A DNA stretch of 37,495 nt, from NCBI GenBank assembly GCA_013140485.1, contig JABFSS010000116.1:1-37495 (forward strand), read 5' to 3'. Below, in pieces: positions 1 through 37,495 of this stretch. The position numbers and the translations under genes are program-made. Origin of the DNA: Candidatus Peribacteraceae bacterium. Its GTDB lineage: Bacteria; Patescibacteriota; Gracilibacteria; Peribacterales; Peribacteraceae. The notes beneath the pieces are model-generated. The model made no database searches, was not told the origin of the DNA, and saw nothing but the letters and a program-made list of their open reading frames with translations. Within the stretch, counting starts at the first letter, position 1. Each line of letters opens with the position of its first letter.

Positions 1-2
1 CG

Positions 3-2588
3 GTCACTGATGATCACGGCGTCTTCGAAGTTGTAGCCTTCCCACGACATGTACGCGACGAGCAGGTTCTGCCCGAGCGCCAACTCCCCTCCCTGGACAG
101 ATGAACCGTCGGCGAGCGGCTCGCCGCGGCGGACCTTTTGGCCGCGCGATACCTGCGGCCGCATGTGGAAGCAGGTTCCCTGATTGCTGCGGACGAACGT
201 GTGGAGTTTGTAGGTTTTCTTCTTGCCCGAGCTGTAGACGATGGAGACTTCGCGAGCGTCGGCAGCGGTGACTTCGCCGTCATCTTCGGCGAGCAGGGCA
301 TGACCGGATGCGCGCGCGGCGAGACCTTCCATGCCGGTGCCGACGTACGGCGAGTGAGGCTTGATGAGCGGAACCGCTTGGCGTTGCATGTTCGTTCCCA
401 TGGACGCACGGGTGTTGTCATCGTGCTCCAGGAAGGGGATGAGCGAGGTGGAGATCGAAAGAATTTGGCGGGGGCTGACGTCGACGTGCGTGATGTCGCG
501 GACGTGAGCGAGCAGCGGCTCCCCTGCTTTGCGCGACGAGATGCGGGTCGTCGGGAATTCGCTGAACTGATTCAAGTGCGTTTGCGCCTGGGCGATGGTC
601 AGATGGCGCTCCTGCTCGGCGTCGACATAGAGCACTTTACTCGTGATATACGGACGGACAGGGACGCTGTTTTTTCCTTCCTTCTTCAGAATCGCGATGG
701 CCTTTTTGGCGGTCTCCTTCGAATCGACGACGTCGCCTTCTTTGATGATGACTTTGCGGCTTTCTTTGACCGTGACGTCGATGATGCGGCCGAAAAGTTT
801 TTCGGGATCGAGCGGCACATCGTGCTTGATTTCGCGATACGGCGTCTCGAGGAATCCGTATTCGTTGACGCGGGCGAAGCCTGCCAAGTGAACGACGAGA
901 CCGATGTTGGGGCCTTCGGGAGTGGCAATGGGACAGATGCGGCCGTAGTGGGACGTGTGCACGTCGCGGACGTCGAAGCTCGCACGCTCGCGGCTGAGTC
1001 CTCCGGGACCCATCGCCGAGAGGCGGCGCTTATGGGCGAGTTCGGCCAGCGGGTTGGTCTGGTCCATGAACTGCGAGAGCTGGGACGACGCGAAGAATTC
1101 GCGCATCGCGGCCGTGATCGGACGGCAGTTGATGAGCTGGGTGGGGGTGACCGTTTCGATGTCCATGACGGTCATGCGGTCCTTGACGATGCGTTCCGTG
1201 CGGACGAGACCGACGCGGTACTTGTTCTGCACGAGTTCTCCGACGGAGCGGACGCGGCGGTTACTGAGGTGATCGATGTCGTCGGCGACGCCCACGCCGT
1301 TGTTGAGCTTCACGAGTTCACGCAGGATCGCGACGAAGTCGCTGACTTGGAAGACGCGATGCTGCTCGTCGTTCGGCGTCTTGATGTTGAAGCGGCGGTT
1401 GAGTTTGTAGCGGGCGATGGAACCCATGTCGTACTTCTTGAAATCGAAGAAGAGCGAATCGATGAGCTGCTTGGCGTTCTCGGGAGTGGCCAGATCGCCG
1501 GGGCGGATCTTGCGGTAGACGCTCTGGTACGCCTCCTCGACGGTGCGGATGGGATCTTTTTCGAGCGTCGTGAGGATGTAATCGTGCTCGGCGGCGGTGA
1601 CGTCTTTAAAGAGATCGATGATCTGGCTGTCGGCGACGTACCCGAAGACGCGGAGAAGCTGCGTGATGGGGATCTTGCGCTTGCGGTCGATTTTGCAGCT
1701 GATGATGCCGCGGCGGTCGGTTTCGATTTCGAGCCAGACGCCGCGCTTGGGGATGATTTTTGCCGCGTGGTAGCGAGGATGGTCGGGCATCTTGCTGAAG
1801 AAGACGCCGGGGGAACGGACCAATTGATGAACCACGACGCGCTCGATGCCGTCGACCACGAAGGTTCCGGAATCGGTCATGAGCGGAATGGATCCGAGGA
1901 AGACGTCTTGTTCCTTGATTTCGCCGGTCTCCCGGTTGATGAGCTGGACGTAGCCCTTCATCGCCGATTCGTAGCTGAGGTTACGACGCTTACAGGTGTC
2001 GGGGTCGTACTTGGGAGGATCGAACGTGTGGCCGAGAATGCGGAGCTCGAGCTTCTTGCCCGAGAAGTCGGTGATCGGCGTGATTTCTTCGAGGAGTTCC
2101 TTGAGACCCTCGGTGAGGAACCACTTGTAACTGAGGATCTGCATTTCGATCAGCGACGGAACGTGCGCGTTCTCTTCGTCTTCGACGAGCGCCACACGCT
2201 GCATTTCGACTTTCTTCGGCTTGAGATGATCGGGCAAGCGCGAGAAAACGGCGGGGATCCGGCCCGGAGGAGGAATGACGTGCGGATGCACTTGAGGCAA
2301 AACTTCGTCGTCGACATGCATTTGGTACGGCTTCTTCGGCACGTTGATTTTCTTGAGCGGCCGGAGAATGTCCGTCGTCTGCACCGGCTTGCTGCTGATT
2401 TTCTTGTTGAACTGCGCTTTCGGCTGGGGCTTCAGGATCGGTTTGAGCTTAGGTTTTTCTGCCACCACTGGCTTCTTCACGGACACTTTCTTTACCGCTT
2501 TCTGAGGAACGGGCTTTTTCTTCAGCGCGGGCTTCGCTGTCTTCACAGACTTTTTTGCAGCCTTAGCCGCCTTCTTCTTCGTTGCCAT
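3..2588 (-). CDS. rpoB: DNA-directed RNA polymerase beta subunit (5' part; continues past the left window edge)
   Basis: Manual minus-strand translation from the ATG at 2588. Motifs: GTFVVDGIERVVVHQLVRSPG, SQFMDQTNPLAELAHKRRLSAMGPGGL, HYGRICPIATPEGPNIGL, ELALGQNLLVAYMSWEGYNFEDA. Missing from the ORF track because no stop codon lies in the window. Confidence 0.98.
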   Translation of the reverse strand, partial: MATKKKAAKAAKKSVKTAKPALKKKPVPQKAVKKVSVKKPVVAEKPKLKPILKPQPKAQFNKKISSKPVQTTDILRPLKKINVPKKPYQMHVDDEVLPQVHPHVIPPPGRIPAVFSRLPDHLKPKKVEMQRVALVEDEENAHVPSLIEMQILSYKWFLTEGLKELLEEITPITDFSGKKLELRILGHTFDPPKYDPDTCKRRNLSYESAMKGYVQLINRETGEIKEQDVFLGSIPLMTDSGTFVVDGIERVVVHQLVRSPGVFFSKMPDHPRYHAAKIIPKRGVWLEIETDRRGIISCKIDRKRKIPITQLLRVFGYVADSQIIDLFKDVTAAEHDYILTTLEKDPIRTVEEAYQSVYRKIRPGDLATPENAKQLIDSLFFDFKKYDMGSIARYKLNRRFNIKTPNDEQHRVFQVSDFVAILRELVKLNNGVGVADDIDHLSNRRVRSVGELVQNKYRVGLVRTERIVKDRMTVMDIETVTPTQLINCRPITAAMREFFASSQLSQFMDQTNPLAELAHKRRLSAMGPGGLSRERASFDVRDVHTSHYGRICPIATPEGPNIGLVVHLAGFARVNEYGFLETPYREIKHDVPLDPEKLFGRIIDVTVKESRKVIIKEGDVVDSKETAKKAIAILKKEGKNSVPVRPYITSKVLYVDAEQERHLTIAQAQTHLNQFSEFPTTRISSRKAGEPLLAHVRDITHVDVSPRQILSISTSLIPFLEHDDNTRASMGTNMQRQAVPLIKPHSPYVGTGMEGLAARASGHALLAEDDGEVTAADAREVSIVYSSGKKKTYKLHTFVRSNQGTCFHMRPQVSRGQKVRRGEPLADGSSVQGGELALGQNLLVAYMSWEGYNFEDAVIISD

Positions 2589-2684
2589 ACGAAATGAGGG
2601 GAACGCAGATATCCTCCTGAGAAATACAGGGGGACCGGTTCGCGACACTCACAACTCAATCGGAAGCCGCCGCGAGATGGGCAT

Positions 2685-2712
2685 AGTGTAAGGAGGTTTT
2701 TCAGGAGGTCAA
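2685..2712 (-). promoter_or_regulatory. Putative sigma70 promoter of rpoB
   Basis: Minus strand TTGACC-16 nt-TACACT about 100 nt upstream of the ATG. Confidence 0.5.
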
Positions 2713-2725
2713 ATCCTTCTTAATA

Positions 2726-2818
2726 AAGAAAACGAGGGAAACAATGAAAACGAGGAAAACGAGGATCTTGCCCTGAGCGGGCGAAGGGTCCTCGTTTTCC
2801 TCGTTTTTCTTCGATTTC
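2726..2818. repeat. Inverted array of 9-mers (GAAAACGAG / CTCGTTTTC) enclosing a REP-like core CCCTGAGCGGGCGAAGGG
   Basis: Tandem GAAAACGAG-like units on the left and reverse-complement units on the right; lies just after the stop of the large surface-protein gene and may act as a terminator. Confidence 0.75.
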
Positions 2819-2832
2819 TGCGTTTGCTTCCG

Positions 2833-5800
2833 TTACGGCAGACACGTCACCATCGTCGTCGCCGTCGCGGAGTTGTTGCTCATATTCGTATCCGTGCCCG
2901 CGGTGGTCGATACGTTCGCCGACTTCGTGAACGGCGTATTGCACCGGTAATCGGAGACGACGCGCAGGAAGACCATGAAGGTCTTGCTCTCGCCGGGCGC
3001 CAAGCTCGGCACGATGCACGTGACTTCCGTTCCGTTGGACGTGCACTCATCGCTGGAGAGCAGGTCGCTGAAGAGGAAGTCCCCGGGCGGCGGCTGAATC
3101 ATCTTGGCCGATGCGACAGTGGTGGTGCCGACGTTCTTCACGACGATCGTTTCGGGGAGATCGAATCCGCGGTTGACCTGCGGCGGCAGACTGAGCGTCA
3201 CCGACAGATCGACGGCTGCACCGCCGCCGTTCGTCTCATCGTTGTCCTGTGAGTTGACGCAGCCGGGATCGGAGGAGTCGACAAGACCGTCTCCGTCGTT
3301 ATCAACGCCGTCGCTGCATTGGGCCGGAGGAGCGGAGTTGAACTCATCATTGTCCTGGCTGTTCACACATCCGGGATCGACTGCATCGGCTTTGCCGTCT
3401 CCGTCGTTGTCGACGCCGTCCTGGCATTGCGATTTCGGATTCGTTTCGTCGTTGTCGGTCGCGGCGCTGCAACTGAAGTCGCTCAAGTCCGTAAATCCGT
3501 CGCCGTCGTTATCGATGCCGTCTTGGCACTGGGCGAGTGCGCAGACGGGCGGGAATCCGCAGAAGGTGAATGACGAGTAGCCGTTGCCCCCAAAGGTGAT
3601 GCCATTCGTGCCGAAGCCATTATGGAAACCCACTCCCTGAATTGCGGACGCGGCGCTGCCGCCGGCGCCGATGGACATGGACGGGGCGGAACCTGCGGGC
3701 ACTTTGGTGCCGTTGCTGAAGACGAGCTCAATGGCATCGATGTTATTGCCGACATTGCTGACCGGACCCGGCGTGAACGCCTGGACGGTGAAGCAAGGAC
3801 CGCTCGAATCCAATTGACCCGCGGAGTTGCTGACGAAGAAGTCGTACTTCTCGCCAAAAGTCAGGCCGGTATCAAGGTCTGCGTTGCCGGGACCTTGCGC
3901 GATGTCCTGGATCAGACGCACGTCATTTTTGGCGTAGCTGTACTTGGCGGTCGGCTCAGGAGTGGGACCGGACGATTGTTCGTAGATATCAAACCCCACG
4001 AGTCCCGGCATGTTCAGAAGAGACGTGGTGGGATTGGGGCACGAAGAGGAATTCGACTCGTCCGTATCTTGCGCATTGGAACATCCCGGATCCTGCGGGA
4101 AATCGACGAGTCCGTCGCCGTCGTTGTCGATGCCGTCCTGGCATTGCGCGGCCGGAGCGGCATTGGATTCATCGTTGTCTTGCTTGCTCGAGCAACCTGC
4201 ATCCTGCGGGAAGTCGACTGCGCCGTCGCCGTCGTTATCGAAACCGTCCTGGCACTGCGATTTCGGGTTCGTCTCATCATTGTCCGTCGCGGAACTGCAA
4301 CTGAAGTCCGCGGAATCGGTCGCGCCGTCACCGTCGTTATCGATACCGTCATTGCACTGGAATACTGTCGGAGGAGGCGGGCCGGAGCAGGTGATAAGAA
4401 CGGAATCCGTCGAGGTGTTGTTGGACGAATTACCGTCGACTGCCGAGGTCGTGCTGACCGTCGCCTGTTTAGTGATGGTCGAGTTGCATGCCTGGGAAGG
4501 CGAGACTGTCAGGTACGTCCAGAAAACGGTGGACTGGCCGGGCGCGAGGTTACCGACGGTGCACGTCACGGTCACGCCGTTCGAAGAACAATTTTGGCTG
4601 GAGAGCGAGGAATTGAACGTGAGACCGGCGGGGAGCGCCTGCGTCACCAAGGAACTCGCAATCGCCACGGAACCCACGTTCTGGACCGCAATTTTCTCCG
4701 GCATGTTGTCACCGCGATTGATCTGCGGATCGATGGCGAGGAACACCGCGAGATCCGCGTTCACGGGCGGCGCGTTGAATTCGCTGTCGTCCTGCAAGCT
4801 CACGCATCCCTGATCCGACACGTCGACGAATCCGTCGCCGTCGTTATCGATGCCGTCCTGACACTGGGCCTTGGGGAAGGTTTCGTCATTGTCTGTCGGT
4901 GAACTGCAGCTGAAGTCGCTCGGGAAGTCGGTCGCGCCGTCGTTGTCGTTGTCGATGCCGTCCTGGCACTGCGCGGCAACCGGCTGATTGAATTCGATAT
5001 TGTCCTGCTTGCTCGCGCAACCCGGATCCTGCGGGAAGTCGACGAGGCCGTCGGCATCGTTATCGACACCGTCCTGGCATTGCGACTTCGGGTTCGTCTC
5101 GTCGTTGTCGGTCGGGGCGTCGCAACTGAAATCATTCGGGAAGTCCGCGGCTCCATCGTTGTCATTATCAATGCCGTCTTGGCATTGCGCGGCCGGCGGA
5201 GGCGGGTTCCCGCCGCACGTCACGCGGAATGAATCCGAAGCGGTGTTGTTTGCGGCATTGATGTCGGTGACACCGATGGCGGTGACCGTCGCTTGTTTGT
5301 TGACGATCGAATCGCAGGGCCATGTGGAGGGAATCGTGAGGAAAACGACGAAGGTCTTCGACTGTCCCGGAGCGAGACTGGCCACGGTGCAATCGATGCT
5401 GACGCCGTTGAAGGCGCATGCGGGATCGGACAGGGCGGCGTTGTATCCGAGACCCGTCGGAACGATTTGCTTTACCGTGGCGCTCGGCACCGTGACGGAA
5501 CCGACATTCTGCACGCCAATCTTCTCAGCCATATTGTCGCCGCGGTTGATCTGCGGATCGATATCGAGACTGACTGCGAGATCGGCGCCGGCGGGAGGCG
5601 GAGGAGCATTGAACTCACCATCATCCTGCTTGCTTGTGCAACCCGGATCGCCGGGGAAGTCCGTCTGACCATCGCCATCGTTATCGATGCCATCCTGGCA
5701 TTGCGACTTCGGGTTCGTCTCGTCGTTATCCGTCGGAGCACTGCAACTGAAGTCGTTGGGGAAATCCACGGCTCCATCATTGTCGTTGTCGATGCCGTCC

Positions 5801-8220
5801 TGACATTGGAAGAGGGTGGGCTGAGTGAACTCATTATTGTCCTGATTGCTGGAACAGCCGGAATCCTGCGGGAAGTCGGTTGCGCCGTCTGCGTCGTTAT
5901 CAACGCCATCCTGGCATTGGGCTTTGGGATTCGCTTCGTCGTTGTCGGACGAAGAACCGCAGCTGAAGTCGTTCGGGAAGTCTGTGGCTCCATCGTTGTC
6001 ATTATCGATGCCGTCGCTGCATTGCGGCGCGGGCGGCGGGCCGTCCGGACAGGTGATGAGGACGTTCCCCGACGCGGTGTTATTTGCCGGATTCGTATCG
6101 GTGGCCGACGTCGTGGTGACGGTGTCCTGGAATGTTGCGGCAGAACCGCAGGGCGTCGTTGCGGGAACGAGCAATGCAACTTGGAAAGCAATGGACGCGC
6201 CTGGAGCGAGGTTCGAAACCGGGCAAGTGACGAATGCGGTATCCGACGTGCAGGCGGGATTCGAGGACGCGGGAACGAAAACGTATCCGGCCGGAATCGG
6301 CTGCTTCAAAACGGCGGACGCAACGGCCACGCTACCGAGGTTTTTTACACCGAGAATTTGCGTGAGATTGGTGCCCCGGTGGTTTTGCGGGGGAACCGAA
6401 ATAGTCGCTTGCAGGTCGACACCCGCTCCGCCTCCACCGTTCGTTTCGTCGTTGTCCTGCTTGCTCGCACATCCGGAATCCTGTGAGAAATCAGAGAGAC
6501 CGTCTCCGTCGTTATCGACGCCATCCTGGCACTGCGCCTTGGGATTGGTTTCGTCGGTGTCGGTCGCGGAGCTGCAACTGAAGTCGTTCGGGAAGTCGAC
6601 TGCACCGTCGCCATCGTTATCGACGCCGTCGGAGCATTGTGAAGCTGTTCCGTTGCAGGATTTCTGGAAGTTCAGCAGATTCACGTAGTTCTCCGTACGC
6701 TTGGGGCCGCAACTCAGCAGTCCCGTCTCGTTGGTATTGAATACCACCGATCCGTGCCCGTTCTGGGCCGGCGTGAATGCAATGGCAACCTGTGCCGTGG
6801 AATTGAGGATCGCGATCGACGACGGCAATGTGCCGCCCCATGCGGCAGAATTAGTGAAGGTGATCAGCGCATCGGTATTGCGGCCCACAATTTTTTCACC
6901 GGTGAAGATGGGATGCGTGGTTGTCACCGCTTGGCACGCTCCGCCTGCGGTATTATCAAGCGTGCCACTGAACTGTATGCCAAGATTTCCGGCGATTTGG
7001 TTCACGCGCGCCGTGCAATTGCCGAGGCGCTGCTGACCGTGCCCGGTGTCGCCGTACGCATCGTCCGCTGTGAGGCTCAAGCTTCCACCCGCGAGGTAGA
7101 AGCTGCGGATCACAGCGAGTTCAGCTGACGAGAGAAGCCCCGTATTGCCGCCGCAACCGTTGTGGAAGTACGAGATATCAAAATTATTCTTGTTGAGGAC
7201 GGAAGACGTGATCGTGGGAAGTGAATTCCTATTGTAAAACGTAACGTTGTATCCGAGATTAACAAGGCCTTGCTCTTCGGATGGAATAAGTGGCGGGTTC
7301 GGTTGAAGATCAATGTAGATGATGCGCGCTGCACGGCACGAAATCTGATCGGATTCGTCATTGTCCTGCGCGTTGACGCAGCCGGCATCAACCGCGTCGA
7401 ATTTTCCGTCACCATCGTTGTCGATGCCGTCCTGGCACTGCGACTTCTGGTTCGTTTCGTCGTTGTCGGTCGGAGCGTCGCAACTGAAGTCATTCGGGAA
7501 GTCGGTCGCACCGTCACCGTCGTTATCGATGCCGTCGTTGCACTGCACATCGCCGCATGCGGCCGGGTACCCTCCGAACGTGAATCTGGAGTAGCCGTTG
7601 CCTCCAAAGGTGATGCCATTCGTGCCGAAGCCATTATGGAAACCTACTCCCTGAATGGAGGACGCGGCGTTGCCTCCGACGCCGATGGACATGGACGGGA
7701 CGGAGCCGGCGGCCACCTTGGTGCCATTGCTGAAGACAAGTTCGATCGCATCGATGTTATTGCCCACGTTGCTGACCAGTCCGGGCGTCCAGGCTTCGAC
7801 CGTAAAGTACGCGCCCGTCGGATCCAATTGACCCGCGGCATTGCTGACGAAGAAGTCGTACTTCTCGCCGAGAGTCAGGCCGGTATCAAGGTCTGCATTG
7901 CCGGGACCTTGCGCGATGTCCTGGATCAGACGCACGTCATTTTTGGCGTAGCTGTACTTGGCGGTCGGCTCAGGAGTGGGACCGGACGATTGTTCGTAGA
8001 TATCAAATCCCACGAGTCCCGGCATGTTCAGAAGAGACGTGATGGGATTGCTACAGGCTGCCGGCGCGTTCTGACTTACCTGAAGTGCCGATCCGGAAAC
8101 GTCGTACGCCGTTCTCGCGTGAGCGAACGCCGGAAACAGAGTTGCGGACAAAACCATCGCGGTCATCGTGAAACATCCCACAAATTTTTGAAGTCGCAGG
8201 AGACAAAAACGGCTTTGCAT
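2833..8220 (-). CDS. Large secreted/surface protein: about 18 Cys/Asp-rich metal-binding repeats, four DUF11-like domains and a duplicated globular domain
   Basis: Signal peptide-like N-terminus (AMVLSATLFPAFAHA); repeats QCxDG(I/V)DNDxDGxxD...C...DNDE; (A/V)DLxV...NN(T/S)A DUF11-like blocks. Start codon uncertain (8226, 8220 or about 8166). Confidence 0.9.
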   Translation of the reverse strand: MQSRFCLLRLQKFVGCFTMTAMVLSATLFPAFAHARTAYDVSGSALQVSQNAPAACSNPITSLLNMPGLVGFDIYEQSSGPTPEPTAKYSYAKNDVRLIQDIAQGPGNADLDTGLTLGEKYDFFVSNAAGQLDPTGAYFTVEAWTPGLVSNVGNNIDAIELVFSNGTKVAAGSVPSMSIGVGGNAASSIQGVGFHNGFGTNGITFGGNGYSRFTFGGYPAACGDVQCNDGIDNDGDGATDFPNDFSCDAPTDNDETNQKSQCQDGIDNDGDGKFDAVDAGCVNAQDNDESDQISCRAARIIYIDLQPNPPLIPSEEQGLVNLGYNVTFYNRNSLPTITSSVLNKNNFDISYFHNGCGGNTGLLSSAELAVIRSFYLAGGSLSLTADDAYGDTGHGQQRLGNCTARVNQIAGNLGIQFSGTLDNTAGGACQAVTTTHPIFTGEKIVGRNTDALITFTNSAAWGGTLPSSIAILNSTAQVAIAFTPAQNGHGSVVFNTNETGLLSCGPKRTENYVNLLNFQKSCNGTASQCSDGVDNDGDGAVDFPNDFSCSSATDTDETNPKAQCQDGVDNDGDGLSDFSQDSGCASKQDNDETNGGGGAGVDLQATISVPPQNHRGTNLTQILGVKNLGSVAVASAVLKQPIPAGYVFVPASSNPACTSDTAFVTCPVSNLAPGASIAFQVALLVPATTPCGSAATFQDTVTTTSATDTNPANNTASGNVLITCPDGPPPAPQCSDGIDNDNDGATDFPNDFSCGSSSDNDEANPKAQCQDGVDNDADGATDFPQDSGCSSNQDNNEFTQPTLFQCQDGIDNDNDGAVDFPNDFSCSAPTDNDETNPKSQCQDGIDNDGDGQTDFPGDPGCTSKQDDGEFNAPPPPAGADLAVSLDIDPQINRGDNMAEKIGVQNVGSVTVPSATVKQIVPTGLGYNAALSDPACAFNGVSIDCTVASLAPGQSKTFVVFLTIPSTWPCDSIVNKQATVTAIGVTDINAANNTASDSFRVTCGGNPPPPAAQCQDGIDNDNDGAADFPNDFSCDAPTDNDETNPKSQCQDGVDNDADGLVDFPQDPGCASKQDNIEFNQPVAAQCQDGIDNDNDGATDFPSDFSCSSPTDNDETFPKAQCQDGIDNDGDGFVDVSDQGCVSLQDDSEFNAPPVNADLAVFLAIDPQINRGDNMPEKIAVQNVGSVAIASSLVTQALPAGLTFNSSLSSQNCSSNGVTVTCTVGNLAPGQSTVFWTYLTVSPSQACNSTITKQATVSTTSAVDGNSSNNTSTDSVLITCSGPPPPTVFQCNDGIDNDGDGATDSADFSCSSATDNDETNPKSQCQDGFDNDGDGAVDFPQDAGCSSKQDNDESNAAPAAQCQDGIDNDGDGLVDFPQDPGCSNAQDTDESNSSSCPNPTTSLLNMPGLVGFDIYEQSSGPTPEPTAKYSYAKNDVRLIQDIAQGPGNADLDTGLTFGEKYDFFVSNSAGQLDSSGPCFTVQAFTPGPVSNVGNNIDAIELVFSNGTKVPAGSAPSMSIGAGGSAASAIQGVGFHNGFGTNGITFGGNGYSSFTFCGFPPVCALAQCQDGIDNDGDGFTDLSDFSCSAATDNDETNPKSQCQDGVDNDGDGKADAVDPGCVNSQDNDEFNSAPPAQCSDGVDNDGDGLVDSSDPGCVNSQDNDETNGGGAAVDLSVTLSLPPQVNRGFDLPETIVVKNVGTTTVASAKMIQPPPGDFLFSDLLSSDECTSNGTEVTCIVPSLAPGESKTFMVFLRVVSDYRCNTPFTKSANVSTTAGTDTNMSNNSATATTMVTCLP
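3545..4035 (-). repeat. Copy 2 of an intragenic ~0.5 kb duplication (copy 1 at about 7559-8049)
   Basis: Offset 4014 nt; 3884-3993 is identical to 7898-8007. Confidence 0.95.
7559..8049 (-). repeat. Copy 1 of an intragenic ~0.5 kb duplication
   Basis: Encodes TSLLNMPGLVGFDIYEQSSGPTPEPTAKYSYAKNDVRLIQDIAQGPGNADLDTGLT..., the same peptide as copy 2. Confidence 0.95.
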
Positions 8221-8465
8221 ACGCAAGAAGGTGAGAGATAAAAAAGGAAGTTACTGTGAGGCAGACGCAGTCAGCGGTCAATCCTTACCGGGCTGTTTCT
8301 ATCATGTTGTAGCCAATAGTTGCTCTTCCGCCCGTGAGTAAGCGGATGGTGATCATGAATAATTACTAATAAGTAACTTTTAAGTATTATTGTCAATATT
8401 CATGGTATTTGGCTCTGTGTAGGCTTCTTTGGAATTAATTATGAAGGAAATTGTTGTGTAACACA

Positions 8466-8491
8466 GTGCCCTTCGACAGGCTCAGGGTCAC
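8466..8491. repeat. REP-like element CCCTTCGACAGGCTCAGGG
   Basis: Reverse complement CCCTGAGCCTGTCGAAGGG matches the core at 2771-2788. Confidence 0.7.
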
Positions 8492-8515
8492 TTCGCAGAT
8501 TCAGGAACAAGGAAA

Positions 8516-9679
8516 TCAGGATGCAGGTATTTGTTGAGTGACACAGTGAAAAGACCCCCACCCCCAGGTCAGCACGCGGCTGTCGATGGGAACGATTCGG
8601 CGATGCGGAAAACATTTTTGCAGGGTCTCGATGGCCGCAGCGTCATTGGGGTCATTCCACACGGGAAGGAGGACGCATTCATTCGCAACATAGAAATTCG
8701 CGTAGCTTGCGGGAATGCGGAATCCCTCGTCGGGAACACCGGACATGCTGCTCGGTTTTTTCCCGTGCACCAGCACCGGCTTCGGCTGGGCGGTGGTGAT
8801 GATCTCAAGTGCGTGGCCGTCCTGATCTTTCATCGATTGCAGCCGTCGGAGATTTTCCTGCAGCGGCGCGTAATCGGGATCGGCGGAATTCTCGTTGATG
8901 ATCGTGACGACGGTCCGCGGTCCGACGAAGCGCGCGAGATCGTCGACATGCCCGCTCGTGTCGTCACCCATGATCCCCTTCCCCAGCCAGAGGACGTTGG
9001 TGACGCCGAGGTGATCTTTGAGCGACTGCTCGATCTGCTCCTTCGTCATGCCGGGATTGCGGTTGGGATTCAGGAGACAGTCTTCCGTCGTGAGAAGAGT
9101 GCCCAGTCCGTTGACGTCGATGGATCCTCCTTCGAGGATCATCGGCACGGTGAGTGACTGCTGACCGAGTTTTCGCGCGATCAGTGTTGGTACTTGATCA
9201 TCCAGTTCGTACTCCCACTGTCCTCCCCATGCGTTGTAGCCCCAATCGAGAAAAAGTCTCCCCTCTCCTGGAGCCTGTCCCGAGCCGAGCCGAGGGGCAG
9301 CGGGAGAGGGTGGCGCCGCAGCGCCGGGTGAGGGCTGTTTGACGACCACAATCGGCCCATGATCGCGCGCCCAACTGAAGTTATTCGGAATGCGGTGAAG
9401 ATGAACGCGGTTGCCCTGCACGTTTGCCTTCTTCATTTCACTCTTGGCGTTTTTTTCGGTCTCATCATCATTGATAAGCACATGGACGTCCTCGCCCACT
9501 TCCAATTCCTTGACCATCCGTGCCCAGATTGCAGGCACTTGATCAAAGAGACCCGGCCAGTGGGGATGGACGCCGTGTTCGCCTGGACGAGAATGGGGCC
9601 AGGTGAGGATGGTGGCCTCATGCGGTTCCCATTCGGCCGGCATTCTGTATCCCGATGCTGATTGCGGTGACGAGGCCAT
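8516..9679 (-). CDS. aguA: Agmatine deiminase
   Basis: RMPAEWEPHEAT, WARDHGP, LEGGSIDVNG, DDTSGHVDDLARF, ASYANFY, GSFHCVTQQ (catalytic Cys). Confidence 0.95.
   Translation of the reverse strand: MASSPQSASGYRMPAEWEPHEATILTWPHSRPGEHGVHPHWPGLFDQVPAIWARMVKELEVGEDVHVLINDDETEKNAKSEMKKANVQGNRVHLHRIPNNFSWARDHGPIVVVKQPSPGAAAPPSPAAPRLGSGQAPGEGRLFLDWGYNAWGGQWEYELDDQVPTLIARKLGQQSLTVPMILEGGSIDVNGLGTLLTTEDCLLNPNRNPGMTKEQIEQSLKDHLGVTNVLWLGKGIMGDDTSGHVDDLARFVGPRTVVTIINENSADPDYAPLQENLRRLQSMKDQDGHALEIITTAQPKPVLVHGKKPSSMSGVPDEGFRIPASYANFYVANECVLLPVWNDPNDAAAIETLQKCFPHRRIVPIDSRVLTWGWGSFHCVTQQIPAS
9261..9334. repeat. Composite REP-like palindromic element inserted in-frame in aguA
   Basis: CCCTCTCC...GGGAGAGGG stem plus GGCGC-CGCA-GCGCC hairpin, with a nested CCCGAGCCGAGCCGAGGG core; encodes PSPGAAAPPSPAAPRLGSGQAPGEG. 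Confidence 0.75.
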
Positions 9680-9691
9680 ATGAGAAGAATT

Positions 9692-9747
9692 GTGAATCAT
9701 GAAGCATGAATTACGAACCGTGATTCATGATTCATCTTTCATGATTC
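9692..9747. repeat. Inverted heptamer array (TCATGAA / TTCATGA) between aguB and aguA
   Basis: gaatcatgaagcatgaattacgaa ... gattcatgattcatctttcatgattc. Confidence 0.7.
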
Positions 9748-10609
9748 AGGACACAAGATCATCGTACACTTCGGGTCTTCGATTCTTCAGAAACATCCAT
9801 GCATCTTGCAGCGGCTTCACTTTGCCCAGATCGCACTTCACAATGACGATCTCTTCTTGATCTCCCGCCTTGGCGAGGATCGTGCTGCTGGGATCAGCGA
9901 CGAACGATCCGCCCCAGAAGTTCATCGCGGATTCCCTGCCGACACGATTGAGCGCGCAGACGAACACGTTGTTGGACGCCGCGTGTCCGAGCTGGGCATT
10001 GCGCCACATCTGTTCCCAATCGCCGGTGATGTTCTCTTCGACCGAATCATCGATCGTCCCGATGGCCGTGGGATAGAAGAGAATTTCGGCACCCTTGAGG
10101 ACGGCCATGCGGGCCGCCTCGGGATACCACTGGTCGTAACAGATCAGCGGGCAGATCTTTCCGTATTTCGTATCGAAGACTTTGATGCCGGTATCGCCCG
10201 GGCTGAAGTAATGTTGTTCGTGATAGAGGATGTCTTCGGGAATGTGCGTCTTTCGGTACGTGCCGAGCAACACACCGTCGGTATCGAAGACGGGCGTGGT
10301 GTTGTAGAACTTTCCATCGGCGTTCTTCTCGAAGATAGATCCGCCGACGAGGACGATCTGATGCTTCTTCGCGATCTGACTGAGCGCCTGCGTTGTGGAT
10401 CCGGGAATCGGCTCCGCGGTCTCAAAAGCCGATTCGTCATCTTTTTTCTGGCAGAAGTACGGGCTCAGGAAGAGCTCGGGGAGGCAGACGATCTGAGCAC
10501 CTTTCGTGACTGCGTGCGCGATCATTTCCTCTGCGTGACGGAGATTCTGCACAGAATCCGCAGACATCTTCATTTGGATGAGGCCGACTTTGACGATAGG
10601 TCGTAGCAC
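9746..10609 (-). CDS. aguB: N-carbamoylputrescine amidase (nitrilase / C-N hydrolase family)
   Basis: CLPELF (Glu), YRKTHIP (Lys), ICYDQWYPE (Cys) triad; adjacent to aguA. Probable GTG start at 10609. Confidence 0.88.
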   Translation of the reverse strand: MLRPIVKVGLIQMKMSADSVQNLRHAEEMIAHAVTKGAQIVCLPELFLSPYFCQKKDDESAFETAEPIPGSTTQALSQIAKKHQIVLVGGSIFEKNADGKFYNTTPVFDTDGVLLGTYRKTHIPEDILYHEQHYFSPGDTGIKVFDTKYGKICPLICYDQWYPEAARMAVLKGAEILFYPTAIGTIDDSVEENITGDWEQMWRNAQLGHAASNNVFVCALNRVGRESAMNFWGGSFVADPSSTILAKAGDQEEIVIVKCDLGKVKPLQDAWMFLKNRRPEVYDDLVS

Positions 10610-10616
10610 GAGAAGG

Positions 10617-10717
10617 AGAATAATAGAATAATAGAGTATTAGGAACCACTGGCTGACAAGAATGGCGGCATAAACCGCGCACAACTGTTCCTACTATTCT
10701 ATTATTCTATTACTCTA
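10617..10717. repeat. Inverted octamer array (GAATAATA / TATTATTC) in the divergent aguB/DHS intergenic region
   Basis: gaataatagaataatagagtatta ... tactattctattattctattactc. Confidence 0.7.
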
Positions 10718-10726
10718 ATCACGCCC

Positions 10727-11821
10727 ATGAAAAAATTCGAAAATCTCTCCCCCGCTCTTCGGAAGTTCATCCTCCCGGAAACCGACATCTCGCAGCTCGG
10801 CACCGTGTCCGATCTCGTGAAAAAAAGTGATACTCCGGTCTCTGCCTTCGCCGAAAGGACGCTTCGGCACTGCAACGGCGGCTCGACGCTCCAGGCCGCC
10901 CTCTGGCTGAAGGAACATCTGGCGAACGGAGGCAAGATCGTCGTCACGATCGCGGGCGCACTGAGTTCGTTCCAAGTCGGCGTCACGCTGGCGGAGTTGA
11001 TCCGAAAAGGAAAAGTTCATCTCGTCTCCGCGACCGCCGCGAACCACGAGGAATCGTACTATCGCTACGTCGCCCATTCGCACTACGCCTACATCCCCCG
11101 TTACACCGAACTCACGCCGGAACAGGAAGCCGAGCTGCGGGATGCCGGTCTGCGGCGGATCACCGATACGTTCCTCCCCGAGGATGAGAGCGTGCGCATC
11201 ATGGAGCCGCACCTCTGCAAAATGTGGCAGGACGCGCAAAAGAAAGGAGAGCGATACTTCCCGCACGAATACTTCCGCCGCCTCTACGCCGAAAAGTTGA
11301 TCCGGCCCGACCCCATGGCGAACGCCGGCGACTGCTGGACCTACGCCGCATACGAGAAAAATATTCCCATCGTCATCCCGGGCTTTGAAGATTCGACGAT
11401 GGGCAACATCTTCGCGAGCTACACGTACGGCGGAAAGTGGCGGACCGACAAGAGCATCCTTCTCGACCCCACGATCATGAAGGGCGGACTGGAGTACTTC
11501 ACCTGGATGTACGACTGGTACATGGAAGAGTCGAAAGACAGCCCCATCGCCTTCCTGCAGCTCGGCGGAGGCATCGCAGCCGATTTCCCCATCTGCGTCG
11601 TCCCCTCCCTGAAACACGATCTGCAGCACAAAGATGTCCGCGACTGGGCCGGCTTCGTCGAAATCGGTTCCTCGCCCATGTCATACGGCTCCTACTCCGG
11701 CGCGGGCGGAAAAGAGAAGATCACGTGGGACAAGCTCTCGACCAAGAGTTACTTCCAGATCATTCAAAGTGACGTCACCGTGGCCTTCCCCTGGATTGCA
11801 GCCATCCTCTTAGATCTCTGA
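10727..11821 (+). CDS. Deoxyhypusine synthase family protein (bacterial DHS-like, probable aminobutyl-transfer enzyme)
   Basis: TIAGALSS, ATAANHEE, GLRRITDTFLPE, PGFEDSTMGN, QLGGGIAADFPICVVP, GSYSGA..EKITWDKL (catalytic Lys position retained). Confidence 0.92.
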   Translation: MKKFENLSPALRKFILPETDISQLGTVSDLVKKSDTPVSAFAERTLRHCNGGSTLQAALWLKEHLANGGKIVVTIAGALSSFQVGVTLAELIRKGKVHLVSATAANHEESYYRYVAHSHYAYIPRYTELTPEQEAELRDAGLRRITDTFLPEDESVRIMEPHLCKMWQDAQKKGERYFPHEYFRRLYAEKLIRPDPMANAGDCWTYAAYEKNIPIVIPGFEDSTMGNIFASYTYGGKWRTDKSILLDPTIMKGGLEYFTWMYDWYMEESKDSPIAFLQLGGGIAADFPICVVPSLKHDLQHKDVRDWAGFVEIGSSPMSYGSYSGAGGKEKITWDKLSTKSYFQIIQSDVTVAFPWIAAILLDL

Positions 11822-11883
11822 AGTCCAAACAGAGCGAGAGGACTAAAAAAATAATCACTCGGCAGGCGGCAAAAAGAAAATTT

Positions 11884-11911
11884 TTGACACGACACTCACG
11901 CTCACTATACT
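11884..11911 (+). promoter_or_regulatory. Putative sigma70 promoter of the decarboxylase gene
   Basis: TTGACA-16 nt-TATACT, 26 nt before the ATG at 11938. Confidence 0.6.
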
Positions 11912-11937
11912 TCGACTCTGTTTGCTTTTTTCTCGAA

Positions 11938-13536
11938 ATGAAAAAACGTTCTCAGGAATCCAAGAAGCGCAACACCATCGGACATCCGGTCAACAGCCGA
12001 TACATGCGCGACCGGTGGAGCAGTTTCCTCAGCCAAACCAAAGACGGCATGCTGATGATCGAAGGTGTGCGCGTCGATGACATCGTCAAGAAGTACGGCA
12101 CTCCCCTCTACATCATGGTCGAGGGCGAAATCCGCGACCGTCTGCGGCGCTTTAAGAAAACATTCGGCGCCCGCGTGAGCTTGCAGTACGCGGTCAAGTG
12201 CAACAGCAACCTGGCGATCCTCCGCATCATCCGCGAAGAGGGTTTTGAGCTCGACTGTTCCAGCGTGGGCGAATTGATCCTGGGCCTGCTCGCGGATTTC
12301 AAGCCGCGCCAGTTGGTGCTCACGAACCTCTTCAAGAGCGAGCAGGATCTCTACTTCGCCGCCAAGATGGGCATCCAGGCGATTACCGCGGACTCCATAG
12401 AGGAGATCGAGCACATCGCCGCGACGGCGAAGAAATTGAAGAAGCACATCCGCATGCTCATACGCGTGAATCCGATGGTCCAGGTGGGAACATGGTCGAC
12501 GCGAGGCAACAAGTACGGCATCCCCATCGGGTACATCGACCGCGCCGTGGATTTGGCCGTCCGAAGCCCGTACGTGGACTTCGACGGATTCCACTTCTTC
12601 GGAGGCTACGTGTACCAAGCCCGCGTCTACAAGGCCGTGGCGCGCGTGCTCGTGAAGCTCATCAAGCGCTGCCAGAACCGCGGCATCCGGGTGCGCCGTC
12701 TCGACATGGGAGGAGGATTCCCCGCCGCCATCGGCGACGAGGAGGCGTTCCCTATCGAAGAAATGAAGGACTTCCCCGCCTATTTCCAAAAACTGATGGA
12801 CCAGAACGGTCTTCCATCGCTTGAACTGATTTTTGAACCGGGGAAGAGCATCGTGCTCAACGCCGGCATTGGACTCATGAAGGTGATCGCGCGCAAGCGC
12901 CTGGGTGCCAAGCACCGCATGGTGAACGTCGACGGCTCCAGTTACAACTTCGTCCCCGACACCCTCGTGCAGGGAGCATTGAAGGTGGAAGAAGGCGGCC
13001 TCCGGTACGACGTGCTCCCGGCGACCAAGATGAACGCCCCCCGCATCCATACGGTCTCCATCGGCGGCAACACCTGCGACTGCTGGGATCTGATGGCCCG
13101 CAACGTCGAACTCCCCAAGATGCGCGTGGGCGACACGGTCGCCATCATGGACGTGGGAGGATATGCGCAAGTGCTTGCGAACAACTTCAACACGATCAAG
13201 CGCGCCTCAGTGGTGATGATCCGGCCGGACGGTTCCACGACCCTCATCCGCCGGCGCGACCGCTACAGCGAAATGTTCGGTCCGGAACTCGACGTCCTCA
13301 AGCTCGCCGGTCCCGACGAGTTGGAGAAATACAACAACATCTACCGCGTGAACATCGACGAAATCTGGCGCGGCGGCGGCATGACGGCCTTTGAGAAAAA
13401 GAAAAAGGGCGGCGGAAACGGCAACGGGAATGGCCACGGGAACAAAATGAAAAAGGCGTTCGAGAAAATCGAGCAGCAGCACAACGTGAGCGCCGGGAAG
13501 GGCAAGGCGAAGAGGGCGGTGGGAGGGACTCCGTAA
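11938..13536 (+). CDS. Group IV PLP-dependent decarboxylase (Orn/Lys/Arg/DAP decarboxylase family)
   Basis: YGTPLYI, YAVKCN (PLP Lys), DCSSVGEL, NKYG, DMGGGF, FEPGK, GNTCD, GGY..NNFN. Substrate cannot be determined from sequence. Confidence 0.9.
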   Translation: MKKRSQESKKRNTIGHPVNSRYMRDRWSSFLSQTKDGMLMIEGVRVDDIVKKYGTPLYIMVEGEIRDRLRRFKKTFGARVSLQYAVKCNSNLAILRIIREEGFELDCSSVGELILGLLADFKPRQLVLTNLFKSEQDLYFAAKMGIQAITADSIEEIEHIAATAKKLKKHIRMLIRVNPMVQVGTWSTRGNKYGIPIGYIDRAVDLAVRSPYVDFDGFHFFGGYVYQARVYKAVARVLVKLIKRCQNRGIRVRRLDMGGGFPAAIGDEEAFPIEEMKDFPAYFQKLMDQNGLPSLELIFEPGKSIVLNAGIGLMKVIARKRLGAKHRMVNVDGSSYNFVPDTLVQGALKVEEGGLRYDVLPATKMNAPRIHTVSIGGNTCDCWDLMARNVELPKMRVGDTVAIMDVGGYAQVLANNFNTIKRASVVMIRPDGSTTLIRRRDRYSEMFGPELDVLKLAGPDELEKYNNIYRVNIDEIWRGGGMTAFEKKKKGGGNGNGNGHGNKMKKAFEKIEQQHNVSAGKGKAKRAVGGTP

Positions 13537-13547
13537 ATACTTTGCTG

Positions 13548-14159
13548 CTATTGCTTATGCCGCATTCTCCCCTCCCGGTATTCCCAAAGCATTGTCGCCC
13601 ATACATGCTCCCAAGAATCGGGGAAGTCTTTTGTACATCTCTCCCGCGTTTGCTCAAGGACCTGTTTATAGCGTAACCAATAGAGATTCATCCTGGGAAG
13701 CGGATATTCTTCCGTGACATGCTCCGCGAAAAGGCCGTCATTTTTCAGACCATCGCGTAAATAGGGAACAAGCAACTCATTTAAAATTTTTCTGGCCTCG
13801 TTCGGTTCCCCGCCATAGTCATCTGAGTCGCTCTTCAGAGTGACTGCATCATCAAGCGATATTGATACTGTTCCTCCTCCGACTATGGTCATTTGTCGTG
13901 GGGGAAGCTTGCTATGATGACCAGGCACTGCGTAGTGCCGCCCACCAAGAGCCGGTTCAGGAGAAAGAAAAAGAGCATACGACTTGGAAGAAGTTTCAGA
14001 TTGTCCTTCTTCTATCAATGCTCCCGTACGGGAAATGAAATCTTCAATAACAACATACTTGTTGCCGAGAAAAAAAGACTGTGGAGTACCACACTGGACT
14101 CCGCCGATACAAAAATGCGCCTCCGCGAAATCTCGACTACCAGGATCAACAAGTCTCAT
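13548..14159 (-). CDS. Hypothetical protein (AT-richer than flanks)
   Basis: ORF of about 200 aa filling the gap after sod; start uncertain (14186, 14177 or 14159). Confidence 0.65.
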   Translation of the reverse strand: MRLVDPGSRDFAEAHFCIGGVQCGTPQSFFLGNKYVVIEDFISRTGALIEEGQSETSSKSYALFLSPEPALGGRHYAVPGHHSKLPPRQMTIVGGGTVSISLDDAVTLKSDSDDYGGEPNEARKILNELLVPYLRDGLKNDGLFAEHVTEEYPLPRMNLYWLRYKQVLEQTRERCTKDFPDSWEHVWATMLWEYREGRMRHKQ

Positions 14160-14196
14160 GCAGTCATGATCACACATTTTTATCACGAATCAATAT

Positions 14197-14805
14197 TTAC
14201 TTCTGAGCCTCGAAAAAACGTCTCTCCACCTCCTTCCAATTCACCACATTCCAAAAGGCTTTCAGATAGTCCGGCCTTTTATTCTGATATTTGAGGTAGT
14301 AGGCGTGCTCCCACACGTCGACCCCGAGGATCGGCGTCTTGCCCTCCATCATCGGTGAATCCTGATTCGGATAGCCTTTGAGGATGAGCTTTCCCGAATC
14401 GACGTAGAGCCATGCCCAACCGGAACCGAACTGATTCGTCGCCGTCTCCTCGAACTTCTTCTGGAAGTCTTCAAAATTTCCGAAGGCGCCTTCAATGGCT
14501 TTCAGAAGTTCTCCGGAAGGCTTTCCCTCCGATTTGGGACCCATCACGGCCCAAAAGAGACTGTGATTGAAGTGCCCGCCGCCGTTGTTCTGCACCGGTT
14601 TCTTCTTATCGGCAGGGAGCTTGTCGAGGTTCTGGAGAACCTCTTCAATCCCCTTCTCCGCCCATTCGGTACCTTCCAGCGCCTTGTTCACTTTGTCGAT
14701 ATACGCCTGATGATGCTTGGTGTGATGGATTTCCATCGTCTTCGCATCAATATGCGGTTCAAGCGCATCGTACGCGTAGGGGAGTTTTGGCAGGGTGTAC
14801 GGCAT
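14197..14805 (-). CDS. sodA: Superoxide dismutase, Mn/Fe family (Mn-type signatures)
   Basis: [55 protein letters not shown]. Confidence 0.97.
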
Positions 14806-14828
14806 AGGGTGAGTATACTCTGAGACGC

Positions 14829-15851
14829 ATGGAGATTCGACTTCTTACCGATCCGGAGGACCTGAAGCGCTACGGCGAATGGATCCGAACACACCCGGAA
14901 GGCTCGCTCTGGCAATCGCCGGAATGGAAAACGTACCAGGAATCCCTGGGCCGGCAGGTGAGGATCTACGCGGCGATGGAGGGGGCGGAGATCCGTGCCT
15001 CGGCGCTGGTGGTGATTGACCACACGACGTTCGGGCTGACGACGTGGGAGATTCCTCGCGGCCCGCTCGGAATAATTGAAAATGGAAAATTGAGAATTGA
15101 GAATAAAAACTTTCTGGAAAAGATTATCCGAGATGCAAAAGATGACCGCTGTTTATCAATCTATTGCTCTCCCGTTCATCCATTCTCAATTCTCAATTCT
15201 CAATTCTCAATTTCACGCCGATTGGTGATGCCCGAAGCCACCCGCATCATTGATCTCACCCTGAGCGAAGAAGATCTTCTGGCGCAGATGAAACCGAAAG
15301 GCCGGTACAATATCCGACTAGCCGAGAAGCACGGCGTTCGCGTAATGCCCTCCAGTGACGTGCAGGCCTTTGCGCGCTTGGCAGAGGAGACTGCTCGACG
15401 GGACGGTTTCAGAGGCCATTCTGCAGCCTTTTATGAACGATTTTTGACCTGTCTACCGGGCGCATTTTTGCTGTTCGCACTTCCTCCAGAGATTGTCATC
15501 CCGAGTAGCTCGCTGCGGAGCAGCGAGCGTATCGAGGGGGCAGGGCTCTTGGGGGTGATCTGGGGTAAGACTGGCATCTACTACTACGGAGCTTCCTCGC
15601 ATGCGCAAAAGGAACTCATGGCGCCCTATCTGCTCCAGTGGTCAGCAATGAAGCACTGCAAAGCTCATGGATGCACTTCGTATGACCTCTTTGGTATTGC
15701 CCCCGAAGGCGCAGTCGATCATCCATGGTCGGGAGTGAGTGACTTCAAAGTGAAGTTCGGCGGCTCGGTTGTGAACTATCCGCCGGAACAGGAGATTGCC
15801 CTCCGCCCTTTTCTCAAATATCTCCTGAAAATAAAACGAGGCTTGGTATGA
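14829..15851 (+). CDS. FemABX-family peptidoglycan interpeptide-bridge aminoacyltransferase
   Basis: [60 protein letters not shown]. Confidence 0.92.
15074..15214. repeat. Split inverted heptamer array (AATTGAG ... TTCTCAA) inside the FemABX CDS
   Basis: aattgaaaatggaaaattgagaattgagaa (15074-15103) and (ttctcaa)x4 (15183-15210); read as [10 protein letters not shown] and [10 protein letters not shown]. Confidence 0.85.
15495..15538 (+). repeat. REP-like element (GTCA..CGAGTAG-hairpin-GCGTA.CGAGG), in-frame in the FemABX CDS
   Basis: gtcatcccgagtagctcgctgcggagcagcgagcgtatcgaggg; homologous to copies at 16148 and 20585. Confidence 0.85.
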
Positions 15852-15855
15852 CTTT

Positions 15856-16068
15856 TTACAGAACTCCTTGAGCAAGCGCTCTCGCACGCTCAAGACGAAC
15901 GACGACGGCCGAGCAGGCGACATCCAGTCCTTCTGATCGCAATCTAGCGGACTCGACTTGTGCCTGCGCGAACAAGCCTTTCACTTCCCCATTATCGCTA
16001 TGGGCCTGAGCCAGGGTTTCGAATTCTTGTAATGCCCCTAAATAATCGCAACTATGTTTTACAACCAT
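15856..16068 (-). CDS. Small hypothetical protein (70 aa)
   Basis: ATG at 16068, helical-looking MVVKHSCDYLGALQEFETLAQ...; fills the gap. Confidence 0.4.
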   Translation of the reverse strand: MVVKHSCDYLGALQEFETLAQAHSDNGEVKGLFAQAQVESARLRSEGLDVACSAVVVRLERARALAQGVL

Positions 16069-16147
16069 GCGGACAGAGTAGCAAAATCTCGTCCTGAGAA
16101 AAGCCCTTTTGGAAGCCAATAACCGGCTCAATCTTCTCTCAGCGTTT

Positions 16148-16192
16148 GTCATTCCGAGTAGCTCGTGGCGGAGCCACGAGCGTAACGAGGAA
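16148..16192 (+). repeat. REP-like element, intergenic
   Basis: gtcattccgagtagctcgtggcggagccacgagcgtaacgaggaa. Confidence 0.85.
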
Positions 16193-16196
16193 CAAC

Positions 16197-16226
16197 AAAA
16201 AAGCCTCTCCTTTCGGAGAGGCCTTC
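16197..16226 (-). terminator. Intrinsic terminator of the S-layer gene
   Basis: Minus strand GCCTCTCC-GAAA-GGAGAGGC followed by TTTTTT, about 40 nt after the stop. Confidence 0.9.
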
Positions 16227-16264
16227 TTGTACTGAATGGGAACTCTATCCCAACAGATTGGTAA

Positions 16265-19200
16265 TTAACCCTGGTAACTCGTCGACTTGATCGTGGTCTC
16301 CGGATACTCCACCCAGAGGAAGCTGGAGGAGGTCGTGTGACCGGCCGAGATCGTCGAGTTGTCGGAATCCACCCACTCGAAGTGGCTGAGCGTGGAAGCG
16401 ACACCGAAGGTTGTGAGCGAGAACGAGTCGAAGTTCACGATGCTGACTTGCAGCGTGGACGTCGATGTCGAGCTGAGCTTGGGGTTGATGATCTTCGCCT
16501 GGAGGACGAAGGTCTGATCCGAGCCCGGATCGATGGTCGCGTTGACCAAGCTCGTCGCAGTCTTGGACAAGCCGCTGCAGTACACAACGAAGGAACCGGA
16601 GGAGACGTACGATGTCGTCAGCGCTGTGCTGGCAACAGGGTTGAAGGCCGTGCAGGCCTCCGTCACCGTGGAGTTCGACTTGTTGTAGAACTTGAACAGC
16701 GAGGTGTCCATACCGACGTTCGTGGCGTTGACGTTGAAGACCACGCCCGAGAGAAGGACTTTGTTCAAGCCGTTCTTCGAGTTGCCGTTCGGAGCAGCCG
16801 AGATCTTGAATTGACCGATGTTCGACACATCTGTCGGGATGTTGCTGCCGTTGGCGTCGGGGTTGGCGTTCGCGATCGTGAGGATCTGCGAGAGGACGAC
16901 GAAGTGGCGGTTGCCGACGATATAACTGTTCGTCGTGGCCGTCTTCGTTCCGATGAAGATTTCGCCTTCACCGGAGGTGTCGCCGTCGTTGACTGCGAGC
17001 GTGTTGCTCGACTGGTCGCCGCGTGCGCGGATAGCGCCGGAACCGTTGGCGTTATCAAACGCTGCGTCGCGGGGGATGTAGAGCTGGACGCCGGTGCCGG
17101 AGATTGCGCCGTCGACGTCCGACTTGATGCGCGCCTTGACGAGCACTTTGACGTCAGAACCCTTCGGAACAACGAGCGAGCGGTTCTGCATCTTGAGACA
17201 GAACGCCTTGGTCGGAGCGAGGCCCTGACCTTCGTTGATCGAGCGAGTGCGATCGGATCCGCATCCACCGATGGTGGCGGAACCGAAGGACGTCGTCGAA
17301 CCTTCCTTGAAGAGTTCAAGACGATCGACGGACGACATGATCGAACCCGAAGAGTTCAATTGAATGTCGGTGACGTCGATGTCTTCGTTCTCGGAGTGGA
17401 GGTTCAAACGGAGAATGGTGTCTCCGAGAGCTCCGCCGAGGAGCTGGCGGTTGCGGACAGGCGTCGTGTCAACGGAGACGAAGAGGTCACCCTGACTGAC
17501 GAGAGCCCAGCGCTGCGCGGTGACGGTCGAAACCGTGATGTCCGCGCTGGTCGCTCCGCCGATGAGCGAGCCGTCGAGCTTGATGCCCGAGAGGCTGCTG
17601 CCGCGGTCAACTGTTTCAGCTTCCACGAACGTATCAGCCGTGGAGAACGCGAGGAGGAGATCGTCGTTCGTGAGGGAAGCGGCGATGTCCGAGTGCACCT
17701 CGAACACCACTGTCTTCTCTTTCGGAATAACGAATCCGCCGCCGGTCAACTGTGCGAAGGTGACCTTGTTGCTCTGAGAGGTTTGACCCTTCTCGAGCAC
17801 AGTGTCGACCTTGCCGTCGCCGTCGGTGTCTACCCAGAGCGTGTAGTTCAAGCCGTTCTGGAGGGACGTTGCGCCGGTGCCGGAGTTGAAGATGAACTTG
17901 GTCAAGAGAATATCCTTTGCTTCACCTGCGCGAGATTCGAAGCGGAACAGGTTGATGTTCTTGCTGTTCTTGACCGCGACATCGGACGTGCCGGTCGCCT
18001 TGACGGCGATCGTCAGGTTCGCGTCGGCGATGCGCTGCGAGTTACCCGTGATGGTGTTGCGCGGGCGGACGTCGTTGACTTTGTCGCCCGTGCTCAGACC
18101 TTCGACCTGCATTTGGTAGCTGGTGACGGTCTGCGCGATGTGACCTCCGAAGGTGCAACCGACCGTGTTGGTGCCGGTGCTGACCTGCGTCGGTTCGCCA
18201 CAGATGTGGATCTTGAACGTGTCTCCGTTCTTCGGGTGGTTGCCGGAACCGTTGTCGATGAAGTCGACGCGGAGCTCGTAGGTCTCCTTGCCGTTTACCG
18301 TGAAGTCATCGAAGCGGTAGATCTGGTATGTACCCACGCTGGCTGTCTGACCGGAGGTGCCGCTGTCGGTGAGACGGACGGCATCAATGCTGCGGCCGGT
18401 TGCCTTGTTGCGGAGCTGGACGTTTTCGAGAACTTCGTTAATAGCGTCGTAGGACGAAGTGCCGCTGGAAGCGAGCGTCGCACCTGTGCTGGTCTTGCCT
18501 TCGACAGCAACGAAGAGTTTGCGAACGTTCACGCGCTCGCCACCGGTCGTGAAGATGATGTTGGCGAGGACTGCTTCGTTCTGATCGCGTGTGTAGCTCT
18601 GCTGTGACGGACCGTCGATTTCGATGGTGAATTCACCGGCATCGATGGTAACCGTGGCGGGCAGAGTGGAGGTCTCCGCGATGATCGCAATGCGCGAGCC
18701 GTAGAGTTGTCCGTTCACGCCGTACCCGTACAGGGAACCGACGGCGAAAATGTCGGACGTCTCCTCGAAGTGCATCTTCGCGGTGTCACCGGCGCCGCCG
18801 ATGACGTCCGCAATGATGTCCATCGTGAGCTTGTCGCCCTCAAGAACCGTGAAGGGCGGATCGAAGACGAAGGTCATGAAATCTCCGACCGACGTCTCGA
18901 CGGTGTTCGTGAGAACCGTACCGTCGCTGCGGCGGAGCTTCAAATTCGTGAGATCTCCGTCGTGAACCGTACCGTCGTTCTCAATGGTCATGGAGTAAAC
19001 CGTCTGGTCCTCGGTGGAGTCGGTCGAGATCTGGAACTTACCGACGACGACACCCTTGTCGCCGACTTCGACCTCATCCGGAGAAACCGTGCGGTACTCA
19101 ATGCTGACGCGTCCGCTGCGGACGGCGGCGACCTTGAAGGTGCTGCCGCGGAGCGGGAAGTTACCCGTCACCTGCTTCGCGTTCGTCGTGATATCGGACG

Positions 19201-20539
19201 GAAGTTCGGCTGCCAAGTTGTGCTCGGCGGACGTGGTTGCCGTGGAGTTGAAGTCCGCGGCGATGTCGACAGTGACGGTCTTGCACGCAGCAACCTGGAG
19301 CGTGTTGCTCAAGTGGATGCTTGCAGTCTGGTCCTTGCTGTCGATCGTGCGCTTGCGCGAGATGCGGGCGCCGTTGACGGTCGCGTAGACGCCGTCGATG
19401 TCGTTTTCGTCACCAAAACCTTCATGGAGAACCGTGAGGTCGGTGATGGACGCCTGATCGTCACAGGACGCCGTGATGTCGATGGAAAGCATCGTCACGC
19501 CGACCGCTCCCTGGGGGATCGTGTCGCCAACCGGGTTCTTGGAAGAAACCGAGATGGAGAGCGTGCTGTTGCTGGTCGGGAGAGCCGTGTAACCCGTGAA
19601 CGTGTCGGAATCGGAAAAGATCGTGCCATCCGAACCCTTAACGTCGGTTGCGGTGACCGTGTATTCCTTTCCACCCGTGAGATCGCCGGAGAGCGTGAGC
19701 TCAACCGTGTCGTCCGCAACGAGCTTGGCGGAGGTGACGGAGACTTCCGGGTTCGCACCCGTGACCGAGTAGTGACTGGCCGTCTCTGCGGAGGTCTTGT
19801 CCATGTTGATGGAGAACTCAACCTCGACTGTCTTTGAACTCGTCGCCTTCACGCTGGCCATGCCAACAGTGACGGGACCTCCATCGTCGCCGCAATCGAC
19901 GCCGTAGGAGAGACCCTGGTCCACGCGGTAAAGCATGACGACCATTTCAGCGCGGTTCATGTTGTCGCTCGGGCGAACGCGGCCCGTGGAATCGTCACCC
20001 TGGAGAACGCAGTGATCTGCGGACGTCTGGATAGACTCCGTGTACCACTGGCCACCCGGGTTATCGACGAACTGGGGAGCTGCACCCGTCGCCTCGAGCC
20101 CGAAGGCGCGGACGATGAGAGCGGCTGCCTCGGCGCGGTTAATGTTTGCGCCTGGGCGTGCGTAGCAAGGATGGGTGCCGTAGCAGTTGCCATCGCCGCG
20201 AACCCACTGCTCTTTCGCAGCCTCTTCCATGTAAGCGTAGTACCAGGCCGATGACCCAACGTCATCGAAGCTGGCGACTGCGGGCGGGGTCGAGAGGAGA
20301 CCACCGTTCAGCATGACGAGGAGCTTAACGAACTCCGCGCGGTTGGCGTTGTCGCCGCCGCGGAAGCGCGGTTGGCTCGCGTCTAGGATGCCGTTGTCCG
20401 TGAATGCGGAGACGGCTTCCTCGAACCAGACCCCGGAGGCCACGTCGGAATAAGCAGCAAACACGCTCGACACTGGGCTGAGCATGATGGCGCTGGCCGA
20501 GAGACCTGCGAGGACTTTCTTAAAGCGAGAAATGTCCAT
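16265..20539 (-). CDS. S-layer homology (SLH) domain protein, probable major S-layer protein (about 1424 aa)
   Basis: Signal peptide MDISRFKKVLAGLSASAIMLSPVSSVFA; three SLH repeats (NRAEFVKLL, NRAEAAALI, NRAEMVVML); long Ser/Thr/Gly/Val-rich beta region; strong codon bias. Confidence 0.92.
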   Translation of the reverse strand: MDISRFKKVLAGLSASAIMLSPVSSVFAAYSDVASGVWFEEAVSAFTDNGILDASQPRFRGGDNANRAEFVKLLVMLNGGLLSTPPAVASFDDVGSSAWYYAYMEEAAKEQWVRGDGNCYGTHPCYARPGANINRAEAAALIVRAFGLEATGAAPQFVDNPGGQWYTESIQTSADHCVLQGDDSTGRVRPSDNMNRAEMVVMLYRVDQGLSYGVDCGDDGGPVTVGMASVKATSSKTVEVEFSINMDKTSAETASHYSVTGANPEVSVTSAKLVADDTVELTLSGDLTGGKEYTVTATDVKGSDGTIFSDSDTFTGYTALPTSNSTLSISVSSKNPVGDTIPQGAVGVTMLSIDITASCDDQASITDLTVLHEGFGDENDIDGVYATVNGARISRKRTIDSKDQTASIHLSNTLQVAACKTVTVDIAADFNSTATTSAEHNLAAELPSDITTNAKQVTGNFPLRGSTFKVAAVRSGRVSIEYRTVSPDEVEVGDKGVVVGKFQISTDSTEDQTVYSMTIENDGTVHDGDLTNLKLRRSDGTVLTNTVETSVGDFMTFVFDPPFTVLEGDKLTMDIIADVIGGAGDTAKMHFEETSDIFAVGSLYGYGVNGQLYGSRIAIIAETSTLPATVTIDAGEFTIEIDGPSQQSYTRDQNEAVLANIIFTTGGERVNVRKLFVAVEGKTSTGATLASSGTSSYDAINEVLENVQLRNKATGRSIDAVRLTDSGTSGQTASVGTYQIYRFDDFTVNGKETYELRVDFIDNGSGNHPKNGDTFKIHICGEPTQVSTGTNTVGCTFGGHIAQTVTSYQMQVEGLSTGDKVNDVRPRNTITGNSQRIADANLTIAVKATGTSDVAVKNSKNINLFRFESRAGEAKDILLTKFIFNSGTGATSLQNGLNYTLWVDTDGDGKVDTVLEKGQTSQSNKVTFAQLTGGGFVIPKEKTVVFEVHSDIAASLTNDDLLLAFSTADTFVEAETVDRGSSLSGIKLDGSLIGGATSADITVSTVTAQRWALVSQGDLFVSVDTTPVRNRQLLGGALGDTILRLNLHSENEDIDVTDIQLNSSGSIMSSVDRLELFKEGSTTSFGSATIGGCGSDRTRSINEGQGLAPTKAFCLKMQNRSLVVPKGSDVKVLVKARIKSDVDGAISGTGVQLYIPRDAAFDNANGSGAIRARGDQSSNTLAVNDGDTSGEGEIFIGTKTATTNSYIVGNRHFVVLSQILTIANANPDANGSNIPTDVSNIGQFKISAAPNGNSKNGLNKVLLSGVVFNVNATNVGMDTSLFKFYNKSNSTVTEACTAFNPVASTALTTSYVSSGSFVVYCSGLSKTATSLVNATIDPGSDQTFVLQAKIINPKLSSTSTSTLQVSIVNFDSFSLTTFGVASTLSHFEWVDSDNSTISAGHTTSSSFLWVEYPETTIKSTSYQG

Positions 20540-20584
20540 AAAAGAAATAAAGAAAAGAGGAAATAAAAGCGAATTGGATTGATT

Positions 20585-20632
20585 GTCAGTTCGAGTAGTT
20601 CGTCCGCCTGAGGCGGACGAGCGTATCGAGGA
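20585..20632 (+). repeat. REP-like element upstream of the S-layer gene
   Basis: gtcagttcgagtagttcgtccgcctgaggcggacgagcgtatcgagga. Confidence 0.8.
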
Positions 20633-21285
20633 AGATTCAATAAACGTGCAAAGATTGTCCACGCACCTGGATGTTGTTGGGAATGAGTGCCAGAAGGCAC
20701 TCCCCTCCTTAAATATAAAGAGATGAAACACACCCGATACATGTCCTGCTGCGAACAGCAGAAAGCCCCCAAAAAAGAAGGGGGGTTGAACAATCGAAAA
20801 TTCATACGAAACACGATCCGAACCCAAAAGGGATTGGATGTGGGATAACTGTCGCTCTGTAAGAGAGGCAGGTGCCGAATTTTCAAAGATCAGATACGCG
20901 TCGACCACGCTCACCGTTTTTTGGAGCGGATCAGGGGGATGGTACAGAACCCGTTTCCCGCTAATCAAGCGTCCAAACTGGCTTGGGTGGCAGTGCAGAT
21001 AACGCTCCGGCCCGGGGGGTGTTACGGTCCGCATAAGGAGAATGTCCTGTTTGCGGCATCTACGGGCACAGCGTTTGGCGATTCTCTAACGAATTTAGAC
21101 GCCAAAAGTGGGGTTGGGGACCGGGGCATTTGACTGGAAATACGGTTGCAAAAATGGGGTTTCGGTACATAGTCGGCCCCTATATTCAGGATCACGCGTA
21201 AAGAGGAGTTTCCGGAAAGAATACTGCACGCAAGAATTCCTGACGTCAGCTTCTCTCGACTCGATGTACAGAAGAACGAAGAGGA

Positions 21286-22737
21286 TCACCGTGCCTCCTT
21301 TATAGTCTGTCCCTGTGCAGTGTCTTTCACATCCCATCCCCTGTCCTTTATAGCATCGCGGAGGCGGTCGGATTCTTTGAAGTCTTTGGCTGCGCGCGCG
21401 GCCTCTCTATCCTTTATAAGGGAGAGCACATCATCGGGAACGGGCTCGGCCTGAGACTCAGGTTCGAAGCAGCCGAAGGTCGTCTTCACTTCCTCTATAA
21501 AGGAGGAGAGAGCACTGAGAGATTCCGTCGACCATCCCTTCTGATTCCGCGACCATGCCATACAATCAAAAATAACCGCTAAGGCTTGCGGAGTATTCAG
21601 ATCGCCGTTCATTGCATCTGCGAAGTCCTCCGCAAAGTTTTTTTTGGAATCATCACTCCCCTTTCCTGCGCTGAACGTCACGCATTCCCGTATCCACTCC
21701 ACGATCTTCGTTCGCGCCTTGCGCGCATCGTCCATCCCCTTCCACGCGAACTTCAGATTGGTTCTGTAGTGCACGGAGAGGAGGTAATAGCGCAGATCGA
21801 GAGGCGAATATCCCTTTTCGACGATGTCGGGCACGGTGAGGATATTGCCAAGACTCTTTGACATCTTGGCGTCTCCGAGGTCGATTCTCCTCTTATGGAG
21901 CCATAACCGGACGAACTGCTTCCCCGTGGCGCACTCGCTCTGCGCAATCTCGCACTCGTGATGCGGGAAAATGTTGTCTTCGCCGCCGGTGTGCAGATCG
22001 ATCTGGTCTCCCAATAAGGAAGAGCTCATCGCGGAGCATTCGATATGCCAGCCGGGAAATCCCGATGACGCATCTTCGCCTGAACTCTGACTGACCTCGC
22101 CCGTCGAAAATTTCCAGCGCAGAACGTGCCGTCCATTGTCACCCACGCATTTTTTCCAGAGTGCGAAATCCGCAGGATGCTTTTTCTTCTCGTCGACGCC
22201 TACGCGCGCGCCGGCATTGAGGTTCTGAAGAGTATTGCCGGAAAGGGCTCCGTAGTGCGGAAAAGTCTCTACTGCGAAGTAGATGCCGTCATCGGTTTCG
22301 TACGCATTCCCCTTCTCCAGCAGCACCTTGATGATCGCAAGTTGTTCTTTGATGAACTCACTCGCGCGCGGGCGCGCCATGGGCTCGAGCATGTTCAACG
22401 CCTTCTCATCTTCGAGATACTGCTCCGTGTACCGCCTTGCGATTTCGAGCGGGTGCAATTTTTCCGTCTCCGCCTGTTTTTGAATTTTATCGTCACCGTG
22501 ATCACTGTCATGCAGCAGATGCCCGACGTCGGTGATGTTCTTCACGTGTTTGACCTGATAGCCGCTCACTTCCAGCCACCGGCGGAGCAAATCGGCCATT
22601 AAAAACGAGGAATAATTGCCGATATGCGGCCGTCCGTAGACCGTGGGGCCGCACGTGTACATCGTCACCTGTTTTGGCGTGAGGGTGACAAGTTGTTCAT
22701 CCTTTTTGGAATACGTGTTGTACAGAGAGAGGGGCAT
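21286..22737 (-). CDS. cysS: Cysteine--tRNA ligase
   Basis: MYTCGPTVY, HIGN, NITDVGH, DFALWK, PGWHIECSAMS, DLHTGGEDNIFPHHECEIAQS, KMSKSLGN. Confidence 0.98.
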   Translation of the reverse strand: MPLSLYNTYSKKDEQLVTLTPKQVTMYTCGPTVYGRPHIGNYSSFLMADLLRRWLEVSGYQVKHVKNITDVGHLLHDSDHGDDKIQKQAETEKLHPLEIARRYTEQYLEDEKALNMLEPMARPRASEFIKEQLAIIKVLLEKGNAYETDDGIYFAVETFPHYGALSGNTLQNLNAGARVGVDEKKKHPADFALWKKCVGDNGRHVLRWKFSTGEVSQSSGEDASSGFPGWHIECSAMSSSLLGDQIDLHTGGEDNIFPHHECEIAQSECATGKQFVRLWLHKRRIDLGDAKMSKSLGNILTVPDIVEKGYSPLDLRYYLLSVHYRTNLKFAWKGMDDARKARTKIVEWIRECVTFSAGKGSDDSKKNFAEDFADAMNGDLNTPQALAVIFDCMAWSRNQKGWSTESLSALSSFIEEVKTTFGCFEPESQAEPVPDDVLSLIKDREAARAAKDFKESDRLRDAIKDRGWDVKDTAQGQTIKEAR

Positions 22738-22826
22738 CAACGAGAGGATATAGAAGGAGGAGAGCTGAGACGAGCCTTATAAAACAAGGGCCGCACATCA
22801 TGTGCGACCCCGCACTGACCTCCAGG

Positions 22827-23021
22827 TCAGTTTTTTTGATTGGGTGGGTCGTGTCCTCGTGGACGACGACCCGGTGGAAACTCCGGAACTTGAGGGACAT
22901 CCTTGGGCTCCGAAATTTGGGAAGTTGGGTCTACAGGAGACCCATTGACCGTGACAACGGTGACCTTGAGGTCTTCGTTGATAACGATCGGCTTCCCGCT
23001 CTCTCTGGAAATGATGAACAT
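22827..23021 (-). CDS. Divergent CsrA/RsmA-like small protein (64 aa)
   Basis: MFIISRESGKPIVINEDLKVTVVTVNG follows the CsrA N-terminal pattern MLILTR..GE.I.IGD.I.VTVL.V.G; AAGGAG RBS upstream; C-terminus diverged. Confidence 0.55.
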   Translation of the reverse strand: MFIISRESGKPIVINEDLKVTVVTVNGSPVDPTSQISEPKDVPQVPEFPPGRRPRGHDPPNQKN

Positions 23022-23149
23022 TTCCGAACTCCTTGTTGTAGAGAGAACGCCTGAACTCGCTAGGTCAACCGTGACCAAACTGTCAGGAATAGCGAAAGAG
23101 TACAGTATACAAATAGTAATACAAGAGAATATTTTCCTATTGCGTCAAA

Positions 23150-23884
23150 TTATGTAACGTTCTTCTGTGGCTGCACAGGCATGCCAAATTCTGCAAGCGA
23201 GACCATAAGGTCCGGCTGCTTTTCTAACTGATTATTGAGCTTCCTGTAAATGCTCTGGTTGTAGAGAAAGTAACCTCCCTCTTTCAGCATACGTTTGACC
23301 TCCCCCGTGATGGCAACATCTAAGTCTTCCAGTTGGTCATGAGTAAGACGATCAATCAGCTCAGGAGCAGTAACATCGCCACCCCAACGTGAATCTTCTT
23401 TGATGCGCGACGGTGCAACTAAGAAAGCCGAACTGTTAATCAGATCAAAGGAGTCGTCATCAAACTCTCTAAGAAGAGCAGCACAGTCAGAGGCATCTTT
23501 GAGCTCAATTTTCTTGTGTTCGTAATTTTCTCCTGGGCTTGGACGACGATCAATGCCCGTGACATTTGCGCCACAGGCAGCGGCAAATCGTGCAAACCAT
23601 GGTTCATACATTCTTGGGAGAAATCCTGCATGCTCACCTCGATTTGCAACATCCGTAAACTCGCTACCATCTCGCGGCTTGGCACCGCAACCGATATCCA
23701 AAATCCGCATCTTCGGTAAATTCGTGAATCCATTGGTGACGACATGCAAACGATGCCACTGAAAATTCATCAAACCATCGACTCTTTCTGTGGGAGAAAG
23801 CTGGAATTCCTTGTCTATCACTGCACTCGCGGCATCAACGATATTTTGCTCTTCTGCCTTATCGCGCAATGATCGTAGAGCCAT
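23150..23884 (-). CDS. Class I SAM-dependent methyltransferase
   Basis: RILDIGCG, VTGID, DDSFDLI, KRMLKEGGYF; AT-richer than flanks. Confidence 0.8.
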   Translation of the reverse strand: MALRSLRDKAEEQNIVDAASAVIDKEFQLSPTERVDGLMNFQWHRLHVVTNGFTNLPKMRILDIGCGAKPRDGSEFTDVANRGEHAGFLPRMYEPWFARFAAACGANVTGIDRRPSPGENYEHKKIELKDASDCAALLREFDDDSFDLINSSAFLVAPSRIKEDSRWGGDVTAPELIDRLTHDQLEDLDVAITGEVKRMLKEGGYFLYNQSIYRKLNNQLEKQPDLMVSLAEFGMPVQPQKNVT

Positions 23885-23974
23885 AAATTCATTATATCAC
23901 TTATTATGAATTAGTCAAAACACCAATAAACCCATGGCACATGATACACTGAGACATCTTTCTTCACTGCTCAC

Positions 23975-25045
23975 ATGAAGTTCCAAGACATCCGCTCTCT
24001 CCTCGGCGACAAAGCAGACTCGCTGCTCAATCACGTCTCGAAAACTATCCCCAAAGAGAAGCTTCACCTCCCGAGTATGAAGAACATACAAGAGGTTTTT
24101 TCGGCTTCGGATAGATCAAAGAAGGTGCAGGACAATTTGAAGACGCTCTACGGTCACGGACGGTTGGGCGGCACCGGCTACCTCTCGATTCTGCCCGTCG
24201 ACCAGGGCATCGAGCACTCGGCAGGCGCCTCGTTTGCGAAAAATCCGGACTACTTTGACCCCGACAATATCGTGCAACTCGCGATCAAGGGCGGCTGCAA
24301 TGCGGTGGCGTCGACGGTGGGCGCACTCGGCATCGTGTCGAAGAAATATGCATCGAAAATTCCCTTCATCGTGAAGCTCAATCATAACGAACTCATGACC
24401 TATCCGAACAAGTTCGATCAGATCATGTTTTCGACGGTGGAGCAGGCGGCGGACATGGGCGCGCTGGGTGTGGGTGCGACGATTTATTTCGGATCGCCGG
24501 AGTCGGGACGGCAGATCGTGGAGGTGGGGCAGGCCTTCGCAAAAGCGCATCAGCTAGGGCTCTTTACGGTGCTGTGGTGTTACCTGCGCAACTCCGGTTT
24601 CAAGAAAGACGGAGTCGATTATCACCTGGCCACGGACCTCACGGGACAGGCCAATCACCTCGGCGTGACACTCGAAGCCGACATCATCAAACAGAAATTA
24701 CCGGAGGTGAACGGCGGGTTCACGGCGCTCAATTCCGGCACAAGTTCGTACGGAAAATTGGACAAACGCATGTATGAAAAACTGAGCAGTGATCACCCCA
24801 TCGATCTGTGCCGCTATCAGGTCGCCAACTGCTATATGGGACGCATCGGACTCATCAACTCCGGCGGCGCGAGCGGTGAGAATGACCTGCAGCAGGCGGT
24901 GATGACGGCCGTGATCAATAAACGCGCGGGCGGGGCGGGACTCATTTCCGGTCGCAAAGCTTTTCAGAAGCCGATGAACGAAGGCGTGGAGATTTTGAAT
25001 GCGATTCAGGATGTGTACCTGTGTAAGGAGGTGACGGTCGCTTAA
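23975..25045 (+). CDS. fbaB: Class I fructose-bisphosphate aldolase (DhnA type)
   Basis: [59 protein letters not shown]. Confidence 0.97.
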
Positions 25046-25046
25046 A

Positions 25047-25110
25047 AGTTAATTTGTTAACTGGTTAATTGGTATCTCTTGCGAGTACCAGTTAACAAAT
25101 TAACCAATTA
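25047..25110. repeat. Inverted octamer array/hairpin between convergent fbaB and yidC (possible bidirectional terminator)
   Basis: gttaatttgttaactggttaattggta ... taccagttaacaaattaaccaatt. Confidence 0.7.
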
Positions 25111-25119
25111 TCTTCGAGT

Positions 25120-26541
25120 TTAGACCCGCAAATGTTCGCGATTCACGATGACCTGCTGCCCAATCGCAAACACTGTCGACACTCCCCAGTAGAGCGCCAC
25201 AGCCGCGGGAAATTGAAGAGCGAAGAATCCGATCATAAACGGAAGACCGTAGAGCATCATCTTCTGTTGCATGTCCTGCGATGACATTTCCGCTTTTTTC
25301 GGATTGCCCTTCTCATCGACGTCAATAACTTTTTCTGGGCCGGATGAAGAATCTTGCTTATTCTTTTTTCTCTTCTGGATGCTGAAAGAAAGCTTCATCT
25401 GGAAGAACTGCAGCGCCATCAGAAGCACAGGCATGATGAGCCAGTTCGGCTCCAGAAGATCAAGCCCCAAGAAGCCGGTCCCGAATTGCCACGAGAGATC
25501 TTGGTTGAAGCCGTAGAGAAGGTGTTGTGAAAGCGCGACATCACTCGCGTCACGGATCACATAGAAGAGACCGATCAGAACCGGGAATTGGAGGAGCATG
25601 GGAAGGATGCTCTGGAACGGATTGATCTTGTGCTCTTTCCAGAGATTCATTGTCTCTTCCTGAATCTTCTTGGCGTCGCCTTTGTACTTCGCTTTGAGCG
25701 CCTCGAGTTTCGGCTGGAGCATCTGCATTTTTTTCTGCCCCTCCAGCGCATGCTGCGTGGGGAAGAAGAGCAGGATTTTGACGGCCAACGTGAGGAGAAT
25801 GATCGCGACACCGAGGTTGTATCCCGGCGTCATCGACGCGACGAAAACGAGGAAATTGAGGAAGGGCGCGGAGATGAACGTGCGGAATGTTTTGCGGAAA
25901 ATTCCCGGCTCCACGAGGGAGAAACGCGCGACGTTCTTGGGCACGCTGATCGTCCCCGTGCCGGTTGCCTTCGGTGGCGTGACGGTTGCTCCGGGGAGGC
26001 GGACTTCATACGTTCCCGGCTTCTCAAAGATGGAGTACTTCCATGGCGCGAGGCTGATCGACGCAATCTCTCCGGGCTCGAGAACCGGAACGGATTCGCA
26101 GGCAATCACCGTCTCTCCGGACTGCACGGGCGTGAGTTTTTCATCGGCTTCCCCGGGCTTTTCCACGACGAAGATATCGAACGGAGGATTCGGACAGCGG
26201 TTGGCGAGCGTGTACGGCGTGCCGGAATAGACGACGGCTTTCGCCGTGCACTTTCCCGTTTCGGAAGACACCGTGAAAAACCTGTGTGCCGCGCACCACT
26301 TCGACGCGATCCATCCCGTGATGCCAAAAGATTGTTCGGATGCCGCCTTGTTGGTGAGAGTCACGACCGGATGATTGCCGAGCGTGAAACTGGAACTTGC
26401 GGTGAGCTCGGGACCGGAGACCATCTGCTGCGGCGTTTTCGACGGGAAGAATTGCCCCATGATGAAGTTCATCCCGATATAGAGCGTCAGGAACAACAGG
26501 AGAAATTGGAAGATGCTACTGCGCTTTTGGGGCTCGGCCAT
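25120..26541 (-). CDS. yidC: Membrane protein insertase YidC
   Basis: N-terminal TM plus extracytoplasmic domain; GVAIILLTLAVKILL, LQPKLEALKAKY, LWKEHKINPF..LPMLLQFPVL, PAAVALYWGVS; directly after rnpA. Confidence 0.95.
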   Translation of the reverse strand: MAEPQKRSSIFQFLLLFLTLYIGMNFIMGQFFPSKTPQQMVSGPELTASSSFTLGNHPVVTLTNKAASEQSFGITGWIASKWCAAHRFFTVSSETGKCTAKAVVYSGTPYTLANRCPNPPFDIFVVEKPGEADEKLTPVQSGETVIACESVPVLEPGEIASISLAPWKYSIFEKPGTYEVRLPGATVTPPKATGTGTISVPKNVARFSLVEPGIFRKTFRTFISAPFLNFLVFVASMTPGYNLGVAIILLTLAVKILLFFPTQHALEGQKKMQMLQPKLEALKAKYKGDAKKIQEETMNLWKEHKINPFQSILPMLLQFPVLIGLFYVIRDASDVALSQHLLYGFNQDLSWQFGTGFLGLDLLEPNWLIMPVLLMALQFFQMKLSFSIQKRKKNKQDSSSGPEKVIDVDEKGNPKKAEMSSQDMQQKMMLYGLPFMIGFFALQFPAAVALYWGVSTVFAIGQQVIVNREHLRV

Positions 26542-26899
26542 GGGAACGGGAGGAGAGGAATGCAGAGATGTCGCTCTGAATCTCAGCGAACGGAGCACCT
26601 AGGCTAGTGGAGCGGGGGGCAAGCAACAACTGAGTCGTCGGCAAACCGTCTAGAGTTTTGAGGGCGATACGCAAGCTCTCGCGGCACCGGCGGCGCATGC
26701 GGTTGCGTTTGACGGCGGACTTGTCGAGTTTTGTAGAGGCCAGGGTTCCCACGTAAATGCCCTCAGACGCGCGATTGACCCCCGGATGGCGTGGATGACC
26801 GGGCAACCACCGAACGACCATGTGACGGCCTTTCCAGACGTTTCCCTGCCGTATGAGGCGGTCACAGGTCTTACGGCCACGTAATCGCAGAAGCTTCAT
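26516..26899 (-). CDS. rnpA: Ribonuclease P protein component
   Basis: ASTKLDKSAVKRNRMRRR (RNR motif); overlaps the yidC start. Confidence 0.92.
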   Translation of the reverse strand: MKLLRLRGRKTCDRLIRQGNVWKGRHMVVRWLPGHPRHPGVNRASEGIYVGTLASTKLDKSAVKRNRMRRRCRESLRIALKTLDGLPTTQLLLAPRSTSLGAPFAEIQSDISAFLSSRSHGRAPKAQ

Positions 26900-26900
26900 G

Positions 26901-26988
26901 AATCAATGATCAATCATCAAGTCTCAATCATCAATGCATTTAGATAAACGAGTTTTGTTGATGATTGAGCGGTTGATCATTGATCATT
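26901..26988. repeat. Inverted ~7-mer array (TCAATCA / TGATTGA) in the divergent rnpA/gatC intergenic region
   Basis: aatcaatgatcaatcatcaa...ctcaatcatcaa ... ttgatgattgag..ttgatcattgatcatt. Confidence 0.7.
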
Positions 26989-27015
26989 TCGCGGAGGATC
27001 CCCTATTCTGCGAAC

Positions 27016-27312
27016 GTGACTCAACTTACTGGCGACCAGGTCCGGCATATCGCGAAGCTCGCCCGTCTCCAATTGACCGATGCCGAGGTTGAAAAGTTCG
27101 CCAAGGAACTCACCTCGATTCTGCAATACGTCGACATGCTGCAGGAAGTCGACACCAAGAACGTCCAGCCAACCGCACAGGTAACGGGTCAGTCGAACGT
27201 GTTTCGGGAAGATGTCATTCGCCGGGACGGAACATCGGCGGATTCTTTGCTCTCGTGCAGTCCCCTCCCCCTCGCCGATCATCAGATTGTTTCACCCTCC
27301 GCTCATGGATAG
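27016..27312 (+). CDS. gatC: Asp/Glu-tRNA amidotransferase subunit C
   Basis: VRHIAKLARL, ILQYVDMLQEVDT.NV.PT, FRED; GTG start. Confidence 0.93.
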   Translation: MTQLTGDQVRHIAKLARLQLTDAEVEKFAKELTSILQYVDMLQEVDTKNVQPTAQVTGQSNVFREDVIRRDGTSADSLLSCSPLPLADHQIVSPSAHG

Positions 27313-27316
27313 CTCG

Positions 27317-28774
27317 ATGACCATCGCCGAGGCCCATGACAAGCTTGCTCATCGCGAAGTGAGCTCGACTGAACTGGTTCAAGCCTGCATCGACCGAATT
27401 GAGAAGGTCGACGGAACTCTCAATGCCGTCGTGTATAGGAATTTTGACAAAGCCCTAGATCAAGCCAAAAAAGTCGATAGTGCAGGCAAGTTTGATCACC
27501 CCCTGACGGGAATCCCCTACCTCGTGAAAGACGTGTATTGCGAAGAGGGCGTTCAAACGACAGCCTGCAGTAATGTTTTACGTGAAAAAAATTACATTCC
27601 GCCATTTGACTCGACCACATCGAAGAGGCTTAAAGCAGTGGGTGCCATCAGCATCGGCAAAACGAATACCGATGAATTCACGATGGGAGCCTCCACGGAG
27701 ACTTCCTGCTATGGCGTCACAAGAAACCCGTGGGATACCACCCGGGTCGCCGGAGGCTCCTCGGGAGGCTCTGCCGCGGGCGTTGCCGCAGGCGAGGGAA
27801 TTTTCGCATTAGGAACGGATACCGGCGGTTCTATTCGCCAACCGGCGGCCTTTTGCGGCATCACGGGTCTTCGAGTGACCTACGGCCGCACGAGTCGCTA
27901 CGGAGTGATGAGTATGGGCAGCTCGATTGATACCATCGGACCGCTCTGCAGGAATGTGGAGGATTTGTGCATCGTGACGCAAGCGATAGCCGGTAAGGAT
28001 CCCCTGGATGCGACTACGGGCGACGTTCCTGTCCCCGATTACCGTTCCGAACTGAAGAAAGGAGTGAAGGGGCTGCGTGTGGGTATACCCAAGGAGTACT
28101 TTTTGGAGGGCATGAATGCTGAGGTGGAGGCCTCCGTGAAGGCCGCCACGGAGGTGTTCAAAAAACTCGGCGCAACGGTGATAGATATTTCCCTGCCACA
28201 CACGAAATATGCCACGGCAACGTACTATGTTATCTGCCCGTGCGCAGTGAGTTCGAACATGGCCCGATACGACGGCATTCGGTACGGGCATACGGCGGAT
28301 AAGCCGCAGAATCTTCTCGAGTATTACGAGTGTGTACGCAGCACCGGCTTCGGTGCCGAAGTGAAGCGCCGCATCATGATCGGAACGTATGCGCTCTCGG
28401 CCGGGTACGTTGATCAGTATTACCGACAAGCGCAGAAAGTCCGGACGCTCATCAAGAAAGACTTTGACGATGCATTCCGGACCGTAGATGTGATCGTCTC
28501 GCCGGTCTCCCCCACTCCGGCATTCACTATCGGAGCGCATGACGCAAATCCGATCGACATGTATCTCGAAGATATCTTTCTCACGAGTCAGGTCATGGCG
28601 GGCATCCCCGCACTCTCCGTGCCCTGTGGATTTTCCAAAGCACAGGGCTCCGTCCCCGCTCTCCCGCTCGGACTCCAGATCATGGGAGCGCAATGGCAGG
28701 AAGCAACCATCCTCCGTGCTGCACATGCGTACGAACAGGCGACGGAGTGGCATATGAAGAAACCCGTTCTATAG
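27317..28774 (+). CDS. gatA: Asp/Glu-tRNA amidotransferase subunit A
   Basis: GKTNTDEFTMGASTE, GGSSGGSAA, GTDTGGSIRQPA, SNMARYDG, EVKRRIMIGTYALSAGY; alternative start at 27305. Confidence 0.97.
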   Translation: MTIAEAHDKLAHREVSSTELVQACIDRIEKVDGTLNAVVYRNFDKALDQAKKVDSAGKFDHPLTGIPYLVKDVYCEEGVQTTACSNVLREKNYIPPFDSTTSKRLKAVGAISIGKTNTDEFTMGASTETSCYGVTRNPWDTTRVAGGSSGGSAAGVAAGEGIFALGTDTGGSIRQPAAFCGITGLRVTYGRTSRYGVMSMGSSIDTIGPLCRNVEDLCIVTQAIAGKDPLDATTGDVPVPDYRSELKKGVKGLRVGIPKEYFLEGMNAEVEASVKAATEVFKKLGATVIDISLPHTKYATATYYVICPCAVSSNMARYDGIRYGHTADKPQNLLEYYECVRSTGFGAEVKRRIMIGTYALSAGYVDQYYRQAQKVRTLIKKDFDDAFRTVDVIVSPVSPTPAFTIGAHDANPIDMYLEDIFLTSQVMAGIPALSVPCGFSKAQGSVPALPLGLQIMGAQWQEATILRAAHAYEQATEWHMKKPVL

Positions 28775-28856
28775 ATCAACTTCATTTGATTTTTGGAATT
28801 TATTTTTTTTGCTTCGTCTGACGGTGAAAAAAGTTTAAATCTCAAACACCAAAAAT

Positions 28857-29441
28857 CTATCGGAAGAGCCAACTCAGTACCCCCTTCTTCGGAGCCTCCG
28901 TGGAGTCCTTCTTGAAGACTCCATGCTTGGCCTCCATGACTTTCTTTTTTGTGGCTCTCTTGATCTCGATGGAGGGCTCCATGGAGGGTGTGTCGACGGT
29001 GACCGGAGTAGGGGATTCAGCAGCCGGCGGAGCGAGTCTTTGTTGCAAGGATCCCATGAGAATGTTTCCTTCGCGTAATCTGTCATTCAATGACTGGATG
29101 ACATCCCACTGCTTTTCGATTTGCTGGTTCTTGAGATCGAGCTCACGGCGGAGAATTTTCAAAATGTCTTCCGTGAGGCCCGATGACGAATCCGAGTGCG
29201 ATTTTTTCTCTACTGTCGGGGCTGAAGCAAAATTCCTCAGAAGGACGTCTTCTCGGATCTTCCAGGTGAAGTTTTCTCCTTTCTTCTTGAACGCATCGAC
29301 TTCCTTTAGTGACGGCTCGATCCCCGCACGGTCCGGATGCGACGCAGCCTCGGCGATCGTCTTGATCAAGCGGCGGACGGTGCTGTGAGAACGACCTGTC
29401 CTGGTTGCCGCTTCGGCGATGGTTAAGAGGGGAGTAGTCAT
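28857..29441 (-). CDS. HTH / coiled-coil / amphipathic C-tail protein (RacA- or DUF536-like architecture)
   Basis: LTIAEAATRTGRSHSTVRRLIK HTH; heptad region LRRELDLKNQQIEKQWDVIQSLNDRLRE; tail KKGVLSWLFR. Confidence 0.8.
   Translation of the reverse strand: MTTPLLTIAEAATRTGRSHSTVRRLIKTIAEAASHPDRAGIEPSLKEVDAFKKKGENFTWKIREDVLLRNFASAPTVEKKSHSDSSSGLTEDILKILRRELDLKNQQIEKQWDVIQSLNDRLREGNILMGSLQQRLAPPAAESPTPVTVDTPSMEPSIEIKRATKKKVMEAKHGVFKKDSTEAPKKGVLSWLFR
28896..28986. repeat. CTCCRYGGAG palindrome cluster in the 3' end of the HTH gene
   Basis: ctccgtggag 28896, ctcgatggag 28965, ctccatggag 28977; partial ctccatg at 28919 and 28932. Confidence 0.7.
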
Positions 29442-29443
29442 GG

Positions 29444-29511
29444 GCTCCAAACTACCCTCCACGGAGCCTCCATGGAAGCCTCCAGACTGCGAATGACTAG
29501 CCTCCACGGCA
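29444..29511. promoter_or_regulatory. CTCCRYGGAG palindrome cluster upstream of the HTH gene (putative binding sites)
   Basis: ctccacggag 29457, ctccatggaa 29468, ctcca 29480, ctccacggca 29502. Confidence 0.65.
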
Positions 29512-29534
29512 TCCTGATTGGATTATTGCATTCG

Positions 29535-31217
29535 TCAGTACGTGTGCTGCTCATAGCACTGCACGCAGTAGACCTTGTATCCGCGTGCCGGATCAAACGA
29601 CGAAGGTGTGGGCTTTCCGCAGTTCTGGCACTGCACCTCCCAAAGCTTCTGCGGATTACGCCGCTGCATGCGGATTTCGTTGCGCTCGTCCTGGTGCAGG
29701 CGAGGCAACGCGCGGCCGCGCGAACGGAGGTACTCGAATTCTTTCGGCATGATCTGATATGGCCGCCCTGTTTTTTCGCACCGAAGCACCTGCTTGCAGA
29801 TGGATACGTCCACCGCGGCATCGTCCTGAGGCAACGCCTGCATCGTGCCGGAGTAGCTCTGCTTCCGTTCCCAATCGAGGTGGGTATCTTCTTCGTACAG
29901 CCATCCGCGCGCCTGAATCTGTTCTTTGGTGAGGGGGAAGTACTTCTGCGCGACGGTGAAGTTGTAGGGGAAAGGGGAGAGGCGGGCGGGGAAGAATTCT
30001 CCCCACTCGCCGGTCGACTGCATGTGCGCGATGATGCGCGGGAGAAGGCTGAGGTACTCGTCTTTGGTGTACTGCTTGTTGAGGATGCAGTACTTGTGGT
30101 GGTGCAGCGATACGCATCCAAACACGTCGCGGCACGAGATGCAGTATTCGCTGTAGTGCGTATCGTGGCTGAAGTGACAGAGGATGGTGGAGATACACGA
30201 ATGCTGCCCGAACGCCGAGAAGCCTTCGTACAGCTTTTCGATCCTCCCGAAGAAATCCATGTCCTGGCACGTCCGTCCCTCGAAGCCGAAGCTCGAGTGG
30301 GACACGTCATCGCATTTCTCCAGATCGAAACTGTTGGTGCAGCGCAGGCAGCGCCACAGCCGGTCGCCGGTGACGCTCTCGCTCTGGATATTCTTGACGC
30401 CGCAATGGGGGAGTCGTCTGCGCATCGCTTCGTAGCGCATTTGGAACTCGGTCCACGCCTCCGGATTTTGTTTCAGCTCCTGTACTTTGAGTTTGTAGTC
30501 CTGCTCCGACATGCTCTCGTTGAGCACGTAGTACTTTTTGTGGCGCAGGCCCACGCACCCCAGACAGTCGGAACACCCTTTGCAGTCGTAACAGCTCTCG
30601 CAGTCCATCATGTTCTCGGAGCTGTCGACGTTGTAGCAGTTGAAGCAGACGCGCGCGTCCACACACGAGTGGCAGAGCTCGCAGTCGTAGGAAAGCGAAC
30701 AATCGAAACAGTCCCGGCAGCGAATAGCCCAGTACGTGAAATAGCATCCTTCGCACAGGTCGCTGCCGATGGCCAGGTAGCAGTCTTTGTTGGAGACGCA
30801 GTGATTTCCGTAGAGCGCGTTCTCCACGTTGGTATTGTGGAGATTCGGCCGCGGCACCACGGCCTTGAGTGCCGCGAATTGCTCGAAGAACGGCCTCGAG
30901 AAATCGTAGTCGCGCCCAAAGTGCAGCGGATCCATTTTGTCGTAGTCCCACCAGGAGCGTTGCTCAAACGTGACGATTTTCTTTACGGATTCCTGCGGAT
31001 AGAGGGCGATTATCCTGACGCCCGATTGGTCGCATGTCCGGTAATACATGTGCCGCTCATTGCGGAACGCGAGCCGGCGCTGACGACGACACTGCGGACA
31101 ATTGCGCGGCGGCCCGGGGAGTCCCATCTCGCGGAGGAATTCCTGTTCCGGCTTCTCAACCGAGAACTCTTGGCCGCAGGTGGAACAGGGGGATGCGGAG
31201 AGTGATGTGGGATTCAT
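29535..31217 (-). CDS. Cys-rich protein with terminal CxxC...CxxC zinc ribbons and central Cys repeats (CPR-type family)
   Basis: CSTC...CPQCRRQRRLAFRNER; central periodic Cys tracts; C-terminal CQNC...VYCVQCY. Confidence 0.88.
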   Translation of the reverse strand: MNPTSLSASPCSTCGQEFSVEKPEQEFLREMGLPGPPRNCPQCRRQRRLAFRNERHMYYRTCDQSGVRIIALYPQESVKKIVTFEQRSWWDYDKMDPLHFGRDYDFSRPFFEQFAALKAVVPRPNLHNTNVENALYGNHCVSNKDCYLAIGSDLCEGCYFTYWAIRCRDCFDCSLSYDCELCHSCVDARVCFNCYNVDSSENMMDCESCYDCKGCSDCLGCVGLRHKKYYVLNESMSEQDYKLKVQELKQNPEAWTEFQMRYEAMRRRLPHCGVKNIQSESVTGDRLWRCLRCTNSFDLEKCDDVSHSSFGFEGRTCQDMDFFGRIEKLYEGFSAFGQHSCISTILCHFSHDTHYSEYCISCRDVFGCVSLHHHKYCILNKQYTKDEYLSLLPRIIAHMQSTGEWGEFFPARLSPFPYNFTVAQKYFPLTKEQIQARGWLYEEDTHLDWERKQSYSGTMQALPQDDAAVDVSICKQVLRCEKTGRPYQIMPKEFEYLRSRGRALPRLHQDERNEIRMQRRNPQKLWEVQCQNCGKPTPSSFDPARGYKVYCVQCYEQHTY

Positions 31218-31576
31218 GAGATGAGGGGGAACGTCGATAATCTGAGTTGGAGTGCGATTTCTGCAGTGAGCTGTGATGCGAGCGTCGCATTCCCCGGATC
31301 GCGCACCGATTTTCCGACGAACTGAAAACAGTTGTAGACGCTGCTGAGAGTCAATCGGTACAGCACGTCCGCAAATGTCGGAATGGTGATTGTGGGATGC
31401 TCCGTGACAAAGAGCGCGAAGGATTCAATGCTGGGGAGTGCAATGCACGCATCTTCATCCATCACCCGGCGGTCGACGTACGCGCGAATCTCCGCACGGA
31501 GAATGCGGTGAAGGTCTTCCAGCTCTTGCCTCGAAAGAAGAGAGCGGGAAGCGAGTGATGTACGGGAGCGGGACAT
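31214..31576 (-). CDS. Hypothetical protein (120 aa)
   Basis: ATG at 31576; its stop overlaps the next start (ATGA), indicating translational coupling. Confidence 0.7.
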   Translation of the reverse strand: MSRSRTSLASRSLLSRQELEDLHRILRAEIRAYVDRRVMDEDACIALPSIESFALFVTEHPTITIPTFADVLYRLTLSSVYNCFQFVGKSVRDPGNATLASQLTAEIALQLRLSTFPLIS

Positions 31577-31704
31577 ACGTATGCGGGAAAATGAAAGAAA
31601 TCGTGAAGAAAAAATTTCAATGTGTGGGCGGTGTACAGAGATCCGAAGATCTCCGAGCACACCGCCCTACGACACATTCACAGGGAGGTCATCACTTTTC
31701 AGTG

Positions 31705-32184
31705 TTAGGCGTGACATAACGCCCTCCAACCCAGACGGAAAAACTTCCATACTGGTTCCAGAAACGACGGCTTCAAATCTGTGGTGTCGATGTAGAACGG
31801 CGGCGGTTCGATGAGCATTGACTTGGTCCCGTCTGCTGATGACGCATGAATCACCAGCATCACGTGGACCCTGACACCTTTCCAGCGCTCACGGACCCGC
31901 TTGATGATTTCCTCTATGATCATCGATGTGGCGGTCTCAAAATCGCGATCCTCTCTCAGTGTGATGCCACTGAGGTTGTAACTGATCATGCTGCCATCAG
32001 CAGGATCACAGTAATCACAGAACTGGTTGTAGCAAGCAGCCGGCCCCCAATTCACTTTGTCGTGAGGATCTGCATGGAATTTGGGGACAACCACATTGCT
32101 AAACAGCCACCTTCTGAATCGCCAATTGATACTGAACGCCAAGGAGAACGGCGCATCTGCAGATAGGACAACTTTCGACTTCAT
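31705..32184 (-). CDS. Hypothetical protein (159 aa)
   Basis: ATG at 32184 preceded by GAAAGGGG. Confidence 0.6.
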   Translation of the reverse strand: MKSKVVLSADAPFSLAFSINWRFRRWLFSNVVVPKFHADPHDKVNWGPAACYNQFCDYCDPADGSMISYNLSGITLREDRDFETATSMIIEEIIKRVRERWKGVRVHVMLVIHASSADGTKSMLIEPPPFYIDTTDLKPSFLEPVWKFFRLGWRALCHA

Positions 32185-32541
32185 CGAGAACCCCTTTCTA
32201 GGTATTGGAGATGACTCTCCCGTGTTTTGAATGATCAGTCGCACCCCACTTGGGTTCCATGGCACACGCCACAGAAGTGAGGGGCCAAGAATCCAGGCCC
32301 ATAGCAGTTCGTGCAAAGGTGAGGCTAAAGCAGAATATGGAGTTTTAAGCTTCATTAAGCCAAAAAACCGCACTTGCGAATGTGTAACTGCAAACCGACG
32401 ACAGGTCTCTGCTTTTTTTCGACCGCATGCTGTTGTTGGAAATGTGACAACAAAACACTGCCGATTTGAACCTGATACTTCCTACTCTTCGTTGCAAAAC
32501 AAGGTATAGTCACAACTAATCCGACACTTCCCACCTCACAG

Positions 32542-33345
32542 ATGATCGAAGCATTTCTGCAGACCCTCGGCCTCAACGAGAATGAAATTAAGATCTACCT
32601 GTACCTGCTCACGCACGGGGAATCGATTGCGAGCATCATCGCCAAGCGCCTCACGATGAAGCGCGCGACCGTGTACCAAGTGCTGGAAACACTGGAGAGC
32701 AAAGAGCTGGTGTCGAGCTTTGAGAAGAATAAGGTGGCGCACTTCGATGCCGTGGATCCGGAGGATATCGTGCGTCTGTGCGAGCAGCGCGTGAGCCAGA
32801 TGCAGCGCATCCGCGAAAAGGCGGACGTACTGAAAGGGGAGTTCAAGAAGCTTCGCGAGCGCGGGAAGATGCCGACACTCGAGATTCGCGGGAAGATCAA
32901 ATACTACGAAGGGATGGATGCCGTCACAGACTTGATCAACGAGACGCTGGAGGAGAAGCACAGCGAGCAGCTCTGCTTCGGACTCAATACGTACCATGCT
33001 GAGCTGGCCGGTGACGATTGGGGGCAGTACACGAAGCTGCGCGTAAAGAAGGGGATGCACGTGAAGAGCATCCAGCCCGATACCGAGGCCGCCATTGAGT
33101 ACAAGTCACGCGACAAAGATGAGCTGCGGGAAACGCTCCTGGTCCCGCACGAGAAATTCCCCGGCCGCTGCGAGATCAACCTGATCGGCAACATGATCGC
33201 GATCTACACCACGCGCGGCCAGTCGCCGATGGGCATGAAGATGTACAACAAAGATATGGCCGAAGCGCTCACAAGCCTCTTTCGATTAGCATGGGAACGG
33301 GCGGAGTTTTATGACAAGAAGAAGCCGAAGGGGAATTTGCAATAA
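32542..33345 (+). CDS. TrmB-family transcriptional regulator
   Basis: LQTLGLNENEIKIYLYLL..G...ASIIAKRL..KRATVYQVLETLESKELV wHTH; KIKYYEG; C-terminal PLD-like effector domain ending LFRLAWE. Confidence 0.9.
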   Translation: MIEAFLQTLGLNENEIKIYLYLLTHGESIASIIAKRLTMKRATVYQVLETLESKELVSSFEKNKVAHFDAVDPEDIVRLCEQRVSQMQRIREKADVLKGEFKKLRERGKMPTLEIRGKIKYYEGMDAVTDLINETLEEKHSEQLCFGLNTYHAELAGDDWGQYTKLRVKKGMHVKSIQPDTEAAIEYKSRDKDELRETLLVPHEKFPGRCEINLIGNMIAIYTTRGQSPMGMKMYNKDMAEALTSLFRLAWERAEFYDKKKPKGNLQ

Positions 33346-33365
33346 TACAGAAAATATTGTATAAT
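33337..33365 (+). promoter_or_regulatory. Sigma70 promoter
   Basis: TTGCAA-17 nt-TATAAT. Confidence 0.75.
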
Positions 33366-33380
33366 ATAGACAACATCCAC

Positions 33381-33521
33381 ATGAGCCTCTCACAAGCCCG
33401 CAGCGGCAAATTCTCTCTCGGTATCTTCCACGATGCCCAGGTGCGGGCGGGCGTCTATCTCTGGCTCGTCATCGCCGGGCTCTGCGTGCTCCTGGCGAAT
33501 ATGGTGGGGGTGGGCGCCTGA
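33381..33521 (+). CDS. Small single-pass membrane protein (46 aa)
   Basis: Manual translation MSLSQARSGKFSLGIFHDAQVRAGVYLWLVIAGLCVLLANMVGVGA*; directly after a near-consensus promoter. Confidence 0.6.
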   Translation: MSLSQARSGKFSLGIFHDAQVRAGVYLWLVIAGLCVLLANMVGVGA

Positions 33522-33627
33522 TTGCCGTTACAGAACAATAATGATACGGTGTGCCGGCTCCTCACGAACACACCCGAGGAGACAAAGGTGACAGCTCTTT
33601 TTTGCATCACGAAGTTCTTTCTATCGC

Positions 33628-33703
33628 GGACTCGTAGCTCAATGGTTAGAGCGCTTCCCTGTCACGGAAGAGGTTGCGGGTTCGAGCCCCGTCGAGTCCG
33701 CCA
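33628..33703 (+). tRNA. tRNA-Asp(GTC)
   Basis: Acceptor GGACTCG/CGAGTCC, D arm GCTC..GAGC, anticodon arm CTTCC-CTGTCAC-GGAAG, TTCGA T loop, encoded CCA. Confidence 0.98.
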
Positions 33704-33720
33704 GAATTTCTTTCCGAAAT

Positions 33721-33954
33721 ATGAATAGTGAAAAAAGCGAACAAAAGGATTTTCTTAAAATGTCAGTAGACGATCTAATGGCACTTGAATTGGGTGCTGG
33801 AGTAGATGCCTCAGCACGATTACGCAATCAGATCGTTAATTTCAAACTTCAAAAACAACTCTTAGAGAAAAATCGGAGTTTGGTATGGGCAACTTGGATA
33901 CTAGCAATCGCGACAATCATTCTTTCGATTCTCACATTATATCTTGGTGCTTAG
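33721..33954 (+). CDS. Small protein with a C-terminal TM helix (AT-rich)
   Basis: 77 aa ending LVWATWILAIATIILSILTLYL. Confidence 0.7.
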   Translation: MNSEKSEQKDFLKMSVDDLMALELGAGVDASARLRNQIVNFKLQKQLLEKNRSLVWATWILAIATIILSILTLYLGA

Positions 33955-33989
33955 AACCAATTTCGGTAGTATTCCTCGATAATACTAAT

Positions 33990-34646
33990 ATGAGCAGAGA
34001 GAAATATATTGCATGGATTCGGCCAGCAAAAGGTTATTTGGAGGCAATGAAACTCTGCTGCCAGGAATTATTGGATCCGAAACGGAATCGTCTTGAGAAT
34101 GATCCAACAGCTCCCAAAGGTTGGGAGATGGGTTATTACATTGAGAATCTTATTTCGCCGATTATTTATAACATAAAGCACGGAATTGAGGTTTTCTTAA
34201 AAGGAATACTTTTCCGATTTGGTACTCCCAATGAAAAGTCTCATGATTTAAGAGAACTTTTTGCTTCTGTAAAAAAAATTGTATTAGAAACTGATTGGCA
34301 GCCGATAGATATGGAGTCAGGTCAGAAGGTAATTGATCAGGCAGAAATTGATCGCGTAAAGACTGAGGTACTTAATAAGTTAGAGCCACTCATTGAATAT
34401 TTTTATAACAATCGAATTTTAAGTGAAAAATTGGGAATGAAAGATTTGCCTGATCCAAAAAATGAATTATTCAGATATCCGAACATGAGAGGAGACGCAC
34501 CATTTGATCATATTGGATTTGTAAATAAACTCACTGAGGGCGACATTAAGACAATCTGGGAGAAGATTGATGAAATCCTTCGGCACCTCAATGATATTGG
34601 CTATTTGATTTCTGTTGATGCTCGTTATAAACCAAGAAAATCTTAG
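33990..34646 (+). CDS. Hypothetical protein with HEPN-like helical motifs (AT-rich)
   Basis: YNIKHGIEVFLK, SHDLRELF, DPKNELFRYP. Confidence 0.75.
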   Translation: MSREKYIAWIRPAKGYLEAMKLCCQELLDPKRNRLENDPTAPKGWEMGYYIENLISPIIYNIKHGIEVFLKGILFRFGTPNEKSHDLRELFASVKKIVLETDWQPIDMESGQKVIDQAEIDRVKTEVLNKLEPLIEYFYNNRILSEKLGMKDLPDPKNELFRYPNMRGDAPFDHIGFVNKLTEGDIKTIWEKIDEILRHLNDIGYLISVDARYKPRKS

Positions 34647-34681
34647 TTATTCGAATCACGTTCATGGGCCGGATGCCGAGC

Positions 34682-35716
34682 TCACTCCAAATACAGCTCC
34701 GGGTTCCGTTTGACGCCTTTCACGCGCACTTCGAAGTGGAGGTGAATGCCCGTGGGGCCGTGGACGAGGCCGGTGTTGCCCATTTCAGCGATCAGTTGTC
34801 CGCGCTTTACGACGGCGCCGTTCTCGACGTTGAGTTTCCGGTTATGCGCGTAGAGCGTGACAAGGTCGTTGCCGTGGTCGATCTCGATGACGTTCCCGAA
34901 GCCGCCGTTCCATCCCAGATCCGCCCGAATGACGGTGCCGTCCTCGGCGGCGAAGATCGGTCCGCCGCCGCGCGTCTGGAGGTCAATCGCGTAGTGGCCG
35001 GGGTGGTACTTCTGCGTAAAGAAACAATCCGCGCAGGGCAACTGAAGCAGCGTCTGCGAGAGGATCGCACTGACGGTGGGCGCGACCGCCTTGCCGCCGG
35101 ACGGGAGGGCAATGGGGAGGCGAATATCTTTGGACGGCAGAGCGTCGGCAAATCGGAGCGCCTGGTCGACGGACGCGATGGCCGAATCTCCGGTGACGGG
35201 CTTGCCTCCCGGAATGATGATTTGTTCGCCGGCGACGACGAAGCCGCCCTTGATCCGGTTCTGTCGGACGATGTCGTCGAGAGGAATGTCGTAGAGCTGC
35301 GCGATGCGGGTGAGCGTCTGGCCGCGGCGCACGGTGTGGAGCACGCCGTCGACCGGGAGAATGACGAGTTCTTGGTTTGGCTTGAGCCGCGACGAATCGG
35401 TGAGGCCGTTGGTCCACCGGACCGTCTGCGCCGAGACGCCGTAGCGCGATGCGATCTTCTCGACGGATTCTCCGTCCTTCACGGTGTGAACGAGGCCCTC
35501 GCTGAACGCAAGGCGCGATCCCTGTTCACCGAGGGACGATGTCTTCATCAGGAAGCCTTCCTCAACGAAGAGAAATTGTTGGGTGGGAAATTCCATGTCT
35601 TCCGTGCTTCCCGCGGACGTTTGGGCGTACGGAGGTAACAGGGCGCTTGCAAGAAAAAGGAGTACGAGGAGACCGCGCACGCGCAGAGACAGCCAGCGGA
35701 TGAGGGGGGTGCGCAT
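34682..35716 (-). CDS. LysM + M23 peptidase
   Basis: Two LysM repeats (HTVKDGESVEKIA, HTVRRGQTLTRIA), HYAID, YAH, GNTG..GPTGIHLHFEV. Confidence 0.95.
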   Translation of the reverse strand: MRTPLIRWLSLRVRGLLVLLFLASALLPPYAQTSAGSTEDMEFPTQQFLFVEEGFLMKTSSLGEQGSRLAFSEGLVHTVKDGESVEKIASRYGVSAQTVRWTNGLTDSSRLKPNQELVILPVDGVLHTVRRGQTLTRIAQLYDIPLDDIVRQNRIKGGFVVAGEQIIIPGGKPVTGDSAIASVDQALRFADALPSKDIRLPIALPSGGKAVAPTVSAILSQTLLQLPCADCFFTQKYHPGHYAIDLQTRGGGPIFAAEDGTVIRADLGWNGGFGNVIEIDHGNDLVTLYAHNRKLNVENGAVVKRGQLIAEMGNTGLVHGPTGIHLHFEVRVKGVKRNPELYLE

Positions 35717-35720
35717 CGGA

Positions 35721-36599
35721 TCAGGCGAAGAACGAGCTGAGTACGCGCATCACGGTTCGAAGATCGACGTACCGCTCATTGGAGCCAAGCAGCACGACGA
35801 GGTATTCGCGCTCGCCTTCTTTTATGAGCGTGAAAAGGCACTGCCGCGCGGCGAGCGTCGTGCCGGTTTTTCCCGCAAGAATGGCTCCACCCTTGGCGAG
35901 AAGCGCATGGGTGTGCTCAAGAGTGATACTGTGACCTGCTTTGCTCTTGATGGAGGCATGAGCCGTGGACATCCGGCTGCGAATATCGGGATTGCGCAGC
36001 GCGAACGCGGCGAGCCAGGCGATGTCGCGCGGCGTCGACCATTGCGCGGAATCGTCGAGCCCGCTGGGATTGGCGAAGGATGTGTTCGCGAGACCGAGCA
36101 TTTGGGCCCTAGCGTTCATCTCGGCAACGAATGCCGTATCGGAACCGCTGTGGAACCGCGCGAGCGCGTCGGCTGCGTCGTTGGCGGATGCGATGAGGAG
36201 CGCCGAGAGAAGATCGCCGACGGTGAAGCGCGAACCGGGCGGGAGGCGCACGGTGCTGCCGTCGATCTCGGCGATATCGCTGGGGATCACGACGATTTCA
36301 TTGAGTTCATGCGACTCGGCGATGATGATCGCGGTCATGATCTTGGTGAGACTCCCCACCGACCGGCGGCGGTCCGCGTTGCGCGCGAAGAGTTCTTGGC
36401 CGCTCTGCAAATCGAGAATCGTGACGCCCGACGCGGAGAGCCCTTTGGCAAGGCTGCGACCGGGGAAAAGCTTGCCTGCCGCGATGGCGGGGGGCGACAG
36501 CGGCACGTCGTGAATCGTCAGCGGGTTCGATCCCGCACCCGGGGCCACCGGAAGGAGCCCCATCAGGAAGACCGACAGGAGAAGATGTAAACTTTCCAT
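35721..36599 (-). CDS. D-alanyl-D-alanine carboxypeptidase (peptidase S11)
   Basis: SLTK (SxxK), SAN (SxN), NPSGLD, KTGTT. Confidence 0.93.
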   Translation of the reverse strand: MESLHLLLSVFLMGLLPVAPGAGSNPLTIHDVPLSPPAIAAGKLFPGRSLAKGLSASGVTILDLQSGQELFARNADRRRSVGSLTKIMTAIIIAESHELNEIVVIPSDIAEIDGSTVRLPPGSRFTVGDLLSALLIASANDAADALARFHSGSDTAFVAEMNARAQMLGLANTSFANPSGLDDSAQWSTPRDIAWLAAFALRNPDIRSRMSTAHASIKSKAGHSITLEHTHALLAKGGAILAGKTGTTLAARQCLFTLIKEGEREYLVVLLGSNERYVDLRTVMRVLSSFFA

Positions 36600-36682
36600 C
36601 CGGGGGATTCTAGCAGTCGAACCGCTATGGAGAACCAAAAGCAAGGGTTTTGTCTACCTTCGGACCTTAATGTCCGAACGGC

Positions 36683-37495
36683 CTATTTATACACGACTCT
36701 CCCAATCAGTCTCAGATCTACGTAGCTTTTCACATCCTTCAATTTCACGTTCTCCAGAAACGTCCGGAAGCGCTGCAGTTGGTCTTCGAGAGGAGAGCGG
36801 ACATCGAACCAGAAACTGATCGTTGGACCGTCGAGATGGAACTCGCGCGCGCGGAGGTAGACCGTCCGCGTGCGGATTTGCTGCCCGAACTCGAGCGTGA
36901 GCGCGTCTTCGGCCCGGCGCATGCGGTCGAGAAATTCGGGAGCCAGTAAGGGCATCATAGGAACCGGGCGGGCGCCCCAGTCGACGATGCGAATGACGGG
37001 GAGCGGCTGAGAGAGGGACGTATGCACGGTCGAGACGAGCAGTCCGTTCTCGGAGAGAAAATCCGTGGGGCGCGCCGCGACGATCGCACCCGAGCCCTGC
37101 GTGATCACGCTCCCCGATGACGTATCGGAACCGAGCGGCGGATCGATGACGACGCGCGCGACGAGAGGGACGACCGCGATGCGCACTTCGAGCTTCGAAA
37201 AATAATGCTTGCGCACGGTCACCTCGCTGGCATCGGGCACCACTTCGCGGATGTGCTGTCCGATCTCATTCGCCGAGACGAAGAGCAGGTGGCGCCCGTA
37301 GAACGGCGACAGCACCCGCAACACGGCGGGGAGATCGACGCGGCCTTCGGTGCGGACCACCTGGATTTCGCGCACATGCATGATGGGCGAAAAGAGGAAG
37401 AGGCAGACGACGAAGAGCGCCAGTCCCGCGGCCAGGAACTTCACCCACTGCTTCGCGCGCGCCATCCACTCTTCGAGAGCGCTGCGGAACCGGCG
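36683..37495 (-). CDS. FtsQ/DivIB-like cell division protein (probably 5'-truncated by the window)
   Basis: TM helix followed by a POTRA-like region (FSPIMHVREIQV...VTVRKHYFSKLEVRI) and C-terminal YVDLRL; frame open to the window edge. Confidence 0.7.
   Translation of the reverse strand, partial: RRFRSALEEWMARAKQWVKFLAAGLALFVVCLFLFSPIMHVREIQVVRTEGRVDLPAVLRVLSPFYGRHLLFVSANEIGQHIREVVPDASEVTVRKHYFSKLEVRIAVVPLVARVVIDPPLGSDTSSGSVITQGSGAIVAARPTDFLSENGLLVSTVHTSLSQPLPVIRIVDWGARPVPMMPLLAPEFLDRMRRAEDALTLEFGQQIRTRTVYLRAREFHLDGPTISFWFDVRSPLEDQLQRFRTFLENVKLKDVKSYVDLRLIGRVVYK

Follow-up and report, generated by a model that had tools for sequence, protein, structure and literature searches.

The DNA analysed here, a stretch of 37,495 nt referred to below as the window, comes from an uncultured groundwater-type bacterium. 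Its minus strand carries a gene for a 194-amino-acid protein (P0001), which is flanked by gatA and a gene for a zinc-finger protein and has copies of the palindrome CTCCRYGGAG both directly upstream and within its 3′ part (Table 1). The gene is single copy and is present in 10 of the 10 genomes of the genus, the source genome included; synteny with gatCA-rnpA-yidC was seen at 27 of 38 loci, and the wider protein family comprises 699 cluster representatives at 50% identity. No integrase gene was found beside it and no ParA-, ParM- or TubZ-type partner NTPase gene in the 37,495 nt of the window, and a scan for consensus (sigma-70-like) promoters and for terminators returned 0 sites.

Translation was assigned to begin at the ATG at position 29441, since the conserved N termini of homologues align to this methionine and the upstream repeats do not keep to one frame. 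The open reading frame translated from there encodes 194 residues and ends in KKGVLSWLFR. An in-frame GTG at 29507, which would lengthen the N terminus and turn the repeats into S-M-E-A peptides, is probably not the start, as the repeats occur in three frames across homologues.

Table 1. Features of the gene and its motif copies, in window coordinates
Feature	Position	Strand	Evidence or remark
Coding sequence of the 194-residue protein	28857..29441	-	Translation; stop codon included
Putative winged helix-turn-helix, MerR/excisionase type, residues 1-72	29226..29441	-	Sub-threshold Pfam, AF2, Foldseek
One long helix, residues 87-136	29034..29183	-	AF2 pLDDT 88-96; invariant alignment columns
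Disordered P/S/T/A/K-rich linker, residues 137-184	28890..29033	-	pLDDT, alignment gaps
Putative membrane-targeting tail KKGVLSWLFR, residues 185-194	28860..28889	-	Conserved pattern, hydrophobic moment
Internal copy CTCCGTGGAG	28896..28905		Exact; encodes S180-T-E just before the tail
Internal pair CTCGATGGAG + CTCCATGGAG, 12 nt apart	28965..28986		Encodes P-S-M-E-P-S-I-E
Upstream array (units of about 12 nt) that runs up to the start codon	29445..29511		Motif scans
Upstream unit	29457-29466		Exact CTCCRYGGAG
Upstream unit CTCCATGGAA	29468-29477		1 mismatch
Upstream partial unit	29480-29489		CTCC half only
Upstream unit CTCCACGGCA	29502-29511		2 mismatches

Domain layout of the protein

The initial annotation had described the protein as a helix-turn-helix (HTH) domain followed by a coiled coil, a P/T/S-rich linker and a MinD-like tail, and this layout is supported by the translation, Pfam and an AF2 model. 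The HTH region matches HTH_17 below the cut-off (E 4e-4, residues 5-27), as well as the excisionase-type models TIGR01764 and phrog_66 (E 0.003 each, likewise under the cut-off); among 44 family members, HTH_17 was matched in 36 and MerR in 11 (E<=0.1). AF2 models the region with a pLDDT of 86-94, and the putative recognition helix reads RSHSTVRRLI. The top Foldseek matches were weak, none of them reaching E<=0.001, and comprised BldC (prob 0.92, E 0.12), SoxR, the DNA-binding domain of RacA (5i44, 5i41) and Xis.

No part of the family is more conserved than the long helix (LKNQQIEKQW...LNDRLREGNILMGSLQQRL), which presumably serves as a coiled-coil oligomerization domain. An alignment of the whole model with VIA-align matched only long helices and coiled coils (Z about 6), and a sequence-profile search of the PDB with the family alignment found no relative, the best match being a coiled coil in Atg16 (E 0.005). 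A homodimer prediction for residues 1-142 scored 0.09, against a mark of 0.42. The linker that follows is variable in length and sequence, contains the internal DNA motifs and is modelled with a pLDDT of <50 at residues 143-164 and 166-179, giving a disordered stretch from 143 to 179. C-terminal to the long helix, no effector domain was found; this part of the protein consists of the disordered linker and the 10-residue tail only.

Several assignments were considered and rejected. A canonical MerR transcription factor would have a C-terminal effector-binding region, which is missing. A mobile-element excisionase (Xis/HTH_17) does not fit the 120 extra residues, the gatA and zinc-finger neighbours or the single-copy, syntenic occurrence. 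For ParB/Noc, the protein gave no ParB_N match, and the three ParB_N frames of the genome sit on another contig (C79).

The tail consists of two basic residues, a Gly at position 3 and then hydrophobic and aromatic residues. The likeness to MinD noted earlier turned out to be conserved, as 113 of 119 close homologues fit a basic/hydrophobic/x/W-or-F pattern that we devised ourselves. A cruder basic-plus-hydrophobic rule is satisfied by 92 of 126 wider-family representatives, with tails such as KKGFFRRIFGK and KKSFFSRLFRG. On sequence grounds, the tail is the most constant feature of the family after the HTH and the helix, and the tails of the wider family closely resemble those of the MinD type. 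The Eisenberg hydrophobic moment of the tail is moderate (0.37, ranking 88th among the 185 windows of the protein).

Motif copies at the gene, in the genome and at homologous loci

A cluster of palindromes at both ends of the gene had been reported in the initial annotation. The clustering was confirmed, with the qualification that only the copies at 28896, 28977 and 29457 are exact and that the rest are imperfect; within the internal pair, the 28965 copy (CTCGATGGAG) has 1 mismatch. Units are spaced by 11, 12 and 22 nt upstream and by 12 nt inside the gene, and positions 28884-28905 and 29457-29478 form a 22-nt inverted repeat with 82% complementarity. The upstream array is presumed to be an operator or docking site. 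The internal copies shape the peptide, as had been claimed, at S153-M-E and S180-T-E.

In the window, 4 exact copies were found, compared with 0.31 expected, and 4 or more were seen in none of 100 shuffles. The fourth lies at 27691 within gatA, where it encodes the S-T-E of MGASTETS, a tripeptide that is a conserved motif of GatA; this copy was left out of the cassette. A scan of the whole genome returned 14 exact copies of CTCCRYGGAG in 1,518,133 bases, where base composition would predict about 9. Three of these 14 lie within 571 bases at the gene and no other cluster exists; when up to 1 mismatch is allowed, 5 matches in 700 bases occur here and nowhere else in the genome. The motif is not frequent overall, and its sole cluster is at the gene. 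The refuting conditions set at the outset for the sequence, a background-level motif and homologues lacking palindromes, thus did not refute the proposal.

Motif density was determined for a set of 37 homologous Peribacteria loci (L001 and L013-L048). With up to 1 mismatch, the motif lies directly upstream of the start at 36 of these loci and in the linker-coding 3′ part of the gene at 30, and palindromes at both gene ends are thus a feature of 30 of the 37 homologous loci. Exact copies have a density of 6.9 per kb over the 100 nt that precede the HTH. Inside the gene there are 0 of them over the initial 380 nt, followed by densities of 4.1 per kb (+400..500) and 1.9 per kb (+500..600), and the upstream flank contains 2 in about 80 kb (about 0.03 per kb). 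The position homologous to the internal pair (+440 from the HTH anchor) bears the motif in many loci. The family consensus upstream of the gene is CTTCACGGAGGC CTCCATGGAGGC TACCnTGGAGGCC ATG, and L013, the closest relative, has degenerate copies upstream, none of which is exact.

The 25 exact upstream copies occupy all three frames of the open reading frame (15, 7 and 3 copies). Inside the gene, codon choice is forced: among 30 S[MVTA]E tripeptides, 29 use TCC for Ser (48% elsewhere), 29 use GAG for Glu (51% elsewhere) and 24 are preceded by a third base C (34% overall). Taken together, the differing frames of the upstream copies and the forced codons of the internal ones show that the motif is under selection at the level of nucleotides.

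Remote relatives, which match the family profile over the HTH only (25-31 positions) and whose shared layout was judged by eye, carry other words. In relatives at 31-34% identity, with the helix KAEITIRR, arrays of TGATCA replace CTCCRYGGAG; at one such locus (L052), 9 of the 10 TGATCA copies of 11.2 kb fall at -360..-33. Family f24 has 4-6 copies of TTTTGACTAGTCAAAA upstream, and words such as TGATCA and GACTAGTC are spread over 250-350 nt. A repeated word was present upstream at 13 of 19 remote loci, compared with 2 of 122 control windows, and the repeats adjoin the protein gene even where the upstream neighbours differ. Co-variation of palindromes and protein among relatives, a check proposed at the outset, was therefore found. 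In the closed genome G214, all 5 TGACTAGTCR sites lie just upstream of the gene; 5 of 5 sites are at the gene in G243 and 5 of 6 in G054, as are 4 of the 8 CTCCRYGGAG copies in G041.

Comparison with known tethers and partition systems

The closest known proteins, RocS and RicO, had not been named in the initial annotation; they and the other systems below are compared through the accessible parts of the cited sources. RocS of Streptococcus pneumoniae starts with a MerR-type winged HTH, continues with a central coiled coil and a linker that varies, and ends in a short MinD-like tail (PMC11500499; PMC13042908), in which position 1 is Lys and position 3 a kink Gly (PMC13042908). It is also of similar size, its numbering extending to at least 160, compared with 194 residues here. 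Its host has ParB and no ParA, and membrane anchoring of RocS needs multivalency (PMC11500499; PMC13042908). However, RocS contains a DUF536 domain with three essential glutamines, which is required for its function and was undetected in the 194-residue protein. No match to DUF536 (PF04394) was found in this protein (E<=1), in the six-frame translated genome (E<=10) or in any of 44 family members (E<=0.1), and only sub-threshold matches in 2 of 120 wider representatives, the better of which (P0237) scored 18.5 bits over residues 96-112, against a cut-off of 20.7. Since DUF536 was not detected, we describe the protein as RocS-like in its presumed working and not as an established member of the RocS/Par family. 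RocS is thought to bind DNA by topology, and the accessible part of the source describes no array of sites at its own gene (bioRxiv 10.64898/2026.03.06.710092). RocS is furthermore a Firmicutes protein, whereas the gene described here is from the candidate phyla radiation (CPR). The Staphylococcus aureus protein RicO binds specifically to a short motif, the 18-bp ricS, and bridges DNA to the membrane (bioRxiv 10.64898/2026.03.06.710092). Compared by description, the nine ricS sites extend over about 700 kb around oriC, whereas the sites here are clustered at and within the protein's own gene.

RacA of Bacillus subtilis also combines a MerR-type winged HTH with a coiled coil, and it anchors the chromosome at the envelope by binding centromere-like sites that occur in repeated copies. 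It has no amphipathic tail, is anchored through DivIVA and is specific to sporulation, and its many sites lie around the origin, over hundreds of kilobases, and not at one gene as here. In the staphylococcal plasmid pSK1, the repeats bound by Par lie upstream of par. This NTPase-free, single-protein partition system has a winged HTH, a coiled coil and a C-terminal segment almost identical to the tails of RocS and MinD, and it binds sequence repeats on its own replicon (PMC11500499). Par differs in being plasmid-borne and in containing DUF536, whereas the present gene is chromosomal, syntenic and single copy.

A similar arrangement of sites is described for StbA/stbS of R388, ParR/parC and TubR/tubC, in which 9-12-bp repeats phased by 11-12 bp sit within the binder gene's promoter and act as both centromere and operator, with two sets of repeats in stbS (bioRxiv 10.1101/2022.04.29.490116). 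These are plasmid systems with other DNA-binding folds and, in the accessible part of that source, with no membrane tail described; ParR and TubR in addition have an adjacent NTPase partner, which is missing in this cassette. The feature of partition cassettes that is found here is the series of 11-12-nt units ending at the ATG, with arrays at the 36 of 37 close and 13 of 19 remote loci.

No match to minD/AAA_31 was found in the source genome, which is 97.6% complete, and all 14 control genomes were positive. AAA_31 (the ParA family) was matched in 1 of 24 genomes of the taxonomic family, and the gene described here was found in 11 of 40. A complementary distribution of the gene and ParA was considered and rejected, as AAA_31 is mostly missing throughout the family, including genera in which the gene was not found.

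A candidate DNA-to-membrane tether

We consider it about an even bet that the gene encodes a tether between DNA and membrane, similar in kind to RocS, RicO and pSK1 Par, which is autoregulated and works at its own locus. The N-terminal winged HTH, oligomerized via the long helix, would bind the 12-nt-phased CTCC-RY-GGAG units, and occupancy of the array, which ends at the start codon, would shut the gene off. The second set of sites, located about 460-560 bp downstream within the codons of the disordered linker, could be bridged to the first, giving one nucleoprotein complex that covers the gene. With the flexible linker and the MinD/RocS-like basic-Gly-hydrophobic tail, several copies gathered on the DNA may hold this complex at the cytoplasmic membrane. 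The cassette would in this way be a single-protein device for chromosome positioning or partition in a lineage without a detected ParA or MinD ATPase. An autoregulated looping and tethering cassette had been the initial proposal; its domain layout, conserved MinD-like tail, palindromes at both ends and co-variation have held up, and we infer the rest, namely DNA binding by this protein, autoregulation, looping, membrane binding and a role as centromere or in segregation.

The protein could also be a plain autorepressor with multiple operators at its own gene and no other role on the chromosome, its tail serving in oligomerization, turnover or the binding of a partner. Promoter-proximal and intragenic operator sets are known from gal and lac. 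All detectable sites are at the own gene, exactly as an autorepressor predicts, the upstream array abuts the start codon, a partner NTPase is missing and the sites have no RicO-like spread. However, a gene that regulates only itself would be hard to keep, yet this one is maintained as a single copy in all 10 genomes of the genus and has 699 representatives. The high constancy of the tail and its MinD-like character in the wider family also speak against this explanation, as does the number of sites per array (4-10), which exceeds the needs of autorepression. On balance, we regard plain autorepression as possible but doubtful.

It is improbable that the repeats belong elsewhere, be it as the sites of another protein, as an element of a replication origin or terminus (cf. 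Tus-TerB) or as the termini of a mobile element that carries an excisionase-like gene. The sub-threshold matches to TIGR01764 and phrog_66 would fit the last of these, and a terminus would fit the position of the homologue in 5 genomes from 4 genera, where its separation from dnaA is 0.47-0.49 of the chromosome or contig. The idea of a terminus-binding (Tus/RTP-like) protein, which arose from this separation, was rejected for the related closed genome G174, where the homologue lies 152 kb (12% of the chromosome) from a cluster of 8 DnaA boxes and the skew minimum, with the skew maximum a further landmark at a distance of about 540 kb, so that the locus is neither origin nor terminus; dnaA itself is not at the DnaA-box cluster and skew minimum in this genome. 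In G232 and G214, the homologue is near a low-to-high step of the sampled skew, and the GC skew of G041, with four sign changes, is uninformative. As regards the origin proximity suggested initially, in the source genome dnaA (contig C128) and the best DnaA-box cluster (contig C118) are both apart from the contig of the window, and the 37,495 nt of the window contain neither a DnaA-box cluster nor a skew switch. Wherever the adjacent protein differs, the repeats differ too, and they stay beside it despite differing upstream neighbours, no integrase is adjacent, and gatCA-rnpA-yidC synteny is kept at most loci. We give still less credence to an element acting at the RNA level, in which CUCC..GGAG units in the 5′ leader would pair with the 3′ copies or with each other and affect translation or mRNA stability. 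A Shine-Dalgarno-like GGAGG does occur three times before the ATG, and the copy in the 5′ region (on the mRNA, CUCCGUGGAG) has complementarity over its full length to the copy at 28896, within the 22-nt stretch of 82% complementarity. However, folding of the 5′ region is not better than that of shuffled sequence (z -0.64, 52 of 200 shuffles folding equally well), Rfam gave no match beyond two at chance level, and no co-variation was seen between the centre dinucleotides of the upstream copies and those of the internal ones. The words of the remote relatives (TGATCA, GACTAGTC), with their spread over 250-350 nt and no Shine-Dalgarno likeness, are moreover typical of protein-binding sites.

We know of no work on chromosome handling in the CPR, and no earlier description of such a tether in the candidate phyla radiation was found among the papers listed by the literature searches. 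How chromosomes are segregated in bacteria without ParA is an open question in the field. In cocci, RocS (2019-2024) and RicO (a 2026 preprint) illustrate that a small protein with an HTH, a coiled coil and an amphipathic helix can do much of the segregation work (PMC11500499; bioRxiv 10.64898/2026.03.06.710092), and the authors of the RicO study, in its accessible part, explicitly leave unanswered how widely proteins of this type occur beyond Firmicutes (bioRxiv 10.64898/2026.03.06.710092). The family described here has that layout in CPR bacteria. Its locus offers a clear example of a DNA-binding site by which the codons are constrained within the gene that encodes the probable binder. The cis element is unusually clean: it is short and phased, is confined to this locus in all genomes searched and differs from lineage to lineage, and binding specificity, autoregulation, membrane targeting and plasmid stabilization are directly testable with synthetic DNA. 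More tentatively, it is conceivable that Peribacteria and neighbouring CPR bacteria, for which ParA and MinD were not detected, position their chromosomes by a one-gene device whose sole specific docking sites surround and enter its own gene, so that the gene itself is a membrane-attached centromere, the pair of protein and site (CTCCRYGGAG, TGATCA, GACTAGTC and others) being respecified in each lineage in the manner of plasmid incompatibility groups. If the tether is real, the RocS/RicO/Par principle would extend beyond Firmicutes, with a defined cis site.

The P0001 protein and its family

Translated from the ATG, P0001 has 194 amino acids and ends in KKGVLSWLFR. The layout proposed in the initial annotation, with a helix-turn-helix (HTH) domain, a coiled coil (a long helix in the model), a linker and this tail, was borne out by translation and by an AlphaFold2 model built with a 44-sequence alignment, with the HTH matches remaining below threshold (HTH_17, E 4e-4, residues 5-27, in Pfam; excisionase TIGR01764, E 0.003, in NCBIfam); PHROGs gave phrog_66 at E 0.003. 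In the model, residues 1-72 form a compact domain (pLDDT 86-94; 84 for the N-terminal domain modelled alone) and residues 87-136 a single helix (pLDDT 88-96), while residues 143-179 are disordered and the tail is a short helical turn of low confidence. Foldseek returned nothing at an E value of ≤0.001, its top rows being BldC (prob 0.92), CbpM, SoxR, RacA and Xis, all winged HTH proteins of the MerR/excisionase type. With the whole model, VIA-align matched coiled coils only, and a PDB profile search found no relative.

A word-indexed search retrieved 207 proteins, most of them unnamed and two named along the lines of [quoted passage not shown]. The gene is single copy in all 10 genomes of the genus, the source genome included, and 38 more loci were taken from species-representative genomes. 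When 1.84 billion representatives were scanned in full with an HMM, 699 clusters passed a limit of E≤0.001, and the stricter E≤1e-10 left 273. In the family alignment, conservation covers the HTH with its wing (FKKKGENFTW), the long helix and the tail, but not the linker. A basic/hydrophobic/x/W-or-F tail pattern, devised in this analysis, fits 113 of 119 close homologs. In the wider family, tails such as KKGFFRRIFGK, KKSFFSRLFRG and KKSFFGSLFGK occur, which strongly resemble the tail of E. coli MinD. According to a report on the RocS tail (PMC13042908), the latter is a kink-helix in which positions 1 and 3 are Lys and Gly; the family tail begins with K-K-G and so matches it at both positions.

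Palindromes at both ends of the gene

With 14 exact copies in the 1,518,133 bases (130 contigs, the window being C93) of the source genome and about 9 expected from base composition, CTCCRYGGAG is not a common word. Three of the 14 fall inside 571 bases at the P0001 gene, and this locus is the sole place in the genome with five hits within 700 bases at one mismatch or fewer. Within the window, four exact copies were observed, compared with 0.31 expected.

Features of the P0001 locus and ParB_N frames of the source genome
Feature	Position	Strand	Remark
P0001 open frame	GTG 29507 or ATG 29441 to stop 28857	minus	sequence reading
CTCCRYGGAG, exact	28896, 28977, 29457
CTCCRYGGAG, one mismatch	28965, 29468
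CTCCRYGGAG, weaker copies	29480, 29502		CTCC half only (29480); two mismatches (29502)
Upstream neighbour, 560-aa protein	29535-31217	minus	treble-clef zinc-finger matches at both ends (PF13451, PF23477)
ParB_N frames (three, within 11 kb)	contig C79: 28306, 32799, 38953

Conservation was assessed in 37 loci (the source locus L001 plus L013 to L048; L049 and L050, truncated at the 5' end, were left out). Across this set, exact motifs reach 6.9 per kb over the 100 nt preceding the HTH codons, are absent from the gene's first 380 nt, and number 4.1 per kb at +400 to +500 and 1.9 per kb at +500 to +600. The upstream flank has 2 exact copies in ~80 kb (about 0.03 per kb), and the downstream, gatA flank ~0.3 per kb. 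The upstream copy is exact in 25 of the 37 loci and within one mismatch in 36, the internal copy is exact in 15 and within one mismatch in 30, and 30 loci have the motif at both gene ends, a feature that the initial annotation had proposed to look for in homologs.

The upstream element consists of three tandem units, the last of which abuts the start codon (consensus CTTCACGGAGGC CTCCATGGAGGC TACCnTGGAGGCC ATG). In the frame of the open reading frame it reads S-M-E-A-T-M-E-A-M, P-P-W-R or L-H-G-G, depending on the genome, and its 25 exact copies are distributed over all three frames (15, 7 and 3), so that it does not represent a conserved peptide. In the 30 internal S[MVTA]E tripeptides, Ser is TCC in 29 (48% elsewhere in the same genes), Glu is GAG in 29 (51% elsewhere) and the preceding codon ends in C in 24 (34% overall), counts that, like those of the motif, are not independent because the loci are related. 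Since the homologous proteins are merely 48 to 74% identical, synonymous sites would be expected to be free. The repeats are conserved and selected as nucleotides.

The gatA gene, on the plus strand, also contains motif copies: one exact CTCCACGGAG at 27691-27700, where it encodes S-T-E within the peptide MGASTETS, and, 440 nt beyond it, two one-mismatch units exactly 12 nt apart (28132-28153; E-A-S-V-K-A-A-T-E). At the corresponding place, locus L017 has an exact pair with 12-nt spacing. These copies could be additional docking sites or a by-product of the peptide.

More remote relatives have other words. Two loci at 31 to 34% identity (L011 and L012) are without CTCCRYGGAG and have TGATCA arrays instead, with KAEITIRR as the recognition helix in place of RSxSTIRR; an 11.2-kb stretch surrounding one of these loci has 10 TGATCA sites, 9 of them at -360 to -33. 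A profile search of 301 genomes of the class gave matches in 27, the weak ones spanning the HTH alone. Judged by eye, the frames of these weak matches have 160 to 218 amino acids, with a wing reading TPQGF[NH]Y and a coiled coil in the C-terminal part, and most of them, though not L096 and L098, have tails like KKKWWRLW or RSFLGYFFDWLSH. In the remote family f24, four to six copies of TTTTGACTAGTCAAAA lie at about -260 to -90; at other remote loci the upstream word is TGATTAATCA, GGGTCAC or CGCCTATACA. A fixed rule (a 6- to 8-nt word with ≥4 copies in the upstream 315 nt and ≤2 elsewhere in the locus) picked out 13 of 19 remote loci; of 122 control windows drawn from these loci, 2 qualified. 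The repeat word thus changes with the protein, in line with the co-variation that the initial annotation proposed to look for. Three f24 loci (L087, L088 and L096) have a second word, TTCGCCTATACA, three or four times between the TTTTGACTAGTCAAAA palindromes and the start codon; it may serve as a promoter element or be bound by a second factor.

In the closed genome G214 (1,306,353 bases), all five TGACTAGTCR sites lie at 325,301-325,469, directly before the gene at 325,554. Sites at the gene account for 5 of 5 in genome G243 and 5 of 6 in G054; for CTCCRYGGAG the proportion is 4 of 8 in G041 and 1 of 36 in G045, whose upstream copies are degenerate. Taken together, the observation of clustered palindromes is confirmed and considerably strengthened by comparison.

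Gene neighbourhood and chromosomal position

On one side of the P0001 gene lie yidC, rnpA, gatC and gatA, the last convergent with it. While gatA is downstream of the homolog in 27 of 38 loci, the upstream neighbour is variable, which indicates that the array travels with the P0001 gene. The 560-aa neighbour in the window, which has many Cys-rich repeats between its terminal zinc-finger matches, adjoins a homolog in only 1 of 38 loci (L030, 39% identity). The 82-nt spacer between gatA and the P0001 gene (28775-28856) has a high AT content, runs of T and of A, and inverted repeats that match imperfectly (28788-28801 and 28844-28857); a simple scan called no terminator in it. The source genome, which is 97.6% complete, gave no match to minD (TIGR01968) or to the ParA-type AAA_31 domain in searches in which all 14 control genomes were positive. 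The taxonomic family mostly lacks AAA_31 matches as well, with only 1 among 24 further genomes.

In the source genome, dnaA and the best DnaA-box cluster (four boxes, contig C118) both lie outside the window contig, and DnaA-box and GC-skew scans of the window gave a single box-like hit and no switch in skew. Long contigs from five genomes of four genera (G243 and G214 share one) place the homolog and dnaA nearly opposite each other, the fraction of the chromosome or contig between them being 0.48 (G041; loci L040/L073), 0.48 (G214; L096/L102), 0.47 (G243; L093/L105), 0.48 (G174; L078/L103) and 0.49 (G232; L095/L104). In G174, cumulative skew, corrected for its mean and covering 97% of the contig, is lowest near 20 kb and highest near 705 kb, and a cluster of eight DnaA boxes lies at 10,506-10,781. 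The homolog, at 162,374, is 152 kb (12%) from this origin and dnaA is 442 kb from it; dnaA is not at the origin in G174. Sampling of G232 (L104 and L186 to L205) placed a low-to-high skew step between 60 and 87 kb, with the homolog at 97 kb. In G214, skew was positive in all 21 sampled 20-kb stretches (L102 and L126 to L145), with its lowest values at 260-280 kb and a return to high values at 315 kb; the homolog is at 325.5 kb. The locus thus lies on the origin side of the chromosome in G174, and the same probably holds for the two other genomes. Skew in G232 was negative in 19 of 21 samples; in both G214 and G232 the GC skew keeps a single sign over nearly the whole chromosome and simply steps from one level to another. 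A strand-wide G/C disparity similar in kind has been described for some Microgenomates (PMC7143001).

Relation to known systems and proposed function

Passages of a report on RocS of Streptococcus pneumoniae (PMC11500499) describe a winged HTH, a coiled coil, DUF536 and a MinD-like helix, a single such helix being insufficient for membrane binding; RocS connects nucleoid and membrane and, in its ParA-less host, acts as the chief factor in segregation. The same passages give pSK1 Par a DUF536 and tail in common with RocS and name membrane tethering of DNA as its possible role. RicO of Staphylococcus aureus, in excerpts of its report, binds the membrane and nine 18-bp ricS sites around oriC, and its authors there group RicO, RacA and RocS as one Firmicutes family, leaving the distribution beyond open (bioRxiv 10.64898/2026.03.06.710092). 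In plasmid partition cassettes, phased repeats in the promoter of the binder, serving as centromere and operator, are the rule according to a study of StbA (bioRxiv 10.1101/2022.04.29.490116). In every sequence-readable feature, P0001 appears to work like RocS, RicO, Par and the plasmid cassettes, except for DUF536 (PF04394), which had no match in P0001, in the six-frame translation of the source genome or in 44 family members, and sub-threshold matches in 2 of 120 wider representatives. We therefore place P0001 as a RocS/RicO/Par-like variant and not as a shown member, the likeness extending to features readable from sequence.

The main rival explanation is that P0001 is a plain autorepressor, which we regard as possible and somewhat unlikely. 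The most likely mechanism, for which we judge the chances to be roughly even from the sequence features, is an autoregulated tether: P0001 would bind the arrays found at either end of the gene encoding it and would attach them to the membrane.
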